A stretch of DNA of 64,000 nucleotides from Ruditapes philippinarum (taxonomy: Eukaryota), in contig NW_026862342.1 in the NCBI RefSeq assembly GCF_026571515.1, positions 1-64,000 on the forward strand, read 5' to 3'. Both the position numbers and the translations under genes were made by a program. Below, piece after piece: positions 1 through 64,000 of the stretch. Positions within the stretch are counted from its first letter, which is position 1, and each line of letters opens with the position of its first letter. The notes under the pieces are model-generated. The model had not been told where the DNA came from. It made no database searches and saw only the letters and a program-made list of their open reading frames with translations.

Positions 1-139
1 GGCGAACGCAAAAGTGTCCGGATAAACAAATTTTAGATTAAGTTTTATTTTATTTCACCTTTCATTGTGATTTTATTGAATTTCATGAAAAAAAAGAAAA
101 AAGACGTTGAAAAACAAATTCTTCATGGACATCGACAAT

Positions 140-275
140 AACAATATCTGTCATTTTTACGGTTCGGATCTGGGAATATCCGTCCTGAGGGTACCCCGCC
201 CATAGGCGGATACCCGAGGGACGGATATTTCGATCTGAACCGCGAACATATGTCAAATTATTTGTTCTTGCATTT
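140..275. repeat. Degenerate copy of the palindromic repeat also at 3614-4430
   Basis: Inverted arms GGTTCGGATC..GAATATCCGTCC / GGACGGATATT..GATCTGAACC; same family as the hairpins at 3866-4020 and 4276-4428. Confidence 0.7.
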
Positions 276-480
276 TCTGCCATATTCATTTCATTTTAAA
301 ATTTTTGCCTCATAAGATATTAGTTTCATGAAAATAAATGAACATTTCATCCGTAACTATTTTTTACAATAATGGACCCCATAGGAAATAAGCTTTAAAA
401 CTTAATCCTAAGGTAACATAAAAACATACTAATTAATTAATTTTATAATTATTTTTGTTGCATTTTTGTGTGATTTTATA

Positions 481-1272
481 TACGAGGATTGATCAATTAA
501 TGGTCTTACTTTTCAATATAATCGCCCTCGACATCAATACACTTTGCCCACCTGTGTTCCAACTTGTTTAACTCTTCAAAATAGACCTCTCTATTTTGGT
601 CCCATGTTTCATCCTGAGTTACGATCCGGTTGATGAAATCAGGTTCATCCTCGTAGCGAGACAAAACATATATTGAAATATCAAGCCTGGTCCGTTTCTA
701 GTCGTGAGTCAACTGTCTGGGGACCAATCTAGCGGAAACCTTTGACATGCCATAGACATCAGCCCAGAATTGCCTGAACTGAACCAAAGCTTATACTCAC
801 TTCTCTAGCAATGCTTCGCAGGTCTCGCCTTCTACCGCACATAACCAGATCGTGTACAGCTTCGGCAATTTCATCGTTGGTGACCTCTTTTTTGCCAACC
901 AGTCCGCTCATCATCTCCAATGCCCTCCCTGTCCCTCTTAAATTTCGCACATTTGTTCACAGTGCCATAGGGAACGGACTCCTTCCCAAGACTTTTGTGT
1001 ATCCATGAAGTCTTCATGGATTTACTTTGGGGACATCCCTTTCTTATAGAGGTACTTATTGACGGCTCTGATTTCAACTTTCTCCATTTGATCTAAATGA
1101 CACACCCAACTACTGATCAAAGTGTGTTCTGTGTTACTTAATCTGTGTAAAACCGCGTGTAACTCGGTCAGTAATATTAGTATTGATATTGGTATCCACG
1201 TATCGTGTGTAAATGTCAGGGTAGTGGCTAGAAGTATATCGGGCAGAGAACTTTTTGATCATACCTCGGATA
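481..1272 (-). mobile_element. Internally deleted mariner-like element with transposase remnant
   Basis: Degenerate TIRs TACGAGGATTGATCAA / TTGATCATACCTCGGATA. Minus-strand fragments include DDERTG..EIAEAVHDLVMC.RRRDLRSIAREVSISFGSVQAIL (HTH) and the C-terminal FEELNKLEHRWAKCIDVEGDYIEK* typical of mariner transposases; frameshifted. Confidence 0.85.
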
Positions 1273-1429
1273 TGCAAGTTTATATATGTGACAATAATGT
1301 ATGTGTTTGTGTAGATAACCTGAATAAATCGATACAAAAGCGTATGAATTTAAAAGTTTGATAACAACGACGAAAAGCGTTATCCTTAGCATATACTCCC
1401 TTCAAATGCGCCAAAATGACGCCATTTTA

Positions 1430-2100
1430 ACGCGGTTTCTTCATACAATTCGCTATAATAACGTTTTTGTATGACACGCGACTCAACTGGCACCCCATGC
1501 CTGATGAAATTTCCGGCATGGGTAAAACCAACGAAAACGCCAGTTTGCTATGTAAGAATACGTTTGTTGTGTTTTGAGGCGACGTCACCGCGTAAATCGT
1601 GTAAATTGGCACGTTCACAACAACGTCGGCTTAGACAACAGCGTGGAATAGCGTTCTTTTCTCTGACGAGTCCAGGTTTTTCATTCACCGAGCTAATGGC
1701 AGGGTTCGAGTATACCCTGGGTGAAATGAACGTTATGTCGACTGATGCGTGCTTGAACAAGGTCGTTTTGGGGATGGGGGTTCTGTCTTTTTCTGGGCAG
1801 GCATTGCAGATGGCTTACGCACCAATTTCGTCATTATCGAAGGAAATTTGGATGTCCAACACTACCGAGATGAAACTTTTGCGAGACATGTAATCCCACT
1901 GTTTCAAATAATGCAAATATCACACTTTAAAACATGATAATGCAACAAGCCATACAGGTGGGGAGATTGTGAATTTCGTAAGGGTGAATGATATTGCATT
2001 TATTTATGACTGGCCTGCCCTGATCTTAATCCCATTGAACACCTTTGGGATATTTTGGGTCAGCGCGTCGTCCTATTCCAACGTCAAACGTCATTTAGTT
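1430..2100 (+). pseudogene. Tc1-like (DD34E) transposase remnant
   Basis: Broken frames give FSDESRF, RFG.GGSVFFWAGI..GLRT.FVIIEGNL..QHYRDE, HDNATSHT and DWPA..PDLNPIEHLWDILGQR. Confidence 0.85.
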
Positions 2101-2117
2101 AAGACAAAATAGAGAAA

Positions 2118-2670
2118 ATAAGAATCCCTAAAGAAAGCCCCAACACGTCAAAATTGAAAATGTTGCAGACCCCGGTTGATTGAGTCTGTTCATAGACGGA
2201 ACTGTCAAGTGTAAACTACCATCCACGCCCCCTAGCATCAGCTAAAGAAGAATTCAACATTTAAACATGAAATGGCAAAATTTTGAATTTAGAAACATCC
2301 GCATATGTTTTCATATGGCTGTTATCATGAAACCTTCAATGTGACACTTCCGTGCCATTCCATGAAAAGCGGCATATGGTCCCCAAGTAATAAAAAGCGT
2401 GTGCCCTAAACGAGAAAACAACGGGCGGAACAAACTAAAATGGAATTTTGAATGGGGATCAGAGGTTATGAAGCCTGCGTATCACAGATAAGACGTCAAA
2501 AGACAAGTTAAAAAGCAGGCAACATATCCTAAGGGTGATTCAACATTATTTGAGTAGAAACATTGGAACAACCCAACTAGAAAATGCCGAAAAGTTAAAA
2601 CTAAAAATACCACAAGCACAACAATAATGTCGTGCTGAACGATCTTTAAGGATAGGAAATATAACATCTC
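2118..2670 (-). repeat. Interspersed repeat; reverse-complement copy of the 57437-58007 insertion
   Basis: Long reverse-complement match to 57440-57990; shorter fragments near 23350, 27330-27620, 48630, 52610-52870, 53645 and 59165. Confidence 0.75.
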
Positions 2671-3204
2671 TGACACACATTCAGGAATGAAACAACATTG
2701 CACAAGCTGAAATCAAGACGCTGATACGTTCTATGTGCCAACGATGCCAGGCAGTCCTTCATGCTGAAGATGATCATACCCGGTAATAATTTGGAATTTG
2801 TGATTTCTGCATTTTAACTACCATTTCACTACTTTTGGATAAACCCTCAGTGATATTTTATTTTTTCACAACAAAACGTAAATAAATACTCTTACAAAAA
2901 TATATATCTACTTTAATCCTGATTTTCGTATTTGTGTATATCTTCACTTAAATACAGGGAAAGCTTTTTTTTGCTCAGTAATAAAAATATTGGTTAAACT
3001 TACTTTATAAGCATAAATTGTACGTACTAACTTAAATTTACTTATTGAATCTGGTTGTGTTGCTTTGAAATTTTAATTGATAAAAACCATTTGTGCCATT
3101 GTAATTATCAACATAATACCCCCCTCCCCCTTATTGTTGCAGGCATAATTTTACCTTTAGGAAGAACATGGTTGTAATACATTTGAACTTACTTGAATGT
3201 AATA

Positions 3205-3370
3205 CATAGAGGATATTTAATGAATGTAAGTTTAATACTGAATTTATTGAACGAGTTAAATGAAATTATATTATGCGAGCCTCTGGCGAGCATGATATAA
3301 TTTTTTTTCAACGAGTTCAATAAATTCAGTAATGAACTTACACGAATTTAATATTCTATTTATCATATAC
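3205..3370. repeat. AT-rich palindromic element (possible Crypton-like non-autonomous repeat)
   Basis: Arms ..ACTGAATTTATTGAACGAGTT..ATATTATGC / GCATGATATAA..AACGAGTTCAATAAATTCAGT around GCGAGCCTCTGGCGAGC. The family assignment is inference. Confidence 0.5.
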
Positions 3371-3613
3371 AAAAATAAAGACCGTTTGAAGTACAGAAAA
3401 CGTTTTTCATTGATGCGCCTAAAGTGTAACGCTAACATTTTGCGCGTCTAAACGTTATGTTTGTATAACGCAAATGACGTCATGTCAAAATATATGCACA
3501 ACCATGCACTTTATTTAGGGAGTCGCAAAAACTGCACGGGTATGCGATAAATCATTTTTTCTCACTTACCAAATCCGTAAATGTTACTAAAAATAGCGGT
3601 GTTGGAAAATCTT

Positions 3614-4430
3614 TTCTTGCATATCAGACTGGCGTTTCCGTTAGTTTTACCCATGCCGGAAATGTCATCTGGCATGGGGGGTTCCAGATGAGTCGCGTGC
3701 TGTACAATGGCACGATAAAGATGACGTCATTTTACCGTTATGAATAATTTTGTAATTCATACGCTGTTGAATGAAAGTAGTTACGGTTGTAATGATATAA
3801 ATTTTCATTGAAAATAAAGATGAAGAATTAAAAATATAATGGAATACGGTAGAATATGCAAGAAAAAATATCTGACATATGTTTGCGGTTCGGATCGGAA
3901 TATCCGTCCCTCGGTCACCCGCCCATGGGCGGTAACTCGGCAAGCCTCGTTACCGCCCAATGGGCGGGTCACCTCGGGACGGATATTCCGATCCGAACCG
4001 CAAAATATGACAGATATTATTATTCTTGCATATCAGACTGGCGTTTCCGTTAGTTTTACCCATGCCGGAAATTTCATATGGCATGGGGGATGCCAGATGA
4101 GTCGCGTGCTGTACAATGGCACGCTTAGGATGACGTCATTTTACCGTTATGAATGAAGTTGTGTAATTCATACGCTGTTGTAAGAAAGAAGTTACGGTTG
4201 TAATAATATAAATTTCCATTGAAATTAAAGATAAAGAATTTAAAACATAATGGAATATGGTAGAATATGCAAGAAAAAATATCTGACATATGTTTGCGGT
4301 TCGGATCGGAATATCCGTCCATCGGTCACCCGCCCATAGGCGGTAACTCGGCAAGCCTCGTACCGCCAATGGGCGGGTCACCTCGGGACGGATATTCCGA
4401 TCCGAACCGCAAAATATGACAGATATTTTT
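3614..4430. repeat. Head-to-tail dimer of a ~409-bp unit, each ending in a ~150-bp GC-rich hairpin
   Basis: Unit starts TTCTTGCATATCAGACTGGCG at 3614 and 4023; each unit has ~65-70-bp inverted arms. Confidence 0.9.
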
Positions 4431-5777
4431 AATCTCACATGGGCTTATCTCACACTCTCTTCAAACGTATTCTTACACATGCGCGATTCACTCCTATTTT
4501 AACAAAAATGAAACGTCAAACGGTCAAAATGTATTAAAAATATGTGAGCTTATCTATTAAATTGTCCACGGAATCAAAATAGATTGGTATTAACTTTCAC
4601 ACTGCAATGAGTCCTACCCTACCTAAGTCCGCCCTTGCAATATCGGTATGTTTCTAAAAATAGTACACTTTAAAATATCGCAAAATCCTTCGTAAAATCG
4701 GATATTATGACACTTTGCCTGAAAAGCATCCATGTTTTCTGTTATGATAACGATGCTTCTTGATGACGAATCTCATTTTGATATTTTTTAATTGAATATT
4801 GGGCCAAAATAACCGAATAATTAGGAAAATCTTTGTAAACGGTAAATGCTTTTTGTCAACCATTAAAGTATGTACTGAATTCCTTATAAACACTTATATT
4901 ACGACACTTTCGACTTAAACATTGATGTGTTTTATCATGATAACCTTACTTTTAGACGAGGGATCCAATATGAATTTATTCTCATTGAACTTTTCACACA
5001 TAGAATTTTTTGAGGACGTAAAGTCAGACGCCTAAGCCCCGCCCCGCTTTTCAAAACTAGGTACGTTGTAATGCGCGTAGCAAGTAGTTTCACTGATATT
5101 TATATTTTGTTTCTTGTGTGTCCAGGTGAGTGAAGTGAGTGAGCGAGCCAAGGCTCGTTCCCAATGGAACCGATCACCCTGGGGTTGGGATTTCCCTATC
5201 CTCTATCTAACCCAATGATAGATTCTATTAATGTAACATAGTTACTGTTTGAAAATTAATGCCTCAGCTTAAATTTAAACTGGATAATGATATTCGTTCA
5301 ATTTGAATTTATTCTCTCCATAAGATAATCAGAATAGCATTTTCCCCCATTTATCATTTCCTTTTGAAAACCAGATGTTCATGTACATATATTATTATTA
5401 TATAAAAATCAAAAATATAAATTACAGAACAAATTACCATTTTTGCTTCAAGTTTATCATAATAAAATTTAAGGTTAATTATGATTGATCGGTCGTGAAA
5501 ACAATTTGCCTTATCTTGTTTGGTTCTCTGCTAATTTAAAACTTATTTATCCTTTCAGTTAATAACGCCGTGAAAAGTTACATTTATCAATTATTTTTTG
5601 TAATTGTCGATTTGGTTTTAACTGGTGGCTTGCATGTCAAAGTTATCATTGTCATAATTATTATTCAAACTAACCGAGTTGAAAGAATAAGTACACTGAT
5701 TGCTAGTTTCACTCATTGCTAGTTTAAAATAAATTTTCAAATATATGTGCTTATAGTCTTAATTCTTATTGTTTTAA

Positions 5778-6020
5778 AGATCCTGTAACACAATTTTTTA
5801 TGGTTTTAAATAATAAATATGATGCTCAAATTAAGATTTATCAATATCGTAGGTGGTAAAAAGCCTTATTTATAAAGATATTACCGAATTTAACATTTCA
5901 TGTAAATAAAGGGAGGTAATAAAAATTTATTTTCTATAAAATTTAAGTCAAATTTTACAATAAGAAATGAATGCATATATTTAAATGATTACATATGCAC
6001 AAATATTTGTATACGTATAT
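5778..6020. mobile_element. Terminal fragment of the Kolobok-like MITE family seen at 30572-31219
   Basis: TTAA followed by AGATCCTGTAACAC; reverse complement of 31015-31219. Confidence 0.65.
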
Positions 6021-6294
6021 ATATAAAATTTCCGTCTTTTTGCTTTTCCAGATTTCAATATCGAATACGATAAATCAAGCAAGTAACTGGTGCAATGAAG
6101 TGAAAAACATTACGTCTAGTTTAGATTTATCAATCCACTTTGATAACAAAATGACAGTGAATATTGATTGTGTTAAATAAAAAAAGACTATTATGCAAAT
6201 AGATGTGCAACTGACTGTGAAAAGGTGCTTACATTAAGGACTTACAAAACATTTAAGATCCAATTTTCTTTGAAGGCAATTTGTTAATGAATCT

Positions 6295-6480
6295 TAAAAG
6301 AAATGAACGCTCAATTTATGTACAGCTTTGGTGTGGTAGTCTGCCCTTTATTCCGGAGAAGCGCCAAATCAAAGAATCTGTGCTGTATGCCAATCAGGAT
6401 TTACTGAGGATGAAACTCATTCCTTAAAAGTGTGTCCCGTATATAACGATATAAGATCAATGACATTTAATGACATTATT
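6295..6480 (+). pseudogene. 3' remnant of a non-LTR retrotransposon ORF2 (Cys/His finger)
   Basis: Broken translation ERS...QL.CGSLP..QRICAVCQSGFTEDETH..KVCPVYNDIR. Confidence 0.5.
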
Positions 6481-8334
6481 ACAATCGATGTACAAGAAAA
6501 GCATTGATGCAAAGCATCAAAGGGCGTCCAAGCAAGATATGCAGCAGGTGCAGATGAACTAGTAGATATATAATGACAAGATATTCTTATAAACTGTTCA
6601 ATGGTTCATTGGTTTTTACCAGAATTGTATATCACTTAATTATGAATGAAAGAACGAAAGACATTGTTCATTATTTATAACTTTGATTGGCATGCTAGAA
6701 ATTAGAATACTACTTGCTATTTCTTTATGATCGTGGTTATTAATAGCAACGGATATACATGTATACAATCATTTATAATCCATATGAGTAACGCATGATC
6801 AACACCACACTTGTGTAATTGTCCCTTATTATGTTATCGCTATTAGCGAAGACCCCCTCTTAAGCTATCTGTTCACACTTAGTAACAATATGACACTTGT
6901 TATATTACCATGTTGAGCATAAATGTTTATTATACACTAATTGTAATATCTTTTTTAATAAAACATACAGATTTTATGAATATTGTTTTCTTTTCTTTTT
7001 TGTGTTTTATGCACTACTTTAATACTGAGTTTTTACGTTTACTACTATTTTAAGAATTCAATTGTCATAATGACCGACGATTATAAGTCAAAACTCAACA
7101 GGAAAAAGTCAGTAAATTATGGTTAAACTTTCAATATATAATATTGTTTATTCTTAAACCATATACATGTATATACATTTGTATTTTTCTTTATCATTTT
7201 TTAAATTATCAATCAATTGAATAATTCATAAAATCTGATTTGTAACTTTGAATAATTCCTCGGCATCTTTACTAAACACGAATAACAAATTAAATAAAAT
7301 GTTTCAAAGTTGATAGTGTCATATTAATGCCATAAAAATGTACATTTTTTCTCAATTATTGTACATATTTATTGTTTTTATCTCATATAGATAAAATAAA
7401 ACATGCGATTTGTGTTGTTGGTTTTTTTTCGAATTGTATGTTTATGTATAATAATAATCAATAAATTTGAGAGTTGATCTATTTTTATTAATTATTGTAA
7501 CCAAACTAAGTGACAAATATTCATTTTGAAAAAAAAGCTTATTTATCTGTAAAATATTTGTTCTGTTCTGTAACGATATCAAACATCTACTCCAAAACCG
7601 GAAGAGACCGGACAATAAACGTGTGGTACTATTCGCCGGTCGTCAAAATAGACCAGGAGAGACCGGGAATTACCGACAAGAGTACATCCCTCTATAAATA
7701 GATTTTCGGAATATTTAGGTCATCAACACAACATTCTATTTACAGCTTTCGGAATAACATACCATAATAACCCACTGTGTACTACAAAATGATAAATAAA
7801 AATACCCCGAAGAGCGCGATTTATTGACGGAAAAGGTTAATTAATTTGAAAATGTTTGCATTGCGAAATTCTCCAGTTCGCTATTCATTGTAATTAATAA
7901 TCAAGCACCCTCATACCGATCGGAATGATCGGCTTTTATTATGAACAACTATAAAGGCTCGAGAAGTTGCTGTCGCCCTTTCACAAAATCTGATTTCATT
8001 ACATAAAAGGCGCCGCGCTTCGGCGCGGCGTCAATAAAGCAACATGACAAAATGCGGAAAAATTAGTACATTACCAGAACAAAGTAATAAAAGATATTGC
8101 ATATGTTTTAAGAAGACATCTGCTTTATAATAGGTAATTGGCGTTTAATGTGCAAAAAGTAAAACAATGCGATATACTGATTTTCATGTTCTGATTTGTG
8201 ATACTGCAATTTACAAATCGAGCAGTCAATATGTTCCTTTTTGTTCACTGTTTAATATATATTTGTACTGGGTGCCCTACTTGGGTTTGTCGGGGGGCCG
8301 CGTCCTGTGAACGTTGCCTTTGCCTTGTTGAGCT

Positions 8335-8620
8335 TTATTCTTGTTTATTTTTTGCTTTACTGCTTTGCTTTAATTACTTTTCTATACTTATTTTACATTA
8401 CTTTGCTTTAATTTACTTTATTTTACAAAACTTTCCTTTACTGCTTTGCTTAACTTTACTTCACTTTGCTTTCCTTAACATTATTTTGCTTAACTTTACT
8501 TAATATTGCTTTACATTACTTTGCTTTTCTACTTTGCTTTACTTTACTTTGCTTTGCTTTGCTTAACTTTACTTTGCTTTACTTTGCTTTGCTTTGCTTT
8601 ACTTTACTTTACTTTATATA
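8335..8620. repeat. Degenerate pentanucleotide microsatellite (CTTTG/CTTTA)n
   Basis: Directly visible; accounts for the Leu/Phe-rich spurious ORFs. Confidence 0.9.
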
Positions 8621-10014
8621 CTTATATAACTTTCAACATTACAACAGGAGTTGTCTTATATATATACCCTGTATCCTGTATTCAATGGATCTGATCTTAA
8701 TATGAATGCTTTAATACAATATACTTGAATAGCTTATTTTGATAACACTGACATCATTTCTGAATTCAGCCATTCTAAAATTAACGCAGTTAATTTGCAA
8801 AACAAATATCGCCACTATAAAAAAGAGATAGCAGTGGGTGTACATACACGACTTCTAGTATTAATTTCTCATTTTTTGTCAAATATGATTGTGTCAAATT
8901 TTATCAATAAAACATGAACACTATTGAACTTCTGCATTCCTAACATATTCTTTGTTTTTACGTTTAGAGTGAAATTAATGTAACATCATTAATTTCGAGT
9001 TTTAACTATTTAATATAAAATAAATTCAAATGTTAAAAAAGAATCAGGATAATAACATCTTTGCTAAAGAACACAGATATTCAGATTTACAAATATTTAA
9101 GTCTTTTATGCATGTAGAATTTTAGATATGTGTTATAATTGGCGAAGTCTTGTATTTTATAAAAGAAAATGTTACAATGGAGGTAATCACATTGTATGAT
9201 GTTCATAAGTATCATAGTTTCTCCCTTTAAAAGCCATGTGATTTTTCAATTTGTTGAGTATTTTCAAGTCATATTGTTTATATTTAAAAATTGCAAGTTT
9301 ATGAAATTAAAAAACAGTTTAATTTTTAATAATGCTGTATTTAATTTGTTTCCAACAGCGTAATGGTTTGATAATGGAAAGTTATGCCAAATTTACTAAG
9401 GTGATGTGCCACAAATAAATAACAATGATTGAACTAGTAGATGTAATAACATAATATTTCGATTTCATATCTGTTAATATGCCGCGTTGAAGAAGTTCCA
9501 CCCGTCGTGGAAGTGTTAGGGAGCAGGTTGCCTAAATGATAAATCAGAATCGTGCACGAACTCAGGCTACGCATTTTCCATCTACCCAAGCAAAACAACA
9601 AGCAGCATCATAGTTGCAAAATCCTCCAATGAAACCTCCAGCAGAACTAGAACACATCGTAAATAGTTAAGAGAGGTCGTCAAGATTTACAGTGTTAAAA
9701 ATGAGTACTGGCAGCATTAATTTTTGCGTATCAAATTGAGTTTAGTAAACCTCATTTAAAGACTAAAATCATTAGAACAAGTCTAAAATAAATTGTTATG
9801 CGCACGATCCGTTTCAAAATATGACTTTAATTAAACGAAAAATTAACATTGAGGTGAATATGTCTGTAAAAGGAAAAATCATTTTACGTTACATTTAACG
9901 CTACAAACAATGATTTATTCCGTTTTTAATCCTTTTAACTGATTAAATTGATAATTGTTTTCTAAAAGCGTTTTTCTTTCATGTTTAAAATAGTAACAGT
10001 AAACACTAAAGCTG

Positions 10015-10507
10015 AAACTAACCAAGCTCTATTATATGACTGAGTAAACCGTGCACTGAAATTTTACGGTGGCTGCAATTCTGATGCCTAAACCCGTAAA
10101 AGCAACCCCTCAGCCACAAGGGGTGGCCAAATGAACATTTCTGTAGAATTTCATCAACATCTATTGTCGGTTGAGGACATGTTATTTCACACCTTTTTAA
10201 GCAATATTTTTAAAGGTCCATCTAAGAATCATTCCTGTTCAGTTTCATCAATATATACCGGACAGCTGTTTAAAGGTTTTTCTAGTTTTAGTTTTTGTGT
10301 CCATCTTGTTCAGTCGACCGAATCAATTTGAGCATTTTTGGAGGGGACAATACAAGGATCATTCTTGTTTTGTTTCACCACTATTAGTGTAGGGCGTAAG
10401 GACGAGATATCATTTAAGTAAAAAAATTAACTACGGACGACACGCACCGGACACAGGCGTATCACAATTTCTTACCTTGAGCACGTTAAGGTCAGGTGAG
10501 CTATCAA
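10015..10507. mobile_element. Helentron/HINE-like non-autonomous element
   Basis: Terminal hairpin CACAAT.TCTTACCTTGAGCAC..GGTCAGGTGAGCTA preceded by ACGGACGA..GGAC microsatellite-like sequence; internal degenerate tandem units. Confidence 0.55.
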
Positions 10508-11416
10508 CGTTTATCGTTTATATTAATTTTTAATTTTTCATCATCTTAAAGAAAACTCTTTTACTTCATGGATAAACATGACGGTATTTGCTAAAACATA
10601 TTTATATTATAAGCTATTGACATATTATGATCAATATTTAAACGCGCATATTTTGTCAACTAATAATATATATCAATATTTTTTTTTGTAAAATTTCATT
10701 AGTCTTCATAGAATGTCAGTAGTACGAGATGTAAAATATAGAACATCATTTACAACTATAACTGTTAACTTTAAACTTGCTAAATTCTATGATTTGACTC
10801 CGGAACAATCAATTCAAAGTATAAGAAACTATAATAACAAAAGTCAGAGTAAGCAACTGTATAGAGACCGGTCAGTCTGCAAGGATGTACTAGCTGGTCA
10901 GGTTCTACAGTAGTGGTAAAGGCTTATCACTTGCGGCTCACGTAGTGTAAGGGTTCAAATCGTAATAATTGTAATGTTTGTTATCTTGGTTATCAATAGG
11001 ATAAATTTATTCCCAACCGCATCCTCACCCCAACTTTGTTCTTGAACACTCTCTTGAGTCTTGTTTATCATCACTGTATTTTCTATATGCGGAAAAAAAA
11101 CATGCTAGAAACGCAATATTTTTCCAGTGCATTCACACCTTTTTTTATTCTAATTTTAATTTAAGCATTTAAACTAGTCATACAAATCTAACAAACAATA
11201 TCTTTAATAATCACTGCCGTTATCGTCTTAACCGTGATTGTATCGACAAAGTCTTTCTTACAAAATTGCGTTGGAAAAGTTTTGTTTTGAAATATATTTA
11301 TGAACCGATTTACAATTTCGCAAATTAAATTTAATTGAATTCAAATGACATCGTATTTCAGTAGAATACGTAATAATCTCAAAACATCCTTTTAAGTTTG
11401 ACCGCTTTGAAGTTGT

Positions 11417-13006
11417 TTAATCCGAATCCTCCTTGATAGATTGCGTCCCATATCTTTTGATATGCGTATCGGCGTATTGTTGATAACTACAGTACGTGTA
11501 GTATGACGATGCAATTATTCCAATCGGAAGTGCAAGAATTAGCACACCACACACTGCGCATGTCGACGCAATAATGTGACCAAAAACGGTGCTTGGGTAA
11601 TAATCTCCATAGCCAACTGTTGTTAATGTAATCAGTGCCCAATACATCGCTACAAAAACGTTGTCGAATTTTGAGTTATGAAACATTTCTGCGATGAACA
11701 TAATGAATCCGAATATGAACATGAGTATTCCGAGCATAAACATAAGTACCTTTAATTCTTGCAAGGAAGAAAGGAACGTGTATCCCATTATGTTGAATGC
11801 TGGTATACGTTTCACGAGAAAAAACAAACGCGTCAGTTGCAGTATTGACAAATATTTAAAAGCCACGTAAGTCCGTATGCTAGTTACTGTTGTCAATGAC
11901 TCCAGATGAATTTCCATTATGAACGATATCCAAAATGACAAATATCCGAGTATTACTATAAATCGGAAATAGCTAAACATATACATGGTTTTCTTTCTTG
12001 GACAGACGAGAAATGCTACAAGGAAATCTACGGTTAAAATAAAATGGCAGCTTGCGTCTGTGTATAGTAAATATGGGTGTGGCTTGAGAGCTCCGAGTGC
12101 AGAGTCGGTGTTATTTTCGAGGCCAAGTAACTTGCCAATTTCAATGAGAATGCTCTTTTCGGATTTTGTTAGGTCGACAGTGAACATTGGTAGAGTTGCC
12201 AAGGCCTCTGTGATTGTTGACATAACAATCAGCAAAGATATAAAGCTTCCCCAAATCTGAAATCAACATCAACATACGTGTAATTTAGGAGAGGTTTAGT
12301 ATCACGGTGTGAGAAACTGAAAAATAAGAACAAGTATGGACTTTGTCTTGATTTCCATCGAAACATTATACTTCTTTCATATTAACGGGTGAAATGAATA
12401 TTTATCAACTCCAAAGTCTAATTCCCATATTTGTAACAAACCAGAAAAACTGTTAAACATTTGATTATTGATTAAATAAACTCTGTTAAGTGTCAAATAT
12501 AGGAACAAAACATTTAGATAATTACGTACCATTGCATTTACTGAAGAAGACGGCTCATCGAGAAAAAGCCATATATTTTTCCTCCATGGTGATATATCAC
12601 GTTCTTCTTCAACGAGACCTGCTTCACATCGAAGATATTTTGTTACCTTACGGATTTTAGAAACGTCATTTTCGTTACGGTACAGTGCCTCCCAGCAACA
12701 TGGCGCCACGTGACTCGGAGAAACGCCCCAATAGTCAAGTTCTTCACTGAAAGAAGCTCCACAAATATCTTTTGGTAAATGAATCGTTCCTTTTCTGCAA
12801 CCATCCAAGATACTGTTAAACATTAATGGATTTCTGTCAAAGAAATATTCATTTCTTGCCGAATCATAATTTTTCGTCTGCAAGTGAAGATTTGCTAATC
12901 TGGATTCCTTAAATGTTTTTAACGTTTTAGAGGGACATTCAAAAATAGTTCCACAAATATTGATTCGAATAATACCTTCTCTAGATAAACACACAGTCGT
13001 CGCCAT
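11417..13006 (-). CDS. Voltage-gated K+ channel alpha subunit, Shaw/Shab-like, 438 aa; exons 12530-13006 and 11417-12256
   Basis: T1/BTB domain (NEYFFDRNP; HLPKDIC..PCCW Zn motif of non-Shaker Kv), six TM segments, pore WALITLTTVGYGD. Phase-0 GT-AG intron 12257-12529; additional acceptor at 13012-13013 implies an upstream UTR exon. Confidence 0.92.
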
Positions 13007-14114
13007 TGCAACTGAATTGAAGTAATATATAAACATAAAAAAATAATTCATGTAATTTCAGTTTGTACAGCAGAACTTAGCATCAAGCTGATGACGAGAT
13101 ACATTGGTGGATAAGAAACGAAATAGTGCCTGTAATACCTTCTCTTTTATAGTCTGATATTTTCATAAGCGTCAAAGTACTGTTATAAGTTATGCAAAGT
13201 AACACATTGCATAACAGTATATTTTGATAGGCAGTGGTGCCCTTTAAATGAGCTTTTAACGATGATGTCAAAAGTCATTTACATATATATTCTATAATTG
13301 TGTGCAAATCTCCTGAATATTATACACGAGCAAACATAAAATGACCACTTGTCCATATCCCTGATAAATATTTGCAATTTAGATAGCAGACTGTCTGACT
13401 TTCTTATCATATGGTAAATTATATCTCTCATATGAAGTCCCATCCTTGTTCCTGTCCTCGTTTACAATTCTGAGCAGACAAAAACAAAGCTCAAACAGTC
13501 CACTAGAATCATATTATTTGTTCTTTTTAACTGACAACTTCAATACAGAATCTATGTAAAATGTTATGCAGTTATAAAATTCATTTTCAAACACGGTCCA
13601 CCAAGCTCGCTGTACTTTGTAGACGCCTGAATTTCATGTCATTTTCTTTTTAACTGATTTCAGTCCTTACCATGCTCGAGCAGAATTGTTTTCCTTTTCT
13701 GTACAGTCTAACCAGGCTCTATACTGATGGCAGCACACTTTTTGTATTTATAAAACATGTATGCAGAAAACATGTCGTAAGATGTAAGTACTTGAATATA
13801 TGGATGATGATGATCACAGAACAATTGCGAACTATTTTTTCCACATTGATGAAGCAACATCAATGAATTTGCCATATTTCTGTTTATTATATTAATATTT
13901 ATCTTTAACCCTTACCCTGCTGGCCGTAACTGATTCTACCTATGCGACCACTGCAGCTAAAGACTACCCGGCACATCATAGTCTGTGATGTTCGCTATTC
14001 AGTAAGTATATGTTTTGAAAGTTGGTGTTGTATTTCTATGAATATAGCCTGTACTATATTTGGTGTTTGTTATAGTCAAAATATAATTGTATGCATATAG
14101 CTAGACCCTTTTCG

Positions 14115-14542
14115 CTAGATTTTTCGCAATTCGTTTATTTTCTGAATTCATTAAATCAATAAATTTTTGCATATTTGAGCGATTAACATAACAATTTGGT
14201 ATAGAAGGTTTCCTTAAATCCTCAAATCACTGTAAAAAGTACATTCCAGAACAAAATGATATTCATCTTCTAACTTGTCACAAAAAATACATTTCCTTTC
14301 ATTTATAGGTGTATTTTTATGTCTTGTTCACCTACCTGTTTCAATAAAAAAGCCTTTGCGAGCAATCTCGCATGCGAGACATACATACATGCAATTTTCT
14401 TACACTTAAAAAATTAAAGTATGGTTGAAATCTATGGTTTGATATATACCTGTTAGAGATTGTTCTGCTAAAGTCATTTAATCTACCAGACCAATTTTGT
14501 AAAAACTGATCTTTAAGTCTTTGCTTAACATTTATTAAGAAC
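14115..14542 (-). pseudogene. Decayed LINE (RTE-X-like) 3' part, left of the transposon insertion
   Basis: KQRLKDQFLQNWSGRLND.SR..; C.KLEDEYHFVLECTFYSDLR; contiguous with 20367-20860 in the uninterrupted paralog at 45235-46145. Confidence 0.75.
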
Positions 14543-14589
14543 AATTGACATTACGCCACCTGTCAATCAAACTGACCAAGCCTTCGCCG

Positions 14590-14741
14590 ATAAGCCAATC
14601 AGCGATCGATATCTGTTCACACTCCCGGAACGCTTCGGTTCCATCCAACCTCCGCCATTTTACTTAGACAAGCTACTTGTCTAGGATAACTAGCAACGGA
14701 TTAAATTCTATAGAAAATATATTGATTTCTGGTAAATAAAT
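14590..14741 (+). promoter_or_regulatory. Putative transposase promoter
   Basis: AGCCAATCAG CCAAT box (core 14595-14599) and a YY1-like CCGCCATTTT (14652-14661) between the TIR and the ATG. Confidence 0.4.
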
Positions 14742-17700
14742 ATGGTGAAACGCTGCCAATTGGGTACATGTAATTCGGACAGCAGATATCCCGACAGACT
14801 GAAGGATGGAATTTATTTTATTCCATTTCCTAAGCCAAAAAGGAATTTAGAGAAGTGTCGTCGGTGGATCAAATCGTGCGGTCGTCCACACGATCAGTTA
14901 AATATCCAAAAAGTTGACGGAAACTATCAACTTTACGTATGTTCTAAGGTAAAATTTAGTTATATCTTACCCATTTTATACAAGTCTACAATGATAATCT
15001 GGTTTTAAGAAATCGATACTCGTCAAAGCCTGATTAAACTACTTTACGTTTATCATATTTGTATCTGGACATTGTAGAAACGTTTTGCTGACATTTATGT
15101 GCGTTTTCCATTCGTTTTGATTATAGTCAGACCAAATAAATTACAAAATATCATGCTATCACGGTAGATTTGTAGGTTAAATTCAAGGCTATATATAGCA
15201 TCAGAACGTAAACATTACAAACTGACAAATCAGAAAGCATCAAAAGCACATGTTCTTAGTAAACAAATCCATATATGGAAAACGGTAAACATGAGCAATT
15301 CTTTGACCTTGACATATCTGTCTGAATGGAGAACCGCTGTCAGGTGCAATGACATGTATTCAGGTACAAAACTAGAATTTCATAAACTTATGACAGATTC
15401 TATATGTATTATGACATTATGTCCAATACATTAAATAGTATTTTCATCAATTTTGCTACACAATATGGGCCACTAATGATTATCATTCTACATTTAATGA
15501 ACATTTTTGTATTTGTTGTGTTTATGTTAGAACCTCAATCATTGTAAACAGTTAATCATTTAAATATAAGGGCCGGCTAACTGTGATTAGTTGGTGATTA
15601 TCTCATGGGATCATTGATGTAACATGTTGAGAATTGAGTACTGCTCGAGCCGGTGCTAGGGGGCTTGATGTTGCATTTATTCATTATCAAAACAGGTCTG
15701 CAATTTTCATGTAATTTTGTTGTGATAACCCTTCCAAGGAATCACTTTGTTTCCAGATTTATGTACTAGAAGGTTGATTTGAGAAAAGCGGGTTAAATTA
15801 TATTGCAGTTTTAATGCAATAAATATCATAATTTCAGCATTTTCCAGAAGGGAAGCCGACGGAGAGTTTCCCAGATCCAGTGCAGGCCAGTTTTTCGGAA
15901 AGACTACTCAAGGTGACTCCTGTAAGACGACCACCGAAACGCCGCCCAGAATCAGAACCTCCAGTATCAAGGAAAAAGAGAAATATACTTTTAGAAATAT
16001 TTTCCAGGTATTTATTTTGCATCAATGCATATTTAAAACAAATAAATTATAAAAAAGATGTATTCACATGAAGTAAAACTGTTAAACATAAATGAAAATA
16101 GTAACATCTTGATAATGCAGTAGTATTTAAAGTAAATTCCTGAGCATAAAATCTGAAGTATACATGTACGTAAATTCAATTTTGCTCTCAAAGTTCTAAG
16201 TGTTTTTGCATTTCACTTTTCATTATAGTGTCAACAATGAGAATATCAATGAACAGCACATAGATAACTCTTCACAGTCAACAAATGAATTTTGTGCTGA
16301 TGTTTCTGTACAAACCGACTTTCATCAAGGTAATTAATTGTTTTCACTTACAGTACAAATTTACAGTAAACACAGCACAGTTTTGAAAGTAATGCTTCCA
16401 TACTCTCCTTGTCCGCCTTAACTCTTATTACGCAAAAATCACACTTTGTGTAAGTCACAAAGTCACACCACTTTGCTCCTGACACAAGCAACTGGCCTTG
16501 AACTTGCCACCAGTAGTTATGGCCCTTTTTCAACTGAACATTGCCATTTATTTCATGTAGGTGAAAATCTCTTTTCTCAAAAACATCTCTTTCCATTGCC
16601 TCTCTTAATTTTAAGTCTCTACACCAGAAAGGACACTTTATTTCTAACAGGCCTGACTGACCATTGCAGCAGACTTTACCATCTGGTGTAGCAGCTATAC
16701 ATGGGAAGAGTGGATTCACCATTAATCCACAGTCATGCACATGGTTTCCTGTCATTTTCATATATTGCATTGAAGCTACTGACTCTTTTGATAACCCATA
16801 CTCTGTTGGACTAGATTTAAATGGTTTACTATTCAAAATACTGTCGACACACTTTTTATTTACATCACTCTTTCTGTTCATAATTTTCCCAAAATTAGAG
16901 GCTGTTAGCCTCTGTTTTCTCTCTTTTTTCCAAAGTTCACTTCCTGATTGTTCTTTGGTATTTAATTCTATATAAACAGCTTCCTGTTTTGAAACTTTAA
17001 CATTCTCAAAATGACTCTGATAGTCTCTTACAATGTCCAAATTTCCAATGTCAGGGGTGGTGGGAAACTCCCAATCAGTGGCACAGGGAGAGCTTGCTCC
17101 TGAGGGCTCTTCTACTGGCATTATCAGGGGAAGCTTAAATGAAAAGAAAACAAAATACAACAGCTGACAATATTTATGCAAATTCGATATGACCATAACA
17201 AAACAATTTAAATGTTTGTAGTTTTAAAGCTGCATGCCTCAAGATGAGCCAAAATATTTAAAGACAATCAATATTGAGAAAAATGCACTTAAGTTTTAAG
17301 ACAGAAAATACATTCAAGATCCAAGTTATATTTTACATGTTATGTGCGTTTAATGACTGATTTTGTAGTATTTAATCACCATATGTCTACAGCATTACTA
17401 ACGCAGTTATGGGTGTTTTAGCATATCTTGACAACTATTTGTTATTTTTTGTGGATTGTAAGTGCTGATTGCAATATGTGAATTACTTTATTTGTTCAAC
17501 TCACAATATTTTACATTTAAATACATTACCAAAATTTTCAAATCTGGCGCCGTGCTGCTTTAAATTTTATGCTATATGTGCTTGTATACACCTTAATGTA
17601 AGATTGTGATATAATGTAATTGCAGGTGTGTCCCCAATTGATCTGCTTACCCTTGCAGCAGAGAATCATGGGTTAAAATCTGAAGTTGACCTTCTGCAAC

Positions 17701-18773
17701 AACAGATATCAACTTTACAGAATCAAGTTGCAGACAAAATTCTGAGAAATGAGGAGTTGTCGCGTGAGAATGAAATATTACGGCAGGAAAATGGAAAGTT
17801 AAAGAAAAGACGTTTTCTGTGAGATATGTTCAACAGTCCAAAATAAAGAACAATTTTAAGTACTATACAGGATTTGTGTACACACAGTTTTTGTGTATCC
17901 TTAACTTTCTTATGCCAAAAAGGGGATTAAATGAGCTGCCATTTAAATTAAAAAAAAACTATATCTAAGGCTTTGAAAATGAAGGCTGAAGACCAGCTGC
18001 TTCTTGTTCTAATGAAACTGAGGCTAAACCTACAGTTTCATCATCTTGGAAATTTATTTAACCTATCACCGCAGGATACTGGTGCGATTTTCCGAGAGTG
18101 GATAAATTACATGTATTATCGGTTTGGTTCGGTTCCACTTTGGCCATCTCGTTCCTCAATAATTGACATGATGCCGAAAACATTCCGAGAAGATTTCCCT
18201 ACAACAATGATAATTCTAGATGGAACAGAAATTAAACTTGAAAAACCTTCCTCACTCCGCTCTCAGAGTCAGTGTTACAGTGACTATAAGTCATGTACTA
18301 CCTTAAAGGGGCTTGTTGGTGTCGATCCTAGGGGCTCATTTACATTTATTTCCATGTTATTTACAGGGGGGACATCAGATAATGAAATTACAGCACGAAG
18401 TGGACTAATGGACATGTTAAAACAGTTGTTAGATTGTGGCAGACTACAGAGAGGGGATGCTGTTATGGTTGACAAGGGATTTCTGATAAGGGAAGACATC
18501 GAAAAACTTGGACTCGAACTGATAATTCCACCTTTCGCTTCATCAACAGAACAAATGCCCCCATCAGATGTTGCACTTACTCAAAAAATTGCTAAACATA
18601 GAATTCATGTTGAAAGAGCTATTTCAAGAGTGAAGAAATTTAAAATTGTTGATCATAGACTGGATCTTACTCTGTACCCATCTATAAACCAAATATGGTT
18701 TTGCTGTTGTTTTTTAACAGGATTCATGCCTTTACTAATTAAAGACCAGGACAATAAATTGTTAATTACCTGA
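14742..18773 (+). CDS. THAP-domain Harbinger/DDE_Tnp_4-like transposase; exons 14742-14948, 15838-16007, 16229-16329, 17626-18773
   Basis: THAP C2CH completed across intron 1 (VCSK|HF). All junctions GT-AG with matching phases 0, 2, 1. Coiled coil, KYYTG, HTH (EDQLLLVLMKLRLNL), catalytic LDGTE / MVDKGF / RIHVERAI. Two compensating 1-nt indels in A runs (~17805, 17950-17958). Confidence 0.9.
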
Positions 18774-20281
18774 TGAGATAGTGTACTACTGATGTGCTGT
18801 GACCCATGAGTTGTATTTGTTGTACCAAAGGGTTTGCTAGCCAAATAGCCTAAAGGAGTGTTATCCATTGACTGAAGGAGCTCTATGTCACTGTCAAGCA
18901 CTTGTATTTTTCTGTAATGATAAATGCAAAATAGTAGCAATGAGAAATTAACTTAGAAACATTCAATACAATATGTTTATTTTAAGAAACTGGACTTAAT
19001 TATTAGTATGTATTAACATATTTGTAGCTTATTTATTCATTACACAAAGTCAATAATCAAAAATTTAATAAATACTAAATGAATGTAATTTTATACATGT
19101 TGTGTTTCTATCAGTATTTATCATATATTTATGAATAAAGCTTATTGCTTAATATAACCATTTGTTGAATGTGGGGACTGACTGTCATATGAGTAAACAT
19201 GACAGTAACACTAGAACAGCTGAACTCATGCCCCAAGGGTGGTGGTGAGGAAGACACCATAACCACTATGCCATTTTCCCCCCTTAAAAACATACCTATT
19301 GTCAATAAATGTTGGAACTAGAGGCCGTCTCTTTCTACCCGTTATACCCGACCTTGACATAGTCACAGTGGTTCAGGACAAATCCTTACACCACGTGGCC
19401 TATCCCATAGTTGAGGTTGACTGGTACAGGCAGGCCGGCTTGGAATGTCAATCAAACCTTCAGTTAACCAGTCGGTCAGTTTTAAAACAACTGCTAAAAC
19501 ATGGGAACATTCCCCAGACATACTGAAATTCATAAAAACATAAGTAATAATGAGTCATTACCTATTAATAAGTAGTATTTTACATTTAATAACTAATTGT
19601 TTATTAAAATTGAAAACGCTGTGATCCGATGCAAGGAAGACCTTTCATAATCCCTACTGTATAAACTGACACATTTTTTATTTACTCTCCTTGGATATAT
19701 GACCCATAGGCTATATAAATGTTCACATCAAGGCTACCAGCATGTTCCTGGCGTTAAAAACTGAAAATGTGTGTGTCGTTTAATTATATAATATAGGTTT
19801 ATTCTGCGCAAAATTATAATCTACTCGGTAGATTTTTATGTTATTTCCGGTATGCGACAGTAAACATGAACTGTGAAAAATTTCCCTAAAAATCATGGAA
19901 ACATCCAAAACATATCGAATGAATCATTATAGAAATAGTGGATTGCATTGACAATAAACTTAATTTATAGTAAAGTATTTTACATTTTTAATGACTTCGT
20001 AAAAATTAAGTTTAATTACCCTGCTTTACATGAACAATGAGCGTCAGAGATGGATTTTTTCCCTACCGCCATGTTGATTGTATGCGGTTTCTCAGATTTT
20101 CTTTGTGAACGGAAAACTGAGGATTTCACATCAATAACCCCATCTCTTCCATGGAAAACCTTTACAGATGCAACATAACTCTCGTTTGCAAACTTTCTGC
20201 TCTGAATTCGTTGCCGAAGCGTTTATATAAGAGAAAATGCTCTCCAAAATCACAAGGTAAATCTCGTAAGCGAGCAGCCAT
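16348..20281 (-). CDS. SWIM-finger plus YqaJ/lambda-exonuclease-like protein; exons 20020-20281, 19296-19522, 18770-18911, 16348-17133
   Basis: SWIM HCSCKAG|MSGECSH split by intron 1; CTSQPQLWDRPRG; YqaJ motifs QS..W..ER..RLTASNFG, ATPDG, LEIKCP, YWWQVQGQL..CDFV. GT-AG junctions with phases 2, 2, 0. Small frameshifts in exons 1 and 2; the start codon is tentative. Confidence 0.87.
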
Positions 20282-20350
20282 ATTGCGAAAGTTGTCTAAG
20301 GTTTAGAAAGACGATACCACGTGACTTAGTGGGCGGAGCGATCCTATCGT
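20282..20350 (-). promoter_or_regulatory. Putative YqaJ-gene promoter
   Basis: E-box CACGTG (20318-20323) and GC box GGGCGG (20331-20336) between the ATG and the right TIR. Confidence 0.35.
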
Positions 20351-20366
20351 TGGCGTAATGTCAATT

Positions 20367-20860
20367 AAGGATCACCAATACTTTGGAAAAGCCAAACTTC
20401 ATTAAAATCAAGAATACAAAATAAATCTCTTAACAATGAGCACCGATTTTTTCTGGAAGGATTATCTGTGATATCTTGTTTAAGAAATAAATATATATTT
20501 TTCTACTATATTTGTTTTCATCTGATTGTAACAACTTGATCCAGAAGTGTATTATAATATAATATCGCATATTTTACAGAGGCAATCTTCCCAACTTCCC
20601 ATAAATAAAACCATTCTGTGTATTCTTTTTAACTCCCAATATACGTTTACAGAAATTCATATGAATACGTTCCACAGATTTGCCTTGATAAATGTAATGT
20701 GAAAACAAGCAAGTAAATTTCTACGTCTTTAAAAACAGATTATACATTACCTGTGTTAACGATCTGTCAGAAGCTTTTAGAATATAACGTTATACAAATT
20801 GTACATCAGCTCATTAACTTTGCTTTTTAGACAAGACATTCATTTATCGCTATTTTGACG
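20367..20860 (-). pseudogene. Decayed LINE, portion right of the transposon insertion
   Basis: IYGKLGRLPL-like motif; matches 45667-46145. Confidence 0.7.
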
Positions 20861-22506
20861 TTTTGTCGCGAAAAAAAATATGGAAAGAAAAATACAGTAA
20901 ATTAATTAGTATTCATTTATATTCTTACAAACATTTCAATTTCGTAGCATCTCGCAAATGCACGTTTGCCTTCAGGTCACAAACAAATAAGCACAAAGCT
21001 GTGAGACAGTTGCCTTGTCGCAGTTATAAGACGTCGATTCCAAGATGCAGTTGTCCAAGGTTGTATTGATATAAAAATAAAGTTCGGTATGCGCACTGTA
21101 CCATAACCATATTAACTCTGACCAAAACTGATGGTGTTGAAAGCGGGACGAGTAAATACATCCTGTAGACAGGGGTGAACTTAACATGACTTTAAGTTTA
21201 AGGCAGGAATAAAAATCATTTTATCTTAACTTTGTTCATTTTTTTCCATAAAAGTACTTGTTTACATAAAAGTCATTGTATCCTCAAAATGAATACCCTT
21301 CAGAAAGGAGGTTCTGCATTAGGCATCTAATACCTTAACAACTTATGTTCGTTGAAATTGATAAGCTACTTCACACAATGCCAGGGTAAAAAAGAAGAAA
21401 TAAATCACTTTATTTTACTTCAGATCTGCAGTATTATATTTTGTTTTTAAAAGTTACAAATAATGAATAATTTCATAGAGATCAGTGACAGATATAATTG
21501 ATTATTTCAAACAATTTTATGTACGATAAATACATAGTAACCAATTATTTCATTATTCAACACAACTGCAAAATGTATTATATGTTTTTTTCAGGCAAGG
21601 TGGATTACTGTATGAAATGTATATTATTTCAAAGGATCTATTCATATTTTAGATTGATGACATTGCTCTAACACCATTACGATATGCTCATTGCTTTGTA
21701 ATTAAATTGAAACATTTTAAACATTGAATTGCTAAACCTTTTGTTGCTGGGTCGTGTGGGGGTTGCGTTCATTGAATGCCACCTTTCCTTGTTGATCTTG
21801 TTTATCATATTCTATATTTCTTTACTGACAAGCCAGTCACCTTGAAAATCGACAGTTTGGTATATTGAGAGTTAAAAATTTATGAGGCATTCGTACTTTA
21901 ATACACTACTACTTTTTTGTTTGCGTTCAACACACAAAAAAGGGAGATAACGCAACCATTGATAACTATTAACCGTCACATGACAGATCAGTTATTTCAT
22001 CACAACTACTTACATACTATAATCATAAAAAATGAAAACTCATAAAATGTAATTTAAATTACGATGAATATATTTAATGCTTGTCTAAAAACTGTTAAAA
22101 TCCAAATAATCAAATGATCATGTTTTCAAAAAGTTTATAATATACGATTTATTACTTATGTAGAAATAGTTTTTTTACTTTCTATTTTTCTAATATGTGT
22201 TTTTATATTCTTGACATATATTTTTTCCGTAACAACTAAAGGTATTTAATCAGACAACATTAAAGAATGTCGCGTTCGACGATTATAAATTTACACTGGT
22301 AGTAAAATAAGTACAATGACGACAATGCATATCTATAGATAAATAAAAGTGGTTGAAAGTTGGGACAGGTGTGACAGGTGACCTAACTGATGCCATCTTA
22401 ACTTTATAATTTTAGCAAGTGCGAAATGATTTCTTTACAGCTACGACGTGTGCTCAATTGCACAGTTTCCTGTTATTTTGTGACATCGAACATGAATTGA
22501 GACTCG

Positions 22507-22950
22507 TTATTCTGACTGTTCACCTCTATAAATAGCAATATTCTTTTCAGTTTCATGCACTTTGACCTCATATAAAAGTCCAGGTGTAAGTTGATCAGCC
22601 ATTCTCTCCCAAATATACACTGCAATATTCTCTGCTGTGCTAATTTTATCTTTAAAATAGTCCACGTCTAAATCCAAATTTTTATGATCAAGTGTTGACA
22701 TAAACGCTTCTTCCATGTAAGCTTTAAGATCGGTAAGATTGAGCACCATTCCGGTCACAGGGTCAACCAGGACCACGTAACAGTCACCTCGACTTTGTAA
22801 TTGTGACCGTGGTCCTTTAGGGTTATTACATTTACCAAATATAATTTGGTTATCTTCATCTGAAAGATTATTGTTATTCAGTCGATGACATGCGCTGAAA
22901 CAATCACTACGGGAGATATAGACGATCGGTTGCTTTTTTACAGGAAACAT
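22507..22950 (-). pseudogene. PTS: 6-pyruvoyl tetrahydropterin synthase copy 1, frame-scrambled across the Zn-binding GHGHNY motif
   Basis: Paralog of 47830-48270. Three +1 insertions between ~22768 and 22813 keep the ORF open but replace [15 protein letters not shown] with [16 protein letters not shown]; may be an assembly error. Confidence 0.8.
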
Positions 22951-23944
22951 TATTTCTCTGGTTTAAAATCTGAAAACATATAATAGAAATGGTTTAAAAT
23001 CTGAAAACAATTATTTCTCTGGTTTAAAATCTGAAAACATATAATAGAAAAAAAAGTATCATCCAAGTATCTTTTAGTATTTGTGGGATTGCGATAGTGT
23101 ATTACATGCATACAATTTACTTGTCATCTCACAAAAAATGTGAAGAACAGATTCGAATTCTAGCCCTTTAATGACGTCATGGTACATTGCCGATACAAGA
23201 TAGTTATTCTTACTACTTTTACTCGTGTTAGATGCCCGAAATTTTGTTAAATTGAATAAGTACACATGAATAATATGTTTAACATAATACTCATACGTCA
23301 GTTTCAATGCTAGATCAATGTCACCTCTAAAGAATTAAACATGTCTCATTGTGTCACAGGCTTAATCAAACCGAGCCTGCAACATTTTCAATTTTGCAGT
23401 GTTGGCTTTCTTTATGGATTCTTATTTTCTCTATTTTACCACGCATATACAAATCGTATGTTTTGCTAACCACATAACGATATCTATCTTGTGTTTCAAA
23501 AACTATCACTGTTCCGGAAGGTCGAAAACGGCACCATCATTGTCTTCATATAAGTATGAAAAATTTTTGGGTTTGGGAAATTTTTTTACTCTTATTAACT
23601 TTTTAAAAATGTAAAAAACAAAAATATAAGAAATTTTTATTTAAATTTTATTTAAAACATTGTCAAGCTTACAATGTTAAAACAATAAAAACGATTATAT
23701 AGATATTTGTAGTACTTTTTAGAAAAGTAATTTAATAAATGTAATAATTCTTAGTAATGTATACTTATTGTGTCGAAGAAAACAAATAATTCGGTCAGTC
23801 TTGGATAAATTTCTCATAAAAATGATATACTAAGTTATTTTAATGCACAACACACTATATAATACGTATAAAACAAAAATCATGTAGTGATTATTTTGAA
23901 CTTAAAATTAATTTTAGTAATTTATATTTTGCTTATAAAACATA

Positions 23945-24375
23945 AGTGTGCTGTCTTCGTCGTGTCGCGTAGCATGTTGCCTTCTTTCGGTTGCGTAGCA
24001 TGTTGCCTTCGTCGTGTCGCGTAGTGTGTTGTCTTCATCCTGAGTCATAGTGTGTTGTCTTTGTCGTGTCGTGCAGCGTGTTCACTTCGTCGTGTCGCGA
24101 AGTATGTTGTCTTCTTCGGGTCATGTAGTGTGTTGCCTTCGTAGTGTTGTGTAGTGTGTTACCTTCGTCGCGTCGCGTAGTGTGTTATCTTCGTAGTGTC
24201 GCTTAGTGTGTTGTCTTCGTCGTGTCAGAAAGTGTGTTGTCTTTATTTTGCCGAGAAAAGAGTGTTGTCCTCATCTTGTTTCATAGCATTTTGTCTTCGT
24301 CTTGTCGCTTAGTGTGTTGTCTTCGTCATGCCGCATAGCGTGTTGTTTTCATCTTGTCGCTTAGCGCTTTTTCTT
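23945..24375. repeat. ~26-bp minisatellite (GTCTTCGTCGTGTCGCGTAGTGTGTT)n, about 16 units
   Basis: Directly visible; paralog at 49530-50085; inverted relative at 42190-42352. Confidence 0.9.
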
Positions 24376-27300
24376 GCATATCAGACAGAATTATTGGAGA
24401 GGTCATCAGACATCATTTGAAGTTAATAAATGTCATTTAAAGCCTAAAATCATTAGAATCGGTATATGAAAACGGTGGCTCAATTGAATCTATCCATCAG
24501 AGAGCATAAATTCACTATATATCAAATTTCGGGATTAATAATTCCATTTCTGGAAAGGGAAAAACTGAAACAGGAACATACCGTAAGTAAATATTGACTT
24601 GGCGTCTATTTCTATTATTCTGTATTTTATTAATTAGTTGCTTATTAAGGTAATTATTTGAACTGTAATGTATCAAAATTGAACAGCGTACACACGTACT
24701 TCAATCAGTTAAAACTTACGTACTTTTTTATCAATTCATGAAATGATCGTGAACACGCAGAGTCGCATTTCTGGAAAATACTTTTACGAATCTTTGAAAT
24801 GTTTGAAATGTTGGTAAGTGGCAAGGGGTTCCGAATCTAAACTTGAATGAGAACCATAATAAGACAGGAAACAAAAAAAACTGATCCGGGCGTGCTTCGA
24901 AACATAATAGCGAGGTGACCTGCTGGTACTGATTTCCGGTTTGCTCCAAAAATAACTGGACAGTAAACAAAATAAACCTTTAATGAAGAGCAGACAAAGT
25001 TGTCACCTAAAATTTTGATGTACTTCCGGCAAATGTTTTCAAAACCATCACTTTTGAAGGTACTCGAGTTTACCGTAATGCTCGCTGTTATATGTGTGGA
25101 TATGTTTCCTATCTCATTATGGTTCCCATTCAAATTGAATATACATGTATTAAAAAAACTTAGATTAAAATAGCTTAATAATAATAACAATAATAAAAAT
25201 TATGCCAATGATAATAATTACTATCTTTATTTAAAGGTGACACATGAAGATATACCATCGTTAAGAACAAATAACATATATTAACTGAAAATCTACATAA
25301 CACACACAAATACACACGCACACACGCACAAATCACCAAACAATAATAACTATTCCCCATTGCGTCAATAATTATTTGGTCCTGTAACAAACATAATTTT
25401 ATTTTTTTTGACAACGCACCTTTAAGATATTACATATCATTCATACTTTTTCAATTAAGAAATACTTTAACAAATATACAAGTACATGCATAATAAATAT
25501 TATAACATAGTAACACAATGACAGGGTTATAAATATATTTATTTGATCTGCAAGAAAGGCTTTTTAACAAGATGTCAGAAAATTAGTGAAACGGACTTTA
25601 AATGGTATTCTACTCCAAATCTTTGCACCGTTGTTACAAAAAGTACATGTATTTTACCATAGTTTGTGCGGTGTTTTTAGTATCACAATGACATGCTGAT
25701 TTTATATTGTTACTTTTATATTATAGCATAATGATATCTACAGATAAAGGCGTCCGCCATTTAGTACCCATCATTACAAACGAAAGACAATGAGAATCCA
25801 ATAATTCAGTATCGCTCGATTGGTAAATTTGTTGGTGATATCAAATAAGGTTATTACACTATTATTTACTATTTTATGTTCAATATCAAAATGCAATCAT
25901 TTGATCAACCTTATGCCAAACTGAAACATATAAAATAAAATATATTTCAGCCTAAAAAATCTGAAAATTATTTTAATGCATAATTATATAATAATTTTCG
26001 AATTTCACCGATTAAATTTACTTACTCAAAGTATCCTTTATATTTCAGATATACTCATTGCAACACATTTCTCTATTGATTTGAAATGTATTTATGTGAG
26101 TTTATCGTATATATGCATCGCAATAATGAAGTGCCTGCTTACCAAACCGTGGAAATACTGGTTGGGTTGATTGAGCTTGACTATAATATGAGTAGAAATT
26201 TATTCTGTCTTTTCACCAACCATTTTATTTATATCGATATTCTTTTTAAAGGAGCCCCGCTAAGGTCAAAACGTCTAAAATCATAAACTTTTAAATTCTA
26301 ACAAAGATCAAGTGAACCACTTTTAAATGGAAAAATCTGCAAAGTAAAATAAACAAAAATACTCAGAATGAAATTCAAAAATCATCAGTAAGTGCAATTA
26401 ACAGCCTGATTTGAGTGAAAAACGTTCATGTTGGTCTCATTTTGCACAAGAAAAAATATATGAATAAAAATGCACGGGAATGATTTGTTAATTTGTTGTC
26501 AATTTAATGATTCAAACCTATAAGAAATGGTTCAATCTTGGACAAATAGTTCAAGTCCCATTGTGTCAAAAACAACTCAGTGGTCATCTGGCATATCTAG
26601 TTTGAATGTCACATTGTAGGACGAAACGAAGCTTGAAATGAATCGAACATTTAACATAAAACACAAAAAATATTTTTGAAAGCTCGTGCATAAAATCTTA
26701 TATGCTTTTATATGCTCTGAATCGAAAATGTTCATAATATTAATTACTATGAAATAAGTGAAAAGAAACGTATACATTTACATAATTGCACTTATTATCT
26801 AACAAACGGAGAATTAAATAACTACTCTAAGAAATGATATTTTATTTTATTCTTACATTTTACATGTATTACTAAGTGATATGTTCAGAAACTACAGGGT
26901 ATCGTTGGGCCCATCTTTTAGTCGTGCCACCGACTTAAATTAACAAAAACACGCCCCCCCCCCCCAGAAACACTACACTGGGGCGATTTAGGGATACACG
27001 GAAGCGACAAAACCATAAACAGAAGCGACGAATGGTACTAAAACACAGAATTATTAACTGAGTAGGCATGGCGGCATCAAATGAGTTTGAATACGCATGT
27101 TCATGAGGAAACAGAATTGCGATATAAAACAAAAGCGGCAAGACAACACGCCGAAACTAAGACACGATACACCAAGGCGACAAGACAGCTCGAGAAAACG
27201 ATGACACGACGAAACAATACCCCAAAAGAAGCGACGATACTCGAGCCGCAGATACGCTGAAACGACAGGGTATTTAAGTGATGTCACGGCGGGACGGTAA

Positions 27301-28289
27301 ATAGCTAAAAAAGGAATTTTTAAAGACGCTCAAAACAACAAAATTGAAAATAATGCAGACTTGGTTTGATTGAGCCTGTTCATGGACAGTACAGTTACCG
27401 TCTACGACCCCTAGCAACGGCTTAAGCAGAATTTAACATTTAAACACGAAAATAGTGAAAGTTGTAATTTAGAAAACATTGCAGATGTGTTCATAAAGCG
27501 GTTATCATGGAACATTCAATGTAAAAATTTCTTGCCATTCCATAAAAAGTGGAGTATTGTCTCCAAGTGAAAGAAAGCGTGTGCAGTAAAAGAGGAAATA
27601 ATGGACATAACGAAACAGTACAGAGATGATGATTAATAAAGCGAAATGTTGATGCGCGGAAGCGATAATACGTAAAAGCGATGTCATAACGAGACGATGC
27701 AGCCAAGCGAGGAGACGAAAAGACAATGATTTAAGAAACAACACGATGTTAGGGCATGATCTTTATTTCGCGTTTTCGCATTGTCCTATCACTTAGCCCT
27801 ATCGTCTCGTCGTTTCGGCCTATTGTCTCGCCGTTTCGGTGTTTAAAGTGTATCAAAGGTCACCAATGCGAAGAAACAATGATCCAAACGTAACGTCCTT
27901 TGACGACATTGTTATATATCCTGTTCTTTTGTTTTCCTTAATCTATGTTTTTATTAGTCTCATATTCAAATTTCTTTTTTTTTTCATCACTCTGAATACG
28001 TATGCGTTTCTGTCCCTTATATATGCTCTCATTGTTGGGTTTGCAAAAGTTTTTACTAGCTATAAACGCTGTCTCATAAGTCTTATATCAAACGGAACAC
28101 GTGCGAAGCCTTCATGAAATCATACAAAAGATATAGGTCACTTCATTTTCCAATTACTTTTCATGTTTTCCTTTTGGTAGTTATCTGTAGTTACCCATTT
28201 TGCATTTTTTTTCAATGCATTATTGACTATCCTCAAATAAAGTGTTGATCGTCACATTTTCTTCAAGAAAAGTAATAACATTCACCACT

Positions 28290-29255
28290 AGTGTTTATAG
28301 AAACATACAAATTTGTATTGGTGCACTATTCATGGCTGGCAGTACTCTTGCATGTATCTTAAGACATTTATCCGAATCGTTGTCCAATCTCAGCTACCTC
28401 TTCAATTTTATCCATGACCTCTACTCCATCGGAAATTAATCATATTCAAAATCATATCTCTTTTGTACATTTCAATGTTCAGAGTATCGAACATTAACTT
28501 GATATCCTTTTTTTAGAACTCTCCGAAACTTGGCTCAAAAATTCTGTTCCAATAGAAGACTTATTACTTTCCTCGTATCATTCCCCTGAACGCAAAATTG
28601 CCCCTTAGGACTCTCATGGTGGAGTTATTTTGTACATTAAAGACAATATACACTACAGACGTAGAACACATCCAGAATAAAACAGGTAAGAATGTACTTA
28701 GATCGAGTTGATTCTTTGTAACAATCGACATATTCTCTTTAGTATCTTTTATCGCCCGACAAACTCTGCCATGTACAACAATCTAATTGTCCTTTGGTCT
28801 TGCCATTGACATCAATATACCTGACATTCAACCTGAATGTAAACTGTTATTCGTCAAACCGCAAAATTACATCCATAACTCAACAATTCAATCTTGAACA
28901 ACTAATCGATAAAACCAACACAATACACTTAAAATTCAAATAGTTTGATCGACATTATATTTGTTTAAAACAAAAACAATGTATATTTTGTTTTTCGAAA
29001 TTCTGTAAACCGCAACAAAGGTGTTTTGACCGCATTGTTTGGGAACATGAACATGCTGACTATGAAGCATTACGTGAAGATATAAATACGTTTGCACGGG
29101 AAAACTGAATTGATGCAGATGTTAACATATATGCCAATAACGTAATCAATCAGATACAAACTTTCGCTAAAATAACATCCCTAACAAATTGATTTAAGTA
29201 AGACCATTAGATGTTCTTTGGATGACAAATTCAATCAGAGTTAATATCCGTACAA
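28290..29255 (+). pseudogene. CR1-like LINE remnant (AP endonuclease region)
   Basis: YHSPERK..DSHGGVILYIKDNIHYRRR..EC..IEL..ILF.IFYRP.NS; many stops. The 3' part is also at 54815-55055. Confidence 0.7.
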
Positions 29256-30571
29256 CGGAGAGTACATAAAATATGCATGATTAATATTTGACAAATGAAA
29301 ATAAACAATAATTTATGTTGTTATAATTCTTCATTTTTATCTGATAATAAGAAATAAACAAATACAAAAAATATTACATACAAGAACAGTAGTACGTAGA
29401 TTGTGTTCATAATGTTAAAGCTTAATTATCAATTGATCAGAGTCTCATTTTATGTGAATTTTCCAAAAACATATCGCCGTCGTTCGTTTTAAAAACGAAA
29501 ATCATTTTGGTTGGAACTATGTCACATGTCATGATATCTTAATATTTTAAACTGTTTGTATTAAAAATATTGTATGTGCATAGTAGTAAAATTTAAAGAA
29601 TTATAACACAAACATATACAATTATGATACAATAACATTACATAAAACAGGATAAAAAGGGGTCACACATACTTCTGCAGATTTCTTTGTAAATTGTAAA
29701 AATAAAGAAAATTATTATGTAACAACACGTACAAGTACACAAGTTACTAACATGAATTAATTAAATAATTACACTTAGAAAAAGTGAGATAAGTCATGAA
29801 AAAACAACAAACGACGAAAAAGGTGAGAATTACAATTAATGTGCGATCATATTGAATTGTTTATATAAAGAGGGTCCGGAAGAAGAAAAAAAAGCTCGAT
29901 TTTAAGTCTAAAAAAATTTCTACTCTATGAACACTCAAAAATTATAGTAAAGAAAAAGTATAGATAGGAGCATAGTTATAGAACTCAGAGAACGAGATGC
30001 CATTGCGAGGGATAATTGAACAGTTTTGTGATAGTTTTCTATAAGAAAAGGAATTTTTACTTATATGTCAACATAAATTATGTTTATCTATTTTGTGGAG
30101 AAATTGATGTAAAGATTTGTGATGATGTTATACTTTTTTATCTTTAAATCAAACCACTCCTAAAGCTGATATAACAGTTTTGCATAAAATGGACCCCATC
30201 TTGGATTGTGAAGAGGTATGAAAGCGGAATTTTGTAAGAAAAAAGAAGGTAACACATGAACTTCAAATCTACATGTAAAAACACACACACCAAAAAAAAA
30301 ACACAGCATCAACAAACAATAACAACTATTCCATTGCGTCAACTATAATTTGTCCTCTAACAAACATAATTTGATTTGTTTGACAACACACCTTTTAGAT
30401 ATTACAAATCATTCATACAATTTTAAGTTACAAATAATTTAACAAATATACATGCATACTAAATATTATAACATAGTAACATAAGATTTATAAAGATGTT
30501 TACTGTTTTATCTGCAAGATGTATTTATATATTTTCTTAAGATGTCAAAGAATTAGAAGAACGGATTTTAA

Positions 30572-31219
30572 AGACCCTGTATGTTTTGTGATTGATATTG
30601 TTACTGTGTGTATGTATGTATGTATGTATGTATGTTGTTAATGCTTAATGAAGGTCCATCCGCCCGTAAGGGCACAATATGCAGCATGTGCTGTCGAGTA
30701 CTGACCCCGGACATGTCACCAGGCATGTCCTTAAAGAGTTAATTTTGAAGCACAAAGTGGTGATAATTTACCTCCATGCAATTTCCACGGAGTATTAGCC
30801 AAAGATATGAATTTTGAGCCAAAAGTAGGTCACTGTACGGCGGTCAATGAGAACCTAAATGAACAGTAACCTGTGACAATGTGTGTATGCACACACTTGC
30901 AAAAAAATTATATATGTATATAATTATGCAAATAAAACAACTTTCAAACATCAAAACATATGTAAAATGTGTACTGCAAATATTTGTGCACATTATATTA
31001 TAAATATAAATAAATTATATGCATTCATTTCTTATTTGAAAATTTGACTAAGAATTTGTAGAAAAAAAATTTCTAATTACCTCCCTTTATTTATATGAAA
31101 TGTTAAATTCTGTAATTTCTTTATAAATAATGCTTATTGGAACTTACAATATTGACAAATCTTAATTTGAGCATCATATTTATGAAATAAAACCATGAAA
31201 AAAATGTGTTACAGGATCT
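30572..31219. mobile_element. Kolobok-like MITE
   Basis: TIRs AGACCCTGTA / TACAGGATCT with TTAA on both sides; paralogous sites near 25598 and 57184 are empty. Confidence 0.75.
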
Positions 31220-33650
31220 TTAAATGGTATTCTATTCCAAATCAATCTTTGGATGCATGTACATAACTTTTATGCATAATTATATTTTAATTTACCGATT
31301 AAGTTAATAAAAATTTACTTACTCAACTTAACAGTCCTTTATTTTTCAAATATACTTGTTGCAGCACATTTCTGTATTAATTTGATATGTATTTATATAA
31401 GTTTACCGTGTATTTACAGTTCGCCAAAATTTGTCTGCCAATTAAATCGCTCTATTTTGTTTAGATTTTGCCGAAATATTTACCAAACAGTGCTTTAACA
31501 CAACTGTTTGTATTGAATTTATATGTTTAATGAGCCGAGTTCATGGACTCCGCCTATTTACATCATGTACTCGATTTAAATGGGCGGGGCTAACTGTCAG
31601 TCGGTTCGTTCGCTCTATAATTAATTTCTTATAACTATGTATAACTATAACCTTCACATATCGCAATAATGTAGTGGCTGCTTACCAAACCGTAGAAATA
31701 TTGGTTGGAGGTTGAGCTTAACTATAATATGAGTAGAATTTTACATTTCACTGGGACCATTTAACAATTATAAATTACAATATAACATTATATAATATTA
31801 TTAAAATTCCTGTTAAGGAAAATAATCAAATGATACACCGAAATTAAATTCATAAATCGTTAGTTAGTGCCAGTTATCAAAGTCTGATTTGGGAAGTGAA
31901 AAGCTTGTAACATTTTTCCTACCTTTTAGATCATTTTGCACAACAAGAAAAAAACTGGAAAAAAAACGTTCTGGAAATTTTGAAAAAATTTTGCTAACAA
32001 AGTTTTTGGTTCAAACCCCTTATAAGAAATGGTACACAAATCTCGATAAGATTTTGCAAGTCCCATCATGTCAATTAAAACTAATCTTTTTAAGAAACGA
32101 ACAGAAAGGCTTACCAGTTTGAATACGATAACGTACCTGTCTCATTTTGTGTAAATGGATTTGGGAAATGACTTTTTGAAATACCCATTATTTAATAAAA
32201 TTCCCTATTTTTCAATTTTTGGAAAAATTTTAAAATTATAAAACACAAAAAAGCTTTTTTGAAAGCCCCGTGCATAAAATTTTAATTTGGAAAACCTCAA
32301 TTTTTTCTGAACTTTTTCTTTTAAAATTTTTAAATTTTTAGAAATACTAGTAAGTGAAAAAAAATATACATTTCAAACGCATCCATTTTTTATAAAAAAA
32401 CAACTTTTCCGCATTAAAAACCATATCTGTGTCTTTTAAAGGCCCGTCCATGTTTTCCCCTTTTTAGGAACACATGTTTGGGAAATTAAAACTTGGGGGC
32501 CCAAAAATTAGGGAAAGGGCCCCAACGAAAGTTCACTTTGAAGGTTAAATTAAAACCCGCCGTTTTAGACAACCATCTGCGAATTTTTAAAAAATTTCAA
32601 AATTTAAACCTTTTCCGTGTTAAAACGATATAATTAAGTGGTGCGTACGCGATACTATCTCGTGGCAAGGAGTTACTTAGTTGTGCGCACGAGATAATCA
32701 GCCAATCAGATTACACTATAAATTTGAATTTTCTTAGTTAACTAGAAATGCACCATAGGACAATGCTGCCCCTATTTCATCTGCCTGTCAGAGTGCCATA
32801 TATACAAGTTATTGATTGGACAAACAACAGGCTATTCCTTTTCTCCTTTTATTATATTTTAACTGCAATCAACTTCTGCCACACTGCCACACTATTTTAA
32901 CCCTAGAATTAGAGCTTGTCCTCATGGTATCAAATATGATAAACAAGATCAACAAGGAAATGCGGCTTTTAATAAATGCAACCCCCACACGACCCAGCAA
33001 CAAGAAAAAGTTGCAAGGAGGACCCCAAAGAAAAACAGGACAGGGCGCAAGGCAAAGGGGAGCAATTTACATAAAACCTTTAAACCCTAAAGTTTAAAAC
33101 AAGACAACACCCCTTTAACTTTACAACGAGTGAAAAATGTCCCTCCCCCTTTAAAAAGTTGTAGGGGAACTTCCGTTCCTCTTGTGGCACCCCCTTAAAG
33201 GGCGTTTACACATAAACAAGTTTTATTTTTTTGTAATTTTTTTAAAAATTTCAGACATTATGTAAAAAAACGGAAAGCAGTTAGCTTAGCGATGGTTTTT
33301 TCCCAGTATCACATGTTTAAAAATATTGCCCGTTTCGACAATTTTATGGGAAAAAACCCCTGCGACGCATCACTCGGGTAGCCGGAAAAAAATGGAGACA
33401 AAATTCCTCCGGACCAAATTTAAAAAATTTTTTTTAAAACCGGTCGATTTTGGGACGTTTTGTGATTTCTAAAACCAAAAAGATGCCCCCCAAGTCTTTA
33501 AACGTAAATTATTTCTGAAAATCTTCATAAAAAACCCAAAAAATATACCCTTATTTGCTTTAATACTCGTTGTGAGCCACCATAACCTCGTTGTGAGCAA
33601 GACAAGCGCAGTGCGTGTCTGGTTTTAATATGTTATTCAGATGGTGAAAA

Positions 33651-33927
33651 AGGGGGGCGTCCGTGGCTGAGTGGTTAAAGGTCGTTGACTTCAAACCACT
33701 TGCCCCTCACCTCTTTGGGTTCGAATCCCGACAGGGACTTTGGATTCTTTCATGTGAGGAAGCTATCCAGCTAGCTTACAGAACGTCGGTGGTTCTACTA
33801 AGGTACCCGTTCGTCCCTGAAATAATGCACGGAAGGGCACCTGAGGTCTTCCTCCACCAGTAAAGGCTGGAACGTCGCCATATGACCTATACTGTGTCGA
33901 TGTGACGTAAAACCCAAAACAAACAAA
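33651..33927 (+). mobile_element. tRNA-derived SINE (probably Meta/MESC type)
   Basis: A box GTGGCTGAGTGG, B box GGTTCGAATCC, AAAC tail, 12-bp TSD AGATGGTGAAAA (33639-33650, 33928-33939). Confidence 0.9.
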
Positions 33928-34009
33928 AGATGGTGAAAATATAATTTTCAATCTACCAAAGCAATTAAAACGTTTTTGCACAGCAGCATTTCTTTGCAAG
34001 ACGTTGTGC

Positions 34010-34330
34010 ATATCCCGAAGGGAGGCCTATTAGTTTTGAACTGTCCGTCCGTCAGTCCGTCAATCCGTCCCAAAACTTTAAAATTGGCCATAACTTCCTC
34101 ATTAGTAAACGGATTTGATTCATATTTGAACACAACATCCCTTAGCCACAAGACCTTCCTACGGGCCTGTATTTTTTTCCTTGACCCTGAATGGCCTTTA
34201 CCTTGAAGGTCAAATTGTCCAAAAACATTTAAGATTGGCCATAATGTCCTTATTAGTAAATCAATTTAATTCATATTTAGGCACAACACCTCTTTGCACA
34301 AGGCCTTCCAATTGCAGTACTATTCTTTTC
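34010..34330. mobile_element. Helentron/HINE-like fragment
   Basis: Short palindromic head, (GTCC)n microsatellite, then two ~150-bp tandem units. Confidence 0.5.
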
Positions 34331-35885
34331 AGTGATTGGACATGGGATCGTTCAAGGAGAGACCGAAGCGAGGCATCAAGTATGTACTTGCCCTGGTCTG
34401 AAAAAGATAAGAACTACTAGAAAAACTGTCAGTGATGCATAAAAATCAAAAGAAAAGTTTTGGTCATGTCTCTTGCAAAAAACATTATTTTCAGTTAAAC
34501 ACACTGTAAAATTAGCTAACCCAAAATTTTACCAGTGGTGAAACACCTAAGAAGTCAAGAAGAAGATTTCTTAAAATGCCACTATTTCATGATGAAAATG
34601 CTATCTAAATGTCAAAACACAGACTGTCATGAGCTTTCTAGGAAAGACAGTGCAAACTAAAATCATGAAAAATGCTCGTGTACAAAGCAAACAAACGCTG
34701 AGAACTATTTGAATCTGTTATTATATGTGACTATCGTTTTTCGCGGAGGATTACTTATTTCGTGTATTGTAACTTTTAACACTTCACTAGTATATTCTTA
34801 GCTTAATAGATAATGGTAAACAAAAAAACTACTTATACCTACAATTTTGCAGATGTTTTGCTGTTTGTGCAAATAGTGGTGAACTAATAAGGGGAGGTAA
34901 ATTATGTATTTAATTGCATATACTTCGTGTTGCCAGAGTTAACATAGAGGGCAGTCTGTGTGTGATATAAACATGAATGTGTATTTATCCTGATTTTTAT
35001 TCATGTTATACTGGCCAAGTTATGTAGACAAAGAAGAACTATTGCACAGAGAAACTATTGTGCAAAAAACGTTTTGATTGCTTTTTGTAGATTGAAAATT
35101 GTATTCTCCCCACTTGAATTACATATTAAAACCAGACACGCACTGCGCTTGTCTTGCCTCACAACGAGGTTATGGTGCTCACAACGAGGATTAAAGCAAA
35201 AAGGGGTATATCTTTCCTTTCTATGAAGACTTTCATGTAATAATTTACGCTGAAGACTTGTGGGCATCTGTTTTAGGTTAGAATGCACAAAACGTCACCA
35301 GAATCGACGTTTTTCAATGTTAAATTTGGTCCGGAGAGAAGTTGTCTCCAGTTTTCCAGCTACCCCGAGTGACTGCGTCGCACGGTATTTCCATCAAATT
35401 GTCGACCAACAGGCAATATCTTTACATGTGCATACTCGGAAAACACATCGCTAGCTAACTGCATTCCGATATTTTTACATATAAATGTCTGTAATTTTCA
35501 AAAAATATGAAAAACTCACCTTGTTTATCGTGTCAAACGTCCTAGACGGGTGCTCACAACGAGGAACGGAAGTTGCTCACAACATTTTAACCGATGGACA
35601 TTTTTCACTCGTTGTGAGTTAAACGGGCGTGACAGATGGATAAACAGTATAACGACTATATGCTCATTTCATTTATTAATATTCATTCTTGCATTTAAAA
35701 AACAACTGTGTTTTTAAATTGGAAATAAATAACATGTTTATTTAGTAAATATTTCACTGAAATCATGCGTTTTTTTATCAACAAAACAGTAACGTCATCG
35801 AGTAATTATCAAATAAGCAAACTAATTATCAGCAAAATACACAACAAAACACAAATTGCTATGTTTTTATTGATAAAAAACAGTT

Positions 35886-38800
35886 TTATGGATAGACTCC
35901 AACTTCACACAATGTTAAATCAGTATCGCTGTATTTTTCTATCTTCACAAACTGTCCAAAGAGCGGTGTCGAGCACGAGATTTCGACAAGTTCTCCTTTA
36001 CCACCAGGACCCATAAATCTTCCACACTGTTTCATCTGACCCTCTTCATCCCCAACATTGACTGTCACATTGTTCAATCGTTCCGCTAAAAAACATAATC
36101 AATTCTATAAAAATTGAACAAAAACACACACTGAAGCATGATTCTCATGTATTTTATCATTGAGCAGAGATGTCTTTATATCTAAGGTCGTGCGCACGAG
36201 AAACTATGTCGTGGCCACGAGCTACTAAGTCGTGCGCGTGAGATAATTAAGTGAAGCACACGAGATACAATGTCTTGGTCACGTGTTATATCGAGTCGTA
36301 CGCTCGATATACTATGTTGTGGCCATAGTCGTATGCACGAAATAATCAACAAATCAGATTACACTATACATTTGAATTTTTATAGTTATTTAGAAATGCA
36401 CCATAGGTTTCCTTTATATGGCCCTTAAGACATGTATCAAGCTTAATGGGAATACATCCAATAGTTTCAAAGATTTATGTTCCATGTTAAACTTAAACCA
36501 GGAATTTTTTAATTTTAAAAACTAATGTATTTAAAATATGTATAGTGTTATCTGATTTGGTTAATGATCTCGTTCCCATGACTTAGTAACTCGTGGCCAC
36601 GACATAGTATCTCGTGTGCTCCACTTGGGAACTCGTGGCCACAACATAGTATCGCGTGCGCACCACTAAATTATCTGCTACCCATTAATGAGAAAATTTG
36701 CTGGATACCTCTCTGACTTTATGATTTAAATAATACGGCCTGGATTCAGACACACGGTCGCGAGTTACAAGTGATCCGAAGTCAATGAGATTAACTACTC
36801 AGCTACGTAGGCTGCACTGGTTAAGTTACTGTCAGTCAGTTACATATATACGCTTAGAAAGCAATTAATGAGCCGATTTTACCGACATTAAGATTTGTTC
36901 CCGGTGTGTACTCAATAGTTTTCTATTCTATATAGGAGTTAAAGACAGGTTACCTGTACTAATCGACATTGAGTCTCAATGCATGGATCCCTTACCTGTC
37001 TAATTATCAGATTAGCGGATACAATAAGAATTCATCACAACCTTTTTGTTAACAATAGAGCACACGTCAATGTTTCTGGTTAAATTTATTGTTATCCAAA
37101 TAAAAACACAAAGTAGGAAAAGCCACATTAACGTTCCGAAAGCATATATAAGTATATTCATATCTTACCACAACAATCACCTCTATTCAAAATTGTGATT
37201 CTTCTCACAAGTTTTGTGTGTTCTAAGTTGACCATCCACCAGTGATGTTTACTTCTTTGGAGAGTATGTGAGCATTGGAATTGCGTTTTACTTTTATCTA
37301 ACATATTTGAATTCCAAACTCCATCTACAGCATAATCCGACGATGCATTGCCTCTGATTTCCCTGTTTAATGTCGAGCTCTGGCTGGAAGGTTTGTGTGT
37401 TGCCAAATTATTCTGGGACATATCTTTAATTTAAAAGATAATCAATATTCTGTCTGTATATATGTAATCTTTAAAAAAATTGTAAAGTGCTTCATTTAAA
37501 CAGTCATAGAAGTCTTTGATATTTATAGTACACATCATAACTTTTATCTAAATATCTAACAGTAAATATGAGCGTTGTTACTTCGTGAATTATTCAGAAA
37601 AATATTAAATCGCAATATTATCTATAATTGTAAACAAGTAAAACAACTCGTCATGAAAACAACAAAGTTGTTCAACTAATGACTTATTACATCTCATTAC
37701 TAAAATAATTCAGCATGCATATAAAAACAATGAGAATAAGAAATGTCAAATGCCCTCTCTCTTTAAAAATAAGTAACCATTGTAACATTTTTAAATTATA
37801 TATAACTTTATATAATAAATTAATTGTTATTTAAAAGTTATTGAATAACGAGGCTTGAGGACCAAAATGGGCCCTATATTGCTCACCTTAGAATCACTAC
37901 ATGTATAAGACATATAATGGTCAGGTGGGCTAAAATGTATGTCATTGGGTACAAATATAGGGCAACTGATATCAAAGTTCAAACAGCATCTTAAAGCTAC
38001 ACTAAATAAATATGTTAATATATTTTTGCCGTCGGCATAAAAACCAAGCATTCTACAGTTTCATTAACCATTTTAACAGTATCGTTGTAAATCTCATCAA
38101 ATATTGTTCATAAATTAGGATTTTAAATGGAAAACCCCACGGTAACACTAAAGTTCGTATACGATTTTAACATGCAAATGAAGACTATAATCAGCTCGTG
38201 TATGCGCTACGTCACGGTGTTATAGTTGCTATCCGGAACACAGCAAATATAAGATTTTCTTGTGCAAACACACTTTTTACCGTTTAAGCTTCACGGTGCA
38301 CGAGGCCTGTGGTTCAGAAAAAATAATCATCTCATAAAACAGATTAAATTTGTATGAAAATATCCGTTACAATGCGGAAAAATACTGTTAAATTAGGACT
38401 GCTACTTATAGTCATGTTTGCTGATTTAATATTGATGTACGAATGATCCGAAGGCGGAGTTTCTAATGCAAACAGAAATTGTGCTACCGAATTCGCCAAA
38501 ATGAGGTTGCACATGTGTATGCTCATTAAACTTATTTCGGTTGTCTGGACACCAAAATAAGATCTGGAGCCGATATGAAACCTAATTTATTAATGAAATG
38601 TCGCTATTTCTTTTTTTATGAAATTTATTTAATGTAACTTTAAACTGTGGGCATAGTCAAAATTGCATAGCTGTAGCTATTAATATTAGTAAGTAGATCA
38701 CTCTGTCAATATCTTTATCAATTTTCAAATCTGCATCTAAAAATATAGATGTATTTCAAATTTCAATGTTGTATCTCTCATTACAGGAAACTCGGTCACG

Positions 38801-39670
38801 TGGTCTAAATCTCGGTAAAAGATGAATTCTGCATCTAAAACTGTATGTACATACCAAATATCATGACTGTATATCTATTAACAAAAACGCAAGTCATTAG
38901 CTTAAAATTTTTGTCAACTCGTGTCAATGTTCAGTTCTAAATCTGAAAGTCTGCATATAGTCCAAAATTTAAAGTTGTAGCTTAAAATATAAAAAGGAAG
39001 TCAGTGGATCAAAATCTAAAGTCAGCTGAGTTCTATTTTGCATCTGCAAATGTACAGCTAGTCTTAATTTCATAGATGTAGCTTTGAATACTTTTAGGTA
39101 GCTCACGAGGTCATGACAGAATATCTAAGCTCCTGACTGTGCTGGAGAAGAGTTAAGTTCCAACTTAATCCATACAAGGAAAGTCAATGACCTAGGGTGA
39201 GGCCAATTTTGACCTTAATTTGAGGAAGATTACACACCAAATATCTAACCTCGGACTTTTGCGGTTTATGTCGCTTATGAGAACAAGGTTTTTCAAAGTT
39301 CTTTCTATTTTTTGTTTTTGTTTGTTATGGAAAAAAAAGTAAGTAAATAATTTTGCATTTTACCATTAATTTGTTTATGTGCCAATATACATCCAGGTGT
39401 TTTCGTTTTCATTGGCGCCTTGGTGACAAAACATAATTGACAGAGGAGAAATCTTCTCTTGTAGACCATAACGTTGGTAGTTTCCAGGTTGTTTTCGTAA
39501 AGCTTTAAACAATCCTGAAGACTGTATCCTGTTACAGGTGTCAGGCAAGGTGTTGTATCTAGCTCGTAATTAAAGTAAATCTCAGGTTCACTATCCGCTG
39601 ATATAAAATTACAAATATTCATGAAACAAATCAAAACACGAATGGACGACATCCCGATCATTATGTTCAT
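35886..39670 (-). CDS. Secreted F-type lectin (fucolectin/FTP domain), ~253 aa; exons 39364-39670, 37169-37423, 35886-36085
   Basis: Signal-peptide-like N-terminus, Cys-rich segment, then NLA..KPSSQSST, AVDG, CSHT, WWMVNL, NRGDCC|AERL, LTLCEV.VY with the fucose-binding H..RxDxxxxR motif. Both introns GT-AG, phase 1. Confidence 0.88.
36185..36675. repeat. Inverted pair of ~21-bp arrays with palindromic CTCGTG(GC/CG)C(G)ACGAG-type cores (MITE-like)
   Basis: 36185-36390 mirrors 36520-36675; relatives at 32635-32760, 59540-59660 and 60560-61200. Confidence 0.6.
38640..39303. repeat. Degenerate tandem array (HINE-internal satellite-like) in the lectin intron
   Basis: Recurrent TCTGCATCTAAAA..TACATA.CCAAA.TTCA..GTAGCT units; paralog at 63437-64000. 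Confidence 0.5.
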
Positions 39671-40727
39671 CCGTTTATTGCATAACTGAATTTTTTATAT
39701 TGAGATTTATGTTTTCAAACACTGGAAAACCTTTGTTTTCCATGAAATATAAAATCTTTACGTTTTTTTATTACATTACGCAAGTGTTATATAATGGTCA
39801 CTTTTTTCTTTGTTAATCGAATGTTCATCTGAACTCGTTTCATAAATTCCGTTCCGTCAAACGACAACTAATGTCAGAATTCATATGTATTGATTGTGAG
39901 AAAAGCACTTTACATGCTGTTTGAATAATTAAAATGTTTTATCAGTTATTTCTTGTTTTCGTTTGGGTAGATAATTGGTTGGGAAACATGTAAAATTAAA
40001 ATATTTATCGCCAATGAATAAAGATAACAATCAGGAGAAACACTGTTGTATAAATATATCATAATAGTAATAGCTTAAGTTTTATAGAACCGTATATGTC
40101 AATTCAACTCAACTTAGGCAATCGGCATTTATACATAAAACAATGCCATTGGTCAAACAATCGATACAGCATGGACATGTGGAAACAACATAATCAAAAT
40201 CATGTTCAAGAGTTCAAGGTAAGAGTTCATATATTACAAATTAATATGTACTGGTAATAAAATATATGTAATTTATATAACATATCATCAATTAAGGCAG
40301 CATGCCTCCAGATTCATGATAATAGTGTGAAGTAGTGTTGAATGAATTGTGCGACCGAAAATGCGTAGTTTTAAGTGAGAAGTAATGTGTATGAAAAGTG
40401 TGCAGCCGCCGATGGGTTTAATAAATTGGACATAATATTGAAATTCACTATAAATTATGTCAAAAAGCTCGCTTTGAGGCTTTCCCTTATTCAAATTTAT
40501 ATTAATAAACTATATACTTTTTACATAGTTTAAAACTGGGAAAAACCGTCTGTCATTACAAACGATGATGACTACCTCTCGAGTAACAGTTTTATATTAA
40601 CTCGGTAGAGCCTCGTTAACACCGTACACAGTAACCCTCATGCAAGATATTCCGGTTTGTACCGTCAGACGTTGTAAGATCCTTATAGTATTTCTCTTGT
40701 CGTGTAATATAAAAATCTGAAAATAAA

Positions 40728-40791
<64 letters not shown>

Positions 40792-40847
40792 GTCATCATC
40801 ATCATCATCATTACTTATGATTATAATTATAATTATAATAATAATAA
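40728..40847. repeat. Compound trinucleotide microsatellite (ATT)n(ATC)n
   Basis: Directly visible. Confidence 0.95.
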
Positions 40848-40864
40848 AACGAAGCCTTAAAGAG

Positions 40865-41400
40865 AACACTTTGACAGAAGTCAATATCTCCCACATGCAT
40901 TATATTTATTTATTAAACATTATAGAAACGTTCACAACCATGAGACATATTGCCCCACACATGGCAAAGGTCTCTAGGTCAATAAATGCAAGGTCATAGT
41001 GAGTAAAGATAATAAAATATACAGATATTGTCCAGAGCATATCTCCTACATGCATGGAGGAATTTTAATGTTGCTTTATAGACTTGTTAACCCACATGGA
41101 ACGTTGGAACGAAGTGCCTTGTGCATGAAACAGGTCTTTAGGTCAAAGGTCAAGGTCACACTTATATAGCTTTGAAATTTCTACATGCATTGGGGAATTT
41201 AAATAAAACTTTTGCACACATTTTTCTCATTGTATGCAAAATATTCAGGTCCCTCCAGCCAAGGTCAAGGTCAAATATAGAGGTAAAACTTCAGATAAAA
41301 TTATGAAAATATATAAAGTGACAAACTTGCTTGCTATACTTCTTATCGCTCTAACATCTCCACCTAAAGCTTTTGTGACGGGCGTTTTATTGTGATAATG
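40865..41400. repeat. HINE-like satellite units
   Basis: Repeated GGTCAAAGGTCAAGGTCA and ATCTCC.ACATGCAT motifs at roughly 150-bp spacing. Confidence 0.5.
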
Positions 41401-42524
41401 TCAGCCTGTTTCTTATCGTAGCAGATGAATTTTACAACTCATTCATTAAGGCAGAGATGTTACCAATGTCTCTGATTCAGGCAATCCTAAGAACGCAATT
41501 TATGCATTCTTACATAAGGTTGTCAGACAGGTTTTCAGCATCGTTTTAAACCTGTAGAAAGAAAACTACGAGAAGTCTTATAGCAGCTGTGGAAGAATTG
41601 TTTAATTGTTCAAATGGCGGGAAAGTAAGAATTTCTGATTGGTCGATTACATCTGCGAAAGATCGCAACATATCGGCTATTTCCGTCAGTATCCGGTTAA
41701 GCTAAGCTCTAACTAGGAATAATTTGCAAGGTATTTTGAAATATGATGGAGCAGCAAATTTTCGGTACACGGTTCACTCGGTCATATAATAGTGCCTGGT
41801 GATATTGTAACTATAGTGTTACTATTTTTTCGAAACAGGAACTAATAAATCTCTATTCAAAAAGCGGTAAATCATAATTTTACAGTTTGTTTGATTAAAA
41901 ACAGAATGAACAACTCTTCGTAGTGTTAAATATAACGTAAACAGTATTTTTCGATTTTTCCTTTTACCTCTTTGTTCACCTCGATCTTAATTTTTCGTTT
42001 TAGTAAAGTATTGTGAAGCGGAGCATGCGCATCAAAATTTTTAAAGACTGGTTCTGATGATTTTAGGCTTTAATTGACATTCATTAATTTCAATTTGATA
42101 TGCAAAAAAGGATGACGCCAGAAAACATTCTAAACACTGAAGATGTCTGATAACCTCACAAAATATCCGTCTGGTATGCAAGAAAACGAGTTGCCGACAA
42201 GTAACGCAACACGCTACGCCAAATGACGAAGAAAACCCGCTATGCAACTGGATGAAGACAACACGCTACGCGACAAGATAAAGATACACACTACACTACA
42301 CGACACGACGAAGACAACACTCTACGCGACACAATGCAGTCAAACACTACGACGTTATTTCCTGTATGCATAACATAGTTTAAAATAAGACATTAAGAAG
42401 ATAAATATATGATTTATAAAAATAAACAGAAACTCCTTGAAAAAGAGGGGTTTAACCCCTGTAACGTTGGAGATAGAAAAGTTTGTGTAGTAGATAATTA
42501 TTAATTAACTGTTTCCAGATTGAA

Positions 42525-42614
42525 TTTTAACGTTTTAGAATGACATTCAAAAATAGTTCCACAAATATTGATTCGAATAATACCTTCTCCAGATAAACAC
42601 TCAGTCGTCGCCAT
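42525..42614 (-). pseudogene. Truncated first ~30 codons of the Kv channel gene at the duplication boundary
   Basis: MATTECLSGEGIIRINICGTIFECHSKTLK matches 12917-13006; homology ends abruptly at ~42525. Confidence 0.8.
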
Positions 42615-43784
42615 AGCAATTGAATTGAAGGAATAAAGCTTTTACGTTTTATAAACGGAACAAAAATAATTCATGTAATTTCAGTTTGTACACCAGTACT
42701 TAGTATCAAGCTGATCACGAGATACATTAGTGGATAAGAAACTAAATAGTGCCTGTTATATCATCTCTTTTATTATCGGATATTTTCGTAACGTCAAAGT
42801 ATTGTTATAAATTATGCAAAGTTACACATTGCAAAACAGTATATATTGAATGTCAGTGGTGCCCTTTAAATGAGCTTTTAACGATGCTGTCAAAAGTCAT
42901 TTACATGTTTTGTATAATGCTGTGCAAATCTACTGAATATTATACACGAGAAAAACATAAAATGAGAATGAGTCCATATCCCTAATATAAATTTGCAATT
43001 TAGATAGCAGACTGTCTGACTTTCTTATTATATTGTAAATCATATCTCTAATATGCATTCCTATCTTGTTCCTGTCCTCGTTTACAATTCGGAGAGGCAA
43101 AACAAAGCTCAAACAGTCCACGAGAATCATATTATTTGTTCTTTTTAACTGACAATTTCAATACAGAATCCATGTAAAAGTGTTATGCATTTATTTTTAA
43201 AATTCATTTCCAAACACCAAGCTCGCTGTACTTTGTAGACGCCTGGATTTCATGTCATTTTCTTTTTAACTGATTTCAGTCCTTACCATGCTCGAGCAGA
43301 AATATTTTCCTTTTCTGTACAGTCTACCCAGGCTCTATACTGATGGCAGCACAATTTTTGTATTTACAAAACATGTATGCAGAAAACATGTCGCTAATGT
43401 AAGTACTTGAATATATGGACGATGATGATGATCACAGAACAATTGCCGACTATATTTTCCACATTGATGAAGCAACATCAATGAAATTGCCATATTTCTG
43501 TGTATTATATTAATATTTATCTTTAACCCTTACCCTGCAGGCGGTTACTGATTCTATCTATGCGACCACTGCAGCTAAAGACCACCCGGCACATCATAGT
43601 CTGTGATGTTCGCTATTTCGTTAGTATATGTTTTGAAAGTTTCTCCTAAATGATCAATGGTGTTGTATTTGTATGAATATAGGCTGTACTATTTTTGTTG
43701 TTTGTTACGGTCAAAACTATAATTGTATGCATATAGCCAGACCCTTATTGTAAAATAATAGAACCGCTCTTGTATAATTGTTGC

Positions 43785-43950
43785 CAGAACTGTAAATGTA
43801 TGTTTATTATCTGAACTGTAAATGTATGTTTATTGACAGAACTGTAAATGTATGTTTATTATCAGAACTGTAAATATGTATGTTTATTAACAGAACTGTA
43901 AATGTATATTTGTTATCAGAACTGTAAGTGTATGTTTATTCTCAGAACTT
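43785..43950. repeat. ~26-bp tandem repeat CAGAACTGTAAATGTATGTTTATTAT, about 6 units
   Basis: Directly visible, inside a ~1.5-kb segment absent from copy 1. Confidence 0.85.
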
Positions 43951-45234
43951 AAATAACATATATTATTTATTATTACGTGATTTCTTGATGCATGCTTTGA
44001 AATATGTATATGTATATGTAATAGAAAGAGCATCGAAACACGAGGCTATCTGATTTGTAAGAGGAGGCGTAGCCGCCGAGTATTAATCGGATTGCTGAGT
44101 GTCTTGATGTTCTTTCTCTTTTGTATCATAGTCAAACATAAAAACACGTTCCCTGTTGTCACAATATGACACCCCGGGAAAAAGTATCCAATGAACGAGC
44201 ATCTGAATATGATATTTCTGTCGCTTTTCCTTTCTCTTCCGTCACAATAAGTAAGCCCAAGCAAAAATGAGCCAATCAATGGGTATGCTCTGGAGTGCGG
44301 GTAACTAATACCTGTACTGCAGTTAACGCACTGTGCATGTATACGTATACGATTTAACTCTGACACATTTTAAACAAAAAGGTCCCCAAACTATGATTCA
44401 ATAATATAATGGTATGTTTTGCGCCCATTTTAGAAATAAAGTATATGCTCTGTTATGTTCTATATAAAACCTAAAATCTTATAACCGAAAATGATTGAAG
44501 GGTAAAATCACAGTTTGCTTCCCCGACGGAGAAACATGACAATTAAACACATAATCGCATTTATACCGAATGTAATGAAATAATACGAGAGTATTACTGT
44601 AAAATCTACGAATACCTACATATGAAAATTAGGTATATCGAGTGATATGTGTGAATATATTTTTACCAAGTATTTATCACTGATTAATCGTTACAACGTA
44701 ATTATGTTTACAAGTGTAAAAGTTTATTCACAATTCATCCAGAAGGTCTTAGATCCATGTAGCAAAACATACAGTTGACTCTCGGTAACTCGAAATCCAA
44801 GGGACTGGGCATTTAACTTCGAGACAAACGGAATTCGAGTAACGTGGAACTACCACCATTACATGTATATACATGTGCCTGATTGAATGTATATACAAAT
44901 ATGGAGGCCAAGGTACATGTATCACAAGTACGAGTATCAAATTTACACATTATTGGTTATTTTAAGTAAACAAAAAGGGAACATTTAGTTCGAAAACGAA
45001 AGTAACAAAATGTGACATGTGGATACATTTTTCTTTTAGCAAGAAATAACTATACTCGTATATATCCATATGCATGACTATTTCACAAGGATAAGAATAA
45101 CAATAAAACACTTGATGAAAATAGTATCACATGTACTTACAAATATAATTTTTTCAAATATGACTTTTCACATATTATTATTAATATATAACTGACTTGC
45201 TCTTCATGTAACAGCTTTTTCAATGTACATACTT

Positions 45235-46145
45235 AGATTTTTCGCAATTCGTTTATTTTCTGAATTCATTAAATCAATAAATTTTTGCATATTTGAGCGA
45301 TTAACATAATAATTTGGTATAGAAAGTTTCCTTAAATCCTCAAATCACTGTAAAAAGTACATTCCAGAACAAAATGATATTCATCTTCTAACTTGTCACA
45401 AAAATACATTTCCTTTCATTTATATGTGTATTTTTAGGTCTTGTTCACCGACCTGTTTCAATAAAAAGCCTATGCGAGCAAACTCGCAGGCGAGACATAC
45501 ATACACGCAATTTTCGTACACTTAAAAAATTAAAGTATGGTTGAAATCTATGGTTTGATATATACCTGCAAGAGAGAGATTGCTCTGCTAAAGTCATTTA
45601 ATCTACCAGACCAATTTGGTAAAAACTGATCTTTAAGTCTTTGCTTAACATTTATAAAGAACAATTTAGGATCACCATTACTTTGGAAAAGCCAAACTTC
45701 ATTAAAACCACGTATACATAATAAATCTCTTAACAATAAGCACCGATTTTTTCTGGAAGGATTATCTGTGATATCTAGTTTAAGAAATAATTTATATTTT
45801 TCTACTATACTTGTTTTCATCTGATTGTAACAACTTGATCCAGAAATATAATATCGCATATTTTACAAAGGCAATCTTCCCAACTTCCCATAAATAAAAC
45901 CATTCTGTATATTCTTTTTAACTCCCAATATACATTTACAGAAATTCATATGAATTCGTTCCACAGATTTGCCTTGATAAATGTAATGTGAAAACAAGCA
46001 AGTAAATTTCTACGTCTTTAAAAACAGATTATCCATTGCCTGTGTTAACGATCTGCCAGAAGCTTTTAGAATATAACGTCATACAAATTGCATATCAGCT
46101 CATTATCTTTGCTTTTTAGGCAAAACATTCATTTATCGCTATTTT
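45235..46145 (-). pseudogene. Uninterrupted decayed LINE (RTE-X-like) containing the empty transposon site
   Basis: ORF 45548-45859 (LLRDLL..GFNEVWLFQ..KLFFINVKQRLKDQF..NWSGRL) reads through the site. Confidence 0.75.
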
Positions 46146-47829
46146 ACTGAATTGCAAGGACCTTTTCTCGCGAAAAAATTATGGAAAGAAAAATACAGTA
46201 AATTAATTAGTATTCATTGATATTCTTACAAACATTTCAATTTCGTAGCATCTCGCAAATGCACGTTTGCCTTCAGGTCACAAACAAATAAGCACAAAGC
46301 TGTGAGACAGTTGCCTTGTCGCAGCTATAAGACGTTGATTCCAAGATGCAGGTGTCCAAGGTTGTATTTATATAAAAATAAAGTTCGGTATGCACTGTAC
46401 CATAACCATATTAACTCTGACCAAAACTGATGGTGCTGAAAGTGGGACGGGTAAATACATCCTGTAGACAGGGGTGAACTTAACATGACTTTAAGTTTAA
46501 GGCAGGAATAAAAATCATTTTACCTTAACTTTGTTCATTTTTCCATAAAAGTACTTGTTTACTAGTATAGCCCTTTCCCGTAACTATGTTATCTCCCTTA
46601 GTGATGCGTTGATTACGTCCCCTGATATGACTTATTTTACTTCCGGGGACTACAAAAAGAAGAAATAAATCACTTTATTTTACTTCAACTCTGCTGTATT
46701 ATATTTTGTTTTTAAAAGTTACAAATAATGAATAATTAAATAATTTCATAGAAATCAGCGACAGATATAATTGATTATTTCAAACCATTTTATGTACGAT
46801 AAATACATAGTAACCAATTATTTCATTATTCAACACAACTGCGAAACGTATTATATGTTTTTTCCAGGCATGGTTGATTACTGTATGAAATGTATATTAT
46901 TTCAAAACGTCTATTCCTATTAAGATTGTAGACATTACTCTAACACCATTACGATATGCTCATTGCTCATTGTTTTGTAATTAAAATTGAAACATTTTAA
47001 AGATTGAATTGCTAAACTTCTTGTTGCTAAGTCGAGTGGGGGTTGCGTTCATTGAACGCCACATTTCCTTGTTGATCTTGTTTATCATATTCTATAATTC
47101 TTTACTAACAAGACAGTCACCTTGAAAATCGACAGTTTGGTATACTAAGAGTACACAATTTATGAGGCATTCGTACTTTAATACATTACAATTTTTGTTC
47201 ATGTTCAACACACAAAAAATGAGAGACAACGCAACCATTGATAACTATTAACCGTCAGACTTAAATGTGGCGTGACAGATCAGTTATTACATCAATACTT
47301 ACAAACTATAATCATAAAATATGAAAACTCATAAAATCAAATTTGAATTACGAAGAATATATTTAATGCTTGTCTAAATTCTGTTAAAATCCAAATAATG
47401 AAATGATCATGTTTTCAAAAAGTTTAAAATACACGATTGATTACTGATGTAGAAATAGTTTTATGACTTTCTATATTTTATATTTATGTGTTTTTATATC
47501 CTTGACATATAAATTTTTTCGTAACAAATAAAGTTACCTTCAAAATCTATTTAATCAGACAATATAAAAGAATGCTGCGTTTGACGATTATAAGTTTACA
47601 CTGGTAGTAAAATAAGTACAATGACGACAATGCATATCTATAGATAAATTAACAGCTTGGTAAAAAGTTGGTGTGCGGATTGGTGGACAGGAGTGACAGG
47701 TAACCTAACTGATGCCGTCTTAACTTTATGGTTTTAGCAAGTGCCAAATTATTTCGTTACAGCTGCGATGTGTACTTAATCGCACAGTTTCCTGTTACTT
47801 TTGTGACATCAAACATGAGTTGACACACG

Positions 47830-48270
47830 TTATTCTGACTGTTCACCTCTATAACTAGTAATATTCTTTTCAGTTTCATGCACTTTGACCTCATATAAAA
47901 GTCCAGGTGTAAGTTGTTCAGCCATTCTCTCCCAAATATACACTGCAATATTCTCTGCTGTGCTGACTTTATCTTTAAAATAGTCCACGTCTAAATCCAA
48001 ATTTTTATGATCAAGCGTTGACATAAACGCTTTTTCCATGCAAGCTTTCAGATCTGTAAGATTAAGCACCATTCCGGTCACAGGGTCAACAGGACCACGA
48101 AGAGTCACATCGACTTTATAGTTATGACCATGTCCGTTTGGATTATTACATTTACCAAATATTTTCTGATTTTCCTCGGCGGAGAGTTCTTTTGAATGAA
48201 GACGATGGCATGCGCTGAAACAATCACTACGGGAGATATAGACAATCGGTTGCTTCTTTCCGGGAAACAT
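47830..48270 (-). CDS. PTS: 6-pyruvoyl tetrahydropterin synthase, 146 aa, intronless CDS
   Basis: [59 protein letters not shown]: Zn-binding His residues and catalytic Cys/His/Glu present. Confidence 0.95.
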
Positions 48271-49529
48271 TATTTCTTTGGTTTAAAATCTGAAAACATA
48301 TAATAGGAAAAAGTATCATACAAGTATCTTTAAGAATTTGTGGGATTGCAATAATGTATTACATGCATAATATCTACTTGGCATGTCACAAAAATGTGAA
48401 GAGACCCTTTCAATTAAAAACAGATTCAAATTCTTGCCCTTTAATGACGTCATGGGACATTGCCGATACAAAATAGTTATTCTTACTAATTTTACTCGTG
48501 TTAGATTCTCGAAATTTTGTTTAATTAAATAAGTAAAAATTAATAATAGGTTCAACATAATTATCATACGTCAGTTTCAATGCTAGGTCATGGTCACCTC
48601 TAAAGAAATAAATATGTCGCATTGTGTCACAGGCTCAACCAACAGAGCCTGTAACATTTTCATTTTTGCCATGTTGGACTTTCTTTAGTGATACTTATTT
48701 TCTCATTTTTACCACGCATATTTAAATCGTATATTTTTCTAACCACATCGCGATAGCTATCTTGTGTTTAAAAATCTATCACTGTTTCGGAAGTTCGAAA
48801 ACGGCAACATCAATGTCTTCATATAAGTATGATATTTCGTTTGGAAGTCTTTACTCTTTATTACACTTCTTAAACAAGCAAATACAAGATACTAGTAGAT
48901 TATGTATTTAGTTTAAGCATTATCAAACCCACGATGTTAAAACAATAAAAAAACGATAATAAAGATATTTGTATCCTTTTTAGAAAAGTAAATTACTAAA
49001 AGTAATAATTCTTAGTAATGTAAAAAAAACAACAAATACGTCGGTCAGTCTCGGATAAATTTCTCATAAAAGTGATATACTATATAAGTCATTTTAATGC
49101 ACAACAAACTATATAATACGTTTACTACAAAAATCATGTAGTGATTATTTTGAACTTAATATTATATTTTTGTAATTTATATTCTGCTTATTAAACATTC
49201 AAAGAAAGAAATTATAAAAAAAATCTATCAAAAGTACGGATAGGGGAACAAAAACGTACTCAGAAATTTCATTTATAGTTGAAGGTTTATGGATGTGAAA
49301 TCCTATATTATTAACAGTTGGTGCAGTAAGACACGTCCAATAAAGTTGCTTAGGATGGTCGTATTCGGATCATATAACAACAATTATAGTTAGTGATGTA
49401 ATCGTATGTAATGTTATAACGGTTTCATATGAATCATTAACTTTTATGATGTTACTCCGCTTATAAAATTTGTTAAGACTGATTCGTTGAAAATATAACA
49501 ATAAAAGAAATTAATTTGTTTTTGCCCTG

Positions 49530-50085
49530 GTCGTGTTGCATAGTATGTTGACTACGTCGTGTCGAGTAGTACTCTTCGTCGTGACCCATAGTTTGTACTC
49601 TTTGCTGTGACGCGCTGTGTATAGTCTTCGTCGTGATGCTTAGTGTGTTGTCTTCGTCGTGTCGCGTAGCATGTTGCCTTCGTCGTGTCGCGTAGCATAT
49701 TGCCTTTGTTGTGTCGTGTAGCATGTTGCCTTTGTCGTGTTGCGTAGTGTGTTGTCTTTATCCTGAAGCGAAATGTGCTGTTTTTTGTTGTGTCGTGCAG
49801 CGTGTTGACTTCGTCGTGTCGCGTAGTATGATGTTTTGTGTTGCCTTCGTAATGTTGTGTAGTGTGTTACCTTCGTCGTGTCAAGTAATGTGTAATCTTC
49901 GTCCTATCGCTTAGTGTATTGTCTTCGTCGTGTCATAAAGTGTGTTGTCTTTATCTTGCCGAGTAGCGTGTTGTCTTCATCTTGTTGCATAGCATGTTCT
50001 CTTTGTCGTGTCGCTTAATGTAACTCTTCGTCTTGCCGCATAGCGTCTTGTCTTCATCTTGTCGCTTAGCGCGTTTTCTTGCATA
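49530..50085. repeat. ~26-bp minisatellite, copy 2
   Basis: Same unit as 23945-24375. Confidence 0.9.
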
Positions 50086-50979
50086 TCAGACAGGATTATT
50101 AAATGTCAGCAGACATCATTTGAACTTTATGAATCTCATTTAAAGCCTAAATCATTAGAACCAGTACACAAAAAAGGTGTCTCAATTGAATCCATCTGTC
50201 GTAGTACATACATTCACTTAATATCAAATTTCGGGATTAATAACTCCATTTCGGGAAAGGGAAAAAGTAAAACAGGAACATACCATAATTTAATATTGAC
50301 TTGGTGTCTATTCCTGTTATTCTGTATTTTATTAATAAGTTGCTTATTTAGGTAATTAATTAGACTGTAATTGATCAAAACATGAACAGCATAAACATTT
50401 ACTTGAATCAGTCAAAACTTACGTACTTTTTGATGATTGTATACACGCGATGAGTCGCATTACAGGAAAAGTTTTTTTGCAAAACGTTGTGTTTGAATTG
50501 ATGATAAGCGGCAAGGGGTTTCGAATCTCAACTTGAATTGGATCCATAATAAGACATGAAACCAGAAAAAAAACTGATCCTAGGTGTGCTTCGAAAAGTA
50601 ATAGCGAAGTGACCTGCTGGTACTGATGTCCGGTTTGCTTAAAAAAAAACTGGATAGTTTACCAAATTAACCTTAAATGAAGAGCAGACAAAATTATCAA
50701 CTAAAATTTTGATGTACTTCCGAAAAAGAAAATTCAAAACCATCACTTTTGAAGATACTGGAGTTACTGTAGTGCTCGCTGTTTCATGTGTGGATATGAT
50801 TCCTATCTCAATATGGTTCCCATTCAAATTGAATATACATGCATTAAAATATTTGACTAAAATAGCTTTATAATAAGTACAATTTTAATAATAATAATAA
50901 TACCAATGATAAAAATCGTTATCTTTAGATATACCATGGTAAAGAACAAATAACATATATTCACTTATACATATCTACA

Positions 50980-51107
50980 AATACACACGCACACGCGCGC
51001 TCTCATAAACACATACATATACACACATACACGCACGCGCGCATACACACACAAACACACGCACACACACGCATGCACGCACGCACACACACACACACAC
51101 ACACACA
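50980..51107. repeat. (CA)n-rich microsatellite
   Basis: Directly visible; much longer than the paralogous tract at 25300-25330. Confidence 0.9.
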
Positions 51108-54100
51108 ACAAATAACCAAACAATATCAACGCGTCAATAATAATTAGGTCCTATAACAGACATAATTTGATTTTTTTTACAAACACCTTTTAGATATTAC
51201 ATAATATTCATACACTTTTAATTAAGAAATAATTTAACAAATATACATGCATAATAAATATTATAACATAGTAACACAATGACAGGGTTATAAAGATATT
51301 CATTTGATCTGCAAGAAATGCTTTTATATTTGTATTGTTTCAGAATGTCAGAAAATTAAAAGAATGGATTTTAAAAGGTATTCTTTTACAAATCTTTGCA
51401 CAATTATAAGAAAATGCATTTAACTATAGCTTGTGCGTTGTTTTAGTATCACTATGACATGCTGATTTTATATTGTTACCTTTATGTTATAGCATAACGA
51501 TACGTTCGACTTGAAGAACCCAAATGAAACTTAACAAAAGAAAGACAATGAGAATCCGATAATTCCGTACACCTCCATTGTTACATGTGTTGGTGATATC
51601 AAATAAGTTGAGAGACGTATCAGCTATTACACTATTATTAACTATTTTATGTTCAACATCAAAATGCAATTATTTGGTAACCCTTATGACAAATAGAGAG
51701 ATAGAAAATAAAATATATTTCAGCCTAAAAAAAAAATCTGAAAATTATTTTAAAGCAAAATTATATTATCATTTTCGAATTTCACCGATTAAATTTACTT
51801 ACTAAAGTTAGCAGTCCGTTATATTTCAGATATACTCATTGCAACACATTTCTCTATTGATTTGAAATGTATTCATGTGAGTTTATCGTATATATACATC
51901 GCAATAATGAAGTGCCTGCTTACCAAACCGTAGAAATACTGGTTGGGTTGAATGAGCTTGACTATTATATGAGTAGAATTTTATTCTGTCTTTTCACCAA
52001 CCATTTTATTTATATCGATATTCTTTTTTAAGGAGTCACGCTGAGGTCTAAACGTCTAAAATCATAAACTTTTAAATTTTACCAAAAATCAAGTTAAATA
52101 CTTTTGAAAAAATTGCCAAAAGTACTCAGAATGAAATTCAAAATCATCAATAAGTGCAATTATCAGCCTGATGTAAGTTAAAAAAATATTTTGGGGTCAT
52201 TTTGCACAATAACAAATATATAAATAGAAACGCACGGGAATGATTTTAAAATTTGTTATCAATTTATTGAATTCAAACTATAAGAAATGGTTCAATCTTT
52301 GACACATATTTAAAGCCCAATCGTGTCAAAAACCAAGTTAGTGGTCAACTGGTAATCCATTTTAAATGTCACATTGAAAGATGAAACGAAGCTTGAAATG
52401 AATGGAACATTTTAGATAAAACACAAAAATATTTTTCAAAGCTCTAGCATCAAATTTTATATGCTTTTATATGCTCCGAAATGTTTATAATCCAACAATA
52501 CATCCAAAAAAGCGACGATACTCGAGCCGCGGATACGCTGAAATGACAGGATAATTAAGTGATATCACGACGAAACAGTAAAATAGAGAAAATATAATTT
52601 CTAAAAATTGCTCAAAATGACAAAATTGAAAATATTGCAAGCTTGGATTGATTTATCCTGTTCATGGACAGTATTAGTTACCGTCTACCGTCTAGCACCG
52701 GCTTAAGCAGAATTTCACATTTAAACACGAAAATACTGAAAGTTGTTATTTAGAAAACTTTGCAGATGTATTCATGTAGCGAAACATTTCATGTTACAAC
52801 ATCTTGACATTCCATAAAATGTGGAGTATTGTAAAAGAAAGCGTGTGCCCTAGACGAGAAAACAATTGACGAAACGAAATGGTACATAGATGATGATTAA
52901 TAAAGCGAAGTGTCGATTCGCTTAAGCGATAATATGTTAAGGCGATGACATTACGAGACGATGCATCCAAGCGAAGTGACAATAAGACAATAAAACCATG
53001 ATTTAAAAAAACGACACGATGTAAGAGCACGACCTTATTTCGCGTTTTCGCATCGTCCCTTCACTTAGCCCTATCGTCTCGTCGCTTCGGTGTTTAATAT
53101 GTATTAGAGGTCACCAATGCGAAAAAACAATGACCCAAATATAACGTCCTTTGACGACATTGTTAAAGCAACTTCTTTATATGACCTGTCACTTTAGTTT
53201 TCAATATAAGATACAACTAAATCAACAACTTACAGTTTTCATGAATCAAAACCTACTTATAAAATTACCTTATATATAAAATAACTTATCATAAACAAAC
53301 AACGCAACATACCCCAAAGACACACTTTTTAGATTAAGTCAAACTTTTATACTTCCCTCATTAGTTGTCATTTTAGATTAAGATAAATTTGATTACATAA
53401 TACTCCAATATATTAGTCACGACTATTGTCTTGCATACATACTTCAACATATTTTATTCTGAATCAGCAATAACCACACTACATGTATATACTTTCCTGG
53501 AACGTTCATTACTTGACCATCTTAATAATTTTACACACTTACCTCATCGAATTAACACATCCTGTCCTCATTTTTGATCAAAATATAAAATACCTTCATA
53601 CTTACCTGAATCTATCCTGCTAAATATTTTACAGACTTGCCCTTGCTTAATCAAACTGAGCCTGCAACATTTTTATTTTTGCCGTGTTGGGCTTTCTTTA
53701 GGATTTCTTTAGGCTATCATTTCAAACAACAAATTACTTCTTATATACTTCATAAATGTATCTTCCTATACATTAGTTACTAATGATACTAGTACGTTCC
53801 TGTTGTTTTGTTTTCCTTTCTCTATGCTTTTTTATCAGTCTTATATCCACATTTCCTATTATTTGTTCATCACTCTGAATACGTGTCATTTTCTGGCCCT
53901 TGTACAAACAAGTTGTCATTATTGGCTTTGCAAAAGTGTTTACTAGCTATAAATGCTTTCTCATAAGTCTTATATCAAAGTGAACACTTGCGAAGCGTTC
54001 ATGAAATCATACAAATAAATATGTCACTTCATTTTCCAATTTCTTTTCATGTTTTATTTTTTTTTGAATTTATATGTAGTAACCCATTTTATGTTGTTCT

Positions 54101-54204
54101 ATGCATTATTGACTATACTCAAAAAGCTGTTGATCGTCAGATTTACTTCAAGAAAGGTAATAACATTCATCACTAGCGTTTATAGAAACATACAAATTAC
54201 CGCT

Positions 54205-54600
54205 AATAGTTGTGTGCCTCCACTTAAAGGTGGGGGCATTTAGATTTACTCTTGTCCGTCCATCTGTCCGTCGTTTGCTTTTGTGTCGCATGTAACTCAA
54301 AAAGTATTTGTCAAAGAGTCATTTAACTTAAGAGGAATGTTAATCAGATGTGCAGTTATGCACCTGGATATTTTCGTGTGGATTTATTTAGTATTTTTAG
54401 AGTTATTGCCTTTGACTTTGTAAAAATTTTCAATTTTCAACTTGTATTGCACGTAACTAAAAAGGTATTTGACCTAGAGTCATGACACTTTACAGGAATG
54501 TTGATCAGCATGTGTAGTTGTGTACCTAGGTATTTTCGTGTGGATTTATGTAGTATTTGTAGAGTTATTGTCCTTTATTAAGTAAAATTTTGCAATTTTG
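54205..54600. mobile_element. Helentron/HINE-like element
   Basis: Hairpin head TGCCTCCAC..GTGGGGGCA, (GTCC)n, two ~165-bp tandem units; absent from copy 1. Confidence 0.6.
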
Positions 54601-57436
54601 AAGTACGGGGAAACTTTTTACAGCTGCCACACAGCACTTTACACCTGCTGTTGTGAAGCATAAAAATCTGGAAACAATGTGATCTCTCGGAAGCATTAAT
54701 CACAAGAAAATTACAACAGAATTACTGACTCGATTTGTTTGAGTCTGTATATGAGGAATAATGACTACGTGCAACATCCCTTACGCACCCTAGAACCGGC
54801 TTTAGCGGTTCTCCGCAACAAAGGTGTTTTGGCATAGTTTGGGTATATGAACATGCTGACTATGAAGCATTACGTGAAGATATAAATAACTTTGTACAGG
54901 AAAACTGAATTGATGCAGAAGTTAGCATCTATGCCAATAAGGTAATCAATAAGATACAAACTTTCGCTAAAAATAACATCCCTAACAAATTGATTTAAGT
55001 AAGACCGTTAGATGTTCTTTGGATGACAAATTCAATCAGAGTTAATATCCATACAACGGAGAGTACATAAAATATGCATGCTTTATATTTGACAAATGAA
55101 AAATAAACAATAATTGATGTTGTTATAATTCTTCATTTTTATCTGATAATTCGAAATAAACAAATAAAAAAATGCATTAAAGAACAAGAGTACGCAGATT
55201 ACAATGTTAAAGCTTAACTATCAATTGATCAGACTCTCATTTATTGTTAATTTTCCAAAAATAAGATGTCGCCGTTGTTCCTTTTAGAAACGCAAATAAG
55301 TTTGGTTGGAACTATGTCATACATCGTGATATCTTAATATTTTAAAATGTTTGTATTAAAATTATTGTATGTGAATCGTAGTAAAATTTAAAGAATTATA
55401 ATAAAGTCATATACAGTTATGATACAACAAAATTATATAAAACAGGATTGAAAAGGAATCCAAAGACTTACGTAGATTTTTTCCTGTTAATTGTAAAAAT
55501 AAAGCCAATAATAATGTAACAACACGTACAGGTACACCAGTTACTAACATGAAATAATTGCATTATTACACATAGAAAAAATGAGATAAGAAATGAAAAT
55601 ACAACAAACGACGGAAAAAGTGAGAGTTACTATTAATGTGTGCTTTATATAAAGAGGGTACTAGAAGAAGAAGAAGAAAGAAGAAAAGCTCGATTTTAAG
55701 TATAAACAAATATTTTCTACTTATTGATATTCAAGAATTATAGTAAAGAAAAAGTATAGATAGAAGAATAGTTATAGAACTCAAAGAATGAGATGTGGCC
55801 ATTGTCTTTGAGAGGGATGATTGAACAGTTATGTGATACATGTAGTTTTATATAAAAAATGGAATTTTTACATATGTTTCAACATAAATTATGTTAATTT
55901 AATTTGTGAAGAAATTGATATAAAGAATTATGATGTGATATTTTGTTTTCTTTAAATCGAACCATTCCTATAGCTGATATATCAGTTTTGCATAAAATGG
56001 ATGCCATCTTGGATTATGAAGAGGTATGAATGCGGAATATTGTAAGATTTAAATTTTGTAAAGGGCACTTTATACATGCTTAAGCTTAAGTTTAACACTA
56101 TGAGAAACTAAGTAACTTTTTTTAAATTTTGAACATACATGTAGACCTATGAGAAAACCATGTTAGAGAAAAGTGCAAATATTGTCACTTTTCCTTTAAT
56201 ATTTTTCAAAAATATTTTTTATTTTGAAAGACAAACTTAAAAAGCTTTACTTACAATTTGATTTTCACATAATTTGATTGTTTTCTATACGTTTAAATAT
56301 TTTGTCTTATCGAAAAATTCAAAATATGTGATTCAAATTATGCTACAAAAGAGATGTATCAGTTTTACATGAAATCGGCGGCTATATTGGGCGCTATCAT
56401 GACTTCTGAAGAGGTATGAAAGCGGAATATCTTAGAGATTTAAGTTTTTGTAAAGGAGAAACATTAAACATGTTTAAGCGAAAGTTTAAGGTCTTTACAC
56501 GAATTTTGTCTGAATGAAATGTTAATTTATAAAACGGCCATTTAAAAATGGTGGCCATCTTGAATGAGCAGAAATATTTTTCGGCCCACTTCATTTTTGA
56601 AATCTACATGGTCTAAAGATAATTTCCTAAAAGTATCATATTTGTATCACCATTTGCACTATTTTCTCAATTTCCCGCCCACTATATATGTGTGGATATG
56701 TTTCCTGTCTCATTATTCGATTTAAATTGAATATATCTAAACGTATTTGATTAAAATTTCTTAATAATAAAACAATAATGATAATAATAATGCTAATGAT
56801 GATGATATCTTTATTTAAAGAAAGTAACACATGAAAATTTACCATCGTAAAGAACAAATAATATATCTTAACTTTAAATTTACATTTAAAAACACACACA
56901 AAAAACAACATCACCAAACAATAACAACTATTCCATTGTGTCAATTTTAATTTGGTCCTTTAAGAAACATAATTTAATTTGTTTGTCAACACACCTTTAA
57001 GATATTACATATCATTCATACAATTTTAAGTTCCAAATAATTTAACAAATACATGGATAAAAATATTATAAGATAGTAACGTAAAGATTTATAAAGATTG
57101 TTTTTTCTTTTTGTTTTAACTGCAAGATGTATTTATATATATATATTTATTTAAAGATGTCAGATAATTAGAAGAAAGGATTTTTAAATTGTATTTCATT
57201 CAAAATCTTTTATGCATAATTATATTTTGATTTACCGATTAAGTTGATAAAATTTCACTTACTCAACTAAACAGTCCTTTATATCTTAAAATACTTGTTG
57301 CAGCGCATTTCTGTATTAATTTGATATGTATTTTATTTGAGTTTACTATATATTTACAGTCCGCCAAAATTTGTCTGCCAATTAAATCGCTCTATTTTGT
57401 TTAGATTTTGCCGAAATATTTACCAAACGGTGCTTT

Positions 57437-58007
57437 ACACATACAATGTATTTTCGATCCTTGAAGATCGTTCAGCACGACATTTATGTTGTGCTTGTGG
57501 TATTTTTAGTTTCAACTTTTCGGCATTTTCTAGTTGGGTTGTTCCAATATTCCTACTTGAATAATGTTGAATCACCCTTAGGATATGTTGCCTGCTTTTT
57601 AAATTTGTCGTTTGACGTCTTATCTGTGATACGCAGGTTTCATAAGCTCTGAACCCTTTCAATATTCCATTTTATTTAGTTCCGCCCATTGTTTTCTCGT
57701 TTAGGGCACACGCTTTTTATTACTTGGGGACCATACGCCACTTTTCATGGAATGGCACGGAAGTGTCACATTGAAAGTTCCATGATAACCGCCGTATGAA
57801 CACATCTGCGGATGTTTCTAAATTCAAAATTTTACTATTTCATGTTTATATGTTGAATTCTGCTTAAGCCGATGTTAGGGGATGTGGACGATACCTTGCA
57901 ATTTCCAGTACCATCCATGAACAGGCTTAATCAAGCAGAGCCTGCAACATTTTCAGTTTTGCTGTGTTGGGCTTTCTTTAGGGATTCTGTATTTATTTAT
58001 TTTGATT
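57437..58007 (+). mobile_element. Copy-2-specific insertion of a ~570-bp interspersed repeat
   Basis: Interrupts the sequence seen uninterrupted at 31488-31511 (GTGCTTTAACA|CAACTGTTTGT); homologous to 2118-2670; ends in TATTTATTTATTT. Confidence 0.7.
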
Positions 58008-60256
58008 CAACTGTTTGTATTGAATTTATATGTAAAATGAGCCTAGTTAATTGACTCCACATACTCGCTCGATTATTGATTTCTTATAACCATGTCTTCA
58101 CACATCGCAATAATGTAGTGGCTGCTTACCAAACCGTAGAAATATTGGTTTGGTGAGCTTAACTATTATATGAGTATAATTTTACTTTTCACCGACCATA
58201 TGACAATAATATACATATTTATAAAATTTTGTAAAGGGAAATAAACAAATATACTCAGAATTAAAGTCGTAAATCAATAGTTAGTGCAATTATCAGTCTG
58301 ATTTGAGTGAAAAGCGTTGTAACATTTTACCTTTTAGATCATTTTGCACAAGAAAAAAAATCTGGAAGAAAAACGTTCTGGAAAGTTTTGAAAATTTGCT
58401 AACAAGTTTTTGGTTCAAACCTATAAGAAATGGTACACAAATCTCGATAAGATTTTGCAAGTCCCATCATGTCAAAAAACTAATCTCTTTAAGAAACGAC
58501 AGAAAGGCATTACCAGTTTGAATACGATACGTGCCGTCTCATGTTAGGTGTAAATGGAGTTTGAAATGACTGTTGCATACTCCATATTTAATAAATCACC
58601 GATATGGTCAATTATGGAACAATTAATATAAAACACAGAAAGCGTTTTTGAAAGCTCGTGCATAAAATTACTGAACACTCATATTTTCTGAACTGTTCAT
58701 TATATTCTTAACTTTAAAATAAAAAGTGGAAAGAAACGTATACATTTACATAATTGTTTACATTACTTAACAAACAGATAATAAAAATCGACAAAGACTT
58801 GATCTTCTAATTTGTTCCAACAGTCTACTTGTATTACTTATTAATATGTTCGAAACTACCGGGCTAGGTTGCGGGCATTTTTTCGTCGCACCACTTACCC
58901 AAATAAATACAAAAACGCCGAAGCGACGAAACTATACACTGACGTAATTCAGGAATACATCGAAGCGACGATACAATACAAAGAGACGTAACTGTACTGT
59001 AACCAAGTACGCATAGTGACATCATTGGATATGGATAGCGATATCACCGAAACAAAAACACGAAACGAGAAAGCGATGATACGACGAAAAACTAAAGCGA
59101 CGAGATGATTCAGCGATATCACGACGTGACGATAAAATAGAGAAAAACGGAATATTTAAAGAACGCCCAAAATTACAAAACTGGAAATATTGCAGGTTCA
59201 GTTTTATCTAACCTGTTCACGGCCGGTACTGGAATCTGCAAGTAACCGTTATGCCCCATAGCACCGGCTGAAGCAGAAGTAAACAGAGTGAAATTTTGAA
59301 GTAAAAAGAAATAAGAATTGTTTTGTTGCTTCCGCGCAACGTCACTTCGCTTTAGAGCAACATCTGTGTGCTGTCTAGTCTCGTGTAGGACACATGCTTG
59401 CATTAACATGGAAGTCAAACATTATGAATGGCCCCAAAAGTGTCAAAAATTGAAGGTTCCGTTAAACCCGCCGATAGGACACATCTTTCGAAAGTTTTAA
59501 ATTCCCAAAATTCAACCAAAACGGTTAAAGAGCTAATTAATGGTGCGTACGAAGATAGATCTCATGGCCACGAGTTAGGTTGTGCGCACGAGATAATCAG
59601 CCAATCAGATTACACTATACATTTGAATTTTCTTAATTAACTAGAAATGCACTATAGGACAATGCTTACCCTATTTCACCTGCCTGTCAGAGTGCTATTT
59701 ATCAAAGTTATTGATTGGACAAACAACAGTTTATTTCTTTTCTCCTTTTAATATATTTTAACTGCAATCAACTTCTGCCACACTGCCACACCATTTTAAC
59801 CCTAGAATTAGAGCTTGTCCTCACGGTTTCAAATATGATAAACAAGATCAACAAGGAAAGGCGGCGTTCAATAAACGCAACCCCCACACGACTCAGCATC
59901 AAGATAAAGTGGCAAGTAGTCCATGGGACCCCAAAGAAAAACAGGACAGGGCGCACACAAGGGGAAACGAGGACGTTGTACATAAGCTCTTACCTAGTAA
60001 AGTTCAAGCAAGATAGATGGATAAACAGTATAACGACTATATGCTCATTTCATTTATAAATATTCATTCTTGCAGTAAAAATCAACTGTGTTTTTAAATT
60101 AGAAATAATGTTTATTTAGTAAATATTTCACTGAAATCACGCGTCTATGATACAAAACAGTTACGTCATCGAGTATTATATCAAATAAGCAAACTTATTA
60201 TCAGCAAAATACACAACAAAACCACAAATTGCTATGCTTTTATTGATAAAAAAGTT

Positions 60257-62854
60257 TTATGGATAGACACCAACTTCACACAATGTTAAAGCAGTATCGC
60301 TGTATTTTTCTATCTTCACAAACTGTCCGAAGAGCGGTGTCGAGCACGAGATTTCGACAAGTTCTCCTTTACCACCAGGACCCATAAATCTTCCACACTG
60401 TTTCATCTGACCTTCTACATCCCCAACAGTTACTGTCACATTGTTCAATCGTTCCGCTAAAAACATAATCAATTCTATAAAAATTGAACAAAAACACACT
60501 GAAGCATGATTCTCAAGTATTTTATCATGTATTGAGCAGTGATGTCTTTTTATATTCAAGGTCGTGCGCACGAGAAACTATGTCGTGGCCACGAGCTTCC
60601 ATTTTTTTTATTTTTTTTTTTATTTATAAACAAAACTCATGGCCCTTAAGGGAATTGTACGCTCGATATACTATGTCATGGCCATAGTCGTATGCACGAG
60701 ATAATCAACCAATCAGATTACACTATACATTTGAATTTTTATAGTTATTTAGAAAAATGCCCATCGGTTTTCCCTTTTATATTTAAGACATTGTATTAAA
60801 GCTTAAAATGGGAATACCTCCAATGTTTCAAAGATTTTGTTCCATGTTAAAACTTAAACCAGGAATTTTTAAATTTTAAAAAACTAAATGTTTATTATAA
60901 ATATGTAAATTGTTATCTGATTTGGTTTTAATGAAATCTTTGTTCCCCGACTTAGTCTCGTGGCCCAGGACTAGTATCTCGTGTGCGCTCCGCTTGGAAC
61001 TCGTGGCCACAACCCATAGTAAGCTGCGTTCACCACTTAATTACTGCTTCCCCATAACTTTTTATTAAACTGTGGGCAGACATAGTATAATATCCGTGCG
61101 CCACAAATTCATCCTTTCGTGTGGCATAACCCTAAGTAATGGGGGCCAAACGTCAAAGTATTCGTGCTGCACTTAATTTATCTCTAGGCCCGACTAAAAT
61201 TATTTGCAACTCGAGATAAAACAAGCACGCACACATGACACCATTGTTTCACAGTAATTTTATATACATGAATAAGATTTCATTAGATTATTGACATCTG
61301 TATTCAAACTGACAATATACAATTGATATTCATAACTTATGTTATAAATCATTCACAGAAGATTTTTATGCTCGTTTGTGGTATGAACATAATGCTGTCG
61401 TCGTCAGGTATCAATGTAAACATTAGTTAAGACTGTATTCGTATGTTTGTGCAATCAGAAATTTGTATAACGAATTTTTAATTATGAAAACTCTCTTTGG
61501 CGAGAGGTTCATTTACTAAACAGCAACATGGAAACGCAGTAAAGAAAATGATGTCAGACATATATGATTAAATAACGTCATTATGTATTGCAACGTTGTC
61601 ATTTATGTTTTCGTCAATTATGTTACTTCTGACTTTAACATGACAAAGTTTTAATAGGAGTTCAAGACTATTAAGCATCGTTCGGTAGGGTAACGCAACA
61701 AACTTTTATCCATATATTGATATGCTTTGCTTTTTGGACCAAATATATATAGATGCTTACCTTTACATTGATGCGATACGATAGAGTATTATGTAACTGA
61801 AAGAACATAGAAACATGAGGCTATCTGATTGGTGTGCCGAGTGTTTTGATGTTTTTTGTCATAATATGAAACCCCAGGAAAAAAACACTAAAGAAGCATC
61901 TGAATATGATATTTCTATTCCTATCCATTTCTCTTTCGTCACAATAAGTAAACCTAAGAAAAATAAGCCATTCAATGGGCATGCTCTGGAGTGCCAGTAA
62001 GTATTTGATTTCTGCACTCCAGTTATCGCACTGTTTATGAATATGTTAAGGTTTTATAATAAACTCTGATATAAATTTCAACCAAAATGTCACCAAACTA
62101 TGATATAAGAAACAAATTCACTTCAGTATTGGTCACCATGATAGAACCATCCATTTATGAAAAAATTTGCTGAACAGCACTCTGGATTCAGACACACGGT
62201 CCGAGTTGCAAGTGTTCCGAAGTCAATGAGATTAACTACCCGGCTACGTAGGCTGCTCTGGTTAAGTTACTGTCAGTCAGTTACATATATACGCTTAGAA
62301 AGCAATTGATGAACCGATATTTTACCGACATTAATGTTTGTTCCCGGTGTGTATTGAATAGTTTTCTATTCTATATAGGAGTTAAAGACAGGTTACCTGT
62401 ACTAACCGACATTTAGTCTCAATGCATGGATCCCTTTTCAGATAAGCGGATACAATAAGAATTCAACACAACCATTTTGTTAACAATAGAGCACATGTCA
62501 ATGTTTCTGGTTAAATTTATTGTTATCCAAATAACAACACAAAGTAGGAAAAAGCACATTAACGTTCTGAAAGCATATATAAGTATATTGATATCTTACC
62601 GCAACAATCACCTCTATTCAAAATTGTGATTCTTCTCACAAGTTTTGTTTTTTCTAAGTTGACCATCCACCAGTGATGTTTACTTCTTTGGAGAGTATGT
62701 GAGCATTGGAATTGCGTTTTACTTTTATCTAACATATTTGAATTCCAAACTCCATCTACAGCATAATCCGACGATGCATTGCCTCCGATTGCCCTGTGTA
62801 ATGTCGAGCTCTGGTTGGAAGGTTTGTGTTTTGCCAAATTATTATGGGACATAT
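60257..62854 (-). CDS. F-type lectin paralog, last two exons (62600-62854, 60257-60456); 5' exon outside the window
   Basis: Same exon lengths and phases as copy 1, open frames, CSHT..NRGDCC|AERL motif intact. Confidence 0.88.
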
Positions 62855-64000
62855 CTTTAATTTAAAAGATAATCAATATTTGTATATATGTAATCTTTAA
62901 AAAATTGTGAAGTGCTTCATCTTAACAGTCATTGAAGTCTTTGATATTTATGGTACACGTCATAACTTTTATCTTAATATCTAACAGTATATATGAGCGT
63001 TGTAACTTCATGTATTATTCAGAAAATTATTAAATCGCATATCATTTATAATTGTAAACATATAAAGCAACTTGTCATGAAAACAACAAAGTTGTTCAAC
63101 TAATGACTTATTACATCCCATTACTAAAATAATTCAGCATGCATATAAAACAATGAGAATATGAAATGTCAAATGCCCTCTCTCTTACCTTTAAAAGACA
63201 GTAAAAATGTAACCATTATAACATTTTAAAGATGTATAAATAACTTTATTTAATAAAGTTATTGTTATCTTTAAAGTTATTGAATATCGAGGATTTAGGA
63301 CCAAATTGGGCCCTATATTGCTCACCGAAGACACACTGCTTGTATAAGACATATAATGGTCATATGGGCTAAAACATATGTCATTGGGTACAAATATAGG
63401 GCAACTGATTTCAAAGTTCAAAACAACATCTTAAATTGTGGACATAGTCAAAATTACGTAGCTGTAGCTATTCATATTACTAAGTAGATCTCTCTGTCAA
63501 AATCTTTATCAATGTTCAAATCTGCATCTAAAACATAGTTGTATTTCAAATTTCAGTGCTGAATCTCTCATTACACGGTCACGTGGTCAAAATTCGGTCA
63601 AAGATGAATTCTGCATCTAAAACTGTATGTACATACCAAATATCATTACTGTAGTTCTAGTAACAAAAAAGTAAGTCATTAGCTTAAAATTTTGGGCATC
63701 TCGTGTCAATGTTCAGTTCTTAATCTGAAAGTGTGCATATAGTCCAAAAGTTAAAGTTGTAGCTTACAATATAAAAAAGGAGGTCATGACCTAATTTCTA
63801 AGCTCTTGACTGTACCGGAGAAAATTTAAGGTCCAACTTAATACATACAAGGAAAATCAATGACCCAGTGTGAGGCCAATTTTGCCCTTCGTACTATAAT
63901 TTGAAGAAGACACACTAGACAATATTGCATACCAAATATCTAACCTCGGGCTCTTGCAGTTTATGTCGCTTATGAGGTCAAGATTTTTAAAAATCATTTT

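Follow-up and report, generated by a model that had tools for sequence, protein, structure and literature searches.

A transcribed ISL2EU transposon of Ruditapes philippinarum carries two reciprocally nested antisense genes

Results

Boundaries and gene content of the element

The window analysed here is a stretch of 64,000 nucleotides from Ruditapes philippinarum (GCF_026571515.1 NW_026862342.1:1-64000). Between 14546 and 20363 it holds a 5.8-kb copy of an ISL2EU element, a cut-and-paste DNA transposon that is low-copy in this genome and carries one gene on each strand (Table 1). A perfect inverted repeat of 16 nt (14543-14558 and 20351-20366) is read as a 13-nt TIR together with flanking AT; the flanks take the form A-AT-element-AT-T, and elsewhere in the window lies a paralogous empty site (45463-45854, 93% identical), with a single AT (about 45665) at the corresponding point. 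An AT TSD is also found in family 2 and in L069, both related and likewise interleaved, whose TIRs start with GG, whereas those of the present family start with TG; ISL2EU TIRs usually begin with GG, in a wording that allows exceptions (PMC4482050). An earlier note on this DNA had taken the pairing of a transposase with a YqaJ nuclease as the mark of ISL2EU. The domains, the A/AT/T target and the AT TSD agree with the published definition (PMC4482050, PMC4122938, PMC9179366), and on these grounds the assignment of 14546-20363 as an ISL2EU two-gene transposon, within the superfamily PHIS (PIF/Harbinger-ISL2EU-Spy), is supported.

The plus-strand gene encodes a transposase of 549 codons in four exons, built of THAP, coiled-coil, HTH and DDE parts. 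Pfam recognises THAP in 14742-14948 (+) (E 1.5e-5; 26.1 bits against a Pfam cut-off of 23.9), which aligns with the THAP of full-length relatives, as well as HTH_Tnp_4 (E 8.6e-15) and DDE_Tnp_4 (E 6.6e-41) in 17973-18770 (+), and the DDE domain keeps the conserved D, D and E columns. Exon 1 is 54-74% identical with exon 1 of relatives and exon 2 is 51% identical with its L062 homologue, while intron 1 holds a high-copy nested repeat (about 15625-15760). The RefSeq model P0001 of family 2 uses four homologous transposase exons, including a CST/HF junction homologous to intron 1. Moreover, full-length THAP-to-DDE ORFs of 508-517 aa occur on Logan contigs of only 1.7-2.8 kb, which are spliced mRNAs of relatives.

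The minus-strand gene encodes a nuclease of 475 codons, also in four exons, in which a SWIM zinc finger is fused to a YqaJ (lambda-exonuclease-like) domain. YqaJ is recognised by Pfam in 16351-17133 (-) (E 2.6e-16), and exon 4 additionally matches Viral_alk_exo (E 1.7e-7). Exon 2 is here corrected to 19522-19296 and is collinear with full-length Pecten and Glandiceps models; all four minus-strand exons can be aligned in order with full-length SWIM-YqaJ models from Pecten, Haliotis and Glandiceps (477-487 aa). Identity amounts to 33-45% with relatives for exon 1, and to 42% with L062 and 38% with family 2 for exon 3. Intron 1 parts the SWIM finger (CSCKAG / MSGECSH), a junction needed alike in all relatives. 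Exon 3 of the nuclease overlaps the transposase stop codon.

Table 1. Features of the element, with positions counted in the window
Feature	Position	Strand	Remarks
Left TSD copy (AT)	14544-14545		flanks; single AT in empty site
Left TIR	14546-14558	+	13 nt, TGACATTACGCCA; perfect complement of 20351-20363
Transposase exon 1, coding part	14742-14948	+	first 69 aa of THAP; ends ..VCSK before His of C-x2-H
Transposase intron 1, predicted	14949-15837	+	889 nt; GT..AG; frame continuity
Transposase exon 2	15838-16007	+	THAP end and basic linker; frame check
Transposase intron 2	16008-16228	+	221 nt; GT..AG; spliced contig in X1
Transposase exon 3	16229-16329	+	101 nt; both junctions confirmed by contig joints
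Transposase intron 3	16330-17625	+	1296 nt; GT..AG; encloses whole nuclease catalytic exon
Nuclease exon 4, coding part incl. stop	16348-17133	-	YqaJ domain; ORF of 282 aa, open in this copy
Nuclease intron 3	17134-18769	-	1636 nt; CT..AC on + = GT..AG on -; spliced in X1 and X2
Nested interspersed repeat	17247-17603		about 357 bp; between the two back-to-back exon-4 acceptors
Transposase exon 4, coding part	17626-18773	+	coiled coil, HTH_Tnp_4, DDE_Tnp_4; stop codon 18771-18773
Nuclease exon 3	18770-18911	-	142 nt; both junctions confirmed in X1 and X2
Nuclease intron 2	18912-19295	-	384 nt; spliced in X1 and X2, shorter side 142 nt
Nuclease exon 2	19296-19522	-	second SWIM half (..GECSH..); frame check
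Nuclease intron 1, predicted	19523-20019	-	497 nt; GT..AG; frame continuity
Nuclease exon 1	20020-20281	-	first SWIM half; start codon at 20281
Right TIR	20351-20363	-	perfect inverted-repeat partner of 14546-14558
Right TSD copy (AT)	20364-20365		flanks; single AT in empty site

Each catalytic exon is nested in the last intron of its partner

The six junctions had been described as GT-AG and phase-consistent, and this proved right: GT..AG ends are found at 6/6 predicted introns, and both coding sequences come out exactly in frame (1650 and 1428 nt) when the four indels known from siblings and transcripts are allowed for. Spliced contigs were taken from the public assemblies X1 and X2, which stem from two studies and whose runs are both presumed to be RNA. 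Two runs of raw RNA reads, X22 and X24, are unstranded and hold too few element reads for junctions. The contigs join the predicted exons exactly, with the correct strand-specific dinucleotides, at four of the six introns (16008-16228 and 16330-17625 on the plus strand, 17134-18769 and 18912-19295 on the minus strand). The four-exon models are pieced together from short contigs, which speak for single joints rather than for whole molecules. Joint 16007/16229 in X1 confirms the 3' junction of transposase exon 2. The plus-strand joint 16329/17626, seen in X2 record 9 with a shorter side of 189 nt, spans the YqaJ exon 16348-17133, which the earlier note had placed within transposase intron 3, and the minus-strand joint 18770/17133 spans the DDE exon 17626-18769. 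Because X1 and X2 contigs join across them on the right strand, both mutually nesting introns are real. The locus is thus confirmed as a reciprocally nested antisense pair: the last intron of either gene encloses the catalytic exon of its partner, and both introns are removed. The DDE exon had been placed in nuclease intron 3 save for its last 4 coding nt; the spliced contigs bear out this enclosure, but 17626-18773 is not one open frame.

For the first introns (14949-15837 on the plus strand and 20019-19523 on the minus strand), no joint was found in the X1 and X2 contigs, which run through them; the earlier prediction is borne out by joints at four introns, including both crossing ones, and the two first introns were not seen spliced. 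X1 record 1 spans 14655-15057, from transposase exon 1 into intron 1, and X1 record 6 and X2 record 12 pass from exon 2 into nuclease intron 1 at full depth (19296-19913). Splicing of both first introns, which split the zinc fingers, is predicted from their GT..AG ends, the reading frames and the junctions of relatives.

X1 records 3 (16003-16256) and 4 (16227-17133) run through transposase exon 3 at a depth of 35-54, and nuclease exon 4 is covered by X1 record 4 and X2 record 10. Judging from contig extents, the transcribed last exons appear to outrun their coding parts, and each 3'UTR would then overlap exon 3 of the other gene. Spliced transcripts of both strands occur together in the same RNA samples, and convergent transcription over about 3 kb is therefore real; the transcriptional collision that the earlier note derived from the layout may accompany it. 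The 3' splice sites of the last exons stand back to back mid-element, 492 nt apart here compared with 31-100 nt in relatives, the wider spacing being due to a nested repeat inserted between them; in ten representatives, one of these acceptors carries CTG(A/T)AA and the opposite one (T)CAG.

Damage and nested repeats

This copy is defective and decaying. Four private indels, absent from sibling copies and RNA contigs, break both of its genes. Transposase exon 4 contains a stop at 17820 and two frame shifts: 24-25 nt are missing after 17811, and the A run at 17950-17958 is one nucleotide too long. By comparison, the X1 contig has 25 more nt following 17811 and an A run shorter by one at 17950, and sibling C8160 differs from this copy in the same two ways. 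Nuclease exon 2 is broken by a 7-nt gap at 19369 (frame change at 19366-19369), the missing nucleotides being present in RNA contigs and in sibling C4107, and nuclease exon 1 by a 4-nt gap at 20220 that leaves its coding split over two frames, these nucleotides being present in RNA contigs and in siblings C4107 and C9205. Near-identical intact versions are transcribed in other individuals. The repeat nested between the acceptors shows very high read depth, is missing from C8160 and has many genomic loci at 82-87% identity among the best 40 of 6640 first-look candidates scored. In C4107, a 1764-bp internal deletion takes parts of both catalytic exons. It had been proposed that the interlock ties the two genes physically, since an internal deletion would probably strike both; this does not follow from the interlock in particular, because a central deletion would strike both genes just as well in the ordinary tail-to-tail layout.

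Interleaving marks a clade of ISL2EU families

The interleaved layout was found in 12 of the 30 own-genome loci examined, belonging to three families, and the same exon order is also seen in L061, L062 and L063. It further occurs in 17 metagenome contigs, at least two of them from other species: in ten, a YqaJ exon in antisense precedes the DDE exon on its upstream side, and in seven more an antisense SWIM exon comes directly after the DDE exon. L069 contains a complete 4.7-kb element with TIR and AT TSD, and L069 and L067 share only 72-75% DNA identity with this genome. The related families comprise multiple copies that are 90-96% identical and have TIRs and TSDs of their own, while more distant ISL2EU families of the same genome carry their genes tail to tail. 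The trees were made exclusively from own-genome loci, metagenome loci and 'uncharacterized' database proteins. In the DDE tree, the interleaved loci form a single branch (100/100; SH-aLRT 100), as they do in the nuclease tree (support 85), and all convergent loci fall outside in both. Exon order in other copies and the phylogeny had been named in the earlier note as a way to learn whether interleaving marks a clade; that it is conserved in related families and marks one is supported. The layout is predicted from the tree to occur also in named bivalves, gastropods, a hemichordate, amphioxus and fish, the named clade members (Saccostrea, Pinctada, Pecten, Glandiceps, Branchiostoma and Fundulus) being assigned it by their tree position.

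Discussion

Origin of the layout and alternative readings

We consider it highly probable that the locus is one ISL2EU copy with two inward-reading, interleaved genes, and that this layout arose once and was inherited by a clade of families. The plus- and minus-strand genes read inward from opposite ends of the element, and their long catalytic last exons have traded positions compared with ISL2EU elements of the ordinary tail-to-tail type. Each last exon sits in antisense within the last intron of the partner gene, and therefore each pre-mRNA must be transcribed through the catalytic exon of the other. In its origin, the two central exons could have been exchanged, for example, by duplication of a central segment and subsequent loss of the outer copies. 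For transposition, the DDE domain would cleave the element at its TIRs, and the nuclease would presumably serve as an accessory factor.

A local rearrangement or assembly artefact of one copy might have been suspected from the damage at this locus (four indels and nested repeats) and from the very few family copies in the assembly. It is refuted by the sibling fragments C4107 and C8160, which show the same order, by two further families of the genome and metagenome contigs of other species that share it, and by the agreement of spliced RNA with the layout, and we give it practically no chance. We likewise attach next to no weight to a domesticated host gene pair in place of a mobile element: in its favour, both genes are transcribed, but the perfect TIRs, the AT TSD and the paralogous empty site speak against it, as do the several copies, including a deletion derivative, and the related families with their own multiple copies and termini. 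Somewhat more can be said for the view that the zinc-finger first exons lie outside the functional mRNAs and that, with internal starts, the true units are two head-to-head genes, one for DDE alone and one for YqaJ alone. The unjoined, read-through first introns fit this view, and the JGI gene call P0121 starts the nuclease at a Met inside exon 4. We nevertheless judge it quite improbable: the two crossing joints tie both catalytic exons to upstream exons, an unbroken frame from the first ATGs onward requires the predicted first introns, and the THAP C-x2-H and SWIM CxC..CxH motifs are completed only across the first-intron junctions. The position of the split in the zinc fingers is, moreover, common to all families. 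Contigs of cDNA size from relatives carry complete THAP-DDE ORFs, and there are complete SWIM-YqaJ models as well.

The interleaving could also be functional in itself, if convergent transcription, complementarity between 3'UTR and exon 3, and poorly spliced first introns acted as a built-in brake that couples and limits production of both proteins, its means being transcriptional interference, double-stranded RNA that enters siRNA or piRNA pathways, and tissue-restricted splicing. Both genes are indeed expressed and spliced side by side, contig extents suggest that the nuclease mRNA reaches about 16003, across transposase exon 3, and that the transposase mRNA passes 18911, across nuclease exon 3, and the dominant contigs retain both first introns; many families have retained the layout although they are deeply diverged, with protein identity down to about 50%. 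Gene order within a transposon is, however, expected to persist by descent alone. Tight overlap is not universal, because about 500 nt separate the transposase stop from nuclease exon 3 in family 2, and tail-to-tail families thrive in the same genome. We hold such a brake to be doubtful; a regulatory role of the antisense overlap is possible, but we do not favour it over neutral inheritance.

Comparison with known systems

The clam element has in common with published ISL2EU elements (PMC4482050, PMC4122938, PMC9179366) an AT TSD in an A/AT/T target, short TIRs, a THAP, HTH and DDE transposase gene, a second gene for a YqaJ exonuclease, an animal host and a length of about 5 kb. These papers speak only of 'two ORFs', and we found in them no statement on the orientation, introns or nesting of the genes; no prior description of the interleaved layout was found in the searchable literature either. 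The clam element differs from the usual ISL2EU in its TG-starting TIR, and from the more distant families of its own genome in carrying its genes interleaved instead of tail to tail.

MuDR of maize, whose mudrA and mudrB genes are convergently transcribed from the two TIRs, is likewise a two-gene DNA transposon with inward-reading promoters at both ends. Its genes are, however, simply convergent, with adjoining 3' ends and no exons in the introns of the partner, and both its superfamily and its accessory protein are different. The P element of Drosophila encodes a THAP-domain transposase and retains one intron in a tissue-regulated manner, and read-through of the first intron in the clam element would likewise yield a truncated THAP-only product. 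In contrast, the P element has only one gene, lacks an antisense partner and belongs to another catalytic family, and regulated splicing in the clam element is a suspicion only.

Among cellular genes, 'Exon and intron sharing in opposite direction' is described for Pou5f1/Tcf19 (PMC8493703), and overlapping genes have been surveyed (PMC2330155). Such interleaved host pairs similarly place exons within the transcribed span of the opposite-strand partner, but are cellular and mostly not conserved, whereas the clam element presents an inherited mobile architecture that involves both catalytic exons.

The interlocked genes and the ends of the element

The four-exon models of the THAP-HTH-DDE transposase and the antisense SWIM-YqaJ nuclease are listed in the table; homology searches were run exon by exon, and the reading frames were checked piecewise by script. 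The earlier note had placed the YqaJ exon entirely within transposase intron 3 and all but the last 4 nt of the DDE exon within nuclease intron 3, and the coordinates agree with this layout; GT..AG, claimed for all six introns, was likewise found at each of them in the window sequence. The first intron of either gene divides a zinc finger, namely the C-x2-H of the THAP domain (..VCSK|HF..) and the SWIM finger (..CSCKAG|MSGECSH..). An end of nuclease exon 2 near 19390 and a start of exon 3 at 18913 were also considered, and were replaced by 19522-19296 and 18911-18770 on the basis of RNA joints and homology.

Features of the ISL2EU element in the window, with the contig sets (X1, X2) in which a spliced joint was found
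Feature	Positions	Strand	Basis	Spliced joint
Transposase exon 1	14742-14948	+	gene model	
Transposase exon 2	15838-16007	+	gene model	
Transposase exon 3	16229-16329	+	gene model	
Transposase exon 4	17626-18773	+	gene model	
Transposase intron 1	14949-15837	+	GT..AG	
Transposase intron 2	16008-16228	+	GT..AG	X1
Transposase intron 3	16330-17625	+	GT..AG	X2 (shorter side 189 nt)
Nuclease exon 1	20281-20020	-	gene model	
Nuclease exon 2	19522-19296	-	gene model	
Nuclease exon 3	18911-18770	-	gene model	
Nuclease exon 4	17133-16348	-	gene model	
Nuclease intron 1	20019-19523	-	GT..AG	
Nuclease intron 2	19295-18912	-	GT..AG	X1 and X2 (shorter side 142 nt)
Nuclease intron 3	18769-17134	-	GT..AG	X1 and X2
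THAP	14742-14948	+	Pfam	
HTH_Tnp_4 and DDE_Tnp_4	17973-18770	+	Pfam	
YqaJ	16351-17133	-	Pfam	

A perfect inverted repeat at both ends of window 14546-20363 reads as a 13-nt terminal inverted repeat (TIR) with AT on either flank. An element-free duplicate of the flanking DNA, 93% identical and with a single AT at the junction, lies at window 45463-45854; it reveals a segmental duplication within the window and acts as a paralogous empty site. Since this duplicate has one AT, the element boundaries and a 2-bp duplication in an A|AT|T target are fixed, the latter being a hallmark of ISL2EU (PMC4482050). The TIR of the window family starts with TG instead of the usual GG, while every other testable defining feature of ISL2EU was found in the window element. 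A domesticated gene pair was rejected on the grounds of the TIRs, the AT target site duplication (TSD) and the paralogous empty site. The window DNA is AT-rich and eukaryotic in character (GC of ~0.33; assembly of 1.4 Gb), and an Rfam scan of the element matched zero RNA families.

The last-exon 3' splice sites of the two genes stand back to back. In a second family of the same genome (family 2), the spacer between the acceptors is an AT-rich stretch of 31 nt that starts with CTGAAAT and ends with ATTTCAG, and the CTG(A/T)AA ... (T)CAG pair recurs in ten representatives at a spacing of 31 to ~100 nt. At such a spacing, each acceptor would be expected to have its branch point and pyrimidine tract at or within the opening codons of the exon that belongs to the other gene. 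Between the two exon-4 acceptors of the window copy, at 17247-17603 and 22 nt upstream of the transposase acceptor, sits a ~357-bp high-copy interspersed repeat, bracketed by the short direct repeats AAGATG / AAGATTG and not present in the sibling copy on contig C8160; many genomic matches at 82-87% identity were seen among the best 40 of 6640 candidates scored. A second short repeat occupies window ~15625-15760 in transposase intron 1 and also occurs in the C4107 sibling. RNA read depth over it is very high, with many loose read ends, and X1 record 2 passes from it (15699) directly into exon 2, so this repeat may be a start point for some transcripts or be read through by them.

Transcripts and the state of the window copy

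Two Logan contig sets from different studies (X1 and X2, classed as RNA by guess, with contigs that carry no strand) and two raw RNA runs (X22 and X24) were mapped to window 14480-20430. Spliced contigs of X1 and X2 join the predicted exons at four of the six introns, both crossing introns included, and the dinucleotides at all four joints are those expected for the respective strand. It follows that real transcripts lose the two crossing introns, and that transposase and nuclease are both expressed in the same samples. No spliced joint for either first intron was present in the X1 and X2 contigs: X1 record 1 (14655-15057) crosses the exon-1 donor of the transposase into the intron, and X1 record 6 and X2 record 12 pass from nuclease exon 2 through intron 1. 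This shows that the unspliced first-intron form dominates in these samples and does not disprove splicing itself, because contigs drop minor forms. The raw runs gave no junction reads at a low, unstranded element coverage made up mostly of reads of nested repeats, and are neutral toward the contig joints.

Contig extents and depths suggest that the nuclease mRNA extends to ~16003, over transposase exon 3, and that the transposase mRNA extends beyond nuclease exon 3 to ~19090; an AATAAA lies on the minus strand at 16018-16013 and another at 19067-19072, near the inferred transposase end. Past the exon-1 donor, exon-level RNA coverage lasts ~110-130 nt and then drops (X1 record 1; X22 depth; window 14949-15160), and a further AATAAA is found at 15135-15140; premature polyadenylation in transposase intron 1 could yield a short THAP-only product of 88 codons. 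Contig depth over the nuclease (16003-17133) was 53.8 vs 10 over the transposase (17709-18799) in X1 and 15.7 vs 5.3 in X2, that is, ~3-5x in both assemblies, contig depth being a poor measure of expression.

In the window copy, the last transposase exon holds a stop at 17820 and two frame changes, and nuclease exons 1 and 2 hold one frame change each. The RNA contigs differ from the window at four places, with 25 extra nt behind 17811 and one A fewer at 17950 in transposase exon 4, and 7 extra nt behind 19369 and 4 extra nt behind 20220 in the nuclease exons. Taken together, the sibling copies on C8160 and C4107 show all four differences, and the 4-nt one also occurs in that on C9205. Counting them, the coding sequence of the transposase comes to 1650 nt (549 aa) and that of the nuclease to 1428 nt (475 aa), both with zero internal stops, and this exact closure of both frames supports the two predicted first introns. 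The window copy is thus in decay, while intact versions nearly identical to it are transcribed from other sites or in other individuals. At window 16923, the nuclease-exon contig of X1 carries an additional T that is absent in X2; the transcribed exon would thus be frameshifted in that individual or copy.

The assembly holds one full copy of the window family, one derivative and fragments. The derivative (G000:C4107:215675-219755; loci L002 and L003) is 97-98% identical and retains the 7-nt and 4-nt stretches missing from the window copy; its 1764-bp internal deletion, corresponding to window 16911-18674, takes parts of both catalytic exons and renders it non-autonomous.

Distribution and descent of the layout

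Whole-genome protein searches with the DDE exon and the YqaJ exon returned ~145 matches each. Wherever the DDE exon is at least ~49% identical to that of the window, YqaJ sits upstream of it on the opposite strand, and the more decayed C12743 and C15782 are likewise interleaved (14 interleaved contigs); in all more distant families where both exons were found, YqaJ is downstream, tail to tail. Wider flanks were covered in three 10-kb regions of this genome. Searches (tblastn) with every exon revealed the complete order THAP(+), YqaJ(-), coiled coil-HTH-DDE(+), nuclease exon 3(-), SWIM exon 2(-), SWIM exon 1(-) in a 71% family (L062) and in family 2 (L061/L063, ~50%). Several copies of family 2 are 90-96% identical, with intact long ORFs, the TIR GGACCGTTCCG and an AT TSD. 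The RefSeq protein P0001 of Ruditapes philippinarum, which matches a copy of a sister family in this genome at 97% identity, has four transposase exons homologous to the predicted ones, CST|HF junction included. The family-2 copy L063 (G000:C5222) lacks an 827-bp segment with transposase exons 2 and 3 that is present in L061 (C6232); it is a further internal-deletion derivative whose nuclease gene remains open.

Among the 46 loci returned by a metagenome scan, ten carry YqaJ in antisense, upstream of DDE, and in most of these one or more antisense SWIM exons follow downstream; in seven others an antisense SWIM exon comes directly after the DDE exon, and two are tail to tail. Locus L069:38-4759 (Ga0224511_10043464) is a complete interleaved element of ~4.7 kb with every exon open and an AT TSD. 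Its TIR core GGACCGTTCC is the same as that of family 2, with coding DNA only ~75% identical, which may point to horizontal spread. Both L069 and L067 come from other species, since they are at most 72-75% DNA-identical to anything in this genome; direct reading of the layout across species was confined to such unnamed metagenome contigs. A dozen or so near-identical copies of an ISL2EU transposase of the tail-to-tail type, 40% identical to that of the window, were found on long contigs of WLWD01 (L076-L087, L097), an assembly catalogued under metagenomes that resembles a eukaryotic genome. A local rearrangement or an assembly artefact, which would confine the layout to this one copy, was rejected, given the same order in L062, L061/L063 and the metagenome contigs and the agreement of spliced RNA.

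A DDE tree built from 30 loci of this genome unites the 12 interleaved ones on one branch (100/100), with one state change. A 56-row DDE tree places 17 of 17 interleaved loci on one side of a branch with SH-aLRT 100 and 14 of 14 tail-to-tail loci on the opposite side, and the nuclease tree returns the identical split (SH-aLRT 85) and the same two sub-clades. That interleaving marks a clade, a question raised in the earlier note, is thus answered in the same way by both genes: the layout has a single origin, and the two genes have stayed together ever since. Twenty named database proteins (bivalves, gastropods, Glandiceps, Branchiostoma, Fundulus) fall on the interleaved side of the 56-row tree, and from this position Saccostrea, Pinctada, Pecten, Glandiceps, Branchiostoma, Fundulus and others are predicted to share the layout. 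A plausible, hypothetical route to it starts from a tail-to-tail ancestor whose central segment, with DDE and YqaJ, was duplicated, the outer copies being lost afterwards.

Significance and possible working

The published accounts consulted describe ISL2EU as 'two ORFs', with no statement found on orientation or introns (PMC4482050, PMC4122938, PMC9179366). In the searchable literature, with Repbase and Dfam outside its scope, no account was found of how the ISL2EU genes are oriented, nested or interleaved, and a literature search for interleaved or nested genes in transposons found nothing. Interleaved pairs of host genes are already known (PMC8493703, PMC2330155); those are cellular genes, whereas here interleaving is the inherited architecture of a mobile element, for which we found no precedent. 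The layout is an oddity, but a real one that is expressed, conserved and open to testing in its consequences; it answers no long-standing question. ISL2EU elements are widespread in animals, while the role of the nuclease and the regulation of the two genes are unknown. A clade whose genes are physically interlocked, each transcribed through the other's catalytic exon, offers a natural experiment, with the tail-to-tail sister families of the same genome as ready controls. It is relevant to transcriptional interference, to the splicing of overlapping antisense pre-mRNAs with acceptors a few tens of bases apart, and to how two-gene transposons hold their genes together and balanced. Annotators and gene predictors that assume one gene per strand interval will split or overlook such elements; many of the database models found here cover the last exon alone.

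By analogy with its families, the element would transpose as PIF/Harbinger-type elements do, with the THAP and HTH regions recognising the ends and DDE catalysis cutting and pasting at A|AT|T. The SWIM-YqaJ protein, 5'-3' exonuclease-like, would be an accessory factor that perhaps helps to process the ends or to repair the donor gap; the role of the second ISL2EU protein is stated as unknown in PMC4482050. Expression is what sets the element apart: with a promoter at either end, transcription converges over ~3 kb, and each pre-mRNA splices away the catalytic exon of the other gene.

Whether the interlock does anything for the element is a separate matter. We give more weight to the neutral inheritance of a tolerated exon exchange than to a regulatory role exerted by interference, by double-stranded RNA or by gating the splicing of the first introns, for which the chances seem rather slim. 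It is more doubtful still that interleaving is an evolved self-limiting circuit, as opposed to a frozen accident, in an ISL2EU clade across several animal phyla. Such a circuit would make each gene dependent on, and throttled by, the other, by way of the 3' splice sites that stand back to back and of the unavoidable convergent transcription; reciprocal exon-3/3'UTR duplexes would supply small-RNA pathways, and the retained first introns that split the zinc fingers would gate the output of full-length protein. In the P element, intron retention gates the production of full-length protein, and first-intron retention would, if the circuit exists, be a similar gate here.

What the first reader, a model, noticed from the sequence alone, without database searches (positions are those of the whole stretch)
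18765..18773. Transposase stop codon and antisense splice donor share the same bases
Plus-strand ATT ACC TGA (last codons and stop) reads TCAG|GTAAT on the minus strand, which is the YqaJ exon-3 donor. At the other end, the YqaJ stop (16348-16350) lies only 18 nt past the transposase exon-3 donor. Such tight packing at both ends suggests a selected arrangement rather than a chance nested insertion (inference).
Basis: partly seen in the sequence, partly recalled or inferred. Interest (0 to 1): 0.7.

Follow-up and report, generated by a model that had tools for sequence, protein, structure and literature searches.

The report
Jumping gene with two interlocked genes
The shared bases are real but are likely a coincidence of sequence; what relatives do share is that the two opposite-strand genes of this ISL2EU-type jumping gene each carry the other's last coding exon inside an intron, a layout that likely arose once by a swap of their two end blocks.

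Summary
Observation confirmed: the transposase stop (18771-18773) lies on the last bases of YqaJ exon 3, and RNA-like contigs join 18770 to 17133 in 3 of 4 runs. The overlap occurs in 1 of 9 related lineages; elsewhere the donor lies 14 to about 510 nt past the stop, and the 18-nt gap is 6, 96 and 189 nt in three others. Any T-CAG|GT donor reads TGA on the other strand, and this family's transposase tail runs about 6-8 codons further than its relatives' until it meets that TGA. The conserved feature is larger: a 5.8-kb ISL2EU-type element whose two genes are interleaved. Such elements form one transposase clade nested among ordinary tail-to-tail elements, whose nearest members lack both host introns. 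A single block swap of the two 3' halves would create both introns and all three tight junctions. The window copy itself is frameshifted in both genes. I found no description of this layout in the paper library; Repbase could not be checked.

The parts
14546..20363 (.). Whole ISL2EU-type element, 5818 bp if the duplication is AT (5816 bp if AATT), inserted in an older ~580-bp repeat
   Evidence: Ends from the paralogous copy C4107 and empty sites; empty-site joint skips 5820 bases
14543..14558 (+). Left target bases and terminal inverted repeat (16-nt perfect arm including AATT)
   Evidence: 175 exact matches in the genome against 1 for the control
20351..20366 (-). Right terminal inverted repeat and target bases
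14742..14948 (+). Transposase exon 1, THAP domain
   Evidence: PF05485 E 1.5e-5; 72% to P0001 residues 1-69, donor AAG|GT
15838..16007 (+). Transposase exon 2
   Evidence: splice sites; joint to exon 3 in 3 of 4 runs
16229..16329 (+). Transposase exon 3; its phase-1 donor opens the intron that holds the YqaJ last exon
   Evidence: joint 16329/17626 in 3 of 4 runs
16348..17133 (-). YqaJ exon 4 (nuclease domain, stop at 16348-16350), inside transposase intron 3
   Evidence: PF09588 E 2.6e-16; phage exonuclease 3syy E 1.6e-8; joint 17133/18770
17134..17625 (.). Central spacer with the two splice acceptors back to back; holds a TTAA-flanked 332-bp repeat (17228-17559)
   Evidence: spacer is about 31-130 nt in six relatives
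17626..18773 (+). Transposase exon 4 (coiled coil, HTH, DDE; stop 18771-18773), inside YqaJ intron 3; two frameshifts in this copy (near 17811 and 17950)
   Evidence: PF13359 E 7e-41, PF13613 E 9e-15; indels against RNA-like contigs and copy C8160
18765..18773 (.). The finding: last two transposase codons and stop on the antisense of the YqaJ exon-3 donor
18770..18911 (-). YqaJ exon 3, ending at the phase-0 donor after ...STLSHQ
   Evidence: joints 18911/19296 in 4 of 4 and 17133/18770 in 3 of 4 runs
19296..19522 (-). YqaJ exon 2; 7 nt missing in this copy near 19369
20020..20281 (-). YqaJ exon 1 (start codon inferred at 20281); 4 nt missing in this copy near 20220
19067..19072 (+). Candidate transposase polyadenylation signal (inferred); the 3' UTR would cover YqaJ exon 3 antisense
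   Evidence: AATAAA; contigs run on to 18913-19074, depth 0 at 19092-19295 in 3 of 4 runs; strand not shown
16011..16016 (-). Candidate YqaJ polyadenylation signal (inferred); the 3' UTR would cover transposase exon 3 antisense
   Evidence: AATAAA on minus; run X2 contigs 16003-16256 and 16227-17133 at depth 35-54 against 8-12 over transposase exons; strand not shown

Best explanation
This is a broken copy of an ISL2EU-type transposon whose transposase and YqaJ nuclease genes are interleaved on opposite strands, and the stop/donor overlap is likely a by-product of that layout, which likely arose once when the 3' blocks of two tail-to-tail genes swapped places. Shown: both genes are spliced across each other's last coding exon; the layout marks one transposase clade nested among tail-to-tail elements; the nearest tail-to-tail relatives have no intron at either place. 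Inferred: the ancestor read T5'-T3' > < Y3'-Y5'; swapping the adjacent blocks gives T5' | <Y3' | T3'> | Y5', which puts the transposase donor next to the YqaJ stop, the two acceptors back to back, and the transposase stop next to the YqaJ donor. The most likely route is a tandem duplication of the central segment, use of splice sites across the two copies, and deletion of the outer redundant halves (untested, about even odds). In the window's family the unconserved transposase tail then likely lengthened by 6-8 codons until it reached the TGA that the antisense of His-Gln|GT always supplies.
For: Splicing. Overlap in 2 of 18 loci, 1 of 9 lineages; antisense TGA at all 13 T-CAG donors, in frame in 6. 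Donor lies 21-33 nt after the conserved ...LI of the transposase in five lineages while the stop floats (counted); only the window family has the long tail. In L071 the donor's TGA is also in frame, five codons after the real stop. Layout: of 75 transposase places with a YqaJ match within 6 kb, 56 tail-to-tail, 18 with YqaJ upstream on the opposite strand, 1 same strand. Interleaved rows are one side of a branch, SH-aLRT 100 (19 rows) and 98 (11 rows), nested among tail-to-tail lineages when distant YqaJ-less transposases are included. Nearest tail-to-tail relatives L049/L057, L050, L056, L059/L069 read through the G-S-x-L-S/A-Y/H-Q motif without an intron, and L049, L050, L059 start their last transposase exon at the same phase-2 acceptor as interleaved exon 3 and run on to the stop. 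Central acceptor spacer about 31-130 nt in six relatives. A ~975-bp duplication of the central piece exists in copy L043.
Against: A right-hand gap of 30 nt or less persists in 5 of 9 lineages down to about 57-60% transposase identity, which mild selection could also give. No intermediate of the swap was found; L043 is a later duplication in an already interleaved copy. YqaJ trees give weak support: the tail-to-tail row L056 fell inside the interleaved group, and without the four database proteins the group was one side of a branch with support 14. Trees were quick searches; the outgroup rows have long branches. L071, L078 and L053 were labelled interleaved by hand from partial loci. The runs are RNA by guess, and the raw-read runs were too thin to list any splice joint. 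Duplication-loss cannot be told from a one-step block move.
Confidence: 0.72

Rival explanations
1. Closeness of the junctions, though not the exact overlap, is selected: short gaps force each 3' UTR to run antisense over the other gene's exon 3, coupling or damping expression of the two genes by collision or double-stranded RNA.
For: Right gap 30 nt or less in 5 of 9 lineages; left gap 18 and 6 nt in the two closest families; contigs run past each stop over the other gene's exon 3 and AATAAA signals lie beyond them.
Against: The family with most full-length copies seen here (10 loci, family of L033) has gaps of 189 and about 500 nt, with AATAAA inside the right gap. Four of the five tight lineages are one sub-clade. 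A 15-nt gap is a small target for insertions, so it stays short without selection (inference). Strand of the contigs is not shown.
Confidence: 0.2
2. The exact stop/donor overlap and the 18-nt spacing are a selected dual-use signal.
For: Both are real and identical in the second copy C4107.
Against: Absent from 8 of 9 lineages, including three at 67-70% identity; the TGA is an automatic antisense reading of the donor; the residues involved are an unconserved tail.
Confidence: 0.05
3. One unrelated element inserted by chance into an intron of another.
For: Two other repeats did insert into introns of this copy.
Against: Both genes lie between one pair of inverted repeats; neither gene is wholly inside the other; the same layout recurs in three families here and in metagenome contigs.
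Confidence: 0.02

Closest known systems
ISL2EU (IS4EU) group of the PHIS superfamily (PMC4482050, PMC4122938; passages and Table S2 rows seen)
   Same: THAP-HTH-DDE transposase plus a second gene with a YqaJ exonuclease domain; short inverted repeats; AATT target; length 5.8 kb against a reported mean of about 4.8 kb.
   Different: Genes interleaved instead of tail-to-tail (56 of 75 paired places here are tail-to-tail). This family's ends begin TG (or GA), not the usual GG; the sister interleaved family of L033 has AT plus GG. The passages read say nothing of strand, introns or overlap (terms overlap, orientation, intron, opposite: 0 hits in PMC4482050).
KolobokE (PMC9587614, passages seen)
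   Same: DDE transposon with a lambda-exonuclease-like nuclease.
   Different: [quoted passage not shown]
PIF/Harbinger
   Same: DDE_Tnp_4 transposase, two genes.
   Different: Second gene is Myb/SANT and the duplication TWA (PMC4482050); neither applies.
Intron gain by tandem genomic duplication (recalled; the term appears in the listing, no paper read)
   Same: A duplicated stretch supplies a donor in one copy and an acceptor in the other.
   Different: Here it would have happened on both strands at once, each new intron keeping the other gene's working 3' half.

Membership tests
ISL2EU | Transposase with THAP, HTH and DDE domains | tested here: met
   PF05485, PF13613, PF13359 above cut-off
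ISL2EU | Second gene with a YqaJ exonuclease domain | tested here: met
   PF09588 E 2.6e-16, spliced
ISL2EU | Target site AATT | tested here: met
   Empty paralogous site has one AATT, filled site AATT on both sides; 175 ends preceded by AATT against 6 with another first base
ISL2EU | Duplication of exactly 2 bp (AT) | tested here: inconclusive
   Empty-site joint of 5820 bases fits AT plus 5818 or AATT plus 5816; the sister family of L033 shows AT with varying outer bases in five copies
ISL2EU | Inverted repeats of 6-259 bp | tested here: met
   12-13 bp inside the target bases
ISL2EU | Ends 'usually' begin GG (a tendency in PMC4482050, not a strict criterion) | tested here: not met
   Window family and family of L031 begin TGAC; family of L033 in the same clade begins GGAC
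ISL2EU | Groups with reference ISL2EU transposases in a tree | not testable with these tools
   No Repbase sequences on hand; trees hold only loci and proteins fetched here
KolobokE | [quoted passage not shown] | tested here: not met
   Separate antisense gene, AATT flanks
PIF/Harbinger | Myb/SANT second gene; TWA duplication | tested here: not met
   Second gene is YqaJ; flanks AATT
Simple nested gene | One gene wholly inside an intron of the other | tested here: not met
   Each gene has three exons outside the other and one inside

The most novel reading that the evidence does not exclude
An undescribed, old clade of animal DNA transposons locked its two genes together in one event that created two introns at once, one on each strand; the interlock persists because neither gene can be deleted or moved without cutting the other and because each message's 3' UTR is antisense to the other's exon 3, giving a built-in way to balance transposase against nuclease.
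Probability: 0.25. Interest if true: 0.7.

Novelty: new variant of a known kind. Interest (0 to 1): 0.42.

Why it matters
The nine-base overlap itself matters little. The interleaved clade matters more: it is a traceable case of two introns gained together on opposite strands, with the intron-free ancestral state still present in the same genome, and it is a layout that gene and repeat annotation will tend to misread (a second gene hidden across a transposase intron). It also offers a natural comparison (tight against long gaps, interleaved against tail-to-tail) for testing how the transposase and the YqaJ nuclease, whose role PMC4482050 calls unknown, are co-regulated.

Tried and rejected
Exact conservation of the overlap and of 18 nt: rejected. 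No listed holder of the stretch is on record as RNA; the three raw-read RNA runs gave depth of a few reads or less over the exons, equal on both mates, and no splice joint among the 15 joints shown (38 not shown), so strand could not be read. Left gap of L073 and L075 could not be resolved (no clear exon 3; frameshifted YqaJ end). L076 and L077 too short or broken to classify; L042, sister to the clade, showed no YqaJ match; L078 showed none in 5 kb upstream. C12229 counts among the 18 upstream cases but is probably the neighbour copy of a tandem tail-to-tail element (two copies about 6 kb apart; not fetched). AT against AATT duplication not resolved. AG|G at both ends of the new introns, the mark expected of duplication, is present at the window's transposase intron and the YqaJ intron of L031 but not throughout, and is close to the ordinary consensus: not used as evidence. 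Paper searches without a description of the layout: ISL2EU+YqaJ (3 papers), ISL2EU+exonuclease (7), interleaved genes+transposon+opposite strand+intron (1 listed, not read), IS4EU (3), PIF-like+MADF+nested+intron (0), DNA transposon+two genes+nested+antisense intron (0), ISL2EU+overlapping genes (2, not read). Figures of the papers and Repbase entries were not visible and may show the layout. Earlier scan notes: none by place, sequence or the word 'interleaved'. No fold or complex prediction was run; it does not bear on the claim.

Full report
Observation. Window 18765-18773 reads ATT ACC TGA and the minus strand CAT CAG|GTAATT, with the last exon base at 18770; the YqaJ stop at 16348-16350 lies 18 nt after the transposase donor at 16329. 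In contigs of four runs guessed to be RNA, from four studies, the joint 17133/18770 (CT..AC) appears in 3 of 4, 16329/17626 (GT..AG) in 3 of 4, 16007/16229 in 3 of 4 and 18911/19296 in 4 of 4. The donor is therefore used. A second lay of three raw-read RNA runs and one deep contig run that covers the introns listed none of these joints among 15 shown (38 not shown); the raw reads were too thin and unstranded.

The element. The plus strand encodes THAP, HTH_Tnp_4 and DDE_Tnp_4 in four exons, the minus strand a YqaJ protein in four exons. Both lie between inverted repeats at 14546 and 20363, flanked by AATT on both sides and inserted in an older repeat with empty paralogues; the empty-site joint skips 5820 bases. 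This matches ISL2EU as described in PMC4482050 (passages and Table S2 rows seen), except that the ends begin TG rather than the usual GG. The window copy is dead: against RNA-like contigs and other genomic copies it lacks about 25, 7 and 4 nt in coding exons and has one extra base near 17950. Whatever shaped the overlap acted on the parent family.

Is the overlap conserved? No. I measured the last base of YqaJ exon 3 against the first base of the transposase stop in 18 loci of 9 lineages: -1 (window, C4107), +19 (L031), +14 (L071), +15 (L075), +29 (L073), +149 (L078), +330 (L074), +383 (L072), +495 to +514 (nine copies of the L033 family). The left gap is 18, 6 (L053), 96 (L072) and 189 (L033); it could not be resolved in L073 and L075. 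The exon ends in a conserved Tyr/His-Gln/His motif; whenever it is T-CAG|GT (13 of 18 loci) the other strand reads TGA. That TGA is in the transposase frame in 6 of 13 and is the stop only in the window's family. In five lineages the donor sits 21-33 nt after the conserved end of the transposase while the stop floats, and only the window's protein has the long tail. L071 has the same in-frame TGA five codons after its real stop. The simplest reading is read-through of an unconstrained tail to the next in-frame stop.

What is conserved. Crossing 121 of the 145 transposase matches (second fragments at one place dropped) with 115 of the 140 YqaJ matches (likewise) gave 75 pairs within 6 kb: 56 tail-to-tail, 18 with the YqaJ nuclease exon upstream on the opposite strand (one probably a tandem artefact), 1 same strand; 46 had no partner. 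The upstream cases comprise three families with full exon order T1-T2-T3, Y4, T4, Y3-Y2-Y1. Of 8 metagenome loci, 4 show the nuclease exon upstream, 2 more show YqaJ exon 3 downstream of the stop, 2 are uninformative. Interleaved rows form one side of a branch in transposase trees (SH-aLRT 100; 98), nested among tail-to-tail lineages; five named database proteins from bivalves, a chiton and a hemichordate fall inside, layout unseen. YqaJ trees are compatible but weak.

How it likely arose. The nearest tail-to-tail relatives read through the YqaJ motif without an intron (L049/L057, L050, L056, L059/L069), and L049, L050 and L059 begin their last transposase exon at the same phase-2 acceptor as interleaved exon 3 and run to the stop unbroken. 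Some more distant tail-to-tail rows (L055, L058) have closed frames near the start of the nuclease region, which I did not map. Both host introns are thus new in the clade relative to its nearest relatives. Swapping the adjacent blocks T3' and Y3' of a tail-to-tail element yields exactly the observed order and the three junctions. Tandem duplication of the central segment, splicing across the copies and loss of the outer redundant halves is the stepwise route I favour (inference; intron gain by duplication is recalled, not read); a later duplication of this piece exists in L043, but no true intermediate was found.

Possible function. Contigs continue past each stop over the other gene's exon 3, and AATAAA signals lie at 19067 (plus) and 16016-16011 (minus), so the mature RNAs probably overlap antisense at both ends in tight families; strand is not shown. 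The long-gap L033 family, with the most full-length copies seen here, has AATAAA inside its right gap, so such overlap is unlikely to be required. Tight packing also occurs without interleaving: stops 1 nt apart in 2 of 19 tail-to-tail loci, one family.

Novelty and verdict. ISL2EU is known; earlier scan notes in other genomes describe tail-to-tail members (unchecked notes). The searches and passages of PMC4482050, PMC9179366, PMC4122938, PMC9587614 and PMC3673617 showed no account of the interleaved layout; figures and Repbase were not visible. The finding as stated is real but incidental; the interleaved clade is a new variant of a known kind. Interest 0.42.

Noticed in passing
window 14300-14546 and 20362-20700; second copy 45417-45989: A ~580-bp repeat into which the element inserted; uninterrupted copies serve as empty sites.
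   Followed up: partly
window 17228-17559: High-copy 332-bp repeat flanked by TTAA with short inverted ends, in the shared central intron; a deletion form lacking most of it exists in copy C8160 and in run X16. Kolobok-like by recall only.
   Followed up: partly
window about 15625-15760: Part of another very high-copy repeat inside transposase intron 1 (depth peak).
   Followed up: no
G000, 175 places: The element's end motif is far more common than its genes; paired ends 1.5-3.2 kb apart on C2412, C2688, C2800, C6985 suggest non-autonomous derivatives.
   Followed up: no
L046 (C4107): 97-98% identical copy with an internal deletion of about 1.76 kb that removes both acceptors and most of the DDE exon.
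   Followed up: partly
L043 (C13109), 2619-3591 and 4201-5157 in transposase orientation: Internal ~975-bp direct duplication of the central piece of an interleaved copy.
   Followed up: partly
L059 and L069: Tail-to-tail family whose two stop codons are 1 nt apart, showing tight packing without interleaving.
   Followed up: no
window 11417-13057, minus: Voltage-gated potassium channel-like gene: BTB_2 and Ion_trans matches in two open frames.
   Followed up: partly
window 22507-22962, minus: Open frame matching 6-pyruvoyl tetrahydropterin synthase (PF01242, E 6e-25) without apparent introns; possibly a processed copy.
   Followed up: partly
window 23918-24387 and 8346-8633: A 26-bp tandem array and a degenerate 5/10-bp array.
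   Followed up: no
P0010: Database protein named as a fish syntaxin-binding protein isoform whose C-terminal half is the best YqaJ match (43%): likely a gene model fused with an ISL2EU gene.
   Followed up: no
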